Positions 1-8,949 of a DNA stretch of 8,949 bases are shown here, piece after piece. The position numbers were made by a program, and so were the translations under genes. The notes under the pieces are model-generated. The model did not search any database and had not been told where the DNA came from. It saw nothing but the letters and a program-made list of their open reading frames with translations. Numbering within the stretch: the stretch's first letter is position 1; the number at the start of each line of letters is the position of its first letter. Location of the stretch: IMG/VR virus record IMGVR_UViG_2585427710_000015; one strand, given 5' to 3'. The DNA comes from a virus (lineage: Duplodnaviria; Heunggongvirae; Uroviricota; Caudoviricetes).

Positions 1-696
1 CAGGATATTCACGAAGCAAGCCTGAACGAGTCGGTTAAATCAGAGCAGTCACCGCGGGTGGTGCTCTGGGAAATCGACCTGACGGTGCAGGGCGGTGAGC
101 GGTATTTTTTCTGCAATGAGCTGAATGAAAAAGGGGAGCCGGTGACCTGGCAGGGGCGTGAATATCAGGCGTACCCGATTGAGGGGAGTGGCTTTGAGAT
201 GAACGGAAAGGGCAGCAGTGCCCGCCCGTCGCTGACGGTGTCCAATCTTTTCGGCCTTGTCACCGGGATGGCGGAGGATTTGCAGAGCCTGGTGGGGGCC
301 ACGGTGGTCCGTCGCCGGGTGTATGCGCGTTTTCTGGATGCGGTGAACTTTGTGGCAGGCAATCCTGAGGCAGACCCGGAGCAGGAGCTGAGAGACCGCT
401 GGGTGGTGGAGCAGATGTCAGAGCTGACGGCCATGACAGCCTCGTTTGTGCTGGCAACACCGACGGAGACGGACGGAGCGCTGTTTCCCGGTCGCATCAT
501 GCTGGCGAACACCTGTATGTGGGATTACCGGGGCGATGAATGCGGGTATAACGGTCCGGCAGTGGCGGATGAGTTCGACAACCCCACCACGGATATCCGG
601 AAGGACAGATGCAGTAAATGCATGCGCGGGTGTGAGATGCGCGGCATGGTGGCTAATTTTGGCGGTTTCCTTTCCATTAATAAACTTTCGCAGTAA
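1..696 (+). CDS. L: Tail tip assembly protein L (gpL-like), 5'-partial: the frame is open from base 1 and the true start lies upstream of the window
   Basis: Frame 1 is open from position 1 (QDIHEASLNESVKSEQSPRVVLWEIDLT...) to TAA at 694-696. Translation matches my recollection of lambda gpL along its length (VLWEIDLT..GERYFFCNE..NEKGEPVTWQGR..GRIMLANTC.W.YRGDECGY..FGGFLSINKLSQ). The C-terminal Cys cluster (C..C..CSKC..C) is present. Synteny L-K-I-J supports the call. Similarity is recalled, not computed. Confidence 0.9.
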   Translation, partial: QDIHEASLNESVKSEQSPRVVLWEIDLTVQGGERYFFCNELNEKGEPVTWQGREYQAYPIEGSGFEMNGKGSSARPSLTVSNLFGLVTGMAEDLQSLVGATVVRRRVYARFLDAVNFVAGNPEADPEQELRDRWVVEQMSELTAMTASFVLATPTETDGALFPGRIMLANTCMWDYRGDECGYNGPAVADEFDNPTTDIRKDRCSKCMRGCEMRGMVANFGGFLSINKLSQ

Positions 697-706
697 ATCC
701 CGTTTT

Positions 707-1450
707 ATGACACAGACTGAATCAGCGATTCTGGCGCATGCCCGGCGGTGTGCGCCTGCGGAGTCGTGCGGCTTCGTGGTGAGAACGCCGGAGGGGGAGC
801 GGTATCAGCCGTGTGTGAATATCTCTGCAGAGCCGGAGGCGTATTTTCGTATTGCACCGGAAGACTGGCTGCGGGCAGAGATGCAGGGGGAGATTGTGGC
901 ACTGGTCCACAGTCATCCCGGTGGTCTGCCCTGGCTGAGCGAGGCCGACCGGCGGCTGCAGATAAAAAGTGCACTGCCCTGGTGGCTGGTCTGCCGGGGG
1001 GAAATTCACAAATTCCGCTGTGTGCCGCACCTGACCGGACGGCGCTTTGAACACGGGGTGACGGACTGTTACACCCTGTTCCGGGATGCATACCATCTGG
1101 CGGGGATTGAGATGCCGGATTTTCACCGTGAGGATGACTGGTGGCGCAACGGTCAGAACCTGTACCTGGACAATATGGAGGCCACCGGCTTTTACCGGGT
1201 GTCCCTGTCCTCTGCACAGGCAGGCGATATCCTGCTGTGCTGCTTTGGCGCATCGGTGCCGAATCATGCCGCCATTTACTGTGGCAACGGTGAGCTGCTT
1301 CACCATATACCTGAACAACTGAGTAAACGGGAGAGGTATTCAGAGAAATGGCAACGACGAACGCATTCTGTCTGGCGTCACCGCCACTGGTCCGCATCTG
1401 CCTTCACGGGGATTTACAACGATTTGGTCGCCGCATCAGTCTGTATGTGA
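707..1450 (+). CDS. K: Tail tip assembly protein K (gpK-like) with MPN/JAMM and NlpC/P60 motifs
   Basis: ATG at 707 lies 10 nt after the L stop with no obvious SD, so translational coupling is possible. The ORF runs to 1450 (247 aa). A JAMM-type motif H-S-H-x7-S-x2-D (HSHPGGLPWLSEAD) and NlpC/P60-like Cys (DCYTLF) and His (NHAAIY) are visible. The 3' end overlaps I by 103 nt in another frame, as I recall for lambda K/I. The listed ORF beginning at 446 is the same frame running back into L; 707 is the first ATG after the L stop. An internal start (e.g. the ATG at 881) cannot be excluded. Confidence 0.88.
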   Translation: MTQTESAILAHARRCAPAESCGFVVRTPEGERYQPCVNISAEPEAYFRIAPEDWLRAEMQGEIVALVHSHPGGLPWLSEADRRLQIKSALPWWLVCRGEIHKFRCVPHLTGRRFEHGVTDCYTLFRDAYHLAGIEMPDFHREDDWWRNGQNLYLDNMEATGFYRVSLSSAQAGDILLCCFGASVPNHAAIYCGNGELLHHIPEQLSKRERYSEKWQRRTHSVWRHRHWSASAFTGIYNDLVAASVCM

Positions 1451-2028
1451 ACACGGCAGCGGAGGCCATCCGTGCCCTGTCGCAGCAGGTGCCGGGATTC
1501 CGCTGTCAGATGAACGAAGGCTGGTACCAGATACGTATTGCCGGTGAGGATACCGCGCCGGAGGCGGTGTATGCCCGTCTTCATGAACCGCTGAGCGGGA
1601 GGGCCGTGATTCATATTGTACCGAGGCTGGCAGGGGCCGGGGGAAATGGTGTTTTTCAGGTGGTGCTGGGGGTTGCAGCGATTGTCGGGTCATTTTTCAC
1701 TGGTGGTGCAACACTGGCGGCATGGGGCGCAGCCCTGAGTGCCGGAGGGCTGACTGCCACCACGATGCTGTTCTCACTGGGTGCCAGCATGATACTGGGT
1801 GGTGTGGCTCAGATGCTGGCCCCGAAGGCAACGACGCCGGAGTATAAAAGCACGGATAACGGCAGACAGAACACGTATTTTTCGTCACTGGATAACATGA
1901 TTGCCCAGGGGAACCCGATGCCGGTGCCTTACGGTGAAATGCTGGTTGGTTCACGACGGATATCCCAGGACATCAGCACCCGTGATGAGGGCGGAGACGG
2001 GAAAGTGGTGGTTATCGGACGGGGATAA
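1348..2028 (+). CDS. I: Tail tip assembly protein I (gpI-like)
   Basis: 226-aa ORF. The motifs RICL.GDLQRFGRRI, AVIHIVPR.AGA and the Gly/Ala-rich hydrophobic stretch (GSFFTGGATLAAWGAA..GG.T) plus the C-terminal NTYFSSLDNM.AQGN..PV.YGEM.VGSR..SQ.IST.DEG match recalled lambda gpI. The start overlaps the K 3' end by 103 nt. Confidence 0.9.
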   Translation: MATTNAFCLASPPLVRICLHGDLQRFGRRISLYVNTAAEAIRALSQQVPGFRCQMNEGWYQIRIAGEDTAPEAVYARLHEPLSGRAVIHIVPRLAGAGGNGVFQVVLGVAAIVGSFFTGGATLAAWGAALSAGGLTATTMLFSLGASMILGGVAQMLAPKATTPEYKSTDNGRQNTYFSSLDNMIAQGNPMPVPYGEMLVGSRRISQDISTRDEGGDGKVVVIGRG

Positions 2029-2066
2029 AAATAAAAAAATCCCGCAGAGTTAGCGGAGCTGCGGGA
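2029..2066 (-). terminator. Intrinsic (rho-independent) terminator for leftward transcription, placed immediately right of the I stop codon
   Basis: Read on the minus strand: UCCCGCAG-cuccgcuaacu-CUGCGGGA followed by UUUUUUUAUUUUUAU. The stem is 8 bp and GC-rich (+ coords 2040-2047 pairing with 2059-2066), the loop 11 nt, and the U-tract is the complement of + 2029-2039. On the + strand the same hairpin is followed by AGAGAUACG with no U-run, so it terminates only leftward transcripts. Confidence 0.7.
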
Positions 2067-2127
2067 AGAGATACGAAGATTAACTGTAAGGAGTTATTAT
2101 TATGTCACAGCAAAAAAACGGTAACGC
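2029..2127 (-). ncRNA. Candidate ~95-100 nt small RNA, transcribed leftward from the promoter at 2134-2161 and ending at the terminator at 2029-2066
   Basis: A near-consensus sigma70 promoter and an intrinsic terminator on the same (minus) strand bracket about 95 nt with no plausible ORF. Predicted RNA, 5' end approximate: cugcguuaccguuuuuuugcugugacauaauaauaacuccuuacaguuaaucuucguaucucuucccgcagcuccgcuaacucugcgggauuuuuuuauuuuuau. The TSS is predicted and the RNA is hypothetical until detected. Confidence 0.4.
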
Positions 2128-2140
2128 AGAGAAATTATAA
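2102..2140 (+). CDS. Tiny ORF (12 codons, MSQQKNGNAEKL) with a strong Shine-Dalgarno; possibly a leader peptide or a remnant translation start, and possibly not expressed
   Basis: TAAGGAG at 2087-2093 is followed after 8 nt by ATG at 2102, and the ORF ends at TAA 2138-2140. The SD and the whole ORF are fully complementary to the candidate minus-strand RNA. The peptide is short and hydrophilic and does not look like a type I toxin. Confidence 0.15.
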   Translation: MSQQKNGNAEKL

Positions 2141-2161
2141 GCGCCACTGGGATTTTGTGAA
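2134..2161 (-). promoter_or_regulatory. Sigma70-like promoter on the minus strand: -35 TTCACA, 16-bp spacer, -10 TATAAT
   Basis: On the minus strand, -35 TTCACA is the reverse complement of + 2156-2161 (5/6 match to TTGACA). The 16-bp spacer is the complement of + 2140-2155. The -10 TATAAT is the complement of + 2134-2139 and is a perfect consensus hexamer. The upstream minus-strand sequence, which is the 27-bp repeat, is AT-rich and could act as an UP-like element. Predicted TSS is near + coordinate 2127. Confidence 0.55.
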
Positions 2162-2187
2162 AATGTGAAGAATTTCAGAAATTTTAT
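2161..2187. repeat. Copy 1 of a perfect 27-bp direct repeat AAATGTGAAGAATTTCAGAAATTTTAT containing a CRP-box-like TGTGA-N6-TCAGA
   Basis: Identical 27-mers occur at 2161-2187 and 2340-2366. The flanking sequence 5' of each copy is similar but degenerate (cactgggattttg versus cacgggaatttg). The core resembles the CRP consensus AAATGTGA-N6-TCACATTT, with AAATGTGA exact and TCAGA versus TCACA. Confidence 0.8.
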
Positions 2188-2339
2188 GTTGCGGAGCTGA
2201 ACTAAAAAACGCTCCCGCAATACACCTGGATATTAACGGGAGGAACGAATAGTCACCTTAAGGAGTTGCGATTAATTGCTTTTATTGACCGCAGGTAATC
2301 TACCCATCCGGCAAGGTTTCCTCCACGGGAATTTGCCGG

Positions 2340-2366
2340 AAATGTGAAGAATTTCAGAAATTTTAT
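2340..2366. repeat. Copy 2 of the perfect 27-bp direct repeat (CRP-box-like TGTGA-N6-TCAGA)
   Basis: Identical to 2161-2187 and 179 bp downstream of it. It lies 12 nt upstream of the rightward terminator hairpin and 86 nt upstream of the J start codon. Confidence 0.8.
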
Positions 2367-2377
2367 TCCGTCATGAC

Positions 2378-2409
2378 ACAGGCACCCTCCGGGGTGCCTG
2401 TCGTTTTCT
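2378..2409 (+). terminator. Intrinsic terminator on the + strand, 43 nt upstream of the J start
   Basis: Perfect 10-bp inverted repeat ACAGGCACCC (2378-2387) / GGGTGCCTGT (2392-2401) with a 4-nt loop UCCG, followed by CGUUUUCUG. On the minus strand no U-run follows the hairpin. Confidence 0.6.
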
Positions 2410-2451
2410 GGCATAAACAGATTCAGACATCAGACAGGAGAGGGGGACAGA

Positions 2452-5400
2452 GTGGGTAAAGGGGGTGGCAAGGGGCACACACCGCGTGAGGCGAAGGACA
2501 ATCTCAAATCCACGCAGATGATGAGCGTGATTGATGCCATCGGTGAGGGACCGGTGGAAGGCCCGGTGAAGGGACTGCAGAGTATTCTGGTGAACAAAAC
2601 CCCGCTGACGGACACGGACGGTAATCCCGTGATACACGGTGTGACCGCCGTCTGGCGTGCCGGGGAGCAGGAGCAGACACCGCCGGAAGGCTTTGAGTCC
2701 TCCGGTGCTGAAACCGCACTGGGCGTGGAAGTGACGAAGGCAAAGCCGGTGACGCGCACCATTACGTCCGCGAACATTGACCGCCTGCGGGTCACCTTCG
2801 GGGTGCAGTCACTGTTGGAGACCACCTCAAAGGGCGACCGTAATCCCTCTTCTGTCCGACTGCTGATTCAGTTGCAGCGTAACGGTAACTGGGTGACGGA
2901 AAAGGATGTCACCATTAACGGCAAGACCACCTCACAGTACCTGGCGTCGGTGATTCTGGAGAATCTGCCTGAGCGGCCCTTTAACATCCGGATGGTCCGG
3001 GAGACGGCGGACAGCACCACGGACCAGCTGCAGAATAAGACGCTCTGGTCGTCATACACCGAAATCATCGATGTGAAACAGTGCTACCCGAACACGGCCA
3101 TTGTGGGGCTGCAGGTGGATGCGGAGCAGTTCGGCGGCCAGCAGATGACGGTGAACTACCATATCCGCGGTCGCATCATCCAGGTGCCGTCAAACTATGA
3201 CCCGGAAAAACGCACCTACAGCGGTATCTGGGACGGCAGCCTGAAACCGGCATACAGCAATAACCCGGCCTGGTGCCTGTGGGACATGCTGACTCACCCG
3301 CGCTACGGGATGGGAAAACGCCTGGGGGCCGCGGATGTGGACAAGTGGGCGCTGTATGCCATCGGGCAGTACTGCGACCAGACGGTCCCGGATGGTTTCG
3401 GGGGCACAGAGCCGCGGATGACCTTTAATGCGTACCTGTCACAGCAGCGTAAGGTGTGGGATGTCCTGGGGGATTTCTGCTCGGCGATGCGCTGTATGCC
3501 GGTATGGAACGGTCAGACGCTGACGTTCGTTCAGGACCGTCCGTCGGATGTGGTGTGGCCGTACACGAACAGCGATGTGGTGGTGGATGATAACGGCGTG
3601 GGGTTCCGCTACAGCTTCAGCGCCCTGAAGGACCGCCACACGGCGGTGGAGGTGAATTACACCGACCCGCAGAACGGCTGGCAGACCTCCACGGAACTGG
3701 TGGAAGACCCGGAAGCCATACTGCGCTACGGGCGCAACCTGCTGAAGATGGATGCGTTCGGCTGTACCAGCCGCGGTCAGGCCCACCGTGCCGGACTGTG
3801 GGTGATAAAGACAGAACTGCTGGAAACGCAGACGGTGGATTTCACGCTCGGGTCTCAGGGGCTGCGGCACACACCCGGTGACATCATTGAAATCTGTGAT
3901 AACGACTATGCCGGGACCCTGACCGGCGGACGCATCCTGTCCATCGATGCCGCCAGCCGCACACTGACGCTGGACCGTGAGGTGACACTGCCGGAAGCAG
4001 GTACATCGACGGTGAACCTGATTAACGGCCGTGGTAAGCCGGTGCGCGTGGACATCACTGCACAACCCGCCCCGGACCGGATACAGGTCAGCACCCTGCC
4101 TGATGGTGTGGAGACATACGGTGTATGGGGACTCTCCCTGCCGTCACTGCGTCGTCGCCTGTTCCGCTGTGTCTCCATCCGGGAAAACACGGACGGCACC
4201 TTTGCCATCACGGCGGTGCAGCACGTACCGGAAAAAGAAGCCATCGTGGATAACGGGGCCCGCTTTGAGCCGATGTCCGGCTCACTGAACAGCGTCATCC
4301 CGCCGGCGGTGCAGCACCTCACGGTGGAGGTGAGTGCCTCAGACGGCCAGTATCTGGCGCTGGCGAAATGGGACACGCCGCGGGTGGTGAAGGGTGTGCG
4401 CTTCAGTCTGCGCCTGACCAGCGGAAGCGGTGAAAACAGCCGTCTGGTGACCAGCGCCATCACTGCCGACACGGAGCACCGTTTCAGTGGCCTGCCGCCC
4501 GGGGAATACACCCTGACGGTCAGGGCGATAAACAGCTACGGCCAGCAGGGCGAACCTGCCACCACCACGTTCCGGATTAACGCACCGGCAGCACCGGCCA
4601 GCATTGAACTGACGCCGGGGTATTATCAGATAACGGCGGTCCCGCATCTTACGGTGTATGACCCGACGGTACAATTTGAGTTCTGGTTTTCGGAGGCAAA
4701 AGTCGCAGACACCGCACAGGTGGAAACGTCCGGCCGTTATCTGGGTACCGGCAGCCAGTGGAGTGTCTCCGGCCCGCACATTAAGCCCGGGAAGGATTTC
4801 TGGTTTTATGTGCGCAGCGTCAACCTGGTGGGGAAATCTGCGTTTGTGGAGGCCAGCGGGCAGGCCAGCAATGATGGTGAAGGGTATCTGGAAATTTTCC
4901 GTGGGCTGATAGATGAGGCGCTGCTGGGGAAGGCACTGAAAGAGCGTATTGATGCGTCAGCCCTGCGTACTGAGGTCACGCAACTGGAAGAAGACATCCG
5001 CCAGCGGCTGGAGACGGATGTTGCGGAAGTGACCCGAAAAATCGGGGAGGCGGAAAACAGCCTCACGCAGCTGGTTGCGAAAAAGAATGAGGACCAGACG
5101 CTGGCCATCGCGCAGGTGAGTCAGCAGGTGGACCGGGTGAGCAGTGAAATCACACAGACAGTCAGCCAGAGCACGGAGGAAAACGCCAGGCAGATAGCGC
5201 AGGTCCGCCAGTACGTGGATGACAAAGGGAGTGAAATCACCTCGACCACGGATAAAAAGCTGGAAGACCAGAGCGCGACCATACAGCAGATACAGCAGGT
5301 CCAGTCAGACACGAATGATGAGCTGGCAGCGCTGTACATGCTGAAGGTGCAGAAAACGAAAAACGGCATTCCGTATGTTGCCGGTATTGGTGCGGGGATT

Positions 5401-6147
5401 GAGGATGCTGATGGCCAGACGCTGAGCAATATTCTGCTGCAGGCGGACCGTATCGCGATGATTACCCCGGAGAACGGCAACACCACGCCGCTATTTGTGG
5501 CGCAGGGGAATCAGTTGTTCATGAACGATGTGTTCCTGAAGCGGCTGTTTGCGGTGAGTATCACCTCGTCCGGCAATCCCCCGACGTTTTCCCTGACGCC
5601 GGAGGGCAGGCTGACGGCCCGCAATGCGGACATCAGCGGACATATCAGTGCGAACTCGGGCACGCTCAATAATGTTGTGATAGCGGAGAACTGTACGATA
5701 AATGGCACGCTGAAAGCGGGAAACATCATCGGGGATCTTATCAAGGGCGGGAGTGGCGCTTTCCCGCGTCAGAATGAGGGCAGTGTGAACTGGCCTTCCG
5801 GAACGCGCACGTTCACTGTGTATGATGATCACCCGTTTGACCGCCAGATAGTGGTACTTCCGCTGACATTTCGCGGAAGCAGGCGTACCGACAGCGGCAG
5901 AACAACATATTCGATGTGTTATCTGAAGGTGCTGATGAACGGTGCAGTGATTTATGACGGCGTGGCGAATGATGCACCTCAGGTTTTCGCCCGAATTGTG
6001 GATATGCGTGCGGGAGGTGGACACGTAACCCTGACATTCACGGTCACGTCCACACGGCATTCGGGAAATATTCCGCCGGATACGTTTGCCAGTGATGTAC
6101 AGGTTCTTGTGATGAAAAAGGGGGCATCAGGTATCAGTATCAGCTGA
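2452..6147 (+). CDS. J: Central tail fibre / host specificity protein J (gpJ-like), 1231 aa
   Basis: GTG start at 2452, preceded by AGGAG at 2436-2440 and a G-rich stretch. The N-terminus [22 protein letters not shown] and the protein throughout are collinear with recalled lambda gpJ (1132 aa). The C-terminus (...[21 protein letters not shown]) is also lambda-like. There is about 100 aa of extra heptad-like sequence around residues 809-980 relative to lambda. Confidence 0.95.
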
Positions 6148-6166
6148 CGGTTTATTAACCCGGACG

Positions 6167-6190
6167 GGCACCCGAAGTGGTGCCTTTTTT
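6167..6190 (+). terminator. Intrinsic terminator after J
   Basis: Stem GGCACC (6167-6172) / GGUGCC (6179-6184), 6-nt loop, followed by UUUUUUAUU (6185-6193). It starts 20 nt after the J stop (TGA 6145-6147). Confidence 0.6.
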
Positions 6191-6215
6191 ATTGACTGAA
6201 AACAAAGAGGTAATC

Positions 6216-6839
6216 ATGCGGTATTTATACGGAGCCATTTTATTTTTTACCACCCTGCCGGCAGTAATGACTTTTCCTGCACAGGCTGCAGGCGGACACG
6301 GTGCATTTTCCGTTGGATATGCTCAGGTTCACCCGGGCGGCGTGCCGGTATTGTCCGGTACCGGTGCCCGTACAGGTGATTTAAAAGGGATCAACGTGAA
6401 ATACCGTTATGAATTCACGGACCATCTGGGCGGCATAGCCTCGCTGAGTTACGCCTCTGCGAAAAAGAGCAGAACCACGATGACCGGGGATAAGGCATTT
6501 CATTATGAAAGTCTGCGTGGCCGTTATGTGAGCCTGATGGCGGGGCCGGTCTGGCAGGTCAGTGAGCAGCTCAGTCTTTATGGCATGGCCGGGATGGCGC
6601 ACACCCGCTGGTCTGACAGTGTTCAGGATTACCGGCGTGATGAAGTGACACCGGGGGATGTCAGGGTGACCACCACTGCCAGTGATGGCCATTCTGCACG
6701 TCATCTGACGCTGGCATGGGGGGCAGGGCTTCAGTTTAATCCGGCGGATACGGTGGCGGTTGATCTTGCGTACGAAGTGGCCGGTCATGGTGACTGGCGA
6801 ACGGATGCGTTTATTGTTGGGATTGGATACCGTTTCTGA
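6216..6839 (+). CDS. lom: Lom-like outer membrane protein (Ail/Lom/PagC/Rck family beta-barrel), a lysogenic-conversion moron
   Basis: ATG at 6216 with AAAGAGG 5 nt upstream. N-terminal signal peptide MRYLYGAILFFTTLPAVMTFPAQA followed by AGGHG. GGHG.F.VGY.QV.PG, LKGINVKYRYE.TD, FHYESLRGRYVS.MAGPV, GDWRTD.FIVG.GY.F match recalled lambda Lom. The position between J and stf matches lambda. The longer ORF from 6177 lacks an RBS and would begin inside the terminator's U-tract. Confidence 0.85.
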   Translation: MRYLYGAILFFTTLPAVMTFPAQAAGGHGAFSVGYAQVHPGGVPVLSGTGARTGDLKGINVKYRYEFTDHLGGIASLSYASAKKSRTTMTGDKAFHYESLRGRYVSLMAGPVWQVSEQLSLYGMAGMAHTRWSDSVQDYRRDEVTPGDVRVTTTASDGHSARHLTLAWGAGLQFNPADTVAVDLAYEVAGHGDWRTDAFIVGIGYRF

Positions 6840-6850
6840 CGGCAGATACA

Positions 6851-6879
6851 GCTTTATCTTCTGTAAATATTGGTATAAT
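6851..6879 (+). promoter_or_regulatory. Candidate sigma70 promoter with extended -10 (TGgTATAAT) between lom and stf
   Basis: TG at 6871-6872, one base, then a perfect TATAAT at 6874-6879. The -35 is weak (GCTTTA at 6851-6856 with a 17-bp spacer). Predicted TSS is near 6886, about 105 nt upstream of the stf ATG and about 60 nt upstream of the next terminator hairpin. Confidence 0.45.
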
Positions 6880-6944
6880 GAGCATGTTCATCACACCTTA
6901 TGGAGTGAACTGCGTCTGAGGAAACGTAAAGTTACACTGTCCTG

Positions 6945-6978
6945 AAGCCCGTGGCATTACTGCTGCGGGCTTTTTTAT
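6945..6978 (+). terminator. Intrinsic terminator downstream of lom, 13 nt upstream of the stf start
   Basis: Imperfect extended hairpin AAGCCCG-UG-GCA uuac UGC-UG-CGGGCUU (6946-6971) followed by UUUUUAUU. No U-run follows it on the minus strand. Confidence 0.6.
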
Positions 6979-6990
6979 TGGTGGAAAGGT

Positions 6991-8949
6991 ATGACGGTTA
7001 AAATTTCTGGTGTGCTGAAGGACGGGGCCGGTAAGCCGGTACCGGGATGCACGATAGAGCTGAAAGCGCGACGCACAACGGAGACGGTGATTGTCACCAC
7101 GGTGGCGTATGGTCAGCCGGGGGAAACCGGCAGTTACAGTATGGATGTTGAGCCGGGGTTGTACCGGGTGACGCTGAACACGGAAGGGTACGCGCCGTCA
7201 TATGTGGGTGACATTCTGGTGAAGGCGGACTCTGCACCGGGAACGCTGAATAAATTTCTGATGGACCTGGAGGACGCACAGTATTACCCGAAAGCCCTTG
7301 CAGAGCTGGAAGCGGTGGCCGCGGAAATCCTGAAACGTGCGGAAGCGTCAGCGGCGAGTGCAGAGGAAGCGAAGAAACGGGCAGAGAATGCGCGGGGACC
7401 GAAGGGGGATAAGGGAGACACCGGGCCACAGGGTATTCCCGGGCCAAAAGGCGATACCGGCGAGCGGGGGCCAAAGGGTGAGCGTGGTGAGAGGGGGCCG
7501 CAGGGGCTTCAGGGTGTGAAAGGTGAACGGGGAGAGAAGGGCGAAAAAGGCGAGCCGGGAGGACCGGATGCGACGACGGCACAGAAGGGAATTGTGCAGT
7601 TAAGCAGCGCAACGGACAGTGATGATGAAACGAAGGCAGCCACCCCGAAAGCGGTGAAAGCGGCAATGGACAAAGCGGACGGATGCCTGGAGAAAGCGAA
7701 AAACGGTGACGATATCCCGGATAAGGTGCAGTTTCTGAACACTGTGGGAGCAGCCAGAGTATACGGGCGGGACATTCATACGGGGGCCGGTGAATGGACC
7801 ACGAGCGAGTTTGTCGCCTGGCTGAAAGCCAAAGGGGCATTTGACCAGCCTTACTGGATGATGAAGGCATCACTGCATGCGGGATTCAATAAGGTCATCA
7901 CGGATGTCGGACCGGGAAAACTTAATCTGGGTGGCTGTGTCATTGAGGTGATGGGGAAGTATGAGGCAGCCATAGTCCGGGTCACCATTGGCGAATACGG
8001 TGCAACGGGGTTTATTAATGGCACGGTCTGTACCTGTACGGTTTACGGCGACACACAGTATTTCCACTGGCGGGTGGATTACAGCACAAAAAACAAACCG
8101 GATACGGTCAGCCAGCGGGATGCCAGCACGACGCAGAAAGGTGTGGTGCAGTTAAGCAGTGATACTGGCAGTAATGACGAAACAAAGGCAGCCACGCCGA
8201 AGGCCGTGAAGGCGGCAATGGATGTGGCAAATGAAGCGAAAACAAAGGCAGAAGAGGCTGCAGCAGGAGGTGGTGTTCCCGGTCCGAAAGGAGATAAAGG
8301 GGACACGGGGCCGGCAGGTCCGGCTGGGCCGAGGGGCCCTCAGGGACCAAAGGGGGATACTGGCGCTCCCGGGGCAAAAGGTGAGAAAGGAGCCACCGGC
8401 GCAACCGGGCCACAGGGAGCAAAAGGGGATAAAGGTGATCCCGGCCCTCAGGGACCAAAGGGGGATGCTGGCGCTCCCGGGGCAAAAGGTGAGAAAGGAG
8501 CCACCGGCGCAACCGGGCCACAGGGAGCAAAAGGGGATAAAGGTGATCCCGGCCCTCAGGGACCAAAGGGGGATACTGGCGCTCCTGGGGCAAAAGGTGA
8601 GAAAGGAGCCACCGGCGCAACCGGGCCACAGGGACCAAAAGGGGATAAAGGTGATCCCGGTCCCCGGGGGGCAACAGGCCCACAGGGACCAGCTGGCTCA
8701 CCGGCAGGTGGTTTGCATGCTGTTGGGGCATTTGTCTTTGCTCAGGCCAGTATAAGTAACAGTGAAAAATATGCCGCAGGTGCCGTGCTTGCGGGAAGTA
8801 AACTGAGAGAATGTAGCATTCAACTGGGCTCTCAGAAAGCAGCCACATTAACCGGTAATACACTGCCAGGAACATGGCGGGTCTGTAGTCCACTTCAGGT
8901 CAGTTCAATATATCCTTACTGTGTGGGGCTGTTTCAGCGTATATCGTGA
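6991..8949 (+). CDS. stf: Side tail fibre protein (Stf-like) with collagen-like Gly-X-Y repeat blocks, 652 aa; the stop codon is the last three bases of the window
   Basis: The N-terminus [28 protein letters not shown] matches recalled lambda Stf ([26 protein letters not shown]). Two copies of the lambda-Stf-like motif [26 protein letters not shown] occur at nt 7573-7677 and 8125-8223. Collagen-like G-X-Y blocks lie at about 7393-7567 and 8269-8710. TGA at 8947-8949 ends the ORF exactly at the window edge, so downstream context such as a tfa gene cannot be seen. Confidence 0.85.
8341..8664. repeat. Three near-identical tandem copies of a 108-bp unit (36 aa, [36 protein letters not shown]) inside the stf collagen-like block
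   Basis: Copies at 8341-8448, 8449-8556 and 8557-8664 differ at only a few positions (gatact/gatgct, ctccc/ctcct, ggagcaaaa/ggaccaaaa). Found by direct reading. Confidence 0.9.

What the first reader, a model, noticed from the sequence alone, without database searches (positions are those of the whole stretch)
2029..2127. Candidate leftward small RNA gene between tail genes I and J, with a near-consensus promoter and a strong intrinsic terminator
On the minus strand, TTCACA-16-TATAAT (+ coords 2161-2134) is followed about 60 nt later by an 8-bp GC-rich hairpin and U7AU5 (2066-2029). This is the architecture of an independent ~95-nt sRNA transcription unit, oriented against the late tail operon and ending 1 nt from the I stop codon. 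It contains no credible ORF. It is perfectly antisense to a + strand SD/start (TAAGGAG-8nt-ATG) and carries a CUCCUUA tract. I know of no described lambda function at this position. Prophage-encoded Hfq-dependent sRNAs and anti-sRNAs are known in enterobacterial prophages, but I cannot assign this to any named family from the sequence alone.
Basis: seen in the sequence. Interest (0 to 1): 0.78.

Follow-up and report, generated by a model that had tools for sequence, protein, structure and literature searches.

The report
Prophage PasB/EcOnc22-family small RNA gene
The stretch between tail genes I and J carries a real, self-contained small-RNA gene pointing against the tail operon, but it is a variant of an Hfq-bound prophage sRNA already detected in EHEC (EcOnc22-24) and EPEC (PasB) whose function is still unknown.

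Summary
On the minus strand, TTCACA-16-TATAAT (2161-2134) is the only promoter-like site in the window. It is followed 61 nt after the predicted start (G2127) by an 8-bp GC hairpin (2066-2040) and U7 (2039-2033).

The unit is not an orphan. It is homologous (79-80% identity; nhmmer E 7e-43), syntenic and co-oriented with two published sRNAs. PasB of EPEC E2348/69 is 83 nt, seen on Northern blots, Hfq-dependent, and has RIL-seq partners including ler, perB and bfp. EcOnc22/23/24 of EHEC Sakai prophages Sp15/14/11 were found by Hfq-CRAC, run at ~85 nt and are destabilised without hfq. The family is absent from Rfam 15 and from the RefSeq annotation of the regions I inspected.

Family units occur in 1786 of 5426 complete E. 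coli genomes, as 0-4 tandem copies per I-J spacer. The window holds two: the finding, and a diverged copy with no recognisable promoter (2364-2205).

Conserved parts:
- a CRP-like box upstream
- the -10 hexamer
- an A-R-N run
- a CUCCUU tract
- a U-rich tract and the terminator

Pairing analysis of six PasB RIL-seq partners places the seed on the CUCCUU tract. The + strand mini-ORF is not conserved.

Best reading: an Hfq-dependent trans-acting sRNA expressed in lysogens. It is a new member of a known kind, of modest interest.

The parts
2161..2182 (.). CRP-like box upstream of the sRNA promoter (+ strand AAATGTGAagaattTCAGAAAT)
   Evidence: It matches AAATGTGA-N6-TCACATTT at 13 of 16 specified positions. 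The window has 2 such sites against 0.04 expected by chance. The half-sites are kept and the N6 varies in every promoter-bearing unit surveyed, at a fixed distance from the -10. The centre lies 32.5 bp upstream of the -10 edge (about -44.5), which is not a canonical CRP position. Function is inferred, not shown.
2156..2161 (-). -35 hexamer TTCACA
   Evidence: Mean column identity across units is 0.71. It is degenerate (TTCCGG, TTTCTG) in other subfamilies that are nevertheless expressed, for example EcOnc22.
2134..2139 (-). -10 hexamer TATAAT
   Evidence: It reads TATAAT, AATAAT, GATAAT or TATCAT in nearly all promoter-bearing units. Mean column identity is 0.80.
2033..2127 (-). Predicted sRNA transcript (95 nt, from G2127 to the end of U7). 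The equivalent of the annotated 83-nt PasB would start near 2112.
   Evidence: The start is predicted as the 7th nt after the -10. The transcript is 78.8% identical to PasB and 80.4% to EcOnc22. The family HMM hits 2185-2030 on the minus strand with E 7e-43. Fold z = -3.2.
2112..2118 (-). 5' U run (U7), preceded by the conserved GCGUUAC
   Evidence: Conserved columns. The run length varies (U7, U8, U9) between near-identical alleles.
2093..2101 (-). A-R-N run AAUAAUAAC (three A-R-N triplets)
   Evidence: 40 of 44 family variants have at least 3 consecutive A-R-N triplets at this position although the letters differ. A-R-N is the Hfq-bound motif reported by Tree et al. 2014 (abstract).
2084..2095 (-).
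   Evidence: Mean column identity is 0.87 for the core. In PasB the homologous tract is the single minimum of pairing energy against 5 of 6 RIL-seq partner segments, mean z -2.2 to -2.3. For this allele the seed assignment is inferred.
2067..2083 (-). U-rich tract UUAAUCUUC plus linker, directly 5' of the terminator
   Evidence: UUAAUCUUC is the most conserved unpaired segment (0.93). Its position fits the U-rich part of an Hfq-binding module (established knowledge; not tested here).
2040..2066 (-). Intrinsic terminator hairpin: 8 bp (UCCCGCAG/CUGCGGGA) with an 11-nt loop
   Evidence: The arms show 0.94 and 0.99 identity. It is the only consensus structure found by RNAalifold. The pairs are nearly invariant, so there is no covariation evidence.
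2027..2039 (-). U7-A-U5 tail, overlapping the I stop codon by 2 nt
   Evidence: On the + strand the hairpin is followed by AAGAGAUACG, so it should not terminate the late operon.
2205..2364 (-). Second, diverged tandem unit ('unit B'). It has a CRP-like box at 2340-2361, the tract AACUCCUUAAGG at 2267-2256, and a hairpin CUCCCG/CGGGAG followed by CG and U6 at 2243-2204. No -35 or -10 is recognisable at the homologous position.
   Evidence: Direct repeats with 172-179 bp spacing. The family HMM hits 2364-2205 on the minus strand with E 4e-24. The same unit type with an intact -10-like hexamer (TATAAT, CATAAT) exists in L009, L127 and L128. Expression of this copy is unknown.

Best explanation
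Window 2182-2027 (minus strand) is an autonomous small-RNA gene of the PasB/EcOnc22-24 family. This is a lysogen-expressed 'moron' that lambdoid prophages of E. coli carry in the spacer between tail genes I and J.

Shown, by sequence here and by experiment on homologues:
- A sigma-70 promoter drives transcription against the late operon.
- A strong intrinsic terminator stops it at the I stop codon. The terminator works in this direction only.
- The homologous RNAs are ~83-85 nt, bind Hfq and depend on it for stability.
- They form Hfq-mediated chimeras with host and virulence mRNAs.

Inferred:
- Hfq holds the RNA through the 3' U tail, the U-rich tract before the hairpin, and the A-R-N run.
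- The pyrimidine tract AACUCCUU (2095-2088) is the seed. It pairs with GGAG-rich sites in target mRNAs and changes their translation or stability.
- The conserved TGTGA-N6-TCAGA box upstream lets a regulator, CRP being the best guess, tune the promoter.
- The second unit in this window is a paralogue with no recognisable promoter.
For: Homology and synteny. PasB coordinates fall in the E2348/69 I-J spacer on the anti-tail strand and align with the window unit from the promoter to the U tail. Identity is 78.8% to PasB and 80.4% to EcOnc22. The family HMM scores E 7e-43.

Experimental support on homologues. PasB was confirmed by Northern blot, is reported as Hfq-dependent in stability, and ranks 15th for RIL-seq interactions with 37 partners. 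Its RIL-seq partners in the activating condition are bfpB, bfpI, ftsZ, galE, ler, perB, rplX and the pasA-E2348C_0689 intergenic region. EcOnc22 gave an Hfq-CRAC peak, runs at ~85 nt and is destabilised in delta-hfq. After correcting a ~+140-nt coordinate offset, calibrated on AsxR and AgvB, its peak covers the sRNA body.

Conservation pattern typical of an sRNA gene. The -10, seed, U-rich tract and terminator are conserved and the linkers are variable.

Seed. There is a single pairing-energy minimum on ...ACUCCUUCAC... for 5 of 6 partners. The predicted sites lie inside or next to the RIL-seq segments.

A-R-N run. Present in 40 of 44 variants.

Promoter and fold. The promoter match is rare by chance. 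Fold z = -3.2.

Regulator box.. PasB is higher in overnight LB than in DMEM, while Spot 42 behaves the opposite way.
Against: - No expression data exist for this allele or strain.
- The validated RNAs are 10-15 nt shorter than promoter-to-terminator predicts. The true 5' end, or a processing step, is unresolved.
- The seed inference rests on six partner segments from another allele. That allele's tract differs 3' of CUCCUU (CACA versus ACAG), and the 2021 authors did not report a common target motif for PasB.
- The 2026 preprint places its proposed PasB seed 'just upstream of the terminator', which may mean the UUAAUCUUC tract instead.
- The CRP-like box is centred about -44.5, not at -41.5 or -61.5. 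The window allele has a near-consensus -35 and may not need an activator.
- No regulatory outcome on any target has been demonstrated for any family member (targets 'unknown').
- The terminator pairs are invariant, so there is no covariation support.
Confidence: 0.8

Rival explanations
1. The RNA acts mainly in cis. It is perfectly complementary to the I-J intercistronic part of the late mRNA. It would pair with that mRNA to trigger cleavage or to damp leaky J, lom or tail-fibre expression in lysogens. Conversely, the abundant late mRNA would titrate the sRNA during lytic growth.
For: The RNA is fully antisense to + strand 2033-2127, by position. It is convergent with the late operon. Its complement on the + strand carries a strong SD-like TAAGGAG. 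Other phage antisense RNAs work this way (established knowledge).
Against: - The J ribosome-binding site is more than 300 nt away, at about 2435-2451.
- The spacer is dispensable and highly plastic. It holds 0 to 4 units, lambda-type phages have none, and sodC is inserted in others. Tail-gene expression therefore cannot depend on it.
- RIL-seq shows many trans partners.
- The seed tract diversifies between copies, which is hard to explain for a purely cis role.
Confidence: 0.1
2. The unit is chiefly an insulator or a decaying remnant. The hairpin and U run would merely stop stray antisense transcription from entering I-K-L, and the RNA itself would have no regulatory role.
For: The terminator is the best-conserved part. 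In sodC-bearing spacers the promoterless unit sits where a terminator for sodC is needed. Unit B of this window has no recognisable promoter. No phenotype is published.
Against: Unpaired segments upstream of the terminator (AACUCC, UUAAUCUUC, the A-R-N run, the -10 and the upstream box) are conserved as well. The RNA is abundant on Hfq and has reproducible partners. The family is kept in a third of complete E. coli genomes, at up to 8 places per genome.
Confidence: 0.06
3. The functional product is on the + strand: a 12-codon leader peptide (MSQQKNGNAEKL, 2102-2140) with a strong SD, translated from the late mRNA.
For: TAAGGAG, 8 nt, then ATG with an in-frame stop.
Against: The ORF is not conserved. 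Near-identical alleles that differ only in A-run length are frameshifted (MSQQKKR*, and a 22-aa product). More than half of the 47 units have no SD-plus-start at all. The SD-like sequence is simply the complement of the conserved sRNA tract.
Confidence: 0.02

Closest known systems
PasB (pathogenicity-associated sRNA B) of EPEC E2348/69, prophage PP6 (Pearl Mizrahi et al. 2021, PMC8550237; Zhu, Shabalina and Storz 2026 preprint)
   Same: It has the same position (directly after the I stop, before J), the same orientation, the same TTCACA-16-TATAAT promoter, and the same terminator arms and U7. The predicted transcript is 78.8% identical.
   Different: The 5' third and the bases 3' of CUCCUU differ (CACAUUG versus ACAGUUA), as do 3 loop bases under the published Northern probe. 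The window also has a second tandem unit, whereas the preprint reports a minimum distance of 28 kb between pasB copies. This allele occurs at 95% identity or better in only 22 of 20,395 records.
EcOnc22 / EcOnc23 / EcOnc24 of EHEC O157:H7 Sakai, prophages Sp15, Sp14 and Sp11 (Tree et al. 2014, PMC4104026)
   Same: They share the same spacer and strand, 80.4% identity and an identical terminator, including the loop.
   Different: The Sakai units have a poor -35 (TTCCGG) and an AATAAT -10. Their tract reads CUCCAU rather than CUCCUU. The link between EcOnc22-24 and PasB is not made in the PasB table note of the 2021 paper or in the 2026 preprint, which has no 'EcOnc' mention. I made it here after correcting a ~140-nt coordinate offset.
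AgvB / AsxR anti-sRNAs and HnrS (EcOnc10-12): other Hfq-bound sRNAs of EHEC lambdoid prophages
   Same: They are prophage-borne, expressed in lysogens, Hfq-associated, end in intrinsic terminators, are often multicopy, and have seeds that diversify between copies.
   Different: They sit at different loci: the PR' moron site for AgvB and AsxR, and elsewhere in the late genes for HnrS. They are shorter (51-66 nt). Sequence is unrelated: Rfam AgvB, AsxR and STnc100 models hit their own loci but not this window.
Class II Hfq sRNAs, and CRP-controlled sRNAs such as CyaR, McaS and Spot 42 (resemblance in mode of action only; recalled from knowledge)
   Same: The layout of an A-R-N run plus a 3' U tail, and a CRP-type box at the promoter.
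   Different: Neither Hfq-face usage nor CRP dependence has been tested for this family. The box spacing is non-canonical.

Membership tests
PasB / EcOnc22-24 sRNA family | Located in the spacer between tail genes I and J of a lambdoid prophage, transcribed against the tail operon | tested here: met
   Pfam confirms L, K, I, J, Lom and the tail fibre around the spacer. The unit is on the minus strand directly after the I stop. The arrangement is the same in E2348/69 and in Sakai Sp15, Sp14 and Sp11.
PasB / EcOnc22-24 sRNA family | Sequence homology to the validated RNAs over the whole unit | tested here: met
   Alignment A1. Identity is 78.8% to PasB and 80.4% to EcOnc22. nhmmer E 3e-42 with a single query and 7e-43 with the family HMM.
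PasB / EcOnc22-24 sRNA family | Own promoter, and an intrinsic terminator with a long U tail | tested here: met
   An 11-of-12 promoter match, an 8-bp GC hairpin and U7, conserved across units. This is predicted from sequence only.
PasB / EcOnc22-24 sRNA family | Expressed as an RNA of about 83-85 nt in lysogens | not testable with these tools
   No transcript data for this allele. The prediction is 95 nt from G2127. Homologues were measured at 83 nt and ~85 nt.
PasB / EcOnc22-24 sRNA family | Binds Hfq and needs it for stability | not testable with these tools
   Only the motifs can be checked. The U7 tail, the U-rich tract before the hairpin and the A-R-N run are present. Binding was shown for homologues.
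Any Rfam 15 family (including AgvB RF02702, AsxR RF02703, STnc100 RF02076, Esr41, IsrG) | Score at or above the family gathering threshold | tested here: not met
   No match at gathering thresholds in the whole window. The best sub-threshold hits score about 20 bits against thresholds of 45-99, with E-values of 0.7-8.
CRP-activated promoters (class I or class II) | A CRP site (TGTGA-N6-TCACA) centred near -41.5 or -61.5 | tested here: inconclusive
   The site is present and conserved (13 of 16 positions), but its centre is about -44.5 relative to the predicted start. Expression of PasB is consistent with CRP control (LB higher than DMEM, opposite to Spot 42), but the two conditions differ in many ways.
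Small protein or leader-peptide gene on the + strand | A reading frame kept among homologues | tested here: not met
   The frame is broken by homopolymer length changes in near-identical alleles and is absent from most variants.

The most novel reading that the evidence does not exclude
The I-J spacer of E. coli lambdoid prophages may be an expandable cassette site for one sRNA gene family, not the home of a single sRNA. It holds 0, 1, 2, 3 or 4 tandem units. Each unit has the same conserved regulator box (TGTGA-N6-TCAGA, possibly CRP), an A-R-N run, a U-rich tract and a terminator. The seed tracts differ: at least 12 variants were seen, for example CUCCUUACAG, CUCCUUCACA, CUCCAUAAC, CUCCCUGUG, CCUCCUUAAGG and CGCCAACAGG. 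On this reading, prophages duplicate and diversify a carbon-source-responsive Hfq sRNA to retarget host and virulence mRNAs. EcOnc22-24, PasB and the window's two units would all be members of one superfamily that is much larger than the published PasB census (3968 places in 1786 complete genomes here, against 1158 BLAST hits in the preprint).
Probability: 0.4. Interest if true: 0.55.

Novelty: new member of a known kind. Interest (0 to 1): 0.36.

Why it matters
The locus is easy to miss. No Rfam model exists, and none of the RefSeq or GenBank records I inspected annotates it. Yet a third of complete E. coli genomes carry it, often in several prophages.

Its validated relatives sit on Hfq with transcripts of master virulence regulators (ler, perB) and of the bundle-forming pilus. 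Naming this copy correctly prevents it from being reported as a new sRNA.

Three outputs could help turn a 'function unknown' sRNA into a testable one:
- linking EcOnc22-24 with PasB
- the tandem-array picture
- the candidate seed and regulator box

A covariance or HMM model of the unit would let the family be annotated routinely.

Tried and rejected
- Rfam at gathering and at permissive thresholds found nothing.
- AgvB/AsxR identity is rejected. Those genes lie at the PR' moron site, and their models do not hit the window.
- HnrS (EcOnc10-12) looked promising because it is a multicopy prophage sRNA. It is a different 66-nt RNA at another locus.
- RNAalifold and covariation returned only the terminator, and its pairs are invariant. 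There is no covariation evidence either way.
- A whole-molecule duplexfold of PasB against its partners gave meaningless full-length hybrids with z near 0. I replaced it with 14-nt sliding windows.
- The + strand mini-ORF is rejected.
- I looked for TSS data (Sakai dRNA-seq and Term-seq), but no supplement is held for that paper.
- A class I reading of unit B (TAGATT as the -10, which would put the box at about -60.5) is a 4-of-6 match and is treated as speculation only.
- A Cra-like reading of the box (TGAA-N4-TTCA) was considered but could not be tested.

Full report
**Context.** The window is the tail-tip end of a lambdoid prophage. Pfam assigns L (58-693), K (704-1447), I (1447-2028), J (2452-6147), Lom (6177-6839) and a tail fibre (6991 onward). 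The I-J spacer (2029-2451, 423 bp) is 100% identical to prophages in E. coli 99-3311 and O103 ML775. Neither of the two full-length matching records I opened annotates anything in the spacer.

**Observation.**
- The consensus scan finds only two overlapping promoter-like sites in the whole window. Both are on the minus strand, ending at 2134. The best is TTCACA-16-TATAAT, matching 11 of 12 positions.
- A match of 11 of 12 or better appears in 9 of 300 dinucleotide shuffles.
- Downstream lie UCCCGCAG (2066-2059), an 11-nt loop, CUGCGGGA (2047-2040) and U7 (2039-2033), followed by A and U5. The U5 reaches two bases into the I stop codon.
- The 95-nt RNA from G2127 folds with that hairpin at -20.4 kcal/mol, z = -3.2.
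- On the + strand the hairpin is not followed by U residues, so it should not stop the late operon.

**Identity.** Rfam 15 has no match, but the literature does.
- Pearl Mizrahi et al. 2021 list PasB of EPEC E2348/69 at NC_011601 minus strand 1466343-1466261. It is 83 nt, lies in prophage PP6 and ranks 15th for RIL-seq interactions.
- In that genome the tail assembly gene I ends at 1466255 and J starts at 1466496. PasB therefore occupies exactly the position and strand of the finding.
- The two loci align from the promoter, which is identical (TTCACA-16-TATAAT), to the U tail.
- PasB was confirmed by Northern blot and its stability is reported as Hfq-dependent. In the wt versus delta-hfq table its log2 fold change is -6.8.

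**The EHEC relatives.**
- Tree et al. 2014 list EcOnc22, 23 and 24 as mutual homologues in Sakai prophages Sp15, Sp14 and Sp11. EcOnc22 runs at ~85 nt and is destabilised in delta-hfq.
- In NC_002695.2 all three peaks fall in I-J spacers on the anti-tail strand.
- The published coordinates come from an older genome version. Rfam places AsxR and AgvB1 137-146 nt higher than the published peaks.
- With that offset the EcOnc22 peak covers CUGAAAAAUAACUCCAUAACGUUAAUCUUCAUCGUUCUCUCCCGCAGCUCCGCUAACUCUG, which is the body of the unit.
- The window RNA is 78.8% identical to PasB and 80.4% to EcOnc22.
- A 2021 review still lists EcOnc22 targets as unknown.
- The 2021 table gives no EHEC homologue for PasB, and the 2026 Pas preprint never mentions EcOnc, promoters or CRP.

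**Survey.** I fetched loci encoding relatives of protein I and cut out the I-J spacers.
- Among 106 survey loci, 28 have a 55-57-bp lambda-type spacer with no unit. A further 74 have one unit, 3 have two and 1 has three.
- E. coli RM10466 has four units in a ~910-bp spacer, and STEC299 has two.
- A family HMM finds exactly two units in the window, both on the minus strand: 2185-2030 and 2364-2205.
- In complete E. coli genomes the unit occurs in 1786 of 5426, at 3968 places and up to 8 per genome. All 30 places sampled across the ranking have no feature annotated under them. This particular allele (95% identity or better) is in only 22 records.
- It also occurs in 147 sequenced phages, mostly Stx-converting.

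**Anatomy from 47 distinct units.** Mean column identity by segment:

| Segment | Mean column identity |
|---|---|
| Upstream box | 0.88 |
| -35 | 0.71 |
| -10 | 0.80 |
| Start region CUGCGUUAC | ~0.8-0.9 |
| U run | 0.83 |
| Variable stretch | 0.64 |
| UAACUCCUU | 0.87 |
| Four variable bases | 0.55 |
| UUAAUCUUC | 0.93 |
| Variable linker | 0.53 |
| Terminator arms | 0.94 / 0.99 |
| U tail | 0.95 |

RNAalifold recovers only the terminator, and its pairs do not vary. Structure is therefore supported by energy and conservation, not by covariation.

Forty of 44 variants have at least three consecutive A-R-N triplets directly 5' of the pyrimidine tract, although the letters differ.

**Seed.** I took the six usable PasB partner segments from the RIL-seq table (ler, ftsZ, galE, bfpB, bfpI, perB) and fetched them. 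I then scored 14-nt windows of PasB against each, with 60 shuffles per target.
- There is one minimum (mean z -2.2 to -2.3) at windows covering AACAACUCCUUCACAUUG. It is driven by five of the six partners.
- The predicted sites lie inside or next to the chimeric segments: UGUGAAGGA in ler, GUGAGGGGGA in galE, GUGGAGGGGU in bfpB, UGUGAUGGAGU in bfpI and GGAAGGAG in perB.
- The sample is small, comes from another allele, and most sites are inside coding regions rather than at ribosome-binding sites.

**Upstream box.** On the + strand it reads AAATGTGAagaattTCAGAAAT at 2161-2182 and again at 2340-2361.
- It matches the CRP consensus at 13 of 16 specified positions, with 0.04 such sites expected per window.
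- In all promoter-bearing units the half-sites persist while the central six bases vary, and the distance to the -10 is fixed.
- The centre is about -44.5, which is not a canonical CRP position. I therefore rate the CRP assignment as a hypothesis.
- PasB is higher in overnight LB than in exponential DMEM, while CRP-repressed Spot 42 behaves the opposite way. This is consistent but far from specific.

**Second unit.** Unit B (2364-2205) keeps the box, an AACUCCUUAAGG tract and a hairpin plus U6. It has lost the -35 and -10. The same unit type with an intact -10-like hexamer exists elsewhere. B-type sequence occurs in 110 of 5426 genomes. I regard this copy as probably silent, but that is untested.

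**Rejected readings.** The + strand 12-codon ORF (2102-2140) is frameshifted in near-identical alleles and absent from most variants. Identity with AgvB, AsxR or HnrS is excluded.

**Verdict.** The finding is real and was read correctly, but it belongs to a described, experimentally supported sRNA family of unknown function. Four things are added here:
- the family assignment, including the EcOnc22-24 = PasB link
- the tandem-array organisation, with a second unit in this window
- a candidate seed
- a conserved regulator box

Noticed in passing
window 2378-2401 (+ strand): A 10-bp perfect hairpin (ACAGGCACCC-TCCG-GGGTGCCTGT) followed by CGTTTTCTGG looks like a + strand terminator. It sits between the sRNA units and the J start codon, inside the late operon. 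It recurs in most spacers that carry units, including E2348/69 and Sakai.
   Followed up: partly
L011, L024, L042 and related loci (854-bp I-J spacers): A Cu/Zn superoxide dismutase gene (sodC; Pfam Sod_Cu, E 3.9e-32) is inserted on the sRNA strand. The unit downstream of it has lost the box, -35 and -10, and homology restarts at CTCTGAGTTAATG. That copy may be made as a sodC 3'UTR sRNA, or may simply serve as the sodC terminator.
   Followed up: partly
L127 (E. coli RM10466) 276-1108; L128 (STEC299) 525-918; L009 88-714: These are tandem arrays of four, two and three units in one I-J spacer. Each unit has the conserved box, a -10-like hexamer and a terminator, but the seed tracts differ. The inter-unit linkers are themselves repeated.
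   Followed up: partly
L080, L059, L023 class (339-346-bp spacers), J-proximal part: An extra hairpin plus U run on the sRNA strand (AAACCCCGGTATCAGCAGATACCGGGGTTTTCTTTC) lies upstream of the unit. It may be the end of another small transcript.
   Followed up: no
window 2112-2118: The 5' U run is U7 here but U8 and U9 in otherwise near-identical alleles (L008, L010). This looks like homopolymer slippage inside the transcribed region.
   Followed up: partly
Tree et al. 2014 Table S2 versus NC_002695.2: The published EcOnc coordinates are about 137-146 nt lower than in the current Sakai RefSeq record, as calibrated on AsxR and AgvB1. Direct look-ups therefore land on the wrong feature.
   Followed up: yes
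L086-L100 (genome-contig hits): Assemblies of unrelated organisms (Neobacillus, Pseudomonas, Shewanella, Bradyrhizobium and others) contain lambda-type I-J DNA. In several the contig names indicate about 1x coverage, and some contigs are ~48.5 kb. This is almost certainly lambda DNA contamination.
   Followed up: no
window 8426-8658: GGGATCACCTTTATCCC recurs three times with a 108-bp period on the minus strand, inside the tail-fibre gene. It coincides with the collagen and phage-fibre repeats found by Pfam.
   Followed up: no
window 2256-2263 (unit B): The tract of unit B contains the self-complementary octamer CCUUAAGG. If the RNA is made, this could allow it to dimerise.
   Followed up: no

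Follow-up and report, generated by a model that had tools for sequence, protein, structure and literature searches.

The gap between the tail genes I and J in the DNA analysed here (hereafter the window: 8,949 nucleotides of a Caudoviricetes virus, IMG/VR record IMGVR_UViG_2585427710_000015) is best explained as two tandem sRNA gene cassettes lying on the strand opposite to the tail operon, a reading to which we give a probability of about 0.8. This figure applies to the explanation as a whole: its anatomy, homology, position and distribution were observed, expression and Hfq dependence are taken from the literature on homologues, and CRP control, targets in trans and the activity of cassette 2 are parts that we infer. 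Most of the locus is already explained and it is no new kind of element. Judged by alignment, cassette 1 belongs to a known sRNA family and cassette 2 is the undescribed part.

The gap spans 423 bp, from the stop codon of I at 2028 to the GTG start of J at 2452. The first-pass annotation had described it as AT-rich, non-coding, and furnished with repeats and with terminators in both orientations, and we find the same. There is no ORF of 60 codons or more in 2029-2451; the longest, of 46 and 53 aa, are both on the minus strand. The GC content in 200-bp windows is 0.39-0.46 over 2000-2399, compared with 0.55-0.65 in I and J (about 0.58 overall in the flanks). The leftward terminator has its stem at 2040-2047/2059-2066 and a minus-strand U7 at 2039-2033, and the rightward one is a perfect 10-bp stem (2378-2387/2392-2401) followed by CGTTTTCT. 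Two pairs of repeats, spaced by about 175-179 bp, are present in the gap: one of 44 nt (2144-2187 and 2323-2366, 86% identity) and one of 35 nt (2068-2102 and 2240-2274, 71% identity). Scans of the gap identified three terminator-like sites, when 0.8 are expected by chance, and two promoter-like sites, when 0.9 are expected. Searches for a frameshifted remnant of a gene revealed none, and the gap ORFs of 46, 50, and 53 aa had no match in Pfam. With E <= 1 as the threshold, no covariance model of Rfam 15 matched either strand of the window. The features of the locus are as follows.

1348..2028, plus strand: tail assembly gene I, the left flank, overlapping K as in lambda (ORF list; RefSeq record of strain 99-3311, where the locus is identical; tblastn matches to phage I genes).
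2033..2066, minus strand: Rho-independent terminator of cassette 1, with stem TCCCGCAG/CTGCGGGA (2040-2047 with 2059-2066), 11-nt loop, and U7 tail at 2039-2033 (terminator scan and fold).
2033..2127, minus strand: predicted sRNA 1, a PasB / EcOnc22-24 variant (74% identity to E2348/69 PasB; same position and strand as PasB and EcOnc22/23/24).
2075..2095, minus strand: probable seed of sRNA 1, made of GUUAAUCUUC (complement of 2075-2084) and AACUCCUUA (complement of 2087-2095).
2118..2123, minus strand: P2, a downstream -10-like hexamer, TACCGT (TAnnnT at a fixed offset from the box).
2134..2161, minus strand: P1, an upstream sigma-70 promoter with -35 TTCACA (2161..2156), 16-bp spacer, and -10 TATAAT (2139..2134) (promoter scan, 11/12).
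2161..2187, no strand assigned: box 1, AAATGTGAAGAATTTCAGAAATTTTAT, with a CRP-like core TGTGA-N6-TCAGA at 2164-2179 (exact duplicate in the window).
2188..2203, no strand assigned: inter-cassette junction, perhaps a short remnant of an I 3' end (alignment with I 3' ends and with junctions of other arrays).
2204..2242, minus strand: terminator of cassette 2, with stem CUCCCGU..AAUA / UAUU.GCGGGAG (2212-2242), then CG and U6 (2209-2204) (fold).
2204..2290, minus strand: predicted sRNA 2 (type B), about 87 nt if started from the TAGATT -10 (conserved core).
2297..2302, minus strand: P2-type -10 of cassette 2, TAGATT, 4/6 (fixed-offset hexamer analysis).
2340..2366, no strand assigned: box 2, same sequence as box 1, with its core at 2343-2358 (exact duplicate in the window).
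2378..2409, plus strand: rightward Rho-independent terminator just upstream of the J RBS (scan and fold; equivalent hairpin in lambda).
2452..6147, plus strand: J, the tail tip / host specificity gene and right flank, with a GTG start and the RBS AGGAGAGGGGG at 2436-2446.

Cassettes 1 (about 2033-2187) and 2 (about 2204-2366) are built alike: on the minus strand, a Rho-independent terminator and its U tail, then an unstructured body of 60-90 nt, -10 elements, and an identical 27-bp CRP-like box. In cassette 1, the terminator scan gives a smaller stem (2057..2041) that overlaps the one listed above. The stem is kept among variants, with one compensatory change from GC to AU, and the loops vary. 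A U.G wobble in the variant alignment pairs on the minus strand only. The 3' end of sRNA 1 is predicted at about 2033 and its 5' end at either about 2127, from P1, or about 2111, from P2 or by processing, for a length of 79-95 nt. The predicted fold shows a single-stranded body followed by the terminator (z = -3.4), and the consensus structure of the variants consists of the terminator alone. GUUAAUCUUC and AACUCCUUA are the most conserved unpaired blocks in an alignment of 24 type-A variants and are single-stranded or weakly paired in the predicted folds; they are probably the seed of sRNA 1. The 8-bp terminator stem, the U7 tail, and the single-stranded region before the stem are features of an Hfq-binding module. 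The hexamer at the position of P1 scores at least 5/6 in 58 of the 67 unique cassettes, and TAnnnT is kept at a fixed offset from the box in 66 of the 67, in 12 versions. RNA-seq coverage places the 5' end of PasB in E2348/69 6 nt downstream of the hexamer equivalent to P2. The published sizes of PasB and EcOnc22 (83-85 nt) are smaller than the 95-98 nt predicted from the upstream promoter, so that the 5' end of sRNA 1 may derive from P1, from P2, or from a processing step.

Two sets of published observations fall on this locus. PasB is an 83-nt RNA of the prophage PP6 of EPEC E2348/69 (NC_011601, minus strand, 1466343..1466261; Pearl Mizrahi 2021, PMC8550237). It was confirmed by northern blot, requires Hfq for stability, was found in RIL-seq chimeras with 37 other RNAs in a lysogen whose late operon is silent, and reaches higher levels in LB than in DMEM with glucose (PMC8550237). 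We find that it sits between I, which ends at 1466255, and J, which starts at 1466496. The E2348/69 spacer aligns with cassette 1 element for element (74% identity to PasB over 91 columns). PasB shares with cassette 1 the I-J slot, the antisense strand, the terminator stem, the U7 tail, TTCACA-16-TATAAT, the box, and the AACUCCUU block, whereas the loop and the 5' third differ. The published northern probe for PasB, AATCCCGCAGTGATCGCGGAGCT, matches the terminator of cassette 1, with an identical stem and a different loop. The other set concerns EcOnc22, EcOnc23, and EcOnc24 of O157:H7 Sakai, which were described as Hfq-CRAC peaks (Tree 2014, PMC4104026, Table S2). EcOnc22 is an RNA of about 85 nt in northern blots, is destabilised in an hfq deletion, and has its targets listed as unknown (PMC4104026). 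The three peaks are all inside I-J spacers, of Sakai Sp15 (Stx1), Sp14, and Sp11, respectively, antisense to the tail genes. They were published in an older version of the genome, and with an offset of about +139, calibrated on AgvB1 at 1.94 Mb and used at 2.2-2.9 Mb, the EcOnc peak falls on the sRNA body. The VT1-Sakai spacer aligns with the whole spacer of the window except for cassette 2, and the Sakai variant differs from cassette 1 in lacking the TTCACA -35. By position and alignment, PasB and EcOnc22-24 are the same locus and cassette 1 is a variant of this family. The RNA elements suggested by the first-pass annotation are therefore present, but they are not anonymous because the locus had been published under these names.

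The second cassette is, on the same kind of comparison, a diverged and undescribed type-B relative of PasB / EcOnc22-24. Its identity to PasB is 57%, which makes it a relative rather than the same sRNA. A recent study of PasB reported variants with few nucleotide differences, the closest pair on one chromosome being 28 kb apart (Zhu, Shabalina and Storz 2026, bioRxiv 10.64898/2026.05.13.724894), so that neither tandem cassettes nor the type-B form are described there. The terminator stem of cassette 2 has 7+5 bp and, with the CG and U6 that come after it, likewise fits an Hfq-binding module; homologous stems are found in solo and array type-B cassettes, and the copy in the window includes a U.G wobble that pairs in the minus-strand RNA only. 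The core of sRNA 2, made of AAGGUGACUAUUCGUU (complement of 2244-2259) and AACUCCUU (complement of 2260-2267), is kept in 116 E. coli genomes and, across three subtypes, in 21 IMG/VR loci. Type-B cassettes stand alone beside I in two loci (L006 and L045). The position equivalent to P1 (2318..2313) reads AACCTT (2/6) and is degenerate. This loss of the upstream -10 makes the expression of cassette 2 uncertain.

Cassette 2 could then be a silent relic, i.e., a by-product of recombination with a decayed promoter, and the island would consist of one sRNA and a non-functional duplicate of about 180 bp. We regard this as a serious contender, with a little less than an even chance. The degenerate hexamer speaks for it, at a site where most cassettes have a good one, as do the absence of a -35, a 5' part that is mosaic and strongly diverged from the other type-B copies, and a whole-RNA fold of sRNA 2 that is no better than those of shuffled sequences (z = -0.4). 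Yet, the cassette retains an intact terminator, the type-B core, the TAnnnT hexamer at the fixed offset, and the box. Its unique part is covered over at least 80% at 95% identity or more in 27 E. coli genomes, and the sampled copies of the type found in the window differ by point substitutions only, although they are too closely related for selection to be demonstrable from them. BLAST gave no match to this unique part in isolated phage genomes; it is present in prophages and IMG/VR contigs.

The box is the most constant part of the cassettes. No exact duplication of 27 bp such as the one between boxes 1 and 2 is expected by chance (0 matches). The first 120 IMG/VR loci were picked by the box pattern and were thus excluded from the argument on conservation, which was made with samples picked by BLAST and by similarity of J. 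In a sample of 28 unique spacers for which the box played no part in the choice, the longest stretch without variation (AATGTGAA) lies within it. The half-sites are fixed, the central 6 bp are variable (seven versions), and the spacing from the box to both -10 elements is invariant. CRP binds a 22-bp site with consensus AAATGTGA-N6-TCACATTT. The left half of the box matches it at 8/8 positions (AAATGTGA) and the right half at 5-6/8 (TCAGA, not TCACA). The centre of the core is at -59.5 from the 5' end of PasB assigned by RNA-seq and at -60.5 from a start 7 nt past TAnnnT, about 1 bp off the canonical class I position of -61.5. It is at -44.5 from P1, which is non-canonical for class II, and we therefore reject a class II activation of this strong promoter by CRP. 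Compared by eye with their generally known consensus sequences, Cra, IHF, FNR, and Fur fit the box less well than CRP; Cra has TGAA-N4-TTCA in common with the box, which lacks the central CG. When we searched one genome per species, E. albertii was the only Escherichia genome with a true match to the box. The remaining true matches fall in very small contigs of unrelated assemblies, which suggests contamination, and all others are chance matches.

These data suggest that transcription of the cassettes is probably CRP/cAMP-dependent. The box might instead bind another regulator, act as an A/T-rich promoter element of the UP type, or be a hot spot of recombination through which the cassettes stay exchangeable, an alternative that we find rather unlikely. 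The geometry is only approximately that of class I (-59.5 to -60.5), the right half-site is off consensus, the outer bases fit TGAA-N4-TTCA as well, and the invariance reaches past the 22-bp site into TTTTATTC. Furthermore, the two boxes of the window are 100% identical between diverged flanks, a pattern that recombination or gene conversion at this site would produce. Dependence on CRP accounts better for the perfect left half-site, for half-sites that are fixed around a centre with seven versions, and for the invariant spacing to both -10 elements. The higher level of PasB in LB than in glucose-containing DMEM points in the same direction, with the proviso that temperature also differs between these conditions.

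Comparison with lambda clarifies what was inserted. The first-pass annotation put the gap in lambda at roughly 60 bp, and this is its exact size (from the end of I at 15444 to the start of J at 15505). It already has an equivalent rightward hairpin and T run, without the cassettes. Hence, the terminator upstream of J is ancestral and the inserted DNA corresponds to the cassettes. The two terminators had been taken as the bounds of the island, and this does not apply to the rightward one. The latter is a strong structure in the window (-27.2 kcal/mol, z = -5.5), and spacers of a 343-bp class have a different rightward hairpin in the same place. Neither the scan nor inspection by eye found a plus-strand promoter able to use it. 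The junction between the cassettes (2188..2203) resembles the 3' end of I, weakly in the window and more clearly in STEC299 and RM10042, and is possibly a relic of it.

The island is neither private nor recent. Related spacers, about 235-250 bp long, occur in 147 phage records (mainly Stx phages) and in 780 of the 5426 complete E. coli genomes. The full two-cassette allele of 423 bp was found in 34 E. coli genomes, the second cassette (about 180 bp) being the rare part. Strains with this allele are, for example, 99-3311 (NZ_CP101310, 3021063-3021485) and O103 ML775. Since homologues of I were detected by tblastn in 1687 phage records, a spacer of similar size and related sequence is a feature of the Stx-type lineage and not of most lambdoid phages. 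The element is an old and widespread component of Stx-type prophages. Related prophages have one, two, or four cassettes at the I-J junction, or the gene sodC. One may tentatively go further, to an idea that we hold as possible but distinctly short of even odds: the junction would be an expandable array of 1-4 interchangeable sRNA cassettes, with at least two seed classes and a common CRP-like box, built by recombination between co-resident prophages, and cassette 2 would be a functional, undescribed Hfq sRNA. If so, STEC strains differ in the repertoire and dose of sRNAs through the I-J locus alone.

The preferred reading of the locus as two sRNA cassettes can be put as a sequence of events. 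The cassettes would have been inserted between the stop codon of I and the ancestral terminator that precedes J. The RNA polymerase would start leftward at the near-consensus TTCACA-16-TATAAT, at a second -10 located 16 bp downstream, or at both, and transcription of sRNA 1 would end at the Rho-independent terminator with its U7 tail. The RNA produced is predicted to be about 80-95 nt long, its conserved and unstructured seed (GUUAAUCUUC / AACUCCUUA) preceding the terminator hairpin and U tail. By homology with PasB and EcOnc22, it would be stabilised by Hfq and pair in trans with mRNAs of the host and the prophages. The TGTGA-N6-TCAGA box, about 60 bp upstream of the downstream start, would probably confer dependence on CRP/cAMP. 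Cassette 2 would be a diverged type-B paralogue that has a separate terminator and core but the same box as cassette 1, and the two-cassette allele may have arisen by recombination between I-J spacers of different prophages.

The same anatomy might serve mainly in cis, if the leftward RNAs tuned processing of the late tail mRNA or the I:J ratio by pairing or by transcription collision, their trans targets being incidental. Each of these RNAs has perfect complementarity to the late tail mRNA over the I-J segment, the cassettes are always inside the late operon, on the opposite strand and directly upstream of the J RBS, and cassette numbers of 1-4 at this one site would scale the antisense dose. 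We nevertheless consider it improbable, because PasB forms chimeras with many other RNAs while the late operon is silent (PMC8550237), the conserved blocks are short and seed-like when an antisense role would constrain the whole RNA, and lambda tails assemble without any such RNA. Roles in cis and in trans can coexist. An even more remote explanation, to which we give very little credit, is that the gap holds a decayed protein gene or a small toxin/antisense module. It draws on a plus-strand Shine-Dalgarno-like AAGGAG (2089-2094) located 8 nt upstream of an ATG, which opens a 12-codon ORF (2103-2141); an antisense RNA runs across this ORF, an arrangement known from type I toxin-antitoxin loci. 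But this ORF is not conserved: E2348/69 lacks the ATG there, and the length of an A-run shifts the frame between variants. The peptide (MSQQKNGNAEKL) is hydrophilic, unlike type I toxins, the longer gap ORFs have no Pfam match, and the AAGGAG is the complement of the conserved sRNA block AACUCCUU.

Around one in seven complete E. coli genomes thus carries unlabelled sRNA genes in this gap, which has no annotation in RefSeq and no Rfam model. Their recognition is useful for annotation and for the study of how prophages rewire the post-transcriptional regulation of their hosts in STEC and EPEC. What matters in this respect is the identification of PasB and EcOnc22-24 as one locus, its modularity (1-4 cassettes, a second seed class, and the sodC alternative), and the presence of one control box common to all cassettes.

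Other prophage sRNAs resemble those of the cassettes. AgvB, AsxR, and the sRNAs of the PR' moron site of Stx phages also bind Hfq, have fixed positions in lambdoid genomes, and are often multicopy in a genome (Tree et al. 2014). Unlike those of the cassettes, these RNAs are encoded downstream of Q/PR', have different sequences, and are much shorter (51-60 nt). The gap itself is not one of them, given their location at the PR' moron site, the different sequences, and the lack of a match to the Rfam models of AgvB and AsxR. Classical morons include lom and bor in lambda and sodC in O157 prophages. Like the morons of lambdoid phages (Juhala et al. 2000; Hendrix), the island is extra DNA between conserved genes, with lower GC content and its own promoter and terminator. 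The initial view of a moron-type insertion that encodes RNA rather than protein was right in this respect: there is additional DNA relative to lambda, of distinct composition, with its own promoter and terminator, and it carries RNA genes. It differs from a classical moron in that its cargo is non-coding RNA, with no conserved ORF or Pfam match, its unit is in tandem, and the rightward terminator is not part of it. In related prophages, the very same I-J junction holds a protein-coding moron, sodC.

The gap between tail genes I and J spans 423 bp. Its longest ORF in the ORF listing has at most 53 codons, and RefSeq has no annotated feature inside it. Its GC content is 0.39-0.46, against 0.55-0.65 in the flanks, and two repeat families have copies about 175-179 bp apart, so the gap consists of two related units in tandem (cassette 1, ~2033-2187; cassette 2, ~2204-2366). 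The first-pass annotation had described 423 AT-rich base pairs with terminators at both ends and repeats, which we confirm in full, and had put the lambda I-J gap at roughly 60 bp; it is indeed 60 bp.

Features of the window around the I-J gap
Up to 1450: end of L, then K (lambdoid tail region)
1348-2028: I gene (ORF list and annotation)
Left edge of the gap, minus strand: leftward terminator (terminator scan)
2161..2134, minus strand: sigma-70 promoter TTCACA-16-TATAAT (promoter scan, score 11/12)
2161-2187 and 2340-2366: 27-bp box, exact duplicate
2378-2401, then a T run, plus strand: rightward terminator (terminator scan)
2452-6147: J gene, GTG start (ORF list and annotation)
Up to 6839: Lom-like gene (ORF list and annotation)
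From 6991: tail-fibre gene (ORF list and annotation)

Just 5' of the J RBS (2420-2436), the heptad CAGACAT varies in copy number between prophages, with extra copies in the spacer of one compared locus, L028.

Cassette 1 is a variant of a published RNA. PasB is an 83-nt Hfq-dependent sRNA of EPEC E2348/69 (PMC8550237), located on the minus strand of NC_011601 at 1466343..1466261 and detected with the northern probe AATCCCGCAGTGATCGCGGAGCT (PMC8550237, table S6). The annotation of this genome places the end of I at 1466255 and the start of J at 1466496; PasB thus sits in the spacer between the two, beside the I stop codon and in antisense orientation to the tail genes. The probe matches window 2038-2060, with an identical stem and a different loop. 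The spacers of E2348/69 and VT1-Sakai (240 bp each) align to the window element by element, all three sharing the order A run, terminator, body with AAGGAGTT, ATTATA, box, rightward hairpin, and J RBS. PasB and cassette 1 share 74% identity. The homologous Hfq-CRAC peaks EcOnc22, EcOnc23, and EcOnc24 were reported in Sp15, Sp14, and Sp11, EcOnc22 being an RNA of ~85 nt that is destabilised without Hfq (Tree et al. 2014, PMC4104026, Table S2). In NC_002695.2 these peaks all fall inside 240-bp I-J spacers, opposite to the tail-gene strand and at equal relative positions. The published EcOnc coordinates refer to an older sequence version, in which AgvB1, of known sequence, is displaced by ~+139; with this shift applied, the EcOnc22 peak falls on two parts of the PasB-like RNA, its seed and the 5' half of its terminator. 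Two experimental studies have thus detected this RNA family, each under a name of its own. Rfam 15 offers neither a model of the family nor a match in the window, and a 2021 review gives the targets of EcOnc22 as unknown.

We gathered I-J spacers from IMG/VR contigs, complete E. coli genomes, and phage records, and aligned 67 unique cassettes. On the minus strand, each starts with a promoter region, continues with an RNA body of ~60-90 nt, and ends in a terminator that carries a U tail. In 24 diverse RNAs of the PasB-like type (type A), the only consensus structure is the terminator, where one GC-to-AU change is compensatory and one U.G wobble can pair in the minus-strand RNA only; within the body, conservation is highest in the unpaired blocks GUUAAUCUUC and AACUCCUU. 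Hfq-dependent sRNAs that act by base pairing are typically built in this way.

Conservation extends to two -10 elements, whose distances to the box are fixed. In 58 of the 67 cassettes the upstream hexamer has a score of 5/6 or more; it is TATAAT in the window and in E2348/69, whose copy also has a TTCACA -35. The downstream hexamer, TAnnnT, is present in 66/67 cassettes in 12 versions, as would be expected of a -10. RNA-seq coverage puts the 5' end of PasB 6 nt beyond this second hexamer, and the published sizes of 83-85 nt fit either a start at the downstream -10 or a longer transcript that begins at the upstream promoter and is then processed.

In a set of 28 unique single-cassette spacers, picked independently of the box and averaging 73.5% pairwise identity, the longest stretch without variation lies inside the box (AAATGTGAA-N5-TCAGAAATTTTAT). 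Its half-sites TGTGA and TCAGA do not vary, whereas seven versions exist of the six bases between them. Compared with the CRP consensus, the left half matches at 8/8 positions and the right half at 5-6/8. The box centre lies 32.5 bp from the upstream -10 (position -44.5), which is not the class II position, and 48.5 bp from the downstream -10 (position ~-60), which is close to class I. PasB levels are higher in LB than in DMEM with glucose (PMC8550237), which fits catabolite control and is confounded by temperature. Putative CRP control of the cassettes is our best inference.

Cassette 2 is a second type, which we named type B. Its unique part (2196-2335) has no match among isolated phage genomes and matches in 116 E. 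coli genomes and 21 IMG/VR loci. Type B has the terminator CUCCCGU..AAUA/UAUU..CGGGAG and the conserved core AAGGUGACUAUUCGUU. Loci L006 and L045 have it as a lone cassette adjoining I; in spacers with two cassettes (window, STEC299) it comes second, and in those with four (RM10042 and loci L060 and L171) it comes third. In the window its terminator, core, downstream TAnnnT (TAGATT), and box are all intact and its upstream -10 position is degenerate (AACCTT); a silent cassette 2 is a real, if not the favoured, possibility.

The 60-bp lambda gap has a hairpin and then a T run just before the J RBS, and a class of 343-bp spacers has a different rightward hairpin at this position. Hence, the pre-J terminator is ancestral, and the cassettes are DNA added between it and the I stop codon. 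The 343-bp spacers (loci L097, L110, and ~38 others) carry one PasB-type cassette and then an unrelated right part, with a rightward terminator (AAAACCCCGGTATC-TGCT-GATACCGGGGTTT) unlike that of the window, so a pre-J terminator was kept even where its sequence was replaced. In locus L034 (spacer of 1599 bp), a transposase-encoding insertion sequence lies inside the right part of a 343-type spacer. In the lambda gap (L127 1646-1705), AAAATGTTTTATGTGAAA precedes the hairpin and loosely resembles a collapsed box (AAAATGTGAA...TTTTAT), which could be a vestige or a coincidence. The inter-cassette junctions of STEC299 and RM10042 keep recognisable relics of an I 3' end, with only a weak trace in the window, which indicates that arrays were built by recombination between spacers of different prophages.

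The addition of cassettes is old and common in one lineage. A related spacer is found in 147 phage records, mostly of Stx phages, against 1687 records with an I homologue, and in 780 of 5426 complete E. coli genomes (median copy number where present, 3); the full 423-bp spacer is in only 34/5426. When each species was represented by a single genome, true matches came from E. albertii and from three very small contigs in unrelated assemblies. These contigs (L232, L223, and L214; 460-3408 bp) belong to assemblies labelled Streptomyces flavalbus, Parendozoicomonas haliclonae, and Asaia platycodi; L232 and L223 have I and/or J coding sequence alongside, and all three most likely reflect E. coli or prophage DNA as a contaminant. 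In a sample drawn by J similarity, 64/75 spacers have at least one complete cassette. In the other 11, a minus-strand Cu/Zn superoxide dismutase gene replaces the box and upstream promoter, and the sRNA body and terminator remain. This gene (Pfam Sod_Cu, E = 3.9e-32) has its own hairpin and lies upstream of the remaining body and terminator, in a spacer of 851 bp in L133 (1650-2500); the variant also occurs in L135, L136, L140, L141, L144, L153, L166, L168, L183, and L203. In spacers of 909-929 bp (L004 2063-2971, L060, L171), four cassettes follow one another as A, A, B, A, the second lacking the upstream -10, like cassette 2 of the window. Partial BLAST matches suggest the presence of this array type in several dozen E. 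coli genomes. In the Stx1 prophage Sp15 (L128 16-1191 and 1-64), J is split into two annotated ORFs and the adjoining cassette is intact; the VT1-Sakai record notes J as mutation-truncated.

The first-pass view of a moron-like insertion with RNA rather than protein cargo is partly right: it stands for the extra DNA relative to lambda and for the cargo. It fails at the right boundary, since the rightward terminator has a counterpart in lambda; it underestimates the age, given the spread of the spacer; and the RNA was already published. Relative to PMC8550237, PMC4104026, and a 2026 preprint (bioRxiv 10.64898/2026.05.13.724894), which reports a distance of at least 28 kb between pasB copies on the same chromosome, the new elements are the equation of PasB with EcOnc22-24, the type-B paralogue, the tandem arrays of 1-4 cassettes, and the conserved CRP-like box with two fixed -10 elements. 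They do not amount to a new kind of element; they refine a known one.

Follow-up and report, generated by a model that had tools for sequence, protein, structure and literature searches.

Small RNAs (sRNAs) encoded antisense to a small open reading frame (ORF) and occurring in repeated units are familiar from the Sib/Ibs type I toxin-antitoxin systems of E. coli, in which the Ibs toxins are conserved hydrophobic peptides with promoters of their own. A different kind of sRNA, PasB (pathogenicity-associated sRNA B), was annotated in the EPEC strain E2348/69 as an 83-nt RNA on the minus strand (1466343-1466261) between E2348C_1436 and E2348C_1437 (Table S6 of Pearl Mizrahi et al. 2021, PMC8550237). 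It was validated by northern blotting with the probe AATCCCGCAGTGATCGCGGAGCT, showed log2 fold changes of -6.8 and -2.4 in an hfq mutant, was recovered with 37 RIL-seq partners and was more abundant in overnight static LB than in exponential DMEM cultures; no common target motif was reported for it (PMC8550237). According to a recent survey, PasB variants differ by few nucleotides and no copies lie closer than 28 kb to each other (Zhu, Shabalina and Storz 2026, bioRxiv 10.64898/2026.05.13.724894). No function has been assigned to PasB, and Rfam contains no family for it. Wherever we refer below to its expression, size, Hfq dependence and RIL-seq partners, these are literature data on the E2348/69 orthologue only (PMC8550237), our own observations being the anatomy of a related gene, its homology, its conservation pattern and the non-conservation of an ORF on the opposite strand.

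The stretch of DNA that we analyzed (the window; 8,949 nucleotides of the IMG/VR record IMGVR_UViG_2585427710_000015) is the tail module of a lambdoid prophage from Shiga-toxigenic or related E. coli. A 481-nt query taken around this ORF was 100% identical in E. coli 99-3311 and O103 ML775, where the locus is flanked by genes annotated as "tail assembly protein" (similar to lambda I) and "gpJ", with L, K, Lom and a tail fibre gene around it. By transfer of the RefSeq annotation of the identical 99-3311 region, the tail assembly protein I gene occupies positions 1447-2028 (+) of the window and the gene for the tail tip and host specificity protein J positions 2452-6147 (+). The 423-nt spacer between them carries no annotated feature. 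No Rfam family reached its gathering score anywhere in the window, the 1950-2500 segment giving sub-threshold noise only, and no sigma-70-like promoter was found on the plus strand of positions 1900-2600 at the threshold of our promoter scan. Of 5426 complete E. coli genomes, 780 contained a related spacer, as did 93 phage records, most of them from Stx-converting phages; the I-J position of these spacers is syntenically fixed in phages and prophages alike. Just upstream of J, a repeat search and a terminator scan detected a 10-bp terminator-like hairpin followed by a T-rich tail (2378-2411, +). This GC-rich hairpin, some 40 nt ahead of the start of J and inside the late operon, is kept in homologues despite changed stem bases (GGCACC/GGTGCC versus GGCATC/GGATGCC in one of them), and it may serve as an insulator in the lysogen.

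The PasB gene of E2348/69 is likewise flanked by a tail assembly protein gene, which adjoins it, and by gpJ, both on the plus strand, and a literature search returned no sRNA other than PasB between I and J genes. The published northern probe, which equals the plus strand in E2348/69, could be aligned with positions 2038-2060 (+) of the window (aatcccgcagagttagcggagct) except in the terminator loop. The RNA predicted from the minus strand of the window and E2348/69 PasB share 78-79% global identity; blastn aligned them over 72 nt at 80.6% identity (E 4e-12), whereas default megablast gave no link, and BLAST with the E2348/69 query underestimates the diversity of the PasB family. A covariance model (R1) was built from 32 alleles from which window-like alleles had been excluded. 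It matched positions 2127-2033 (-) of the window end to end with 93.2 bits (E 2.4e-16). As decoys we used 80 unrelated loci sharing only the terminator motif, collected by scanning genome contigs with a terminator pattern of a common shape that occurs in many unrelated genomes, and none of them scored above 36.5 bits with R1. An earlier note on the window had proposed a promoter-driven antisense RNA converging on the ORF; this proposal holds as a gene model and matches a published sRNA. We consider it very probable that the I-J spacer encodes an sRNA of the PasB family opposite the tail genes and that the plus-strand ORF is this gene read backwards.

The primary transcript of the predicted gene would comprise 95 nt (2127 to 2033, -) with the sequence GCGUUACCGUUUUUUUGCUGUGACAUAAUAAUAACUCCUUACAGUUAAUCUUCGUAUCUCUUCCCGCAGCUCCGCUAACUCUGCGGGAUUUUUUU. 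It is preceded by a sigma-70-like promoter (2134-2161, -) that matches 11 of the 12 consensus positions in the promoter scan, with the -35 element TTCACA at 2161-2156, a 16-nt spacer and the -10 element TATAAT at 2139-2134. In 42 of 43 alleles a -10-like hexamer (TATAAT in 17, AATAAT in 16 and TATCAT in 9) lies at a fixed offset of 22 nt from a conserved upstream box, and the position 7 nt after the hexamer is a conserved G. Because of this fixed offset and conserved G, we place the start of the sRNA at about G2127. At the other end, a terminator scan and RNA folding both identified an intrinsic terminator (2040-2066, -) consisting of an 8-bp stem with an 11-nt loop, followed by U7 at 2039-2033, a 3' module of the kind bound by Hfq. 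The T-run follows the stem on the minus strand only, and the orientation of the terminator fits only that strand. The predicted length exceeds the 83 nt annotated in E2348/69, where the annotated RNA begins just past the U-run, 14-15 nt downstream of the start that TATAAT would predict (844 versus 859 in the corresponding contig, L002). This points either to processing of the 83-nt species or to imprecision at one of the two ends, for instance at the RNA-seq boundary.

The 95-nt RNA folds with -20.4 kcal/mol (z -3.2). In the single-sequence fold, a 5' hairpin and the terminator are formed, the UUAAUCUUCGUAUCUCUU stretch stays single-stranded, and CUCCUUAC is unpaired or part of a loop, while the RNAalifold consensus across alleles retained the terminator only. 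Pairing of the U-run with an A-rich stretch to form the 5' hairpin is suggested by single-sequence folds and by one allele group carrying UUCAU/AUGAA in place of UUUUU/AAAAA. We do not claim it as a conserved structure, since the sequences are of low complexity and out of register across alleles. Changes in the length of the A-run/U-run alter this hairpin.

Upstream of the promoter lies the conserved box, AAATGTGAAGAATTTCAGAAATTTTAT (2161-2187), which is one copy of a direct repeat and includes a CRP-like core, TGTGA-N6-TCAGA, at 2164-2179; a second copy of the box is found at 2340-2366 (core at 2343-2358). The CRP-like pattern was matched twice in the window against 0.24 matches expected, and the box was found in at least 120 viral contigs, being itself the key of that search. 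Relative to the predicted start, the CRP-like site is centred at about -44.5, a non-canonical position for CRP. Control by CRP would fit the higher level of PasB in stationary-phase LB than in glucose-rich DMEM.

On the plus strand, the region around the ORF (...ctgTAAGGAGttattattATGtcacagcaaaaaaacggtaacgcagagaaattaTAAgc...) had been read in the earlier note as a near-ideal translation initiation region followed by 12 codons, and we could confirm each of its parts: the Shine-Dalgarno (SD)-like TAAGGAG at 2087-2093, the 8-nt spacer ttattatt at 2094-2101, the ATG at 2102 and an ORF at 2102-2140 (+) that translates into MSQQKNGNAEKL and ends with TAA at 2138-2140. The peptide is indeed hydrophilic and short. 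The combination of SD and ATG is, however, no more than expected by chance, AGGAG-N5-10-ATG occurring once in the window against 1.74 times expected from shuffled sequences, with at least one match in 166 of 200 shuffles. A second copy of TAAGGAGTT was found as described at 2259-2267, inside a 35-nt direct repeat (2068-2102 versus 2240-2274, 71% identity). The accompanying statement that no start codon follows this copy is true of ATG but not of TTG, since a TTG at 2276, 10 nt past GGAG, opens a 23-codon ORF, which shows no sign of being used. Similarly, coverage of the 12-codon ORF by the antisense RNA turned out to be partial: with a start near 2127, the SD, the ATG and codons 1-9 are covered, but the last 13 nt, stop included, sit under the discriminator and the -10 box (ATTATA, 2134-2139), and with the 5' end annotated for E2348/69 PasB, equivalent to position 2112, only the first 3-4 codons would be.

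Superimposing the two strands gives each element of the ORF a counterpart in the sRNA gene. TAAGGAG, the SD-like element, is complementary to CUCCUUA of the sRNA body, a motif that is looped or unpaired in the folds; the A7 tract at 2112-2118, which forms codons 4-6 (CAA AAA AAC), is the complement of the U-run in the 5' part of the sRNA; and the TAA stop is the complement of part of the -10 box, which it overlaps. As the motif, the U-run and the -10 box all map onto them, the elements of the ORF are complements of elements of the sRNA gene.

A quite different explanation is that the small ORF is translated from the late tail mRNA as a micro-peptide or leader, for example to tune J, and is repressed by the antisense sRNA. 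The quality of the initiation region speaks for it, as do the facts that the plus strand carries the late operon in sense orientation and that a terminator-like hairpin precedes J. We tabulated, for each homologous unit, the SD-like hexamer, the start codons 3-12 nt downstream of it and the resulting peptide. An IMG/VR scan keyed on the conserved box yielded 120 loci, from which 143 units, 58 of them distinct, were extracted. Among these 58 distinct units, MSQQKNGNAEKL is encoded by the window only. Twenty units contain no start codon at all 3-12 nt downstream of the motif, and a further two were not scorable. No ATG is present in the E2348/69 allele, whose TTG would give MLLGQKNTNAAKL; alleles of the VT1-Sakai type (ATGGAG) mostly have no start codon in range. 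Even the nearest alleles, which differ from the window only in the A-run, shift the frame: A8 gives MSQQKKR and A9 a 22-aa peptide. The same was seen in complete genomes with an otherwise nearly identical spacer, where A7 (99-3311, SMBL) encodes 12 aa, A8 (O22:H8 154, GE3, FHI_NMBU_10) 7 aa and A9 (CFIAFB20190157, SCU-106) 22 aa. Some E2348-like alleles have lost the TAA stop but retain the -10 box that overlaps it.

The hairpin before J does not rescue a leader function, as it lies 240 nt downstream of the ORF, is also present in alleles devoid of the ORF and has no alternative-pairing partner that we could see by eye. Together with the chance frequency of the SD and ATG combination, these observations make a selected micro-peptide or leader very unlikely. 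The comparison proposed in the earlier note, between conservation of the ORF and of the RNA elements across homologues, thus came out against the ORF, which is disrupted where the RNA elements persist. We conclude that the 12-codon ORF is almost certainly not a gene but the opposite-strand reflection of a PasB-family sRNA. There is no doubt that the late operon, and with it the plus strand of the spacer, is transcribed during lytic growth, and given its strong SD the ORF could be translated in the window allele even without a selected function.

The A/U homopolymer itself (2112-2118 in the window; L124-L129 among the homologues) measures 7-9 nt in near-identical genomes and 5-9 nt across alleles. 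These differences could reflect real slippage or, in part, sequencing or assembly errors.

The earlier note had also likened the arrangement to type I toxin-antitoxin and leader-peptide modules. In the former case, PasB would play the part of the antitoxin RNA, and the toxin would be encoded either by the 12-codon ORF or by a longer plus-strand ORF, opened by ATGAAGATTAAC in 46 of the 58 units (for example L001, L002 and L007), whose products share the N-terminus MKINV.ELF. The sRNA does overlap the SD and the start of these small ORFs, and the units recur in tandem, as Sib/Ibs modules do. ATGAAGATTAAC is the complement of a conserved segment of the sRNA, GUUAAUCUUCAU. However, the ORFs measure anything between 10 and 54 aa, their frames shift and some stops are missing; in the window lineage, ACG replaces the ATG of MKIN. 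We accordingly rejected the MKIN ORF as a conserved coding sequence on account of its variable length, its shifting frames and its absence from the window allele. In one allele group a 1-nt insertion moves GGAGTT from the codons for K-E-L to those for Q-G-V-L with the nucleotides kept, which argues for constraint at the level of RNA rather than protein. None of these plus-strand peptides contains a hydrophobic stretch of transmembrane length, no plus-strand promoter is predicted in the spacer, and PasB behaves as an Hfq-bound RNA with 37 partners in trans. With the 12-codon ORF unique among 58 units, its frame broken by A7/A8/A9 and its ATG absent in most alleles, neither likeness could be upheld, and we regard a type I toxin-antitoxin system at this locus as extremely improbable.

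Another suggestion of the earlier note, that the SD-like sequence is conserved for a reason at the RNA level, was borne out. The GG core is invariant within xGG(A/G/C)(G/A)TT in the 58 units (AAC-U/C-CC in the sRNA), the xGGAGTT form is kept even across different reading frames, and the motif is the complement of CUCC in the predicted single-stranded body of the sRNA. Conserved in the alignments are the terminator, GAAGATTAA (in the sRNA UUAAUCUUC), a T-rich stretch, the A-run and GTAAC. In alignment A1, the CC is the sole invariant internal element and belongs to a CUCC-like motif next to UUAAUCUUC. This pattern bears on the possibility that the sRNA acts mainly in cis, either as an I-J antisense RNA directing processing of the tail mRNA or as an RNA sponged by the late transcript at induction, with no special role for the SD-like motif. 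Full complementarity is inherent in the arrangement and the I-J position is syntenically fixed, both of which speak for such a role; yet PasB was detected in lysogens, in which the late genes are not expressed, RIL-seq recovered many trans partners, and cis pairing, being perfect for any sequence, makes conservation of CC and UUAAUCUUC among diverged alleles needless. A mainly cis-acting role therefore seems unlikely to us.

The trans-acting PasB-family gene that we favor would be organized, in the order of transcription, as the conserved box, the sigma-70-like promoter, the start at G2127, a 5' hairpin between the U-run and the A-rich stretch, a single-stranded body containing AACUCCUUACAGUUAAUCUUC, and the 8-bp terminator hairpin with U7 ending at 2033. 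The ATG on the other strand would be a lineage-specific accident. The sRNA would be produced in the lysogen and act in trans through base pairing, with Hfq stabilizing it via the terminator and the U tail. Its seed, we infer, most likely consists of the invariant CC within the anti-SD-like CUCC and of UUAAUCUUC next to it. Such a seed would pair with purine-rich ribosome-binding regions of target mRNAs, and the variable flanks would set the target range of each allele.

The direct repeats of the spacer tie positions 2144-2187 to 2323-2366 (86%) as well as 2068-2102 to 2240-2274 (71%), and the I-J spacer is composed of two diverged tandem units. The second unit, which we call type 2 (2204-2300, -; its 5' limit is uncertain), has a hairpin at 2242-2212 and U6 at 2209-2204 and folds with -33 kcal/mol (z -2.9) into a terminator-like hairpin. 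Its body carries AACUCCUUAAGG (2267-2256), the complement of the second TAAGGAGTT, and its minus strand reads ...AACUCCUUAAGGUGACUAUUCGUUC before a terminator hairpin different from that of unit 1. The promoter scan detected no sigma-70 promoter for it, and inspection by eye no -10 element at the conserved 22-nt offset, which is occupied by AACCTT in this allele. With the type-1 model R1 the second unit scores only 12.2 bits, so that homology is deduced from the repeats and from the architecture common to both units. Eleven distinct type-2 units were found in other loci. The allele of the window is common to several of them (L004, L012, L094, L095 and others), which indicates that it is stable and not a one-off decay product. 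L023 and L051 combine a 5' half resembling type 1, in which TATAAT occupies the conserved offset, with the seed and terminator of type 2, so that the units appear to be modular.

Among the 116 I-J spacers of the IMG/VR sample, 97 contained a single unit and 8 a type 1 plus a type 2 unit, as does the window; the remainder comprised one spacer with two units, one with three and nine with four in tandem. Examples of tandem arrays of up to four units are provided by L052 (12174-13081) and by L029, L056, L057, L071, L100, L051 and L098, each unit having its own minus-strand terminator, variable body and conserved box. Diverged tandem PasB copies appear not to have been described before, the published survey having found none closer than 28 kb.

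We tentatively propose, as a possibility that we would rate somewhat below even, that the I-J spacer is a modular, recombining cassette site for one to four tandem PasB-like sRNA genes, all of them neutralized by the antisense late transcript, in which the units share the CRP-like box, the promoter geometry and the anti-SD-like CC core but differ in their flanking seeds and draw on two interchangeable terminator modules. If so, a prophage could hold a battery of related riboregulators with different target ranges, the whole of which would be neutralized by the antisense transcript of the late operon at induction, and the window would represent a two-unit example, with a second unit that possibly lacks a promoter.

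These results remove a false lead toward a small protein or a toxin-antitoxin system and exemplify a more general trap, in that an intergenic sequence resembling a strong SD can be complementary to an anti-SD-type motif in an sRNA encoded on the opposite strand. The CC core, the tandem arrays of up to four units and the CRP-like box lead to testable hypotheses on the seed, the regulation and the evolution of PasB.

Compared with known systems, the locus resembles Sib/Ibs in combining a small RNA antisense to a small plus-strand ORF with repeated units. It differs in that ORFs of the type found in the window are conserved neither in length nor in frame and are not hydrophobic: in place of a conserved, hydrophobic, membrane-active peptide the window has a hydrophilic one unique to it, and positions 1900-2600 (+) contain no promoter for a toxin mRNA. 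Nor is there a conserved leader ORF coupled to alternative hairpins, as in leader or attenuator systems, the plus-strand hairpin (2378-2401) being 240 nt away and present in alleles without the ORF. With AgvB and AsxR of EHEC prophages (PMC4104026) it would share the nature of a short Hfq-binding sRNA of lambdoid prophages in pathogenic E. coli that is conserved in its 3' part and variable in its 5' part. We rejected identity with these sRNAs, which sit at the moron site downstream of PR' and stx and not between tail genes; the window has no match to their Rfam families (RF02702 and RF02703), and the supplements of Tree et al. 2014 (PMC4104026) contained no tail-locus sRNA that we could find. 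With PasB of E2348/69, finally, the window feature has in common the I-J slot, the antisense orientation, the terminator stem, U7, TATAAT, the upstream box and the motifs AACUCCUU and (U/G)AUCUUC. It differs from it in the body between the U-run and the terminator (UGUGACAUAAUAAU... versus CCCGAGUAACAAAAAC...), in the terminator loop and in the presence of an additional diverged tandem unit. The published PasB sRNA family gains with this feature a new allele, one accompanied by a diverged tandem partner.

Follow-up and report, generated by a model that had tools for sequence, protein, structure and literature searches.

The stretch of DNA analysed here (the window, 8,949 nucleotides) covers the tail region of a lambdoid prophage, in which L, K and I are followed by a spacer, J, Lom and a tail fibre gene (Table 1). 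The identity of J was also given by the RefSeq annotation of near-identical prophages. Near-identical DNA was found in E. coli chromosomes, many of them from Shiga-toxin-producing strains, and in Stx-converting phages. When genome contigs were scanned with J, mostly the J of lambda was recovered, apparently as contamination of unrelated assemblies. The spacer between I and J is 423 bp long in the window. Positions 1900-2600 were compared with Rfam at a permissive threshold, and the best matches (rseX, GadY and others) reached at most 21 bits against thresholds of 39-99, which is the level expected by chance. Similarly, the I-J spacer of Sakai gave no Rfam match at the gathering threshold.

The spacer contains two copies of the 27-mer AAATGTGAAGAATTTCAGAAATTTTAT, which are identical without a single mismatch, whereas the chance expectation of an exact repeat of this length in 8.9 kb is about 2e-9. 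A repeat search extended the match to 44 nt at 86% identity and found a further block, 2068-2102 versus 2240-2274, at 71% identity. In addition, TAAGGAGTT is present at both 2087-2095 and 2259-2267, and the flank of the 27-mer differs between the copies (cactgggattttg versus cacgggaatttg). For the exact repeat, the shared TAAGGAGTT and the diverged flank, re-reading the sequence bore out the initial annotation, which had described a perfect 27-bp direct repeat within diverged surroundings. The same annotation had taken the surroundings for a tandem duplication of about 175 bp. A diverged repeat with a period of 179 bp is indeed there, but a global alignment of the units 2029-2187 and 2188-2366 (159 and 179 bp) gave 100% identity within the 27-mer and only 54% outside it.

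Table 1. Features of the window and of the cassettes in its I-J spacer. Positions with the prefix i count along the minus strand, i1 being the first base of the reverse-complemented 27-mer.
Feature	Position	Strand	Evidence or remark
L	58-696		Pfam
K	446-1450		Pfam
Tail assembly protein I, left border of spacer	1348..2028	+	Pfam Lambda_tail_I, 1.2e-14
Tail tip protein J, right border of spacer	2452..6147	+	Pfam FNIII-A_GpJ, 9e-42
Ail/Lom protein	6177-6839		Pfam
Collagen-repeat tail fibre	6991 onwards		Pfam
Predicted sRNA 1, PasB / EcOnc22-24 homologue, type A	2033..2111	-	homology, probes, terminator scan
sRNA 1 terminator	hairpin 2040-2066 (2057..2041 in the scan), U run 2033-2039	-	terminator scan
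Anti-SD-like AACUCCUUA in sRNA 1	2095..2087	-
P2 -10 of cassette 1, TACCGT	2118..2123	-	G at -14; predicted TSS G at 2111
P1 box of cassette 1, TATAAT	2134..2139	-	promoter scan 11/12 as the pair TTCACA 2161..2156 / TATAAT 2139..2134; start ~2127
Weak -35-like TGGCGC of cassette 1	2141-2146	-
27-mer copy 1, putative operator of cassette 1	2161..2187	-	exact repeat, conservation, matrix score
TGTGA-N6-TCAGA of copy 1	2164-2179		TGTGA 2164-2168; TCAGA 2175-2179; CRP-like 22-mer 2161-2182; dyad centre 2171.5
Predicted sRNA 2, type B	2203..2290	-	clusters with type-B units of other arrays
sRNA 2 terminator	hairpin 2212-2242, U run 2204-2209	-	CTCCCG..CGGGAG plus T run
CAACUCCUUAAGG in predicted sRNA 2	2268..2256	-
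P2 -10 of cassette 2, TAGATT	2297..2302	-	predicted TSS G at 2290
-35 position of cassette 2, TGGAGG	2320-2325	-
27-mer copy 2, putative operator of cassette 2	2340..2366	-	exact repeat; heads cassette like all others
TGTGA-N6-TCAGA of copy 2	2343-2358		TGTGA 2343-2347; TCAGA 2354-2358; dyad centre 2350.5
GC-rich hairpin, then CGTTTTCT, between last operator and J start	2378..2401	+	terminator scan
Operator ATAAAATT-TCTGA-N6-TCACA-TTT	i1-27	-
Variable stretch	i28-40	-
GTRGC	i41-45	-
P1 -10-like box (TATAAT, AATAAT or CATAAT)	i49-54	-
GCGT-TAnnnT, P2 -10 with G at -14	i61-70	-

To place the two units in context, I-J spacers were gathered without reference to the motif, using the N-terminus of J as an anchor in IMG/VR and adding loci from E. 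coli genomes. Their lengths fell into the classes 238-263, 421-483, 712-715 and 907-929 bp, which hold one, two, three and four cassettes, respectively, and every cassette in every array examined was headed by the 27-mer element. The arrays were of the types A (27 loci), A-B (5, the window included), A-A-B (2), A-A-C-A (5), D-B and E; at nine loci an 854-bp spacer carried a Cu/Zn superoxide dismutase gene in place of the promoter portion. Within arrays the copies of the element differ only in N6 and the A/T tail, and the copy next to J is often exactly the 27-mer of the window. A scan of IMG/VR with the motif pattern gave 130 exact matches, 129 of them in an I-J context; the sole exception came from an unrelated, AT-rich phage, where it lay within an ORF. 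Both cassette types of the window recur elsewhere in other combinations and each unit is closer to units found elsewhere than to its neighbour, so a simple tandem duplication in situ was rejected. The spacer is, as judged from these comparisons, an array of two paralogous minus-strand sRNA cassettes of different types rather than a local duplication, and the putative operator appears twice because both are present.

Unit 1 could be aligned over its length with the I-J spacers of E2348/69 prophage PP6, VT1-Sakai and phage 1720a-02, which are about 240 bp long and hold one unit each, and its identity to single-copy PasB units elsewhere was 92-98%. PasB was described in E2348/69 (NC_011601, 1466343..1466261) as an Hfq-dependent, Northern-validated RNA of 83 nt (Pearl Mizrahi et al., 2021); it maps onto the single unit of the PP6 spacer, and the antisense probe for PasB, AATCCCGCAGTGATCGCGGAGCT, is directed at the terminator region of the unit. 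EcOnc22/23/24 were reported from EHEC Sakai as Hfq-CRAC peaks, with an RNA of about 85 nt that is destabilised without Hfq (Tree et al., 2014), and their Northern probe (GGGAGAGAACGATGAAGATTAAC...) is the plus strand of the VT1-Sakai spacer. The published coordinates of EcOnc22 at first seemed to hit the hairpin and not pasB, because they are offset by some 137-146 bp between genome versions, as calibrated on AgvB; the match of the probe sequence settled the identity. By probe and position, PasB and EcOnc22/23/24 are one and the same gene. Since PasB itself and both probes map onto the counterparts of unit 1, we identify this unit as a PasB homologue, predicted to be read from the minus strand and to end at the hairpin and U run of its terminator. 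It shares with the published RNA the antisense locus between I and J, alignment of the whole unit, the terminator AGCTCCGC..CTGCGGGATTTTTTT targeted by the PasB probe and the body targeted by the EcOnc22/23/24 probe. The fold of sRNA 1 had an energy of -17.3 kcal/mol (z = -3.4). The candidate sRNA of the initial annotation, with a minus-strand promoter downstream of copy 1, is thus retained, but it is not new. Our first guess had been the anti-sRNAs AgvB and AsxR, which are located downstream of PR' and not between I and J; Rfam detects AgvB in Sakai Sp10 and nothing in the I-J spacer.

Unit 2 is nearest to the type-B units of other arrays (about 70% identity), and its terminator is unlike that of unit 1. 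The terminator hairpin is present in the predicted fold of sRNA 2, with a z-score for the whole RNA of only -0.5. A hairpin at 2189-2220 was considered as the terminator and ruled out by comparison with other type-B units, which place it at 2204-2242. The body of unit 2 was matched in full in 27 of 5426 E. coli genomes and had no match in the phage collection, and in the literature searched we found no published counterpart of the type-B body or terminator. Copy 2 had been noted for its position upstream of J. It belongs not to J but to this second minus-strand cassette, which it heads, and it would serve the expression of a second predicted sRNA, 2290..2203. The GC-rich hairpin that follows it before J is very stable (-25.8 kcal/mol, z = -4.9) and looks like a terminator of plus-strand transcription. 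A counterpart was found in every cassette-holding spacer; in E2348/69 the stem is kept and the loop is changed.

Conservation of the element was measured in 33 distinct promoter variants. The homologues all come from closely related Escherichia phages, and part of the conservation is due to shared ancestry. TGTGA and TCAGA were essentially invariant, and the sequence between them was not: pairwise identity was 0.99-1.00 in the pentamers, 0.77 in N6 and 0.86 in the A/T tail (i1-8), and it fell to 0.52 at i28-40 and 0.46 at i55-60. Only one of the ten half-site columns varied, compared with five of the six in N6 (Fisher p = 0.008) and all 21 of the adjacent flank at i28-48 (p = 5e-7). The invariant columns include C10, G12, C21 and C23. 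Conservation also extends beyond the pentamers, to the A after TGTGA (30 of 33), the T before TCAGA (32 of 33) and ATAAAA outside the 22-mer. The distance from the element to the minus-strand -10 boxes was fixed in all variants but one, and downstream of P2 the cassettes continue with a U run, a body containing the anti-Shine-Dalgarno-like CUCCUUA and then the terminator, the predicted sRNA measuring about 80-90 nt. The element is kept in the homologues, and the selective conservation of the core claimed at the outset holds there. Fixed half-sites around a free spacer are what the site of a protein that binds DNA as a dimer should show, and the 27-mer is very probably the operator of the cassette promoters.

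Two -10 boxes, P1 and P2, lie at fixed positions downstream of this putative operator. P1 forms the better pair in the promoter scan, and a -10-like nAnnnT was found there in 30 of the 33 variants; it is lost in unit 2 of the window, where its register reads AACCTT, and in two other variants. The TAnnnT of P2 (i65-70), 16 bp further downstream, was found in 32 of 33, and unit 2 keeps this box alone. P2 predicts a start at i77. In E2348/69 the 5' end of PasB given in table S6 (1466343) corresponds to i76 and the 5'-most RIL-seq fragment (1466344) to i75, that is, the published 5' ends fall 5-7 nt past the P2 box, with the provision that these RNA-seq and RIL-seq ends come from another strain and may be processed ends. 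No fragment coordinate upstream of 1466344 occurs in the portion of the table considered. The Northern sizes of 83-85 nt can be compared with 78-83 nt predicted from P2 and 94-98 nt from P1. On account of box conservation, the published 5' ends and the Northern sizes we favour P2, and P1 may be conserved as a second, tandem promoter. Copy 1 does lie upstream of a minus-strand sRNA promoter, as had been noted, but the better-fitting -10 is the downstream one, and the centre of the site, previously put about 44 bp from the start, moves to about -60.5 with P2 and a 17-bp spacer (-44.5 with P1).

The sequence of the site, AAATGTGA-AGAATT-TCAGAAAT, matches the CRP consensus, a 22-bp site with the symmetric pentamers TGTGA-N6-TCACA, at 8 of 8 positions in the left arm and 4 of 5 in the right pentamer, in agreement with the CRP-like half-sites seen in the initial annotation. 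We scored it with a symmetrised CRP matrix made from 17 textbook sites rather than from RegulonDB or another curated database. On this scale the 22-mer AAATGTGAAGAATTTCAGAAAT reached 17.1 bits, above all of these sites, whose leave-one-out scores ranged from 1.1 to 15.6 (median 12.0). Natural variants of the element scored 13.0-17.5 bits with the same matrix. Both copies were the top matches in the window, and about 5e-6 of random positions score as high.

The position of the site was also considered. CRP is productive as a class I activator at about -61.5 or whole helical turns away and as a class II activator at -41.5, and -44.5 is not canonical. With P2, the distance from the centre to the first base of the -35 position is 25.5 bp, as at lac. 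A site at -60.5 combined with a 17-bp-spacer promoter is treated as equivalent to -61.5 at lac, a cooperativity of -2.1 kcal/mol, or about 30-fold, was reported for -60.5 even in the lac context, and 3.85-fold activation is quoted from Gaston et al. (Forcier et al., 2018; PMC6301791). The combination of a weak -35 (TGGCGC, TAGCCG) and a -10 with G at -14 would be typical of an activator-assisted promoter. The cassette promoters share with class I promoters of the lac P1 type the 22-bp site with its perfect left arm and 4/5 right pentamer, the spacing as reckoned from P2, the weak -35 and the conserved half-sites around a free spacer. They differ from them in a right arm that stays TCAGA, in a conserved P1 box that comes between the site and the P2 -10 and makes tandem promoters possible, and in the recurrence of the operator in as many as four consecutive cassettes.

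In EPEC, overnight growth in static LB gives more PasB than mid-log growth in DMEM, and the CRP-repressed Spot 42 behaves in the opposite way, being about 5-fold higher in DMEM. The difference fits CRP activation and fits control by stationary phase or low oxygen equally well. In the literature searched, neither the promoter of PasB nor its control by CRP is dealt with.

On balance we incline to the view that the operator is a class I activator site for CRP-cAMP common to all cassettes. Host CRP-cAMP would bind about 60.5 bp upstream of the start, at a lac-like distance from the -35, and would act on the alpha C-terminal domain to recruit RNA polymerase. Copy 1 would drive the PasB homologue 2111..2033 and copy 2 the predicted sRNA 2290..2203, and once glucose is exhausted all cassettes of an array would be switched on together. 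Both the binding of CRP and the activation are inferred from sequence.

What counts against CRP is the right half-site, which reads TCAGA almost without exception among the variants, the stronger TCACA being found in none. This would be odd if selection acted on affinity for CRP alone, and the conservation next to the pentamers (TGTGAa, tTCAGA) and in the A/T tail outside the 22-mer is not an obvious requirement of CRP either. These features, together with the restriction of the motif to one phage locus, speak for another protein, encoded by the prophage or the host, that reads TGTGAA-N4-TTCAGA, in which case the likeness to CRP would be only partial. We regard this as rather unlikely, as the left half together with its flank (AAATGTGA) is identical to the CRP consensus, the spacing to P2 is that of class I, and no candidate compared fits better than CRP. 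By eye, against consensus sequences, FNR (TTGAT-N4-ATCAA) fitted worse; for Cra only the TGAA-N4-TTCA core agreed, the central C-G being missing and the centre variable and A/T-rich; the RcsB box, TyrR, ArcA, OmpR, PhoP, IHF, Fis and Lrp also gave worse fits. Inspection of TCTGA and TTCACA as sigma-E -10, sigma-32 or sigma-54 elements showed that the partner elements were absent or wrongly spaced. A different possibility, which the perfect TATAAT of cassette 1 and the preservation of the box in most variants make worth weighing, is that P1 is the promoter in use. The 27-mer would then occupy -60 to -34 and act as a UP-like or atypical upstream element; alternatively, it would be a CRP site, centred at -44.5, toggling P1 and P2 as CRP does at gal. 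The consensus of the distal UP subsite is AWWWWWTTTTT, and ATAAAATTTCT is similar to it. The initial annotation had likewise allowed for an AT-rich UP-like element, but such an element, an A/T-rich tract at -60 to -40 that needs no particular G or C bases, leaves the invariant C and G columns unexplained, its position fits only with P1, and the proximal subsite is without an A tract. Added to this, P1 is the box that is lost in unit 2, the PasB 5' end and the RIL-seq fragments, in the table portion considered, stop at the P2 start, the Northern bands suit P2, and -44.5 is an unproductive position for CRP. We therefore consider use of P1 in this way improbable.

The identity of the copies might also have no regulatory meaning and reflect recent duplication, gene conversion or unequal crossing-over, the 27-mer being a patch of homology for the gain and loss of cassettes. 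The variable size (1-4) and order of the arrays do point to recombination between repeated segments, and the frequent occurrence of the exact 27-mer next to J could be read in the same way. Conversion, however, would homogenise whole tracts, whereas copies within an array differ just in N6 and the A/T tail, and fixed half-sites with a free spacer are again the mark of a dimeric protein. As a full explanation this is quite improbable; recombination more likely follows from the conserved operator and is less likely to be what the operator is for. Least probable of all, and in our opinion very much so, is a role of the element as RNA within the plus-strand late transcript, or in the regulation of J; it might, for instance, combine with the downstream hairpin into a signal for processing or termination. 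The copy next to J always precedes this conserved hairpin with its T run, and copy 2 lies about 100 bp from the J start. Internal copies such as 2161-2187 nevertheless precede unrelated sequence, no conserved pairing partner was seen, and it is the distance to the minus-strand -10 boxes that is kept. Reading the sequence downstream of copy 2, we also found no plausible plus-strand promoter.

Returning to an operator of minus-strand cassettes that CRP-cAMP probably reads, the I-J spacer could be described more broadly as an expandable set of one to four Hfq sRNA cassettes. They would have a common operator and promoter of CRP type and varied bodies and seeds, so that one host signal (cAMP) is coupled to variable regulators, and cassettes would be gained, lost and swapped by recombination through operator and terminator. 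We offer this wider picture tentatively, and with distinctly less confidence than the CRP site itself. CRP-activated Hfq sRNAs are known in CyaR and McaS, and OmrA/OmrB, PrrF1/PrrF2 and Qrr1-4 are tandem sRNA paralogues with a common regulator. Like the latter, the cassettes are sRNA genes placed side by side whose promoters are related and whose bodies have diverged; unlike them, they form a prophage array on the opposite strand of the tail operon, with one to four units among close phages. Similarly, the AgvB/AsxR family (Tree et al., 2014) consists of prophage 'moron' sRNAs at a fixed genome position, in which one part is shared and another varies to give different target specificity. Its locus downstream of PR' and its sequence are different, and it has no tandem arrays with a common upstream operator.

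The sRNA itself is already known (Tree et al., 2014; Pearl Mizrahi et al., 2021; Zhu et al., 2026, preprint). The papers on PasB and EcOnc22-24 describe the RNA and do not mention the operator, CRP control or the tandem array; in the distribution survey of Zhu et al. (2026) the word 'promoter' is absent and the minimum spacing of pasB copies on one chromosome is 28 kb. In the literature searched we found no description of the common operator, of its CRP-like sequence and class I geometry, or of arrays of up to four cassettes. The organisation in arrays is the more novel aspect, compared with a likely CRP-dependent sRNA promoter, and the general understanding of CRP or of sRNA promoters is unchanged by the finding.

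In the prophages of EPEC and EHEC, PasB / EcOnc22-24 is an abundant sRNA that binds Hfq and has many partners in RIL-seq. It now gains a concrete control element that can be tested and, in CRP-cAMP, a candidate for its regulator. The I-J locus often carries several unrecognised paralogous cassettes under the common putative operator, and these are oriented against the late operon in lambdoid prophages, which are often Stx-converting. If this interpretation is true, surveys that count only PasB-like sequences underestimate the sRNA content of these prophages, and carbon-source sensing would be wired into prophage riboregulation in Shiga-toxin-producing and related E. coli.

Ahead of each sRNA of the cassettes, two -10-like boxes were found 16 bp apart, in the registers that we call P1 and P2, and both were followed through 33 distinct promoter sequences compared across the arrays. 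It is the P2 box that matches the published 5' ends. One possible reason for the conservation of P1 is that P1 and P2 would act as tandem promoters with opposite responses to the upstream site, by analogy with the arrangement at gal.

Promoter boxes and J-proximal hairpin in the I–J spacer
Feature	Position	Strand	Observation
P1 -10-like box, nATAAT	2134-2139	minus	conserved; register compared in 33 variants
P2 -10-like box, TAnnnT with G at -14	2118-2123	minus	conserved; register compared in 33 variants
Hairpin and T run	2378-2401, T run to 2407	plus	fold -25.8 kcal/mol, z = -4.9

Within the transcribed region, the stretch TAAGGAGTT that the initial annotation had picked out at 2087-2095 and 2259-2267 reads AACUCCUUA on the transcribed (minus) strand, and certain type-B units carry ACCUCCUUA at the same place (locus L005:832-1071). 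The ACCUCCUUA form is the same as the 3' end of 16S rRNA, and this suggests that the cassette sRNAs may pair with Shine-Dalgarno sequences. A seed elsewhere, immediately upstream of the terminator, was proposed in a 2026 preprint on the distribution of pasB (Zhu et al.).

In longer arrays, the internal cassettes have an additional stretch of about 65-75 nt from the terminator to the next operator (L004:416-869, L005:602-1071 and L006:631-867), which is conserved inside each type, for example ...CCCGGCATGATG..TTCTGTCCTCTGCCAC...; in unit 2 of the window it is shortened to about 15 nt (2188-2202).

The last operator is separated from the ribosome-binding site of J by a highly stable hairpin on the plus strand, with a T run after it, which was found in all cassette-bearing spacers; in the E2348/69 version the loop is changed and the stem is kept. 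This hairpin looks like a terminator within the late operator-to-J interval.

The scan of genome contigs also returned J-like sequences (L011-L047) that share about 79% identity with the query. The contigs that carry them are short and in many cases of low coverage, and they belong to assemblies with labels such as Streptomyces, Bacillota, Bradyrhizobium and Shewanella; contamination of these assemblies with phage lambda or E. coli DNA is the simplest explanation. Separately, the tail-fibre gene (6991-8949) contains long collagen-like Gly-X-Y repeats (Pfam Collagen) with DNA periodicities of 36 bp and 108 bp, and the copies at 8335-8458, 8443-8566 and 8551-8674 share 94-99% identity.

In nine related prophages (L009, L052, L063, L067, L068, L078, L090, L109 and L122) the I–J spacer is 854 bp long (134-987 in L009). 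The terminator end of PasB is retained in these spacers, and in place of the missing promoter and 27-mer there is a minus-strand gene for a Cu/Zn superoxide dismutase (Pfam Sod_Cu, 3.9e-32). The I–J junction therefore resembles a general hot-spot at which antisense 'moron' cargo is inserted.

Follow-up and report, generated by a model that had tools for sequence, protein, structure and literature searches.

A terminator-like hairpin at the J-side edge of a PasB-family small RNA island in the late tail operon of lambdoid prophages

Results

Tail genes and terminator-like hairpins of the late operon

The stretch of DNA that we analyzed (8949 nt, hereafter the window) covers the distal part of the late (tail) genes in a lambdoid prophage; the host is an E. 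coli of Shiga-toxin or attaching-effacing type. Protein domains were assigned with Pfam and gene junctions were inspected with a terminator scan and RNA folding, which gives the following layout from gene L to gene stf:

58-696: L (Pfam)
707-1450: K (Pfam)
1348-2028, plus strand: tail assembly gene I (Pfam Lambda_tail_I)
2378-2401, plus strand: predicted I-J terminator hairpin (stem inspection, folding and consensus structure on 22 distinct variants)
2402-2411, plus strand: U-rich tail CGTTTTCTGG, weaker than the TGTTTTTG(G/T) typical of relatives
2412-2451, plus strand: J leader with ribosome-binding site (AGGAG 2436-2440, GAGGGGGA 2440-2447), unpaired in the fold of 2367-2454
2452-6147, plus strand: tail tip/host specificity gene J (GTG start; seven GpJ domains, Pfam)
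6166-6185, plus strand: J-lom terminator-like hairpin, then TTTTTT (terminator scan)
6216-6839: Lom (Pfam)
6944-6973, plus strand: lom-stf terminator-like hairpin, then TTTTTT (terminator scan)
6991 onwards: Stf (Pfam)

With hairpins at I-J, J-lom and lom-stf, the latter two of them strong, all gene junctions from I to stf are punctuated. Late transcripts of lambda and Stx phages are made from pR' by Q-modified polymerase, which passes downstream terminators (review PMC8065619), and the terminators at J-lom and lom-stf fit an operon that depends on such processive antitermination (PMC8065619). The J-lom stem (GGGCACC/GGTGCCT) and the I-J hairpin have a GGCACC/GGTGCC core in common, and a TATAAT (6874-6879) precedes the hairpin at lom-stf. 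Within the J leader, positions 2421-2435 hold about two copies of the 7-nt unit CAGACAT, to which some relatives (loci L030, L029 and L048) add one or two more; the number of copies alters the distance between the hairpin and the ribosome-binding site.

The I-J spacer is an island of PasB-family sRNA genes

Genes I and J are separated by 423 nt of non-coding DNA with a G+C content of 37-47%, compared to 55-65% in the flanking genes. On the minus strand of this island, two units follow each other in tandem; a 44-nt upstream block (2144-2187 in one, 2323-2366 in the other) and a second repeat are common to both. Their parts are as follows:

2204-2366, minus strand: sRNA unit A, J-proximal, PasB-like (upstream block 2323-2366)
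2267-2259, minus strand: AACUCCUUA of unit A
2242-2212, minus strand: terminator of unit A (CTCCCG..CGGGAG)
2209-2204, minus strand: T6 of unit A
2033-2187, minus strand: sRNA unit B, I-proximal, PasB/EcOnc22 orthologue (upstream block 2144-2187)
2161-2156, minus strand: -35 of unit B (TTCACA)
2139-2134, minus strand: -10 of unit B (TATAAT), with a predicted start at about 2127
2095-2087, minus strand: AACUCCUUA of unit B
2065-2041, minus strand: terminator of unit B
2039-2033, minus strand: T7 of unit B

The promoter of unit B (TTCACA-16-TATAAT) is a near-consensus sigma-70 promoter and the only promoter-like site in the window (two registers). Its AACUCCUUA motif is single-stranded in the fold, and its terminator (CCCGCAG...CUGCGGG, then U7, ending at 2033) matches the northern probe of PasB (PMC8550237 table S6). 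PasB is an 83-nt Hfq-dependent sRNA of EPEC E2348/69 (PMC8550237) that occupies the same I-J locus (Pearl Mizrahi 2021; Zhu/Shabalina/Storz 2026): the coordinates of PMC8550237 table S6 place it between E2348C_1436 and E2348C_1437, which are homologues of I and J, and the E2348/69 locus aligns with unit B across promoter, body/seed and terminator. An Rfam scan of the whole window with E up to 1 gave zero matches; PasB is absent from Rfam. Unit A has a terminator stem that differs from that of unit B, of a type also found in the single-unit locus L055, and a poor -10, which makes its expression uncertain.

EcOnc22, EcOnc23 and EcOnc24 of EHEC Sakai are Hfq-dependent prophage sRNAs (Tree 2014) that probably occupy the same I-J locus. 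EcOnc22, an Hfq-bound orphan sRNA, was detected as a band of about 85 nt, destabilised without hfq, with EcOnc23 and EcOnc24 as homologues (Tree 2014 Table S2). Taken at face value, the published coordinates place EcOnc22 on the minus strand of the hairpin, a placement explained by a shift of about +135 between NC_002695.1 and NC_002695.2. We calibrated this shift on the tR' 3' end of StxS1; the HnrS terminator is compatible with it (127-144). Once shifted, the Hfq crosslinking peak of EcOnc22 falls on the PasB-like body of Sakai Sp15 (locus L085, NC_002695.2 2901900-2903600, positions 951-1011), where the spacer has the same layout as in the window. We infer that EcOnc22 is the PasB-like gene of the Sakai Sp15 I-J spacer and that, by homology, EcOnc23 in Sp14 and EcOnc24 in Sp11 are likewise PasB-like. 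No link between the names EcOnc22 and PasB was found in the consulted papers on these sRNAs.

Other identities for the genes of the island were discarded. HnrS (EcOnc10-12), initially considered because it occurs in up to 9 copies and targets a ribosome-binding site, maps between the Rz endopeptidase and terminase genes and not to the I-J spacer, and AgvB and AsxR are located at the pR' moron site. A plus-strand mini-ORF of 12 codons (ATG at 2102) follows a Shine-Dalgarno-like TAAGGAG; it is probably spurious, its frame and start being unconserved and the motif being the complement of the sRNA seed. Both units carry the anti-Shine-Dalgarno-like AACUCCUUA, so that the plus strand reads TAAGGAGTT (2087-2095 and 2259-2267) and resembles a ribosome-binding site; the AACUCCUUA region is the PasB seed proposed by Zhu et al. 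2026. We conclude that the I-J island is an sRNA moron, that is, a self-contained inserted gene cassette. The initial annotation, in which this sRNA-gene content was not recognised, had suggested that a plus-strand RNA might originate in the island. This suggestion was not borne out, as the promoter scan of 2029-2378 found no plus-strand promoter and the genes of the island are minus-strand PasB-family sRNAs.

The collected loci include tandem arrays of divergent PasB-family units, with two units in the window, three in L061 and four in L029, L036, L052 and L080, and the units of the arrays are interspersed with remnants of the gene I 3' end. According to Zhu et al. 2026, pasB is single-copy per prophage with a minimum spacing of 28 kb between copies; given this description, PasB-family arrays appear to be undescribed. 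The upstream block is the most conserved part of each sRNA unit and contains TGTGA-N6-TCAGA (2164-2179 and 2343-2358). This motif agrees with the CRP core in 9 out of 10 positions, its centre being about 44.5 bp upstream of the predicted start of unit B, a non-canonical distance. PasB of EPEC is lower in DMEM than in LB (PMC8550237), a difference that would fit a putative cAMP-CRP control.

A stable hairpin with an interrupted U tract precedes J

The I-J hairpin is formed by the arms ACAGGCACCC (2378-2387) and GGGTGCCTGT (2392-2401) around the loop TCCG. It lies just beyond the upstream block of unit A and on the opposite strand, outside the minus-strand interval from promoter to terminator that makes up a PasB/EcOnc22 transcript. 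Given its strand and its location upstream of the sRNA promoter, it belongs to no sRNA. The letters of 2378-2411 agree with what the initial annotation had described between I and J, namely a perfect 10-bp stem, a 4-nt loop and a U-rich tail; 7 of the stem pairs are G-C. The distance to J is the 43 nt given there, with the last T of the tail at 2409 and the GTG of J at 2452. The hairpin thus has the GC-rich stem (about 5-14 bp) and short loop of an intrinsic terminator. RNA of the region 2370-2415 (46 nt) folds at -27.2 kcal/mol (z = -5.5), and none of 200 dinucleotide shuffles was as stable. The hairpin itself has an energy of -20.8 kcal/mol on the plus strand versus -18.9 kcal/mol on the minus strand. 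It is the sole perfect inverted repeat of at least 9 bp with a loop of 3-8 nt across the 8949 nt, and ranks second among the plus-strand terminator-like sites of the window.

The tail is the weakest U-rich tail of the hairpin family, with a C at positions 1 and 7 after the stem (CGTTTTCT in the window versus TGTTTTTT in relatives). More specifically, its TransTermHP-style score is -2.54 versus -3.8 to -4.15 for most relatives, whose tails read TGTTTTTG or TGTTTTTT. Expressed as U tracts, for which intrinsic terminators have about 7-9 nt directly 3' of the stem, the window has CGUUUUCU (5 U out of 8) and most relatives have UGUUUUUG or UGUUUUUU, with a score of about -4. Because the U tract of the window is interrupted, the efficiency of termination may be modest.

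The initial annotation had also pointed to CATAAA as a weak possible -10 of an independent promoter for J and lom. The motif is indeed located at 2412-2417, but its role as a -10 could not be sustained: the promoter scan has no match there, the -35 position reads CCGGGG, and other J-leader types have CGTAAC, AGTGAA or CATCAA instead. CATAAA therefore falls short of a conserved sigma-70 promoter for J with A2 and T6 in the -10 and a -35 at 16-18 bp.

The hairpin is a conserved module at a mosaic boundary

Relatives were collected from 80 IMG/VR loci with close J homologues and from 76 metagenome stretches matching the left flank of the hairpin, to which the Stx2a_WGPS6 phage and the E2348/69 and Sakai loci were added. 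About 126 of the collected relatives carry the hairpin, in 24 distinct 75-nt versions. Megablast against 5426 complete E. coli genomes finds the hairpin at 2485 places in 703 of them (about 13%) and the whole island at 2732 places in 780 of them; for hairpin and island alike, the copy number per genome has a median of 3 and does not exceed 9. Since the counts of the hairpin parallel those of the island, the hairpin tracks the prophage island, which contradicts the idea of a palindromic repeat (REP/BIME-like) dispersed over many unrelated intergenic contexts. None of the matched E. coli places has a RefSeq annotation of the hairpin. Strains 99-3311 and O103 ML775 carry the I-J spacer of the window on their chromosomes with 100% identity. 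In a one-genome-per-species scan with the promoter-block pattern, matches were mostly due to chance and E. albertii was the only credible host other than E. coli; the other true matches were on short contigs of unrelated taxa and are probably contamination.

Spacers vary in size with the number of sRNA units: 234-260 nt for one unit, 421-425 nt for two (the type of the window), 715 nt for three and 907-929 nt for four. Throughout these spacers of one to four units, the hairpin occurs once and always at the J end, after the last unit. In E2348/69 and Sakai Sp15, the same hairpin family is likewise found directly upstream of the sRNA promoter block; no mention of this hairpin was found in the consulted papers on PasB and EcOnc22-24. 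To the right of the T tract, sequences are alignable for about 15 nt and then diverge into at least four different J-leader types. The joining of the same hairpin to at least four J leaders makes it a conserved module at a mosaic boundary.

Other spacers have a different content at this position. In L013 and in L091 of E. albertii, the PasB promoter block is joined at the equivalent position to an unrelated hairpin and T run; the hairpin of the L013 type reads CCCCGGTATC-TGCT-GATACCGGGG, then TTTCTCTTT. In L005-type loci (13 IMG/VR loci, spacer of 848-851 nt), a minus-strand gene with its own terminator takes the place of both PasB promoter and hairpin, and the PasB body and terminator are kept as a promoterless remnant. 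We take the product of this gene, recognised by eye, to be a periplasmic Cu,Zn superoxide dismutase (sodC). No such hairpin was found before J in these 13 sodC-type spacers or in mEp515, where I and J overlap, which indicates that a hairpin at I-J is not obligatory.

Sequence variation favours a hairpin of the plus-strand RNA

Pair counts and the comparison between strands were derived from an alignment of 22 distinct variants (about 126 copies). RNAalifold predicts 10 out of 10 stem pairs from these variants. Standard pairing is found in 98.2% of cells on the plus strand versus 93.6% on the minus strand, and G.U wobbles occupy 13 cells on the plus strand and 3 on the minus strand. Pair 28-37 passes from C-G (13 variants) through U.G (4 variants, among them the most frequent one in the metagenomes, with 27 copies) to U-A (3 variants). 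A G.U of the plus strand is an A.C mismatch when read on the minus strand, and in the commonest variants such mismatches weaken the minus-strand hairpin by 2 to 7 kcal/mol. One variant, L049 (4 copies), goes in the opposite direction, with a C.A on the plus strand that is a G.U on the minus strand. Loops differ between variants (TCCG, TCAG, CCCG, CGGTGA), the stem and T tract being retained, and alignment A1 shows no change at three tail T's, T45-T47 in the row of the window.

This pattern, an RNA-level structure on the sense strand, has a modest statistical weight: the covariation score is reached by 39 of 500 column shuffles and a two-sided change is seen in one pair only. Covariation is thin because the aligned sequences are close relatives. 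The length of the T run varies by indels, which excludes a coding reading; the frames of two minus-strand ORFs over the hairpin (2253-2414, 53 aa; 2371-2637, 88 aa) are broken by these indels in relatives.

The strand asymmetry bears directly on a function in the minus-strand RNA, in which the hairpin would stop or stabilise antisense transcripts coming from J before they reach the sRNA promoter. The palindrome does fold on that strand, at the -18.9 kcal/mol given above, and the L013-type hairpin is flanked by an A run as well as a T run and could be bidirectional. However, the minus-strand 3' flank (GTCATGACGGAATAA; GUCAUGACGGAAUAA in all variants) has a tail score of -2.1 and contains a U run in no variant, and the commonest variants lose the 2 to 7 kcal/mol mentioned above through the change from G.U to A.C. 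We regard such a function as extremely improbable.

Alternatively, the palindrome could be read at the DNA level, as a protein-binding site (operator or activator) for the minus-strand sRNA promoter, about 70 to 95 bp upstream of the sRNA start. Its place directly upstream of the highly conserved promoter block AATGTGAAGAnnTTCAGAAnTTTTATTC would suit such a site, as would the 5 of 10 stem pairs that never change among the variants. Yet the changes that do occur keep RNA pairing through G.U on one strand only, the neighbouring T tract is conserved, and arm length and spacing vary, from 10-bp arms with a 4-nt loop here to 9-bp arms with the 6-nt loop CGGTGA in E2348/69. In addition, arrays of two to four units contain internal units with this promoter block and no hairpin, which implies that the sRNA promoter does not need it. 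We therefore find a protein-binding palindrome highly improbable. Taken together, the variation favours a plus-strand RNA hairpin with a U tract over an operator palindrome or a minus-strand element.

Hairpins at the same junction in lambda and other phages

Lambda (NC_001416, about 15465-15490) has an unannotated GC hairpin, AAACCGCC-TGCG-GGCGGTTTTGTC, with a T run before J; in its I-J gap of 60 nt, this element (AAACCGCC-TGCG-GGCGGTTTTGTCATTT) is 25 nt ahead of the ATG of J. PhiR29_1 has the stem of lambda with the loop TCAG, again with a T run, before J. HK633, HK225 and Klebsiella phage 020009 have AGCCACC...GGTGGC then TTTTTTT about 10 nt before J, and GenBank annotates the I-J hairpins of HK633 (JQ086377, 14462-14484) and HK225 (JQ086371, 15508-15532) as rho-independent terminators, so that this kind of element is already known. 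In HK225 (L187), an extra hypothetical ORF of 88 aa (144-410) lies between I and the annotated terminator, so that here, too, the I-J junction acts as a hot spot for insertions.

The hairpin of the window resembles those of HK633, HK225 and lambda in its position, on the late strand past the stop of I and 10-50 nt before the start of J, and in its build, a GC-rich stem of 7-10 bp with a 4-nt loop and a T run (interrupted in the window) in a Q-antiterminated late operon. It differs from them in having no sequence similarity (ACAGGCACCC versus AACCGCC in lambda and AGCCACC in the HK phages), in the 350-nt sRNA island between I and the predicted terminator, and in the distance from stem to J start (50 nt versus about 10-25 nt). 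Given that the stems differ, any equivalence with the lambda and HK terminators is positional and functional only. By sequence comparison, a terminator-like hairpin at I-J is a recurrent, already annotated but non-universal feature of lambdoid tail operons, among which the hairpin of the window appears as a new sequence family. For a lambda I-J terminator, or for maps of late-operon 3' ends, nothing usable was found in the literature. The G.U asymmetry, the T tract, the varied loops and these annotated positional analogues speak for the rightward intrinsic-terminator-like element within the late tail operon that the initial annotation had proposed.

The analogues also bear on the reading of the hairpin as a relic without function, or as a palindrome that stands at a mosaic junction by chance. 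Perfect stems of at least 10 bp arise in 17 of 300 dinucleotide shuffles of the window (5.7%, with no requirement on tail, GC or position), and some spacer types are without the hairpin. Such a reading nevertheless has to contend with the retention of the hairpin in 703 genomes and at 2485 places between variable sequence on both sides, with pairing-preserving substitutions, and with independent analogues in other phages, and we judge it very unlikely.

We also considered an anti-PasB RNA, a special case of the terminator reading to which a regulatory output is added. Here the hairpin would end a transcript (the I 3'UTR, with an Hfq-binding end) that pairs with and removes the lysogeny-phase sRNAs during late or leaky rightward transcription. 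A transcript ending at the hairpin is complementary to all sRNA units of the spacer over their full length, the usual module for Hfq binding is a GC hairpin with a U tail (cited in PMC4104026), and the regulatory RNA StxS, which arises from termination at tR' of the same phages, offers a precedent (PMC7547250). On the other hand, the EHEC orphan-site table (Tree 2014 Table S2) contains no late-strand Hfq peak at the corresponding positions, Q-modified polymerase should not halt at the hairpin, and the promoter scan has no plus-strand promoter upstream. Moreover, lambda and HK633, which are free of PasB, carry a terminator at the same place, and the hairpin thus needs no PasB explanation. An anti-PasB RNA is accordingly unlikely. 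Were it to exist, the prophage could erase its own lysogeny-phase sRNAs at the lytic switch; alternatively, the transcript could be cleaved by the sRNAs at that switch.

Discussion

We have described a hairpin with a U tract at the junction of I and J that is likely, on the evidence of sequence and its variation, to be a rightward rho-independent terminator in the late operon of a lambdoid prophage. Because Q-modified polymerase passes terminators (PMC8065619), we infer that the hairpin stops unmodified polymerase only. In this it would be like tR' of lambda and Stx phages, an intrinsic terminator inside the pR' unit that is relevant to unmodified polymerase alone. It is unlike tR' in that tR' directly follows pR' and yields a defined RNA (6S or StxS), whereas the promoter scan of the window has no plus-strand promoter upstream of the hairpin. 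Phage morons are flanked by a promoter and a terminator of their own, and the hairpin, too, marks the boundary of a moron; since the moron genes next to it run on the opposite strand, it is not the moron's own terminator.

The following sequence of events may be proposed. In the prophage, polymerase without Q modification would move rightward through I and the antisense strand of the sRNA island and pause on the U tract, where the 10-bp hairpin would release it before J. In the lysogen, J, lom and stf would thereby stand behind a default-off barrier. Once the prophage is induced, Q-modified polymerase coming from pR' would ignore the I-J terminator, as it must likewise ignore the terminators at J-lom and lom-stf. 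In the read-through mRNA, the hairpin would remain as an intercistronic stem-loop that leaves the J ribosome-binding site accessible and could shield the upstream message from 3' exonucleases. The promoter scan found no plus-strand promoter in the window that would feed the terminator in a lysogen, which counts against the putative insulating role, and in EPEC RNA-seq the counts of I and J are too low for showing a drop across the hairpin.

Taken alone, the hairpin is of little importance, being one more probable intrinsic terminator in a late operon that depends on Q. More noteworthy within the spacer are the tandem PasB-family sRNA genes. The hairpin does offer a sharp and conserved marker of where the I-J moron hot spot, the insertion site of PasB-family sRNA genes (alone or in arrays) and of sodC, ends on the J side. 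Together with the hairpins downstream, it would place a stop signal for unmodified polymerase ahead of each of the genes J, lom and stf. If termination at the hairpin is efficient, it would restrict how far any polymerase other than the Q-modified form can express J, lom and stf in lysogens of EHEC and EPEC.

Follow-up and report, generated by a model that had tools for sequence, protein, structure and literature searches.

A conserved, terminator-bounded block with a promoter-like segment between lom and stf of lambda-like prophages: a possible small-RNA gene

DapZ and MicL are 3'UTR small RNAs (sRNAs) that are transcribed from their own promoter, use the terminator of the upstream gene and carry a conserved seed before that terminator; sRNAs of this type bind Hfq and have known targets. 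In phage lambda, the pR'-tR' unit of the 6S RNA combines a constitutive-looking promoter with a strong terminator located within 100-200 nt, upstream of the late genes.

PasB, together with EcOnc22-24, is an sRNA of the prophage tail module, described in EPEC and EHEC (PMC8550237, PMC4104026); PasA, PasC and PasD are located in the Q-lysis region, and PasE is located elsewhere in the genome. AgvB and AsxR are anti-sRNAs (Rfam RF02702, RF02703; PMC4104026), and the small RNA 24B_1 of the Stx phage phi24B has been reported from the "lom-vb_24B_43 region" (PMC4426718).

Here, we have analysed the junction between lom and stf in the window, i.e. the whole stretch of 8,949 nt of viral DNA under study, which is the tail end of a lambda-like prophage: the tail assembly genes are followed by J (2452-6147), lom and stf, as called from Pfam matches and from the annotation of the nearest relative. 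The spacer between lom and stf (6840-6990) has a length of 151 nt; an earlier reading of the DNA, made from the sequence only, had set this length against some 64 nt for lambda, and 64 nt is indeed what we have found in the lambda-type phage 434, in the Rac prophage of K-12 and in the Sakai prophages Sp11, Sp12, Sp14 and Sp15. The lom stop, the -10 element, the hairpin and the stf start codon are all located where the sequence-only reading had placed them. The features of the junction are the following:

6216-6839, plus strand: lom, the upstream gene, encoding an Ail/Lom outer-membrane beta-barrel (Pfam PF06316 Ail_Lom, 174.6 bits; RefSeq annotation of the nearest relative)
6837-6839, plus strand: stop codon TGA of lom (sequence)
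6840-6852, plus strand: variable linker after the stop codon (10 of 13 columns vary among 41 haplotypes; diversity 0.171)
6853-6879, plus strand: conserved promoter block TTTATCTTCTGTAAATATTG with the extended -10 TGgTATAAT at 6871-6879 (sequence; diversity 0.038)
6880-6885, plus strand: variable discriminator, from the -10 to the predicted start (3 of 6 columns vary; diversity 0.147)
6886, plus strand: predicted transcription start, a G located 7 nt past the -10, where conservation begins
6886-6910, plus strand: predicted stem-loop 1 (GUUCAUC...GRUGAAC; minimum-free-energy folds of three alleles)
6911-6943, plus strand: near-invariant central segment UGCGUYUGAGGAAACGUAAAGUUACACUGUCCU (alignments A1 and A2; folds)
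6944-6979, plus strand: rho-independent terminator, common to lom, with a 13-bp stem, a UUAC loop and the T-rich TTTATT (terminator scan, fold)
6980-6993, plus strand: stf ribosome-binding site (RBS) GGUGGAAAGG and ATG at 6991 (sequence; start codons annotated in relatives)
6991-8949, plus strand: stf, the side tail fibre gene (Pfam PF08400, PF01391, PF03406)

The stf product begins with an N-terminal domain (Pfam phage_tail_N, 142 bits; ATG at 6991), which is followed by collagen-like and fibre repeats, as assigned by Pfam. At 8335-8660, stf contains three tandem units of 108 nt, 98% identical, which encode collagen-like G-X-Y repeats, and three identical minus-strand terminator-like matches were found there by the terminator scan. 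E. coli 2014C-3097 (NZ_CP027449.1), the nearest genome, matches the window with 100% identity at the lom-stf junction, with 97.3% in 2327-8949 and with 93.9% in 1-2187; its I-J spacer is interrupted by a break, and a frameshift is annotated in its gpJ. Since the identities differ by segment and the I-J spacer of that genome is broken, the window is a mosaic relative of the prophage in that genome, not the same one.

PasB resembles the lom-stf block in several respects: it is an RNA of ~83-85 nt from an intergenic spacer of the lambdoid tail genes, has a sigma-70 promoter and ends at an intrinsic terminator; it is widespread in E. coli as a single copy, and it is found in the same prophages, with prophage PP6 of EPEC E2348/69 carrying both. 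It differs from the block in being located between I and J, antisense to the tail operon, in having no sequence similarity to it, and in being an RNA that is detected on Northern blots, depends on Hfq for its stability and has 37 RIL-seq partners; the location of PasB in the I-J spacer rules out that the block is PasB itself.

The window has its own PasB homologue (minus strand, about 2033-2127). A sigma-70 promoter that is close to the consensus (TTCACA-16-TATAAT) is located at 2161-2134 of the minus strand and is followed by a minus-strand terminator at 2057-2041 with a T7 run, from which an RNA of ~90 nt, antisense to the tail operon, is predicted. This unit (2033-2161, minus strand) is homologous to EPEC PasB, with a terminator part that is 91% identical and a body that is visibly similar, and also to the I-J spacer of Sakai Sp15, where EcOnc22 was mapped. 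The I-J spacer of the window has two copies of the sequence ATAAAATTTCTGAAATTCTTCACATTT, in which the -35 of this promoter is contained (about 2161-2187 and 2338-2366, minus strand), and Sakai Sp15 has one, as found by BLAST; the I-J gap of the window is correspondingly long. A perfect 10-bp hairpin, ACAGGCACCC-TCCG-GGGTGCCTGT, is located at 2378-2401, just upstream of J, and the Hfq-CRAC peak of EcOnc22 (Sakai 2902714-2902774) falls on the homologous hairpin, not on the adjoining promoter-terminator unit.

AgvB and AsxR, like the block, are short prophage RNAs located in moron insertion sites, and they act on the host RNA network. Unlike the block, they have 51-60 nt, are encoded past pR' close to the lysis genes and have a conserved 3' domain of 42 nt in common; identity with either was rejected, as the block is located between lom and stf and cmscan gave no match to them (E-values up to 10; gathering threshold). 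Stem-loop 1 of the window allele contains the motif CAUCACA, a complement of what we take to be the R1 sequence of GcvB; an AgvB-like mimic of GcvB was nevertheless discarded, because CAUCACA is absent from the common allele (CAUCCACC) and is located inside a stem.

24B_1 is also a small RNA from the region just downstream of a phage lom, but it is encoded by the other strand, ~140 nt beyond another lom terminator, and has no detectable homology to the block; a resemblance in 10 of 12 positions (AACGUWAAGUU) is due to chance, and blastn gives no significant alignment. In phi24B (L147, HM208303), a 46-codon open reading frame (ORF) past lom (1485-1625, plus strand) encodes a Hok/Gef toxin (Pfam, 33.2 bits; cut-off 22), and 24B_1, of "microRNA-size", maps to 1393-1412 of the minus strand, ~75-90 nt before the start codon of this ORF. 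Being located upstream of, and antisense to, an ORF of the Hok/Gef family at this distance, 24B_1 belongs to a different module, and by analogy its position looks like the one where a Sok-type antitoxin RNA would sit. In many IMG/VR phages, sequence similar to this region of phi24B immediately precedes stf; the spacer of the window (6840-6990) contains no Hok-like ORF.

The organisation of the junction resembles, by analogy, that of 3'UTR sRNAs with their own promoter and a terminator that is borrowed from the upstream mRNA. As in DapZ and MicL, the candidate promoter is located at or near the end of the upstream gene and the intrinsic terminator of that gene is reused; the promoters of DapZ and MicL are, however, located inside the coding sequence and have known regulators, whereas that of the block is located past the stop codon. 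The block is also similar to the lambda pR'-tR' unit, in that a promoter-like element and then a terminator are located directly upstream of a late gene, but no Q-binding or pause element was identified in it, and nothing suggests antitermination.

An Rfam search, one of the checks proposed with the sequence-only reading, matched no family, either with cmscan at E-values up to 10 (6100-7100) or at the gathering threshold (whole window): the best match, to Qrr, reaches 16 bits against a gathering score of 50 and is driven by the terminator, which is also the cause of a sub-threshold likeness to the Leu and Trp leaders. A full-text literature search for the core sequence returned no paper.

Of 5426 complete E. 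coli genomes, 1637 (about 30%) contain the long form of the junction, with a median of one place per genome, when matches of a 271-nt query that cover at least 80% of the junction are counted; most of the E. coli matches are ~86% identical to the window over this query. The long form is carried by O157:H7, including EDL933 (at about 2.296 Mb), by ST131, by PP6 of EPEC E2348/69 and by E. albertii, as well as by the deposited phages PhiR40_1, PhiR49_2, PhiR5_1, vB_EcoS-569R4 and P-EibA, of which PhiR40_1, PhiR49_2, PhiR5_1 and P-EibA are inducible. In Sakai, the long form was not located: Sp11, Sp12, Sp14 and Sp15 have the short form, and Sp6 is without a lom-stf junction.

The additional ~80-85 nt form a discrete block, absent from lambda-type junctions. 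A long-form locus with a lom that is ~96% identical to that of lambda/434 diverges from 434 at ~45 nt before the lom stop and realigns with it only at the stf ATG, the two terminators being unrelated. Conversely, the locus L217 has a terminator and an stf RBS that are homologous to those of the window, next to a very different lom, and its short spacer lacks ~80 nt, in which the promoter-like segment, both stem-loops (1 and 2) and the single-stranded stretch are contained. Upstream of the block, lom is found in 119 of 120 IMG/VR loci, in a window-type, O157-type or PhiR5-type version, and some of the O157-type copies are up to 96% identical to the lom of lambda/434; downstream, stf is found in 114 of 116 loci, in several types. 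Within the 3' part of lom, similarity to other alleles picks up again at about 6781, and the last ~45-55 nt of the gene move together with the spacer cassette. The cassette itself exists in at least three allele families (window, O157/ST131 and PhiR5_1/P-EibA), and the -10, its TG and the 33-nt centre are retained across all three. The block is thus a discrete, mobile and internally constrained unit. With respect to the definition of a phage moron (Juhala et al. 2000, as cited in PMC4104026), an insertion or deletion is seen relative to both lambda-type and L217-type junctions, the terminator is common to lom and the promoter is recognised by its sequence only.

Set against the allele that is most common (O157, ST131, E. 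albertii), the window shows 95% identity in the predicted RNA body (6886-6943) and 94% in the terminator, as compared to 48-61% in lom and a drop from 70% to about 50% in stf. We have also computed the diversity among the 41 distinct haplotypes of the long-spacer IMG/VR loci: in addition to the values that are listed above, it is 0.048 and 0.025 in the RNA segments outside the search pattern, and 0.207 and 0.263 at the third-codon positions of lom and stf, respectively. Relative to these flanking third-codon positions, diversity is lower by a factor of 4-10 in the promoter segment and in the predicted RNA, and it follows from the values by segment that conservation restarts where a transcript from the -10 should begin (G6886). 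The loci had been gathered by an exact 23-mer (6920-6942), which biases the sample towards conservation, perhaps mildly for the neighbouring positions, and which forces the invariance of 6920-6942 in this set; the same segment is also invariant in five long-form A1 sequences (four of them obtained via BLAST) and in E. albertii, and the sequences collected by BLAST, together with E. albertii, give the same picture of conservation as the IMG/VR loci. Judging from this pattern, recent spread by recombination would not in itself account for two nearly neutral gaps within an otherwise constrained cassette.

The extended -10 named by the sequence-only reading is a perfect match: TGGTATAAT, at 6871-6879, follows the sigma-70 extended -10 pattern (TGn and a TATAAT-like hexamer with A2 and T6), and so do TGTTATGAT and TGTTATAAT, which replace it in relatives. 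The element TGNTATAAT occurs once in the 8949-bp window against 0.09 expected, and since 16 of 200 shuffles (8%) contain it at least once, the match alone is no strong statistic. The same reading was to be abandoned if the TATAAT element were missing from homologous junctions; we have found the TGn-extended -10 in 119 of 120 long-spacer IMG/VR loci (TGTTATGAT in 109, TGGTATAAT in nine and TGTTATAAT in one), while in the one other locus the -10 is destroyed and the RNA body is kept; the reading is not refuted on this count. There is no usable -35 for this promoter, as GCTTTA, at a spacing of 17 bp, matches in one of six positions, and for this reason the two-hexamer promoter scan omitted the site. 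The discriminator reads GAGCAT, ACGCAG or TCGCAG, depending on the allele, and G6886, past it, is also the first base of stem-loop 1.

We have found 11 distinct sequences of the predicted RNA in total. Stem-loop 1 has eight pairs, with 96.5% of the cells paired and one-sided changes only (U-A to U-G), none of them compensatory. Stem-loop 2 of the common allele is predicted to have 7 bp and a GAGG loop and is weakened in the folds of the window allele by C6916; its 31-38 pair is broken in five of the 11 variants, including the allele of the window. On its 3' side, a predicted single strand of ~15 nt, AAGUUACACUGUCCU, is a candidate seed or binding site, while ACACUGUCCUGA, which immediately precedes the terminator, lacks the U-rich character of typical Hfq-binding modules. 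The folding energy of 6886-6982 is -32.5 kcal/mol (z = -2.84) and is largely due to the terminator. None of the 28 pairs has changed on both sides, and three changes are one-sided and compatible; as 11 sequences are too few for such a test to be fair, covariation is evidence neither for the structure nor against it.

There is no conserved ORF on either strand of the block (the minus strand according to our own reading). The 11-codon ATG ORF that had been noted at 6884-6919 does exist, but it is not coding, because its start is lost in relatives (the ATG is AGG in the commonest allele) and its frame is broken by an internal 1-nt indel. A 19-codon ORF on the minus strand was also rejected: it starts in the terminator loop, has no Shine-Dalgarno (SD) sequence and loses its stop in a variant with a 1-nt deletion; two substitutions in it happen to be synonymous. 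Sequestration of the stf SD by UCCACC of stem-loop 1 was discarded as well, as there is no covariation in the PhiR5_1 allele, where the SD is GGGAGA. Predicted pairing of the RNA with the PasB-like RNA of the window, or with the start regions of neighbouring genes, is no better than that of shuffled sequences.

The strong hairpin and U-tract ahead of stf, also part of the sequence-only reading, proved to be the top-ranked terminator-like site of the window: the hairpin (6944-6973) has 13 pairs, seven of them G-C, and a loop of four, as is characteristic of an intrinsic terminator, with -20.7 kcal/mol when it is folded alone. The T6 run is located at 6971-6976, counted from the G-C core of the stem (6947-6970), and in the version with 13 pairs its first three T's are at the same time part of the stem, which they close. 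In the alignment, 99.3% of the cells are paired, the closing pair changing from A-U to G-U, and the U-tail has six U's in the window allele and seven or eight in the other alleles, as is seen in the tails of Hfq-bound sRNAs. A strong intrinsic terminator ends 10-15 nt before the start codon in every stf homologue that was inspected (L150-L229), whatever is located upstream, i.e. a lambda-type, L217-type or hok-type junction or the long cassette; the terminator is therefore a general feature of stf and not part of the block, and stf expression seems always to require read-through of a terminator. The earlier alternative that the hairpin is simply the lom terminator is accordingly true as far as it goes, but it is incomplete, as it leaves the conserved ~58 nt before the hairpin unexplained.

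The expression data that bear on the block come from EPEC E2348/69, in which PP6 carries the common allele and the predicted RNA would correspond to 1470683 to about 1470773 of the plus strand. The Hfq RIL-seq of this strain (PMC8550237, two conditions), with its complete Table S5 of the RNAs that occur in any significant chimera, has no entry for lom, stf or the spacer between them (E2348C_1438, E2348C_1439), as compared to 37 partners for PasB of the same prophage, and the RNA-seq baseMean is about 2 for lom and about 7 for stf. From the lack of a RIL-seq entry and the low baseMean of lom, it is unlikely that EPEC makes an abundant sRNA bound to Hfq in the two conditions studied; the block may still be expressed in other conditions, from the allele with the consensus TATAAT or independently of Hfq. 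No 3' end at the lom-stf terminator is given in the supplement text of a TRS 3'-end study (PMC10687069), an absence that weighs little because the list is selective. Tree et al. kept Hfq sites only if they were antisense to coding regions or more than 100 bp away from them, a filter that would miss the block because of the spacer length of 151 nt.

We tentatively favour, at somewhat less than an even chance, the reading that an unannotated, moron-type small-RNA gene, which reuses the lom terminator, is located between lom and stf; the layout of the junction, the discrete and mobile nature of the block and its pattern of constraint are what we have observed, and from these we infer that the promoter is active, where transcription starts, that the RNA exists and how it would act. 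The sigma-70 extended -10 promoter (6871-6879, without a -35) would start transcription at about G6886, and transcription would end at the lom terminator (about 6976), yielding an RNA of ~91 nt with stem-loop 1, the near-invariant centre with AAGUUACACUGUCCU as a single strand, the terminator hairpin and the U-tail; the RNA would most likely act via the invariant centre, by base pairing or protein binding. This reading is based on the island of conservation, the heterogeneity between segments, the kept -10, the discrete and mobile block and the absence of a conserved ORF, and also on the precedents in the same tail module, i.e. the PasB/EcOnc22 homologue in the I-J spacer and the hok-type module at the lom-stf junction of other phages. 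Against it, we have counted the negative EPEC data, the missing -35, the one variant without a -10 and the absence of compensatory changes, together with the broken stem-loop 2 of the window, the non-U-rich ACACUGUCCUGA, the sampling bias and the absence of an Rfam family.

It is unlikely, in our judgement, that the block is instead a functional 3'UTR of the lom mRNA with no promoter of its own, in which TATAAT is incidental or vestigial and the conserved RNA affects stability or processing, serves a host sRNA or protein as a docking site, or is the source of an sRNA that is cut from the lom transcript. Such a role would agree with the location of the block between the lom stop and the lom terminator, with the cassette boundary in the last ~45 nt of lom, with the presence of lom upstream of 119 of 120 sampled copies, with the missing -35 and with the variant that has lost its -10 and kept its RNA body; but the promoter block (0.038) is constrained like the RNA body while the 13-nt join to lom is free (0.171), and the cassette is paired with lom alleles that are only 48-61% identical in nucleotides. 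A constrained -10, a free 6-nt gap and conservation that restarts at +1 are not predicted by a 3'UTR function alone.

That the terminator alone is functional, and that the additional ~85 nt are a neutral passenger of recent recombinational spread with a -10 that has arisen by chance, is improbable to a similar degree. A sweep would homogenise the cassette, whereas 6840-6852 and 6880-6885 approach third-codon diversity, with 3-7 times less in the segments between, and the cassette is old enough for at least three allele families that keep the -10, the TG and the 33-nt centre. These observations have to be weighed against the mosaic nature of lambdoid tail regions and the movement of the cassette between lom and stf backgrounds, the small number of distinct RNA sequences (about 11) with no covariation, the negative EPEC data, the chance occurrence of TGNTATAAT in 8% of shuffles and the evident viability of short forms without the block.

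We consider it decidedly unlikely that the block encodes an Hfq-independent regulatory RNA, made from its own promoter in lysogens, whose 33-nt centre, with AGGA in a hairpin loop, binds a host protein or RNA; in such a case, absence from Hfq RIL-seq would be expected. A lysogenic or auxiliary promoter of stf-tfa that is held in check by the terminator, as a leader/attenuator or as a small pR'-tR'-like unit with an antiterminator, is very improbable: the order of promoter, ~90-nt leader, terminator and gene, and the weak, terminator-driven and sub-threshold Rfam resemblance to the Leu and Trp leaders, would suit it, but there is no antiterminator pairing in the truncated fold (the 5' arm of the terminator stays unpaired with upstream sequence once the 3' arm is removed), no conserved leader peptide and an stf baseMean of about 7 in EPEC, and, because of the missing antiterminator and the terminator that precedes the RBS of every sampled stf homologue whatever its upstream region, the attenuated stf promoter that had been raised as an alternative finds no support.

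Returning to the small-RNA gene, we find it best classed among the prophage accessory sRNAs with 3'UTR-type architecture, an already known class. AgvB, AsxR and PasA-E are prophage sRNAs that rewire host regulation in pathogenic E. coli. To our knowledge, the known prophage sRNAs have all come from Hfq or CsrA pull-downs, or from analyses with filters that drop short spacers, and the promoter-terminator unit of the block, which is present in O157:H7, ST131, EPEC and E. albertii, would have evaded such screens. If it is not transcribed, the block is still a clear example of non-coding DNA under strong constraint within a mosaic phage junction, for which another explanation is needed. If it is real, a widespread accessory sRNA would be added to those known, and the lom-stf junction would be a second sRNA site in the tail module; and if the RNA is Hfq-independent, it would be a hidden prophage lever on host physiology in about 30% of the complete E. 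coli genomes.

Follow-up and report, generated by a model that had tools for sequence, protein, structure and literature searches.

Three almost identical 108-bp repeats lie within a collagen-like region of the last gene of the window, the 8,949-nucleotide stretch of DNA analysed here. Do they record one event, as the first-pass annotation suggested in describing a "recent, nearly error-free triplication", or do they represent one state of a locus whose copy number has changed repeatedly among related prophages? The comparison of this gene with its homologues leads us to conclude that the feature is very probably an in-frame coding minisatellite, which codes for part of the distal, collagen-like shaft of a lambdoid prophage's side tail fibre.

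Domain layout of the fibre

The host element is a lambdoid E. coli prophage with the gene order L-K-I-J-lom-fibre, and 6991-8949, the last gene of the prophage, is its side tail fibre gene. Its earlier assignment as stf was upheld by its place after J and lom, as well as by a PfN domain with homology to the collar domain of lambda Stf. In RefSeq this gene, downstream of gpJ and lom and with potB adjoining, is labelled "prophage tail fiber N-terminal domain-containing protein", and its product matches PHROG 366 tail fiber (E 8e-130). On the 3' side the annotation continues with a YkgJ-family gene in the opposite orientation and then potB. In lambda, a tfa gene lies downstream of stf; no tfa chaperone gene was found downstream of the fibre gene in the annotated neighbourhood.

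Table 1. Coordinates of the features of the fibre gene (positions in the window).
Feature	Position	Strand	Remarks
Side-tail-fibre (stf-position) gene	6991..8949	+	652 aa; gene and window end at the same base; from ORF list and translation
PfN domain (prophage tail fibre N-terminal)	6991..7392	+	Pfam PF08400, aa 1-134, 142 bits
Collagen block 1	7396..7566	+	19 uninterrupted Gly-X-Y triplets, aa 136-192; Pfam Collagen PF01391
Pf2 (phage tail fibre repeat) copy 1	7566..7670	+	Pfam PF03406, aa 195-235
Globular mid-fibre domain with homology to the variable portion of the S' tail fibre of phage Mu	7663..8106	+	
Pf2 repeat copy 2	8118..8222	+	Pfam; direct-repeat comparison with copy 1
Collagen block 2	8272..8703	+	48 uninterrupted Gly-X-Y triplets, aa 428-571
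Constant head of block 2	8272..8334	+	7 triplets, 21 aa
Repeat unit 1	8335..8442	+	108 bp, 36 aa
Repeat unit 2	8443..8550	+	108 bp; GDA replaces GDT; lacking in this prophage lineage's 2-unit allele
Repeat unit 3	8551..8658	+	108 bp; synonymous C>T; GPK replaces GAK; GPK-marked terminal unit in all alleles
Constant tail of block 2	8659..8703	+	5 triplets, 15 aa; identical in 24/24 homologues
C-terminal 81-aa domain	8704..8946	+	predicted all-beta

Read from the sequence, the fibre is ordered as PfN collar, short collagen rod (19 triplets), Pf2, Mu-S'-like domain, Pf2, long rod and C-terminal knob. Residues 1-91 match PDB 9e7m chain Ta (E 1.3e-28), whose identity as the collar domain of Ur-lambda Stf has been confirmed (PMC12617516), and PfN would be the collar domain that fixes the fibre to the tail. 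Collagen block 1 starts right behind it, at aa 136. The region of the first Pf2 copy matches residues 111-178 of Mu tail fibre S (PDB 5yvq) and is 80% identical to the second copy at 8118-8222 (direct repeat D3). The domain enclosed by the two copies matched no Pfam family even at E<=10; phmmer aligned it with residues 175-324 of PDB 8ju3_A (whole-sequence E 1.7e-44, domain i-E 2.6e-30). With long uninterrupted Gly-X-Y runs scoring 109 bits against PF01391 (cut-off 27.2) in 4 stretches, the protein belongs to the collagen-like family.

The C-terminal domain, invariant at the protein level in all 23 alleles with a complete C-terminus, proved to be more isolated. Pfam gave no match to the C-terminal 84 aa even at E<=10, PF06820 (PfC) included, and a word-indexed protein search with the domain returned four E. 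coli fragments only. An exhaustive HMMER search of 1.84 billion representatives yielded five matches, two of which are the same protein. On inspection of their sequences P0007 and P0008 were judged spurious (long repetitive proteins, with scores summed from many weak stretches), and P0009 (133 aa, 45% identity) appears to be the only true distant relative among these representatives. The AlphaFold2 model (monomer, 4-sequence alignment) contains six strands at medium confidence (mean pLDDT 67.5), and Foldseek detected no structural neighbour of the model in the PDB (best E 0.34). By these searches the knob is, at the sequence level, an orphan domain; it probably forms the distal end of the fibre and may act as trimerisation nucleus, receptor-binding tip or both.

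A 261-aa antisense ORF (8108-8893) was dismissed as a by-product of the GGN-rich coding sequence, with nothing supporting a gene. An Rfam search at gathering thresholds gave no match.

The 108-bp array and its alleles

The first-pass annotation had placed about 47 Gly-X-Y triplets at 8269-8710 and a shorter block at 7393-7567. Both blocks are real, with limits corrected to 8272-8703 (48 triplets) and 7396-7566 (19 triplets), and the almost perfect threefold repetition that it described occupies 8335-8658. Tandem Repeats Finder reported a 108-bp period over 8335-8660 (score 631; 3.0 copies, free of indels and matching at 98%), in addition to a weak 36-bp sub-period (61% matches). In an alignment of the three units 105/108 columns are invariant; unit 2 departs at column 25 (A>G, Thr>Ala), and unit 3 at columns 36 (C>T, synonymous) and 85 (G>C, Ala>Pro). 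Self-identity within the array at lag 108 is 98% (214/218), compared with ~0.5 at other multiples of 9. The 36-residue unit consists of three diverged 36-bp sub-units, and the units themselves, arranged head to tail, are 97-99% identical.

The 108-bp repeat exceeds chance. The 48 nine-base triplet-codon units were permuted 5000 times with Gly-X-Y and composition preserved; the highest shuffled self-identity at any lag was 0.671, the real block 2 as a whole gave 0.796, and none of the 5000 shuffles equalled it. Block 1, tested for comparable periodicity, showed none. Chi sites (GCTGGTGG) are absent from the window, where 0.6 would be expected. When a 38-nt core of the unit was scanned for exact matches in one representative genome per bacterial species, none turned up, which means only that the unit was not seen beyond the E. 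coli and prophage sequences covered here.

The expectation that the locus varies in length was confirmed with 24 homologous genes taken from complete E. coli genomes. Copy number was not invariant across these related prophages: block 2 occurs in 15 lengths (36, 37, 41, 42, 43, 45, 47, 48, 49, 51, 52, 55, 57, 60 and 72 triplets), corresponding to 2 to 5 whole units plus intermediate forms, with 5 units in the assembly of JNE170426. All length differences are confined to block 2, the left flank (1281 nt, block 1 included) and the right flank (246 nt) being fixed in length in 24/24. Within block 2, the head, with a single polymorphic triplet (GPR/GPG), is kept in 23/24 homologues, L018 having lost 6 triplets. 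Every allele contains at least 2 units, with GPK always marking the last one. The 108-bp unit had been proposed as the variable element, and whole-unit steps were indeed observed, but partial-unit and two-unit steps are also present, as is a 9-bp GDK run in 1, 2 or 5 copies. Each step observed is a multiple of 9 bp and leaves the reading frame intact. A head-to-tail unit of at least 10 bp whose copy number is polymorphic among strains is what defines a coding minisatellite (VNTR), and both properties were found here.

Some alleles differ in length although their flanks are identical. Three groups show zero differences over the 1527 flanking nt, and these comprise (i) L005/L019 with 52 triplets, L006 with 49, L007 with 37 and L022 with 41, (ii) L008 with 48 and L016 with 60, and (iii) L013 with 51 and L015 with 47. 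L014 (45 triplets) and L023 (57) share the same 2-kb upstream sequence and are separated by exactly one unit. The upstream 2 kb were compared by plain Hamming distance, in which indel-shifted pairs give uninformative values of hundreds, and only groups without indels were used. Flanks of two distinct lineages carry the 2-unit state (L002 close to L008; L003/L004 close to L005-L007).

Several alleles recur in independent assemblies: 48 triplets (many), 36 (four), 52 (two), 43 (at least 5) and 37 (L007 and the IMG/VR record L033). The lengths 41, 42, 45, 47, 49, 51, 55, 57, 60 and 72 were each seen in one assembly. The whole 1959-bp gene of the window is identical in three independent complete genomes (P15-385, 99-3311 and ML775), and an identical block is also present in RM7190 and in the IMG/VR contig L029. 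Close isolates have alleles in common (the FORC_029/043/069 and UC4224/4315/4316 sets), so on the time-scale of outbreaks the locus is not hypermutable. A phase-variable contingency locus of the simple-sequence-repeat type, in which repeat changes would turn expression on and off at high frequency through frameshifts or promoter spacing, was rejected, since every step is in frame and close isolates share alleles.

Origin of the length differences

Alleles consistent with single steps occur in the prophage at the potB site: 88-3493 has 2 units, P15-385 and JNE082640 have 3 and FWSEC0008 has 4, forming the series U1+U3, U1 U2 U3 and U1 U2 U3' U3. U3' of the 4-unit allele is a hybrid that combines the 5' markers of unit 3 with the 3' marker of unit 2, which is the outcome that unequal exchange predicts. 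In L017, unit 2 equals unit 4 and unit 3 equals unit 5, which indicates that 216 bp, or two units, were duplicated. Of the triplication initially proposed, the near identity of the three copies holds, but a single recent event does not, as at least 2 units are present everywhere and the units of other 3-unit alleles differ at 3-8/108 positions. The array is instead old and keeps expanding, contracting and homogenising, which accounts for the near identity of the copies here.

The long rod consists of the constant 7-triplet head, a variable core and the constant 5-triplet tail. We propose that whole units would be gained or lost by replication misalignment (slippage) or by unequal homologous exchange, and smaller steps would result from misalignment of short internal repeats (the 9-bp GDK, the 36-bp sub-unit). 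The sequence is compatible with both slippage and RecA-dependent exchange, and either may be the molecular route. Because the steps are multiples of 9 bp, the frame and the Gly-X-Y register are always kept and every variant codes for a fibre.

Alternatively, the length diversity might stem mainly from recombination between different prophage fibre genes, with the collagen block serving as a homologous linker for modules. In favour of this, polylysogenic STEC carry several such genes, up to 8-9 places per genome match parts of the fibre gene, and the same fibre gene occupies at least 4 integration sites with unrelated upstream J regions. Moreover, a second fibre family, with PCoil, three collagen blocks and a different C-terminal domain, shares the head and the first ~97 nt of the unit at 93-94% and then diverges; since this similarity stops within the unit, a past crossover inside the collagen block is indicated. 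Repeats of the collagen-like type were likewise suggested to be hot spots of recombination in S. thermophilus phages (via PMC7242381; PMC5601072). However, alleles with identical flanks and 2-kb upstream sequences differ solely by whole or partial units and carry no foreign markers, the related family has the unit only once and is no direct donor of extra copies, and the hybrid unit of L016 is built only from markers of its own lineage. We therefore consider this an unlikely main source, although one that deserves some weight.

That defective prophages keep this gene only as a decaying relic, with repeat variation reflecting unconstrained drift in the absence of a working fibre, is very unlikely. 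Signs of damage do occur in these elements: J is frameshifted in L011, L020 and L022, IS66 truncates or flanks the fibre gene in L021 and L024, no isolated phage has the full gene, and no tail fibre assembly gene lies downstream. The preserved frame says nothing on this point, because the repeat steps are all multiples of 9. Nevertheless, the ORF is intact in 23/24 alleles, the 81-aa C-terminal domain is invariant, and flank polymorphism is strongly skewed to synonymous changes (36 synonymous versus 20 non-synonymous, with 24% synonymous expected at random); this excess points to purifying selection on the rest of the fibre gene.

That the copies and their differences in number arose by collapse or expansion of repeats during assembly is hardly credible at all: the 326-bp array does exceed assembler k-mers, the C-terminal domain is found in a large protein collection mainly in "partial" proteins of 95-133 aa (suggesting that draft assemblies break here) and ten length alleles were seen once each, but the gene of the window is base-identical in three independent complete genomes and one IMG/VR contig, five length classes recur across independent assemblies, long reads far exceed the array in length, and the differences are structured (marker substitutions that track units, the hybrid unit, the GDK run) beyond what random collapse would give.

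Relatives of the fibre and possible role of its length

The coding minisatellite has its closest context in the collagen-like proteins EPclA-D of EHEC prophages, described by Ghosh et al. 2012 (PLoS One 7:e37872; PMC3368898). Collagen-like prophage fibres were thus rightly regarded as known in the first-pass annotation, and variation of their collagen length has already been reported, within an architecture and in multiples of three residues; our array is a well-resolved new case of it. As in the EPcl proteins, which are side tail fibres of lambdoid prophages in pathogenic E. coli, a PfN N-terminus is combined with one or two (Gly-X-Y)n domains and a Pf2 repeat, and the GPQ-GPK-GD triplet pattern typical of the family is present. 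The general EPcl definition (a PF08400 N-terminus and at least one Col domain in the tail module of a lambdoid prophage) applies to this fibre. Unlike EPclA and EPclB, it lacks PfC (PF06820) and a PCoil of roughly 109-116 aa, and their sub-architecture does not describe it. EPclC is the nearest type, its listed features (two Col domains together with Pf2, a C-terminus unrelated to PfC, and absence of a PCoil) being found here, although the Mu-S'-like cassette between two Pf2 repeats may fall outside the EPclC definition. This bracketed domain and the orphan 81-aa C-terminal domain distinguish the fibre from the EPcl proteins, and P-EibA ORF-401, an example of EPclC, matches only the first 444 nt of the gene. 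Neither a 108-bp tandem unit nor an allele series within one prophage lineage is described in the portion of PMC3368898 considered.

Lambda Stf (Ur-lambda; PMC12617516) shares with this gene the place after J and lom, the homologous collar (PDB 9e7m/9mgh) and Pf2 repeats. Lambda Stf is presumed to be an accessory fibre that speeds adsorption, and by analogy the same role may be presumed here. The N-terminal marks of the lambda Stf type (collar residues 1-91, position downstream of J/lom) were found, whereas the gp37-like C-terminal region and the downstream tfa were not: the lambda shaft is coiled-coil and gp37-like with a T4 gp37-like receptor-binding tip, while here the shaft is collagen-like and the tip unrelated.

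The fibres of short-tailed Stx phages (Sp5 ORF67/ECs1228, 933W L0121 and phi24B gp61; EPclB type) likewise combine a collagen-like shaft with a Pf2 repeat and, at the C-terminus, a small globular domain. They hold most of the 108-bp unit once, at 93-94% identity and without tandem amplification, and differ in the N-terminal region (PCoil), in the C-terminal domain and in lacking the Mu-S'-like cassette. Immuno-EM placed Sp5 ORF67 at the end of the tail; phages deleted for it neither form plaques nor lysogenise, and complementation restores lysogenisation (PMC5155283). The shaft of such fibres has been described as flexible (bioRxiv 10.64898/2026.04.10.717836). Among sequenced phage isolates none has the full gene of the window, the best phage record covering 67%.

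B. anthracis BclA, S. pyogenes Scl1/2 and Legionella Lcl contain in-frame Gly-X-Y tandem repeats of strain-variable copy number, which sets the length of a trimeric stalk. These are cellular surface proteins with mostly shorter units, and homology is limited to the collagen motif, whereas the present protein is a virion-type fibre; BclA (PDB 1wck) was among the PDB matches to the collagen block. Legionella intragenic tandem repeats are the subject of a separate study (PMC2639597). In the Guarani virophage, an 81-nt deletion across 27-nt repeats of the Guarani/Sputnik ORF8 accompanied host-range expansion (PMC7242381), which, as in this gene, is a repeat-mediated in-frame change in a collagen-like attachment protein. 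Collagen-like repeats also separate domains of an S. thermophilus phage antireceptor (PMC5601072). These viruses are unrelated to the prophage and have much shorter units, and it is in those systems that a functional consequence was demonstrated.

Trimer and triple helix were demonstrated for EPclA, and by EM a related prophage fibre has a collagen domain of 111 residues that is ~30 nm long, with 2.9 A per residue (PMC3368898). This fibre probably also forms a triple helix and changes in physical length with its array. Each unit would add ~10 nm of triple helix between the Mu-S'-like domain and the C-terminal knob, giving predicted rods of 31 nm (2 units), 42 nm (this gene, 3 units) and 63 nm (5 units), and unit number would alter the distance that the knob reaches from the tail. 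Side tail fibres govern the adsorption rate and target cells of temperate phages, including those by which virulence genes pass between Shiga-toxin-producing E. coli. The length differences are more likely explained by near-neutral drift inside a tolerated range; that they matter for host adsorption is a tentative proposal. We consider it doubtful that the distal rod is a selected tunable spacer, matching the reach of the knob to O-antigen or capsule thickness, and at the same time a linker for tip exchange, i.e. an evolved evolvability device and not a passive minisatellite. If it were, reach would be set in ~10 nm steps per unit, with fine tuning of ~0.9 nm per GDK step, and co-resident prophages would swap fibre tips via the same collagen block.

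Shaft length changes here more quickly than point mutations build up, which provides a simple natural series for study. The 2-, 3-, 4- and 5-unit alleles, with identical or near-identical flanking protein, could be used to relate fibre length to adsorption through O-antigen or capsule. The array is also worth considering in the engineering of lambdoid fibres. It should be borne in mind that short-read assemblies break, or may collapse, at the array; for typing this prophage family, the array could be a useful marker.

Length variation of the long collagen block

The window comes from a lambdoid E. coli prophage, of which it forms the tail-tip end (see table). Its fibre gene contains a short and a long run of Gly-X-Y triplets (blocks 1 and 2), and the first-pass annotation, which had described both together with a near-perfect 108-bp triple repeat, was right to within a few bases, as judged by translation and Tandem Repeats Finder. 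The array (period 108, 3.0 copies, 98% matches, no indels) has a weak 36-bp sub-period. Mismatches between its three units are confined to three columns, and identity at a lag of 108 is 214/218; at the remaining multiples of 9, identity is about 0.5, the background of collagen-coding DNA. When the 48 nine-base units of block 2 were shuffled 5000 times, no shuffle came near the observed self-identity, and the same analysis revealed no comparable periodicity in block 1. Lys-Gly-Asp/Glu motifs abound in the unit (block 2 contains 14 [K/R]-G-[D/E] motifs), and ion pairs of this kind stabilise hydroxyproline-free bacterial collagens.

Coordinates of features in the window
Feature	Position (nt)	Remarks
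Genes L (minor tail protein), K, I		gene order L-K-I, preceding J
I-J intergenic repeat region	2029-2451	two copies, element of about 179 bp
Apparent hairpin/T-run terminator motifs	near 2026-2066, 2379-2409	recognised by eye
12-codon ORF	2103-2141	AAGGAG ribosome-binding site
J	2452-6147
lom	6177/6216-6839
Fibre gene	6991-8949	652 aa; stops on the window's final base
PfN (prophage tail fibre N-terminal domain)		aa 1-134
Block 1	7396-7566	aa 136-192; 19 triplets
Pf2 (phage tail fibre repeat), first	7566-7670	105 nt
Mu-S'-like domain	7663-8106	aa 225-372
Antisense ORF	8108-8893	minus strand; 261 aa
Pf2, second	8118-8222	105 nt
Block 2	8272-8703	aa 428-571; 48 triplets
108-bp array	8335-8660	Tandem Repeats Finder
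U1, U2, U3	8335-8442, 8443-8550, 8551-8658	repeat units
Knob (C-terminal domain)	8704-8946	final 81 aa

The locus had also been proposed to vary in length, which was borne out by comparison of 24 homologous fibre genes from complete E. coli genomes. Outside block 2 their length is fixed (1281 nt before and 246 nt after it, the gene of L024 being shortened by IS66), and block 1 has 19 triplets throughout, while block 2 ranges from 36 to 72 triplets: 36 (four genomes), 37, 41, 42, 43 (two), 45, 47, 48 (five), 49, 51, 52 (two), 55, 57, 60 and 72. Seven further genomes matched an 850-bp query (8100-8949) across exactly 850 bp, and by implication have 48 triplets each.

Mapping in nine-base units divided block 2 into a constant 7-triplet head (six triplets of which are deleted in L018), a variable core and a constant 5-triplet tail. 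The core contains 2, 3, 4 or 5 whole 108-bp units and a 9-bp GDK run in 1, 2 or 5 copies; loss of a 36-bp sub-unit was also seen. In L017, units 2 and 4 are the same, as are units 3 and 5, which represents a 216-bp two-unit duplication. These sequences show that nested direct repeats in block 2 expand and contract in frame.

Turnover and origin of the repeat units

Alleles with no differences in 1527 flanking nt nevertheless have 52, 49, 37 and 41 triplets in one group, 48 and 60 in another, and 51 and 47 in yet another. Two alleles of 45 and 57 triplets (L014 and L023) are exactly one unit apart, and their 2-kb upstream sequence is also identical. Because alleles with identical flanks differ in length, changes in the 216-540-bp core outpace substitutions in several kb of surrounding DNA. 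The 2-unit state is present in two flank lineages, since L002 is 3 nt from L008, and L003 and L004 are 2-4 nt (both flanks counted) from the L005-L007 group. Closely related isolates have alleles in common, and over very short periods the locus is therefore not unstable.

Among prophages at the potB site, 88-3493 has two units (U1+U3), P15-385 and JNE082640 have three (U1 U2 U3), like the window allele, and FWSEC0008 has four (U1 U2 U3' U3). In U3' the 5' markers of unit 3 are joined to the 3' marker of unit 2, as expected if misaligned units had undergone unequal exchange or slippage. In E. coli, both RecA-independent replication slippage and RecA-dependent unequal exchange rearrange repeats of about 100 bp; the array may step by either process, the sequence data being compatible with both.

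As to the age of the array, the first-pass annotation had seen a recent, nearly error-free triplication. The near-identity stands, but in other 3-unit alleles the units are more diverged (differences at 3-7 positions in L010 and 4-8 in L011, against 1-3 in the window allele). At least two units are present in every one of the 24 homologues, with GPK always marking the terminal unit. Ongoing turnover and homogenisation account for the near-perfect identity in the window better than a single recent triplication does. The array is an amplified segment that is single-copy elsewhere, because a related fibre family of short-tailed Stx phages has most of the unit once (93-94% identity).

A different fibre family, with PCoil, three collagen blocks and a C-terminal domain that starts TELLTTANTWTQAQ, was identified in the IMG/VR loci L025-L028, L030, L031 and L034-L036. 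Its head and the first part of its unit are as in block 2 and the sequences diverge beyond, which therefore indicates a past crossover point inside the collagen block. The last collagen block of this family also varies (45, 47 or 52 triplets).

Fibre architecture and carrier prophages

Pfam matches in the fibre protein comprise PfN, Collagen and two Pf2 repeats (80% identical), and aa 1-91 match PDB 9e7m/9mgh, the Ur-lambda side-fibre collar domain. The segment between the Pf2 repeats has its homologue in the variable part of tail fibre S' of phage Mu (8ju3_A), and resembles an insertion or deletion module with a direct repeat at either end. In the Stx-phage fibres only about 340 bp matched in this stretch, and they therefore lack the Mu-S'-like cassette. 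The knob matches no Pfam family, and 1.84 billion cluster representatives yielded a single relative, a stand-alone 133-aa protein (45% identity), with which it has the motifs AVG..FA, GTLPGTWR and L..RI in common. Its model is all-beta (medium confidence), and a search for structural neighbours found none. The architecture is PfN - Col(19) - Pf2 - Mu-S'-like - Pf2 - Col(48) - knob, Col being the collagen domain. In a large protein collection the knob occurs mostly in proteins (P0001-P0003) that are labelled "partial", measure 95-133 aa and come from draft E. coli genomes, which suggests that short-read assemblies commonly break inside the 108-bp array. The antisense ORF covers the entire collagen block; the simplest explanation for it is coding sequence that is GGN-rich and poor in stops.

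Flank polymorphism (36 synonymous versus 20 non-synonymous changes, with 24% synonymous expected at random) and the knob protein sequence, invariant in every complete E. coli allele compared, argue for purifying selection on the fibre gene. Some host prophages are visibly decaying, with J frameshifted in some and IS66 inserted in others, and several carriers of the gene are defective prophages. An IS66-family element replaces most of J in STEC434 (L021 1-1158) and cuts the fibre gene short after "KYAAGA" in STEC17-190 (L024 3716-5685); three other relatives have a J that the annotation marks as frameshifted. The full fibre gene was not found in any isolated phage of the collection searched.

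Three complete E. coli genomes carry a base-identical fibre gene, and the best identity to the whole window of any genome in the collection searched is 99.0%. In P15-385 the fibre gene is the final prophage gene, with no tail-fibre assembly gene (tfa) downstream; next come a YkgJ-family gene on the opposite strand and then potB. This cysteine-cluster gene (WP_022581964.1; L001 11227-11556) has an equivalent position in L002, L008, L010, L012, L013, L015-L018, L020 and L021. It follows the fibre gene at differing integration sites (potB, tRNA-Ser/hyaA), and looks like prophage cargo, not like a gene of the chromosome itself.

Relation to known fibres and a second repeat

Ghosh et al. (PMC3368898) defined collagen-like proteins of EHEC prophages, demonstrated the trimeric state, triple helix and dumbbell shape of EPclA, and described Col domains whose lengths differ within an architecture by multiples of three residues. 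At 2.9 Å per residue, confirmed by EM for a 111-residue collagen domain in the same study, one 108-bp unit would add about 10.4 nm of rod, and the calculated distal rod would measure about 31, 42, 52 and 63 nm with 2, 3, 4 and 5 units. Deletion of a related fibre at the tail end of Sp5 prevents plaque formation and lysogenisation (PMC5155283), and gp61 of phi24B has a flexible collagen-like shaft and a small C-terminal domain (bioRxiv 10.64898/2026.04.10.717836). Host-range change accompanies repeat-mediated deletions in collagen-like attachment proteins of a virophage (PMC7242381), and collagen-like repeats of S. thermophilus phages have been called recombination hot spots (cited in PMC7242381; PMC5601072). 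The present locus fits these fibres, and collagen length variation has already been published; to this the locus adds a 108-bp minisatellite, cleanly resolved, whose alleles run from 2 to 5 units within single prophage lineages. The combination of Mu-S'-like cassette, orphan knob and no tfa is not among the architectures in the literature compared.

The two tandem copies in the I-J intergenic region are diverged (2144-2187 versus 2323-2366, 86%; 2068-2102 versus 2240-2274, 71%), and P15-385 has a single copy (a 179-nt alignment gap relative to the window). This element is a second repeat of the window that varies in copy number.
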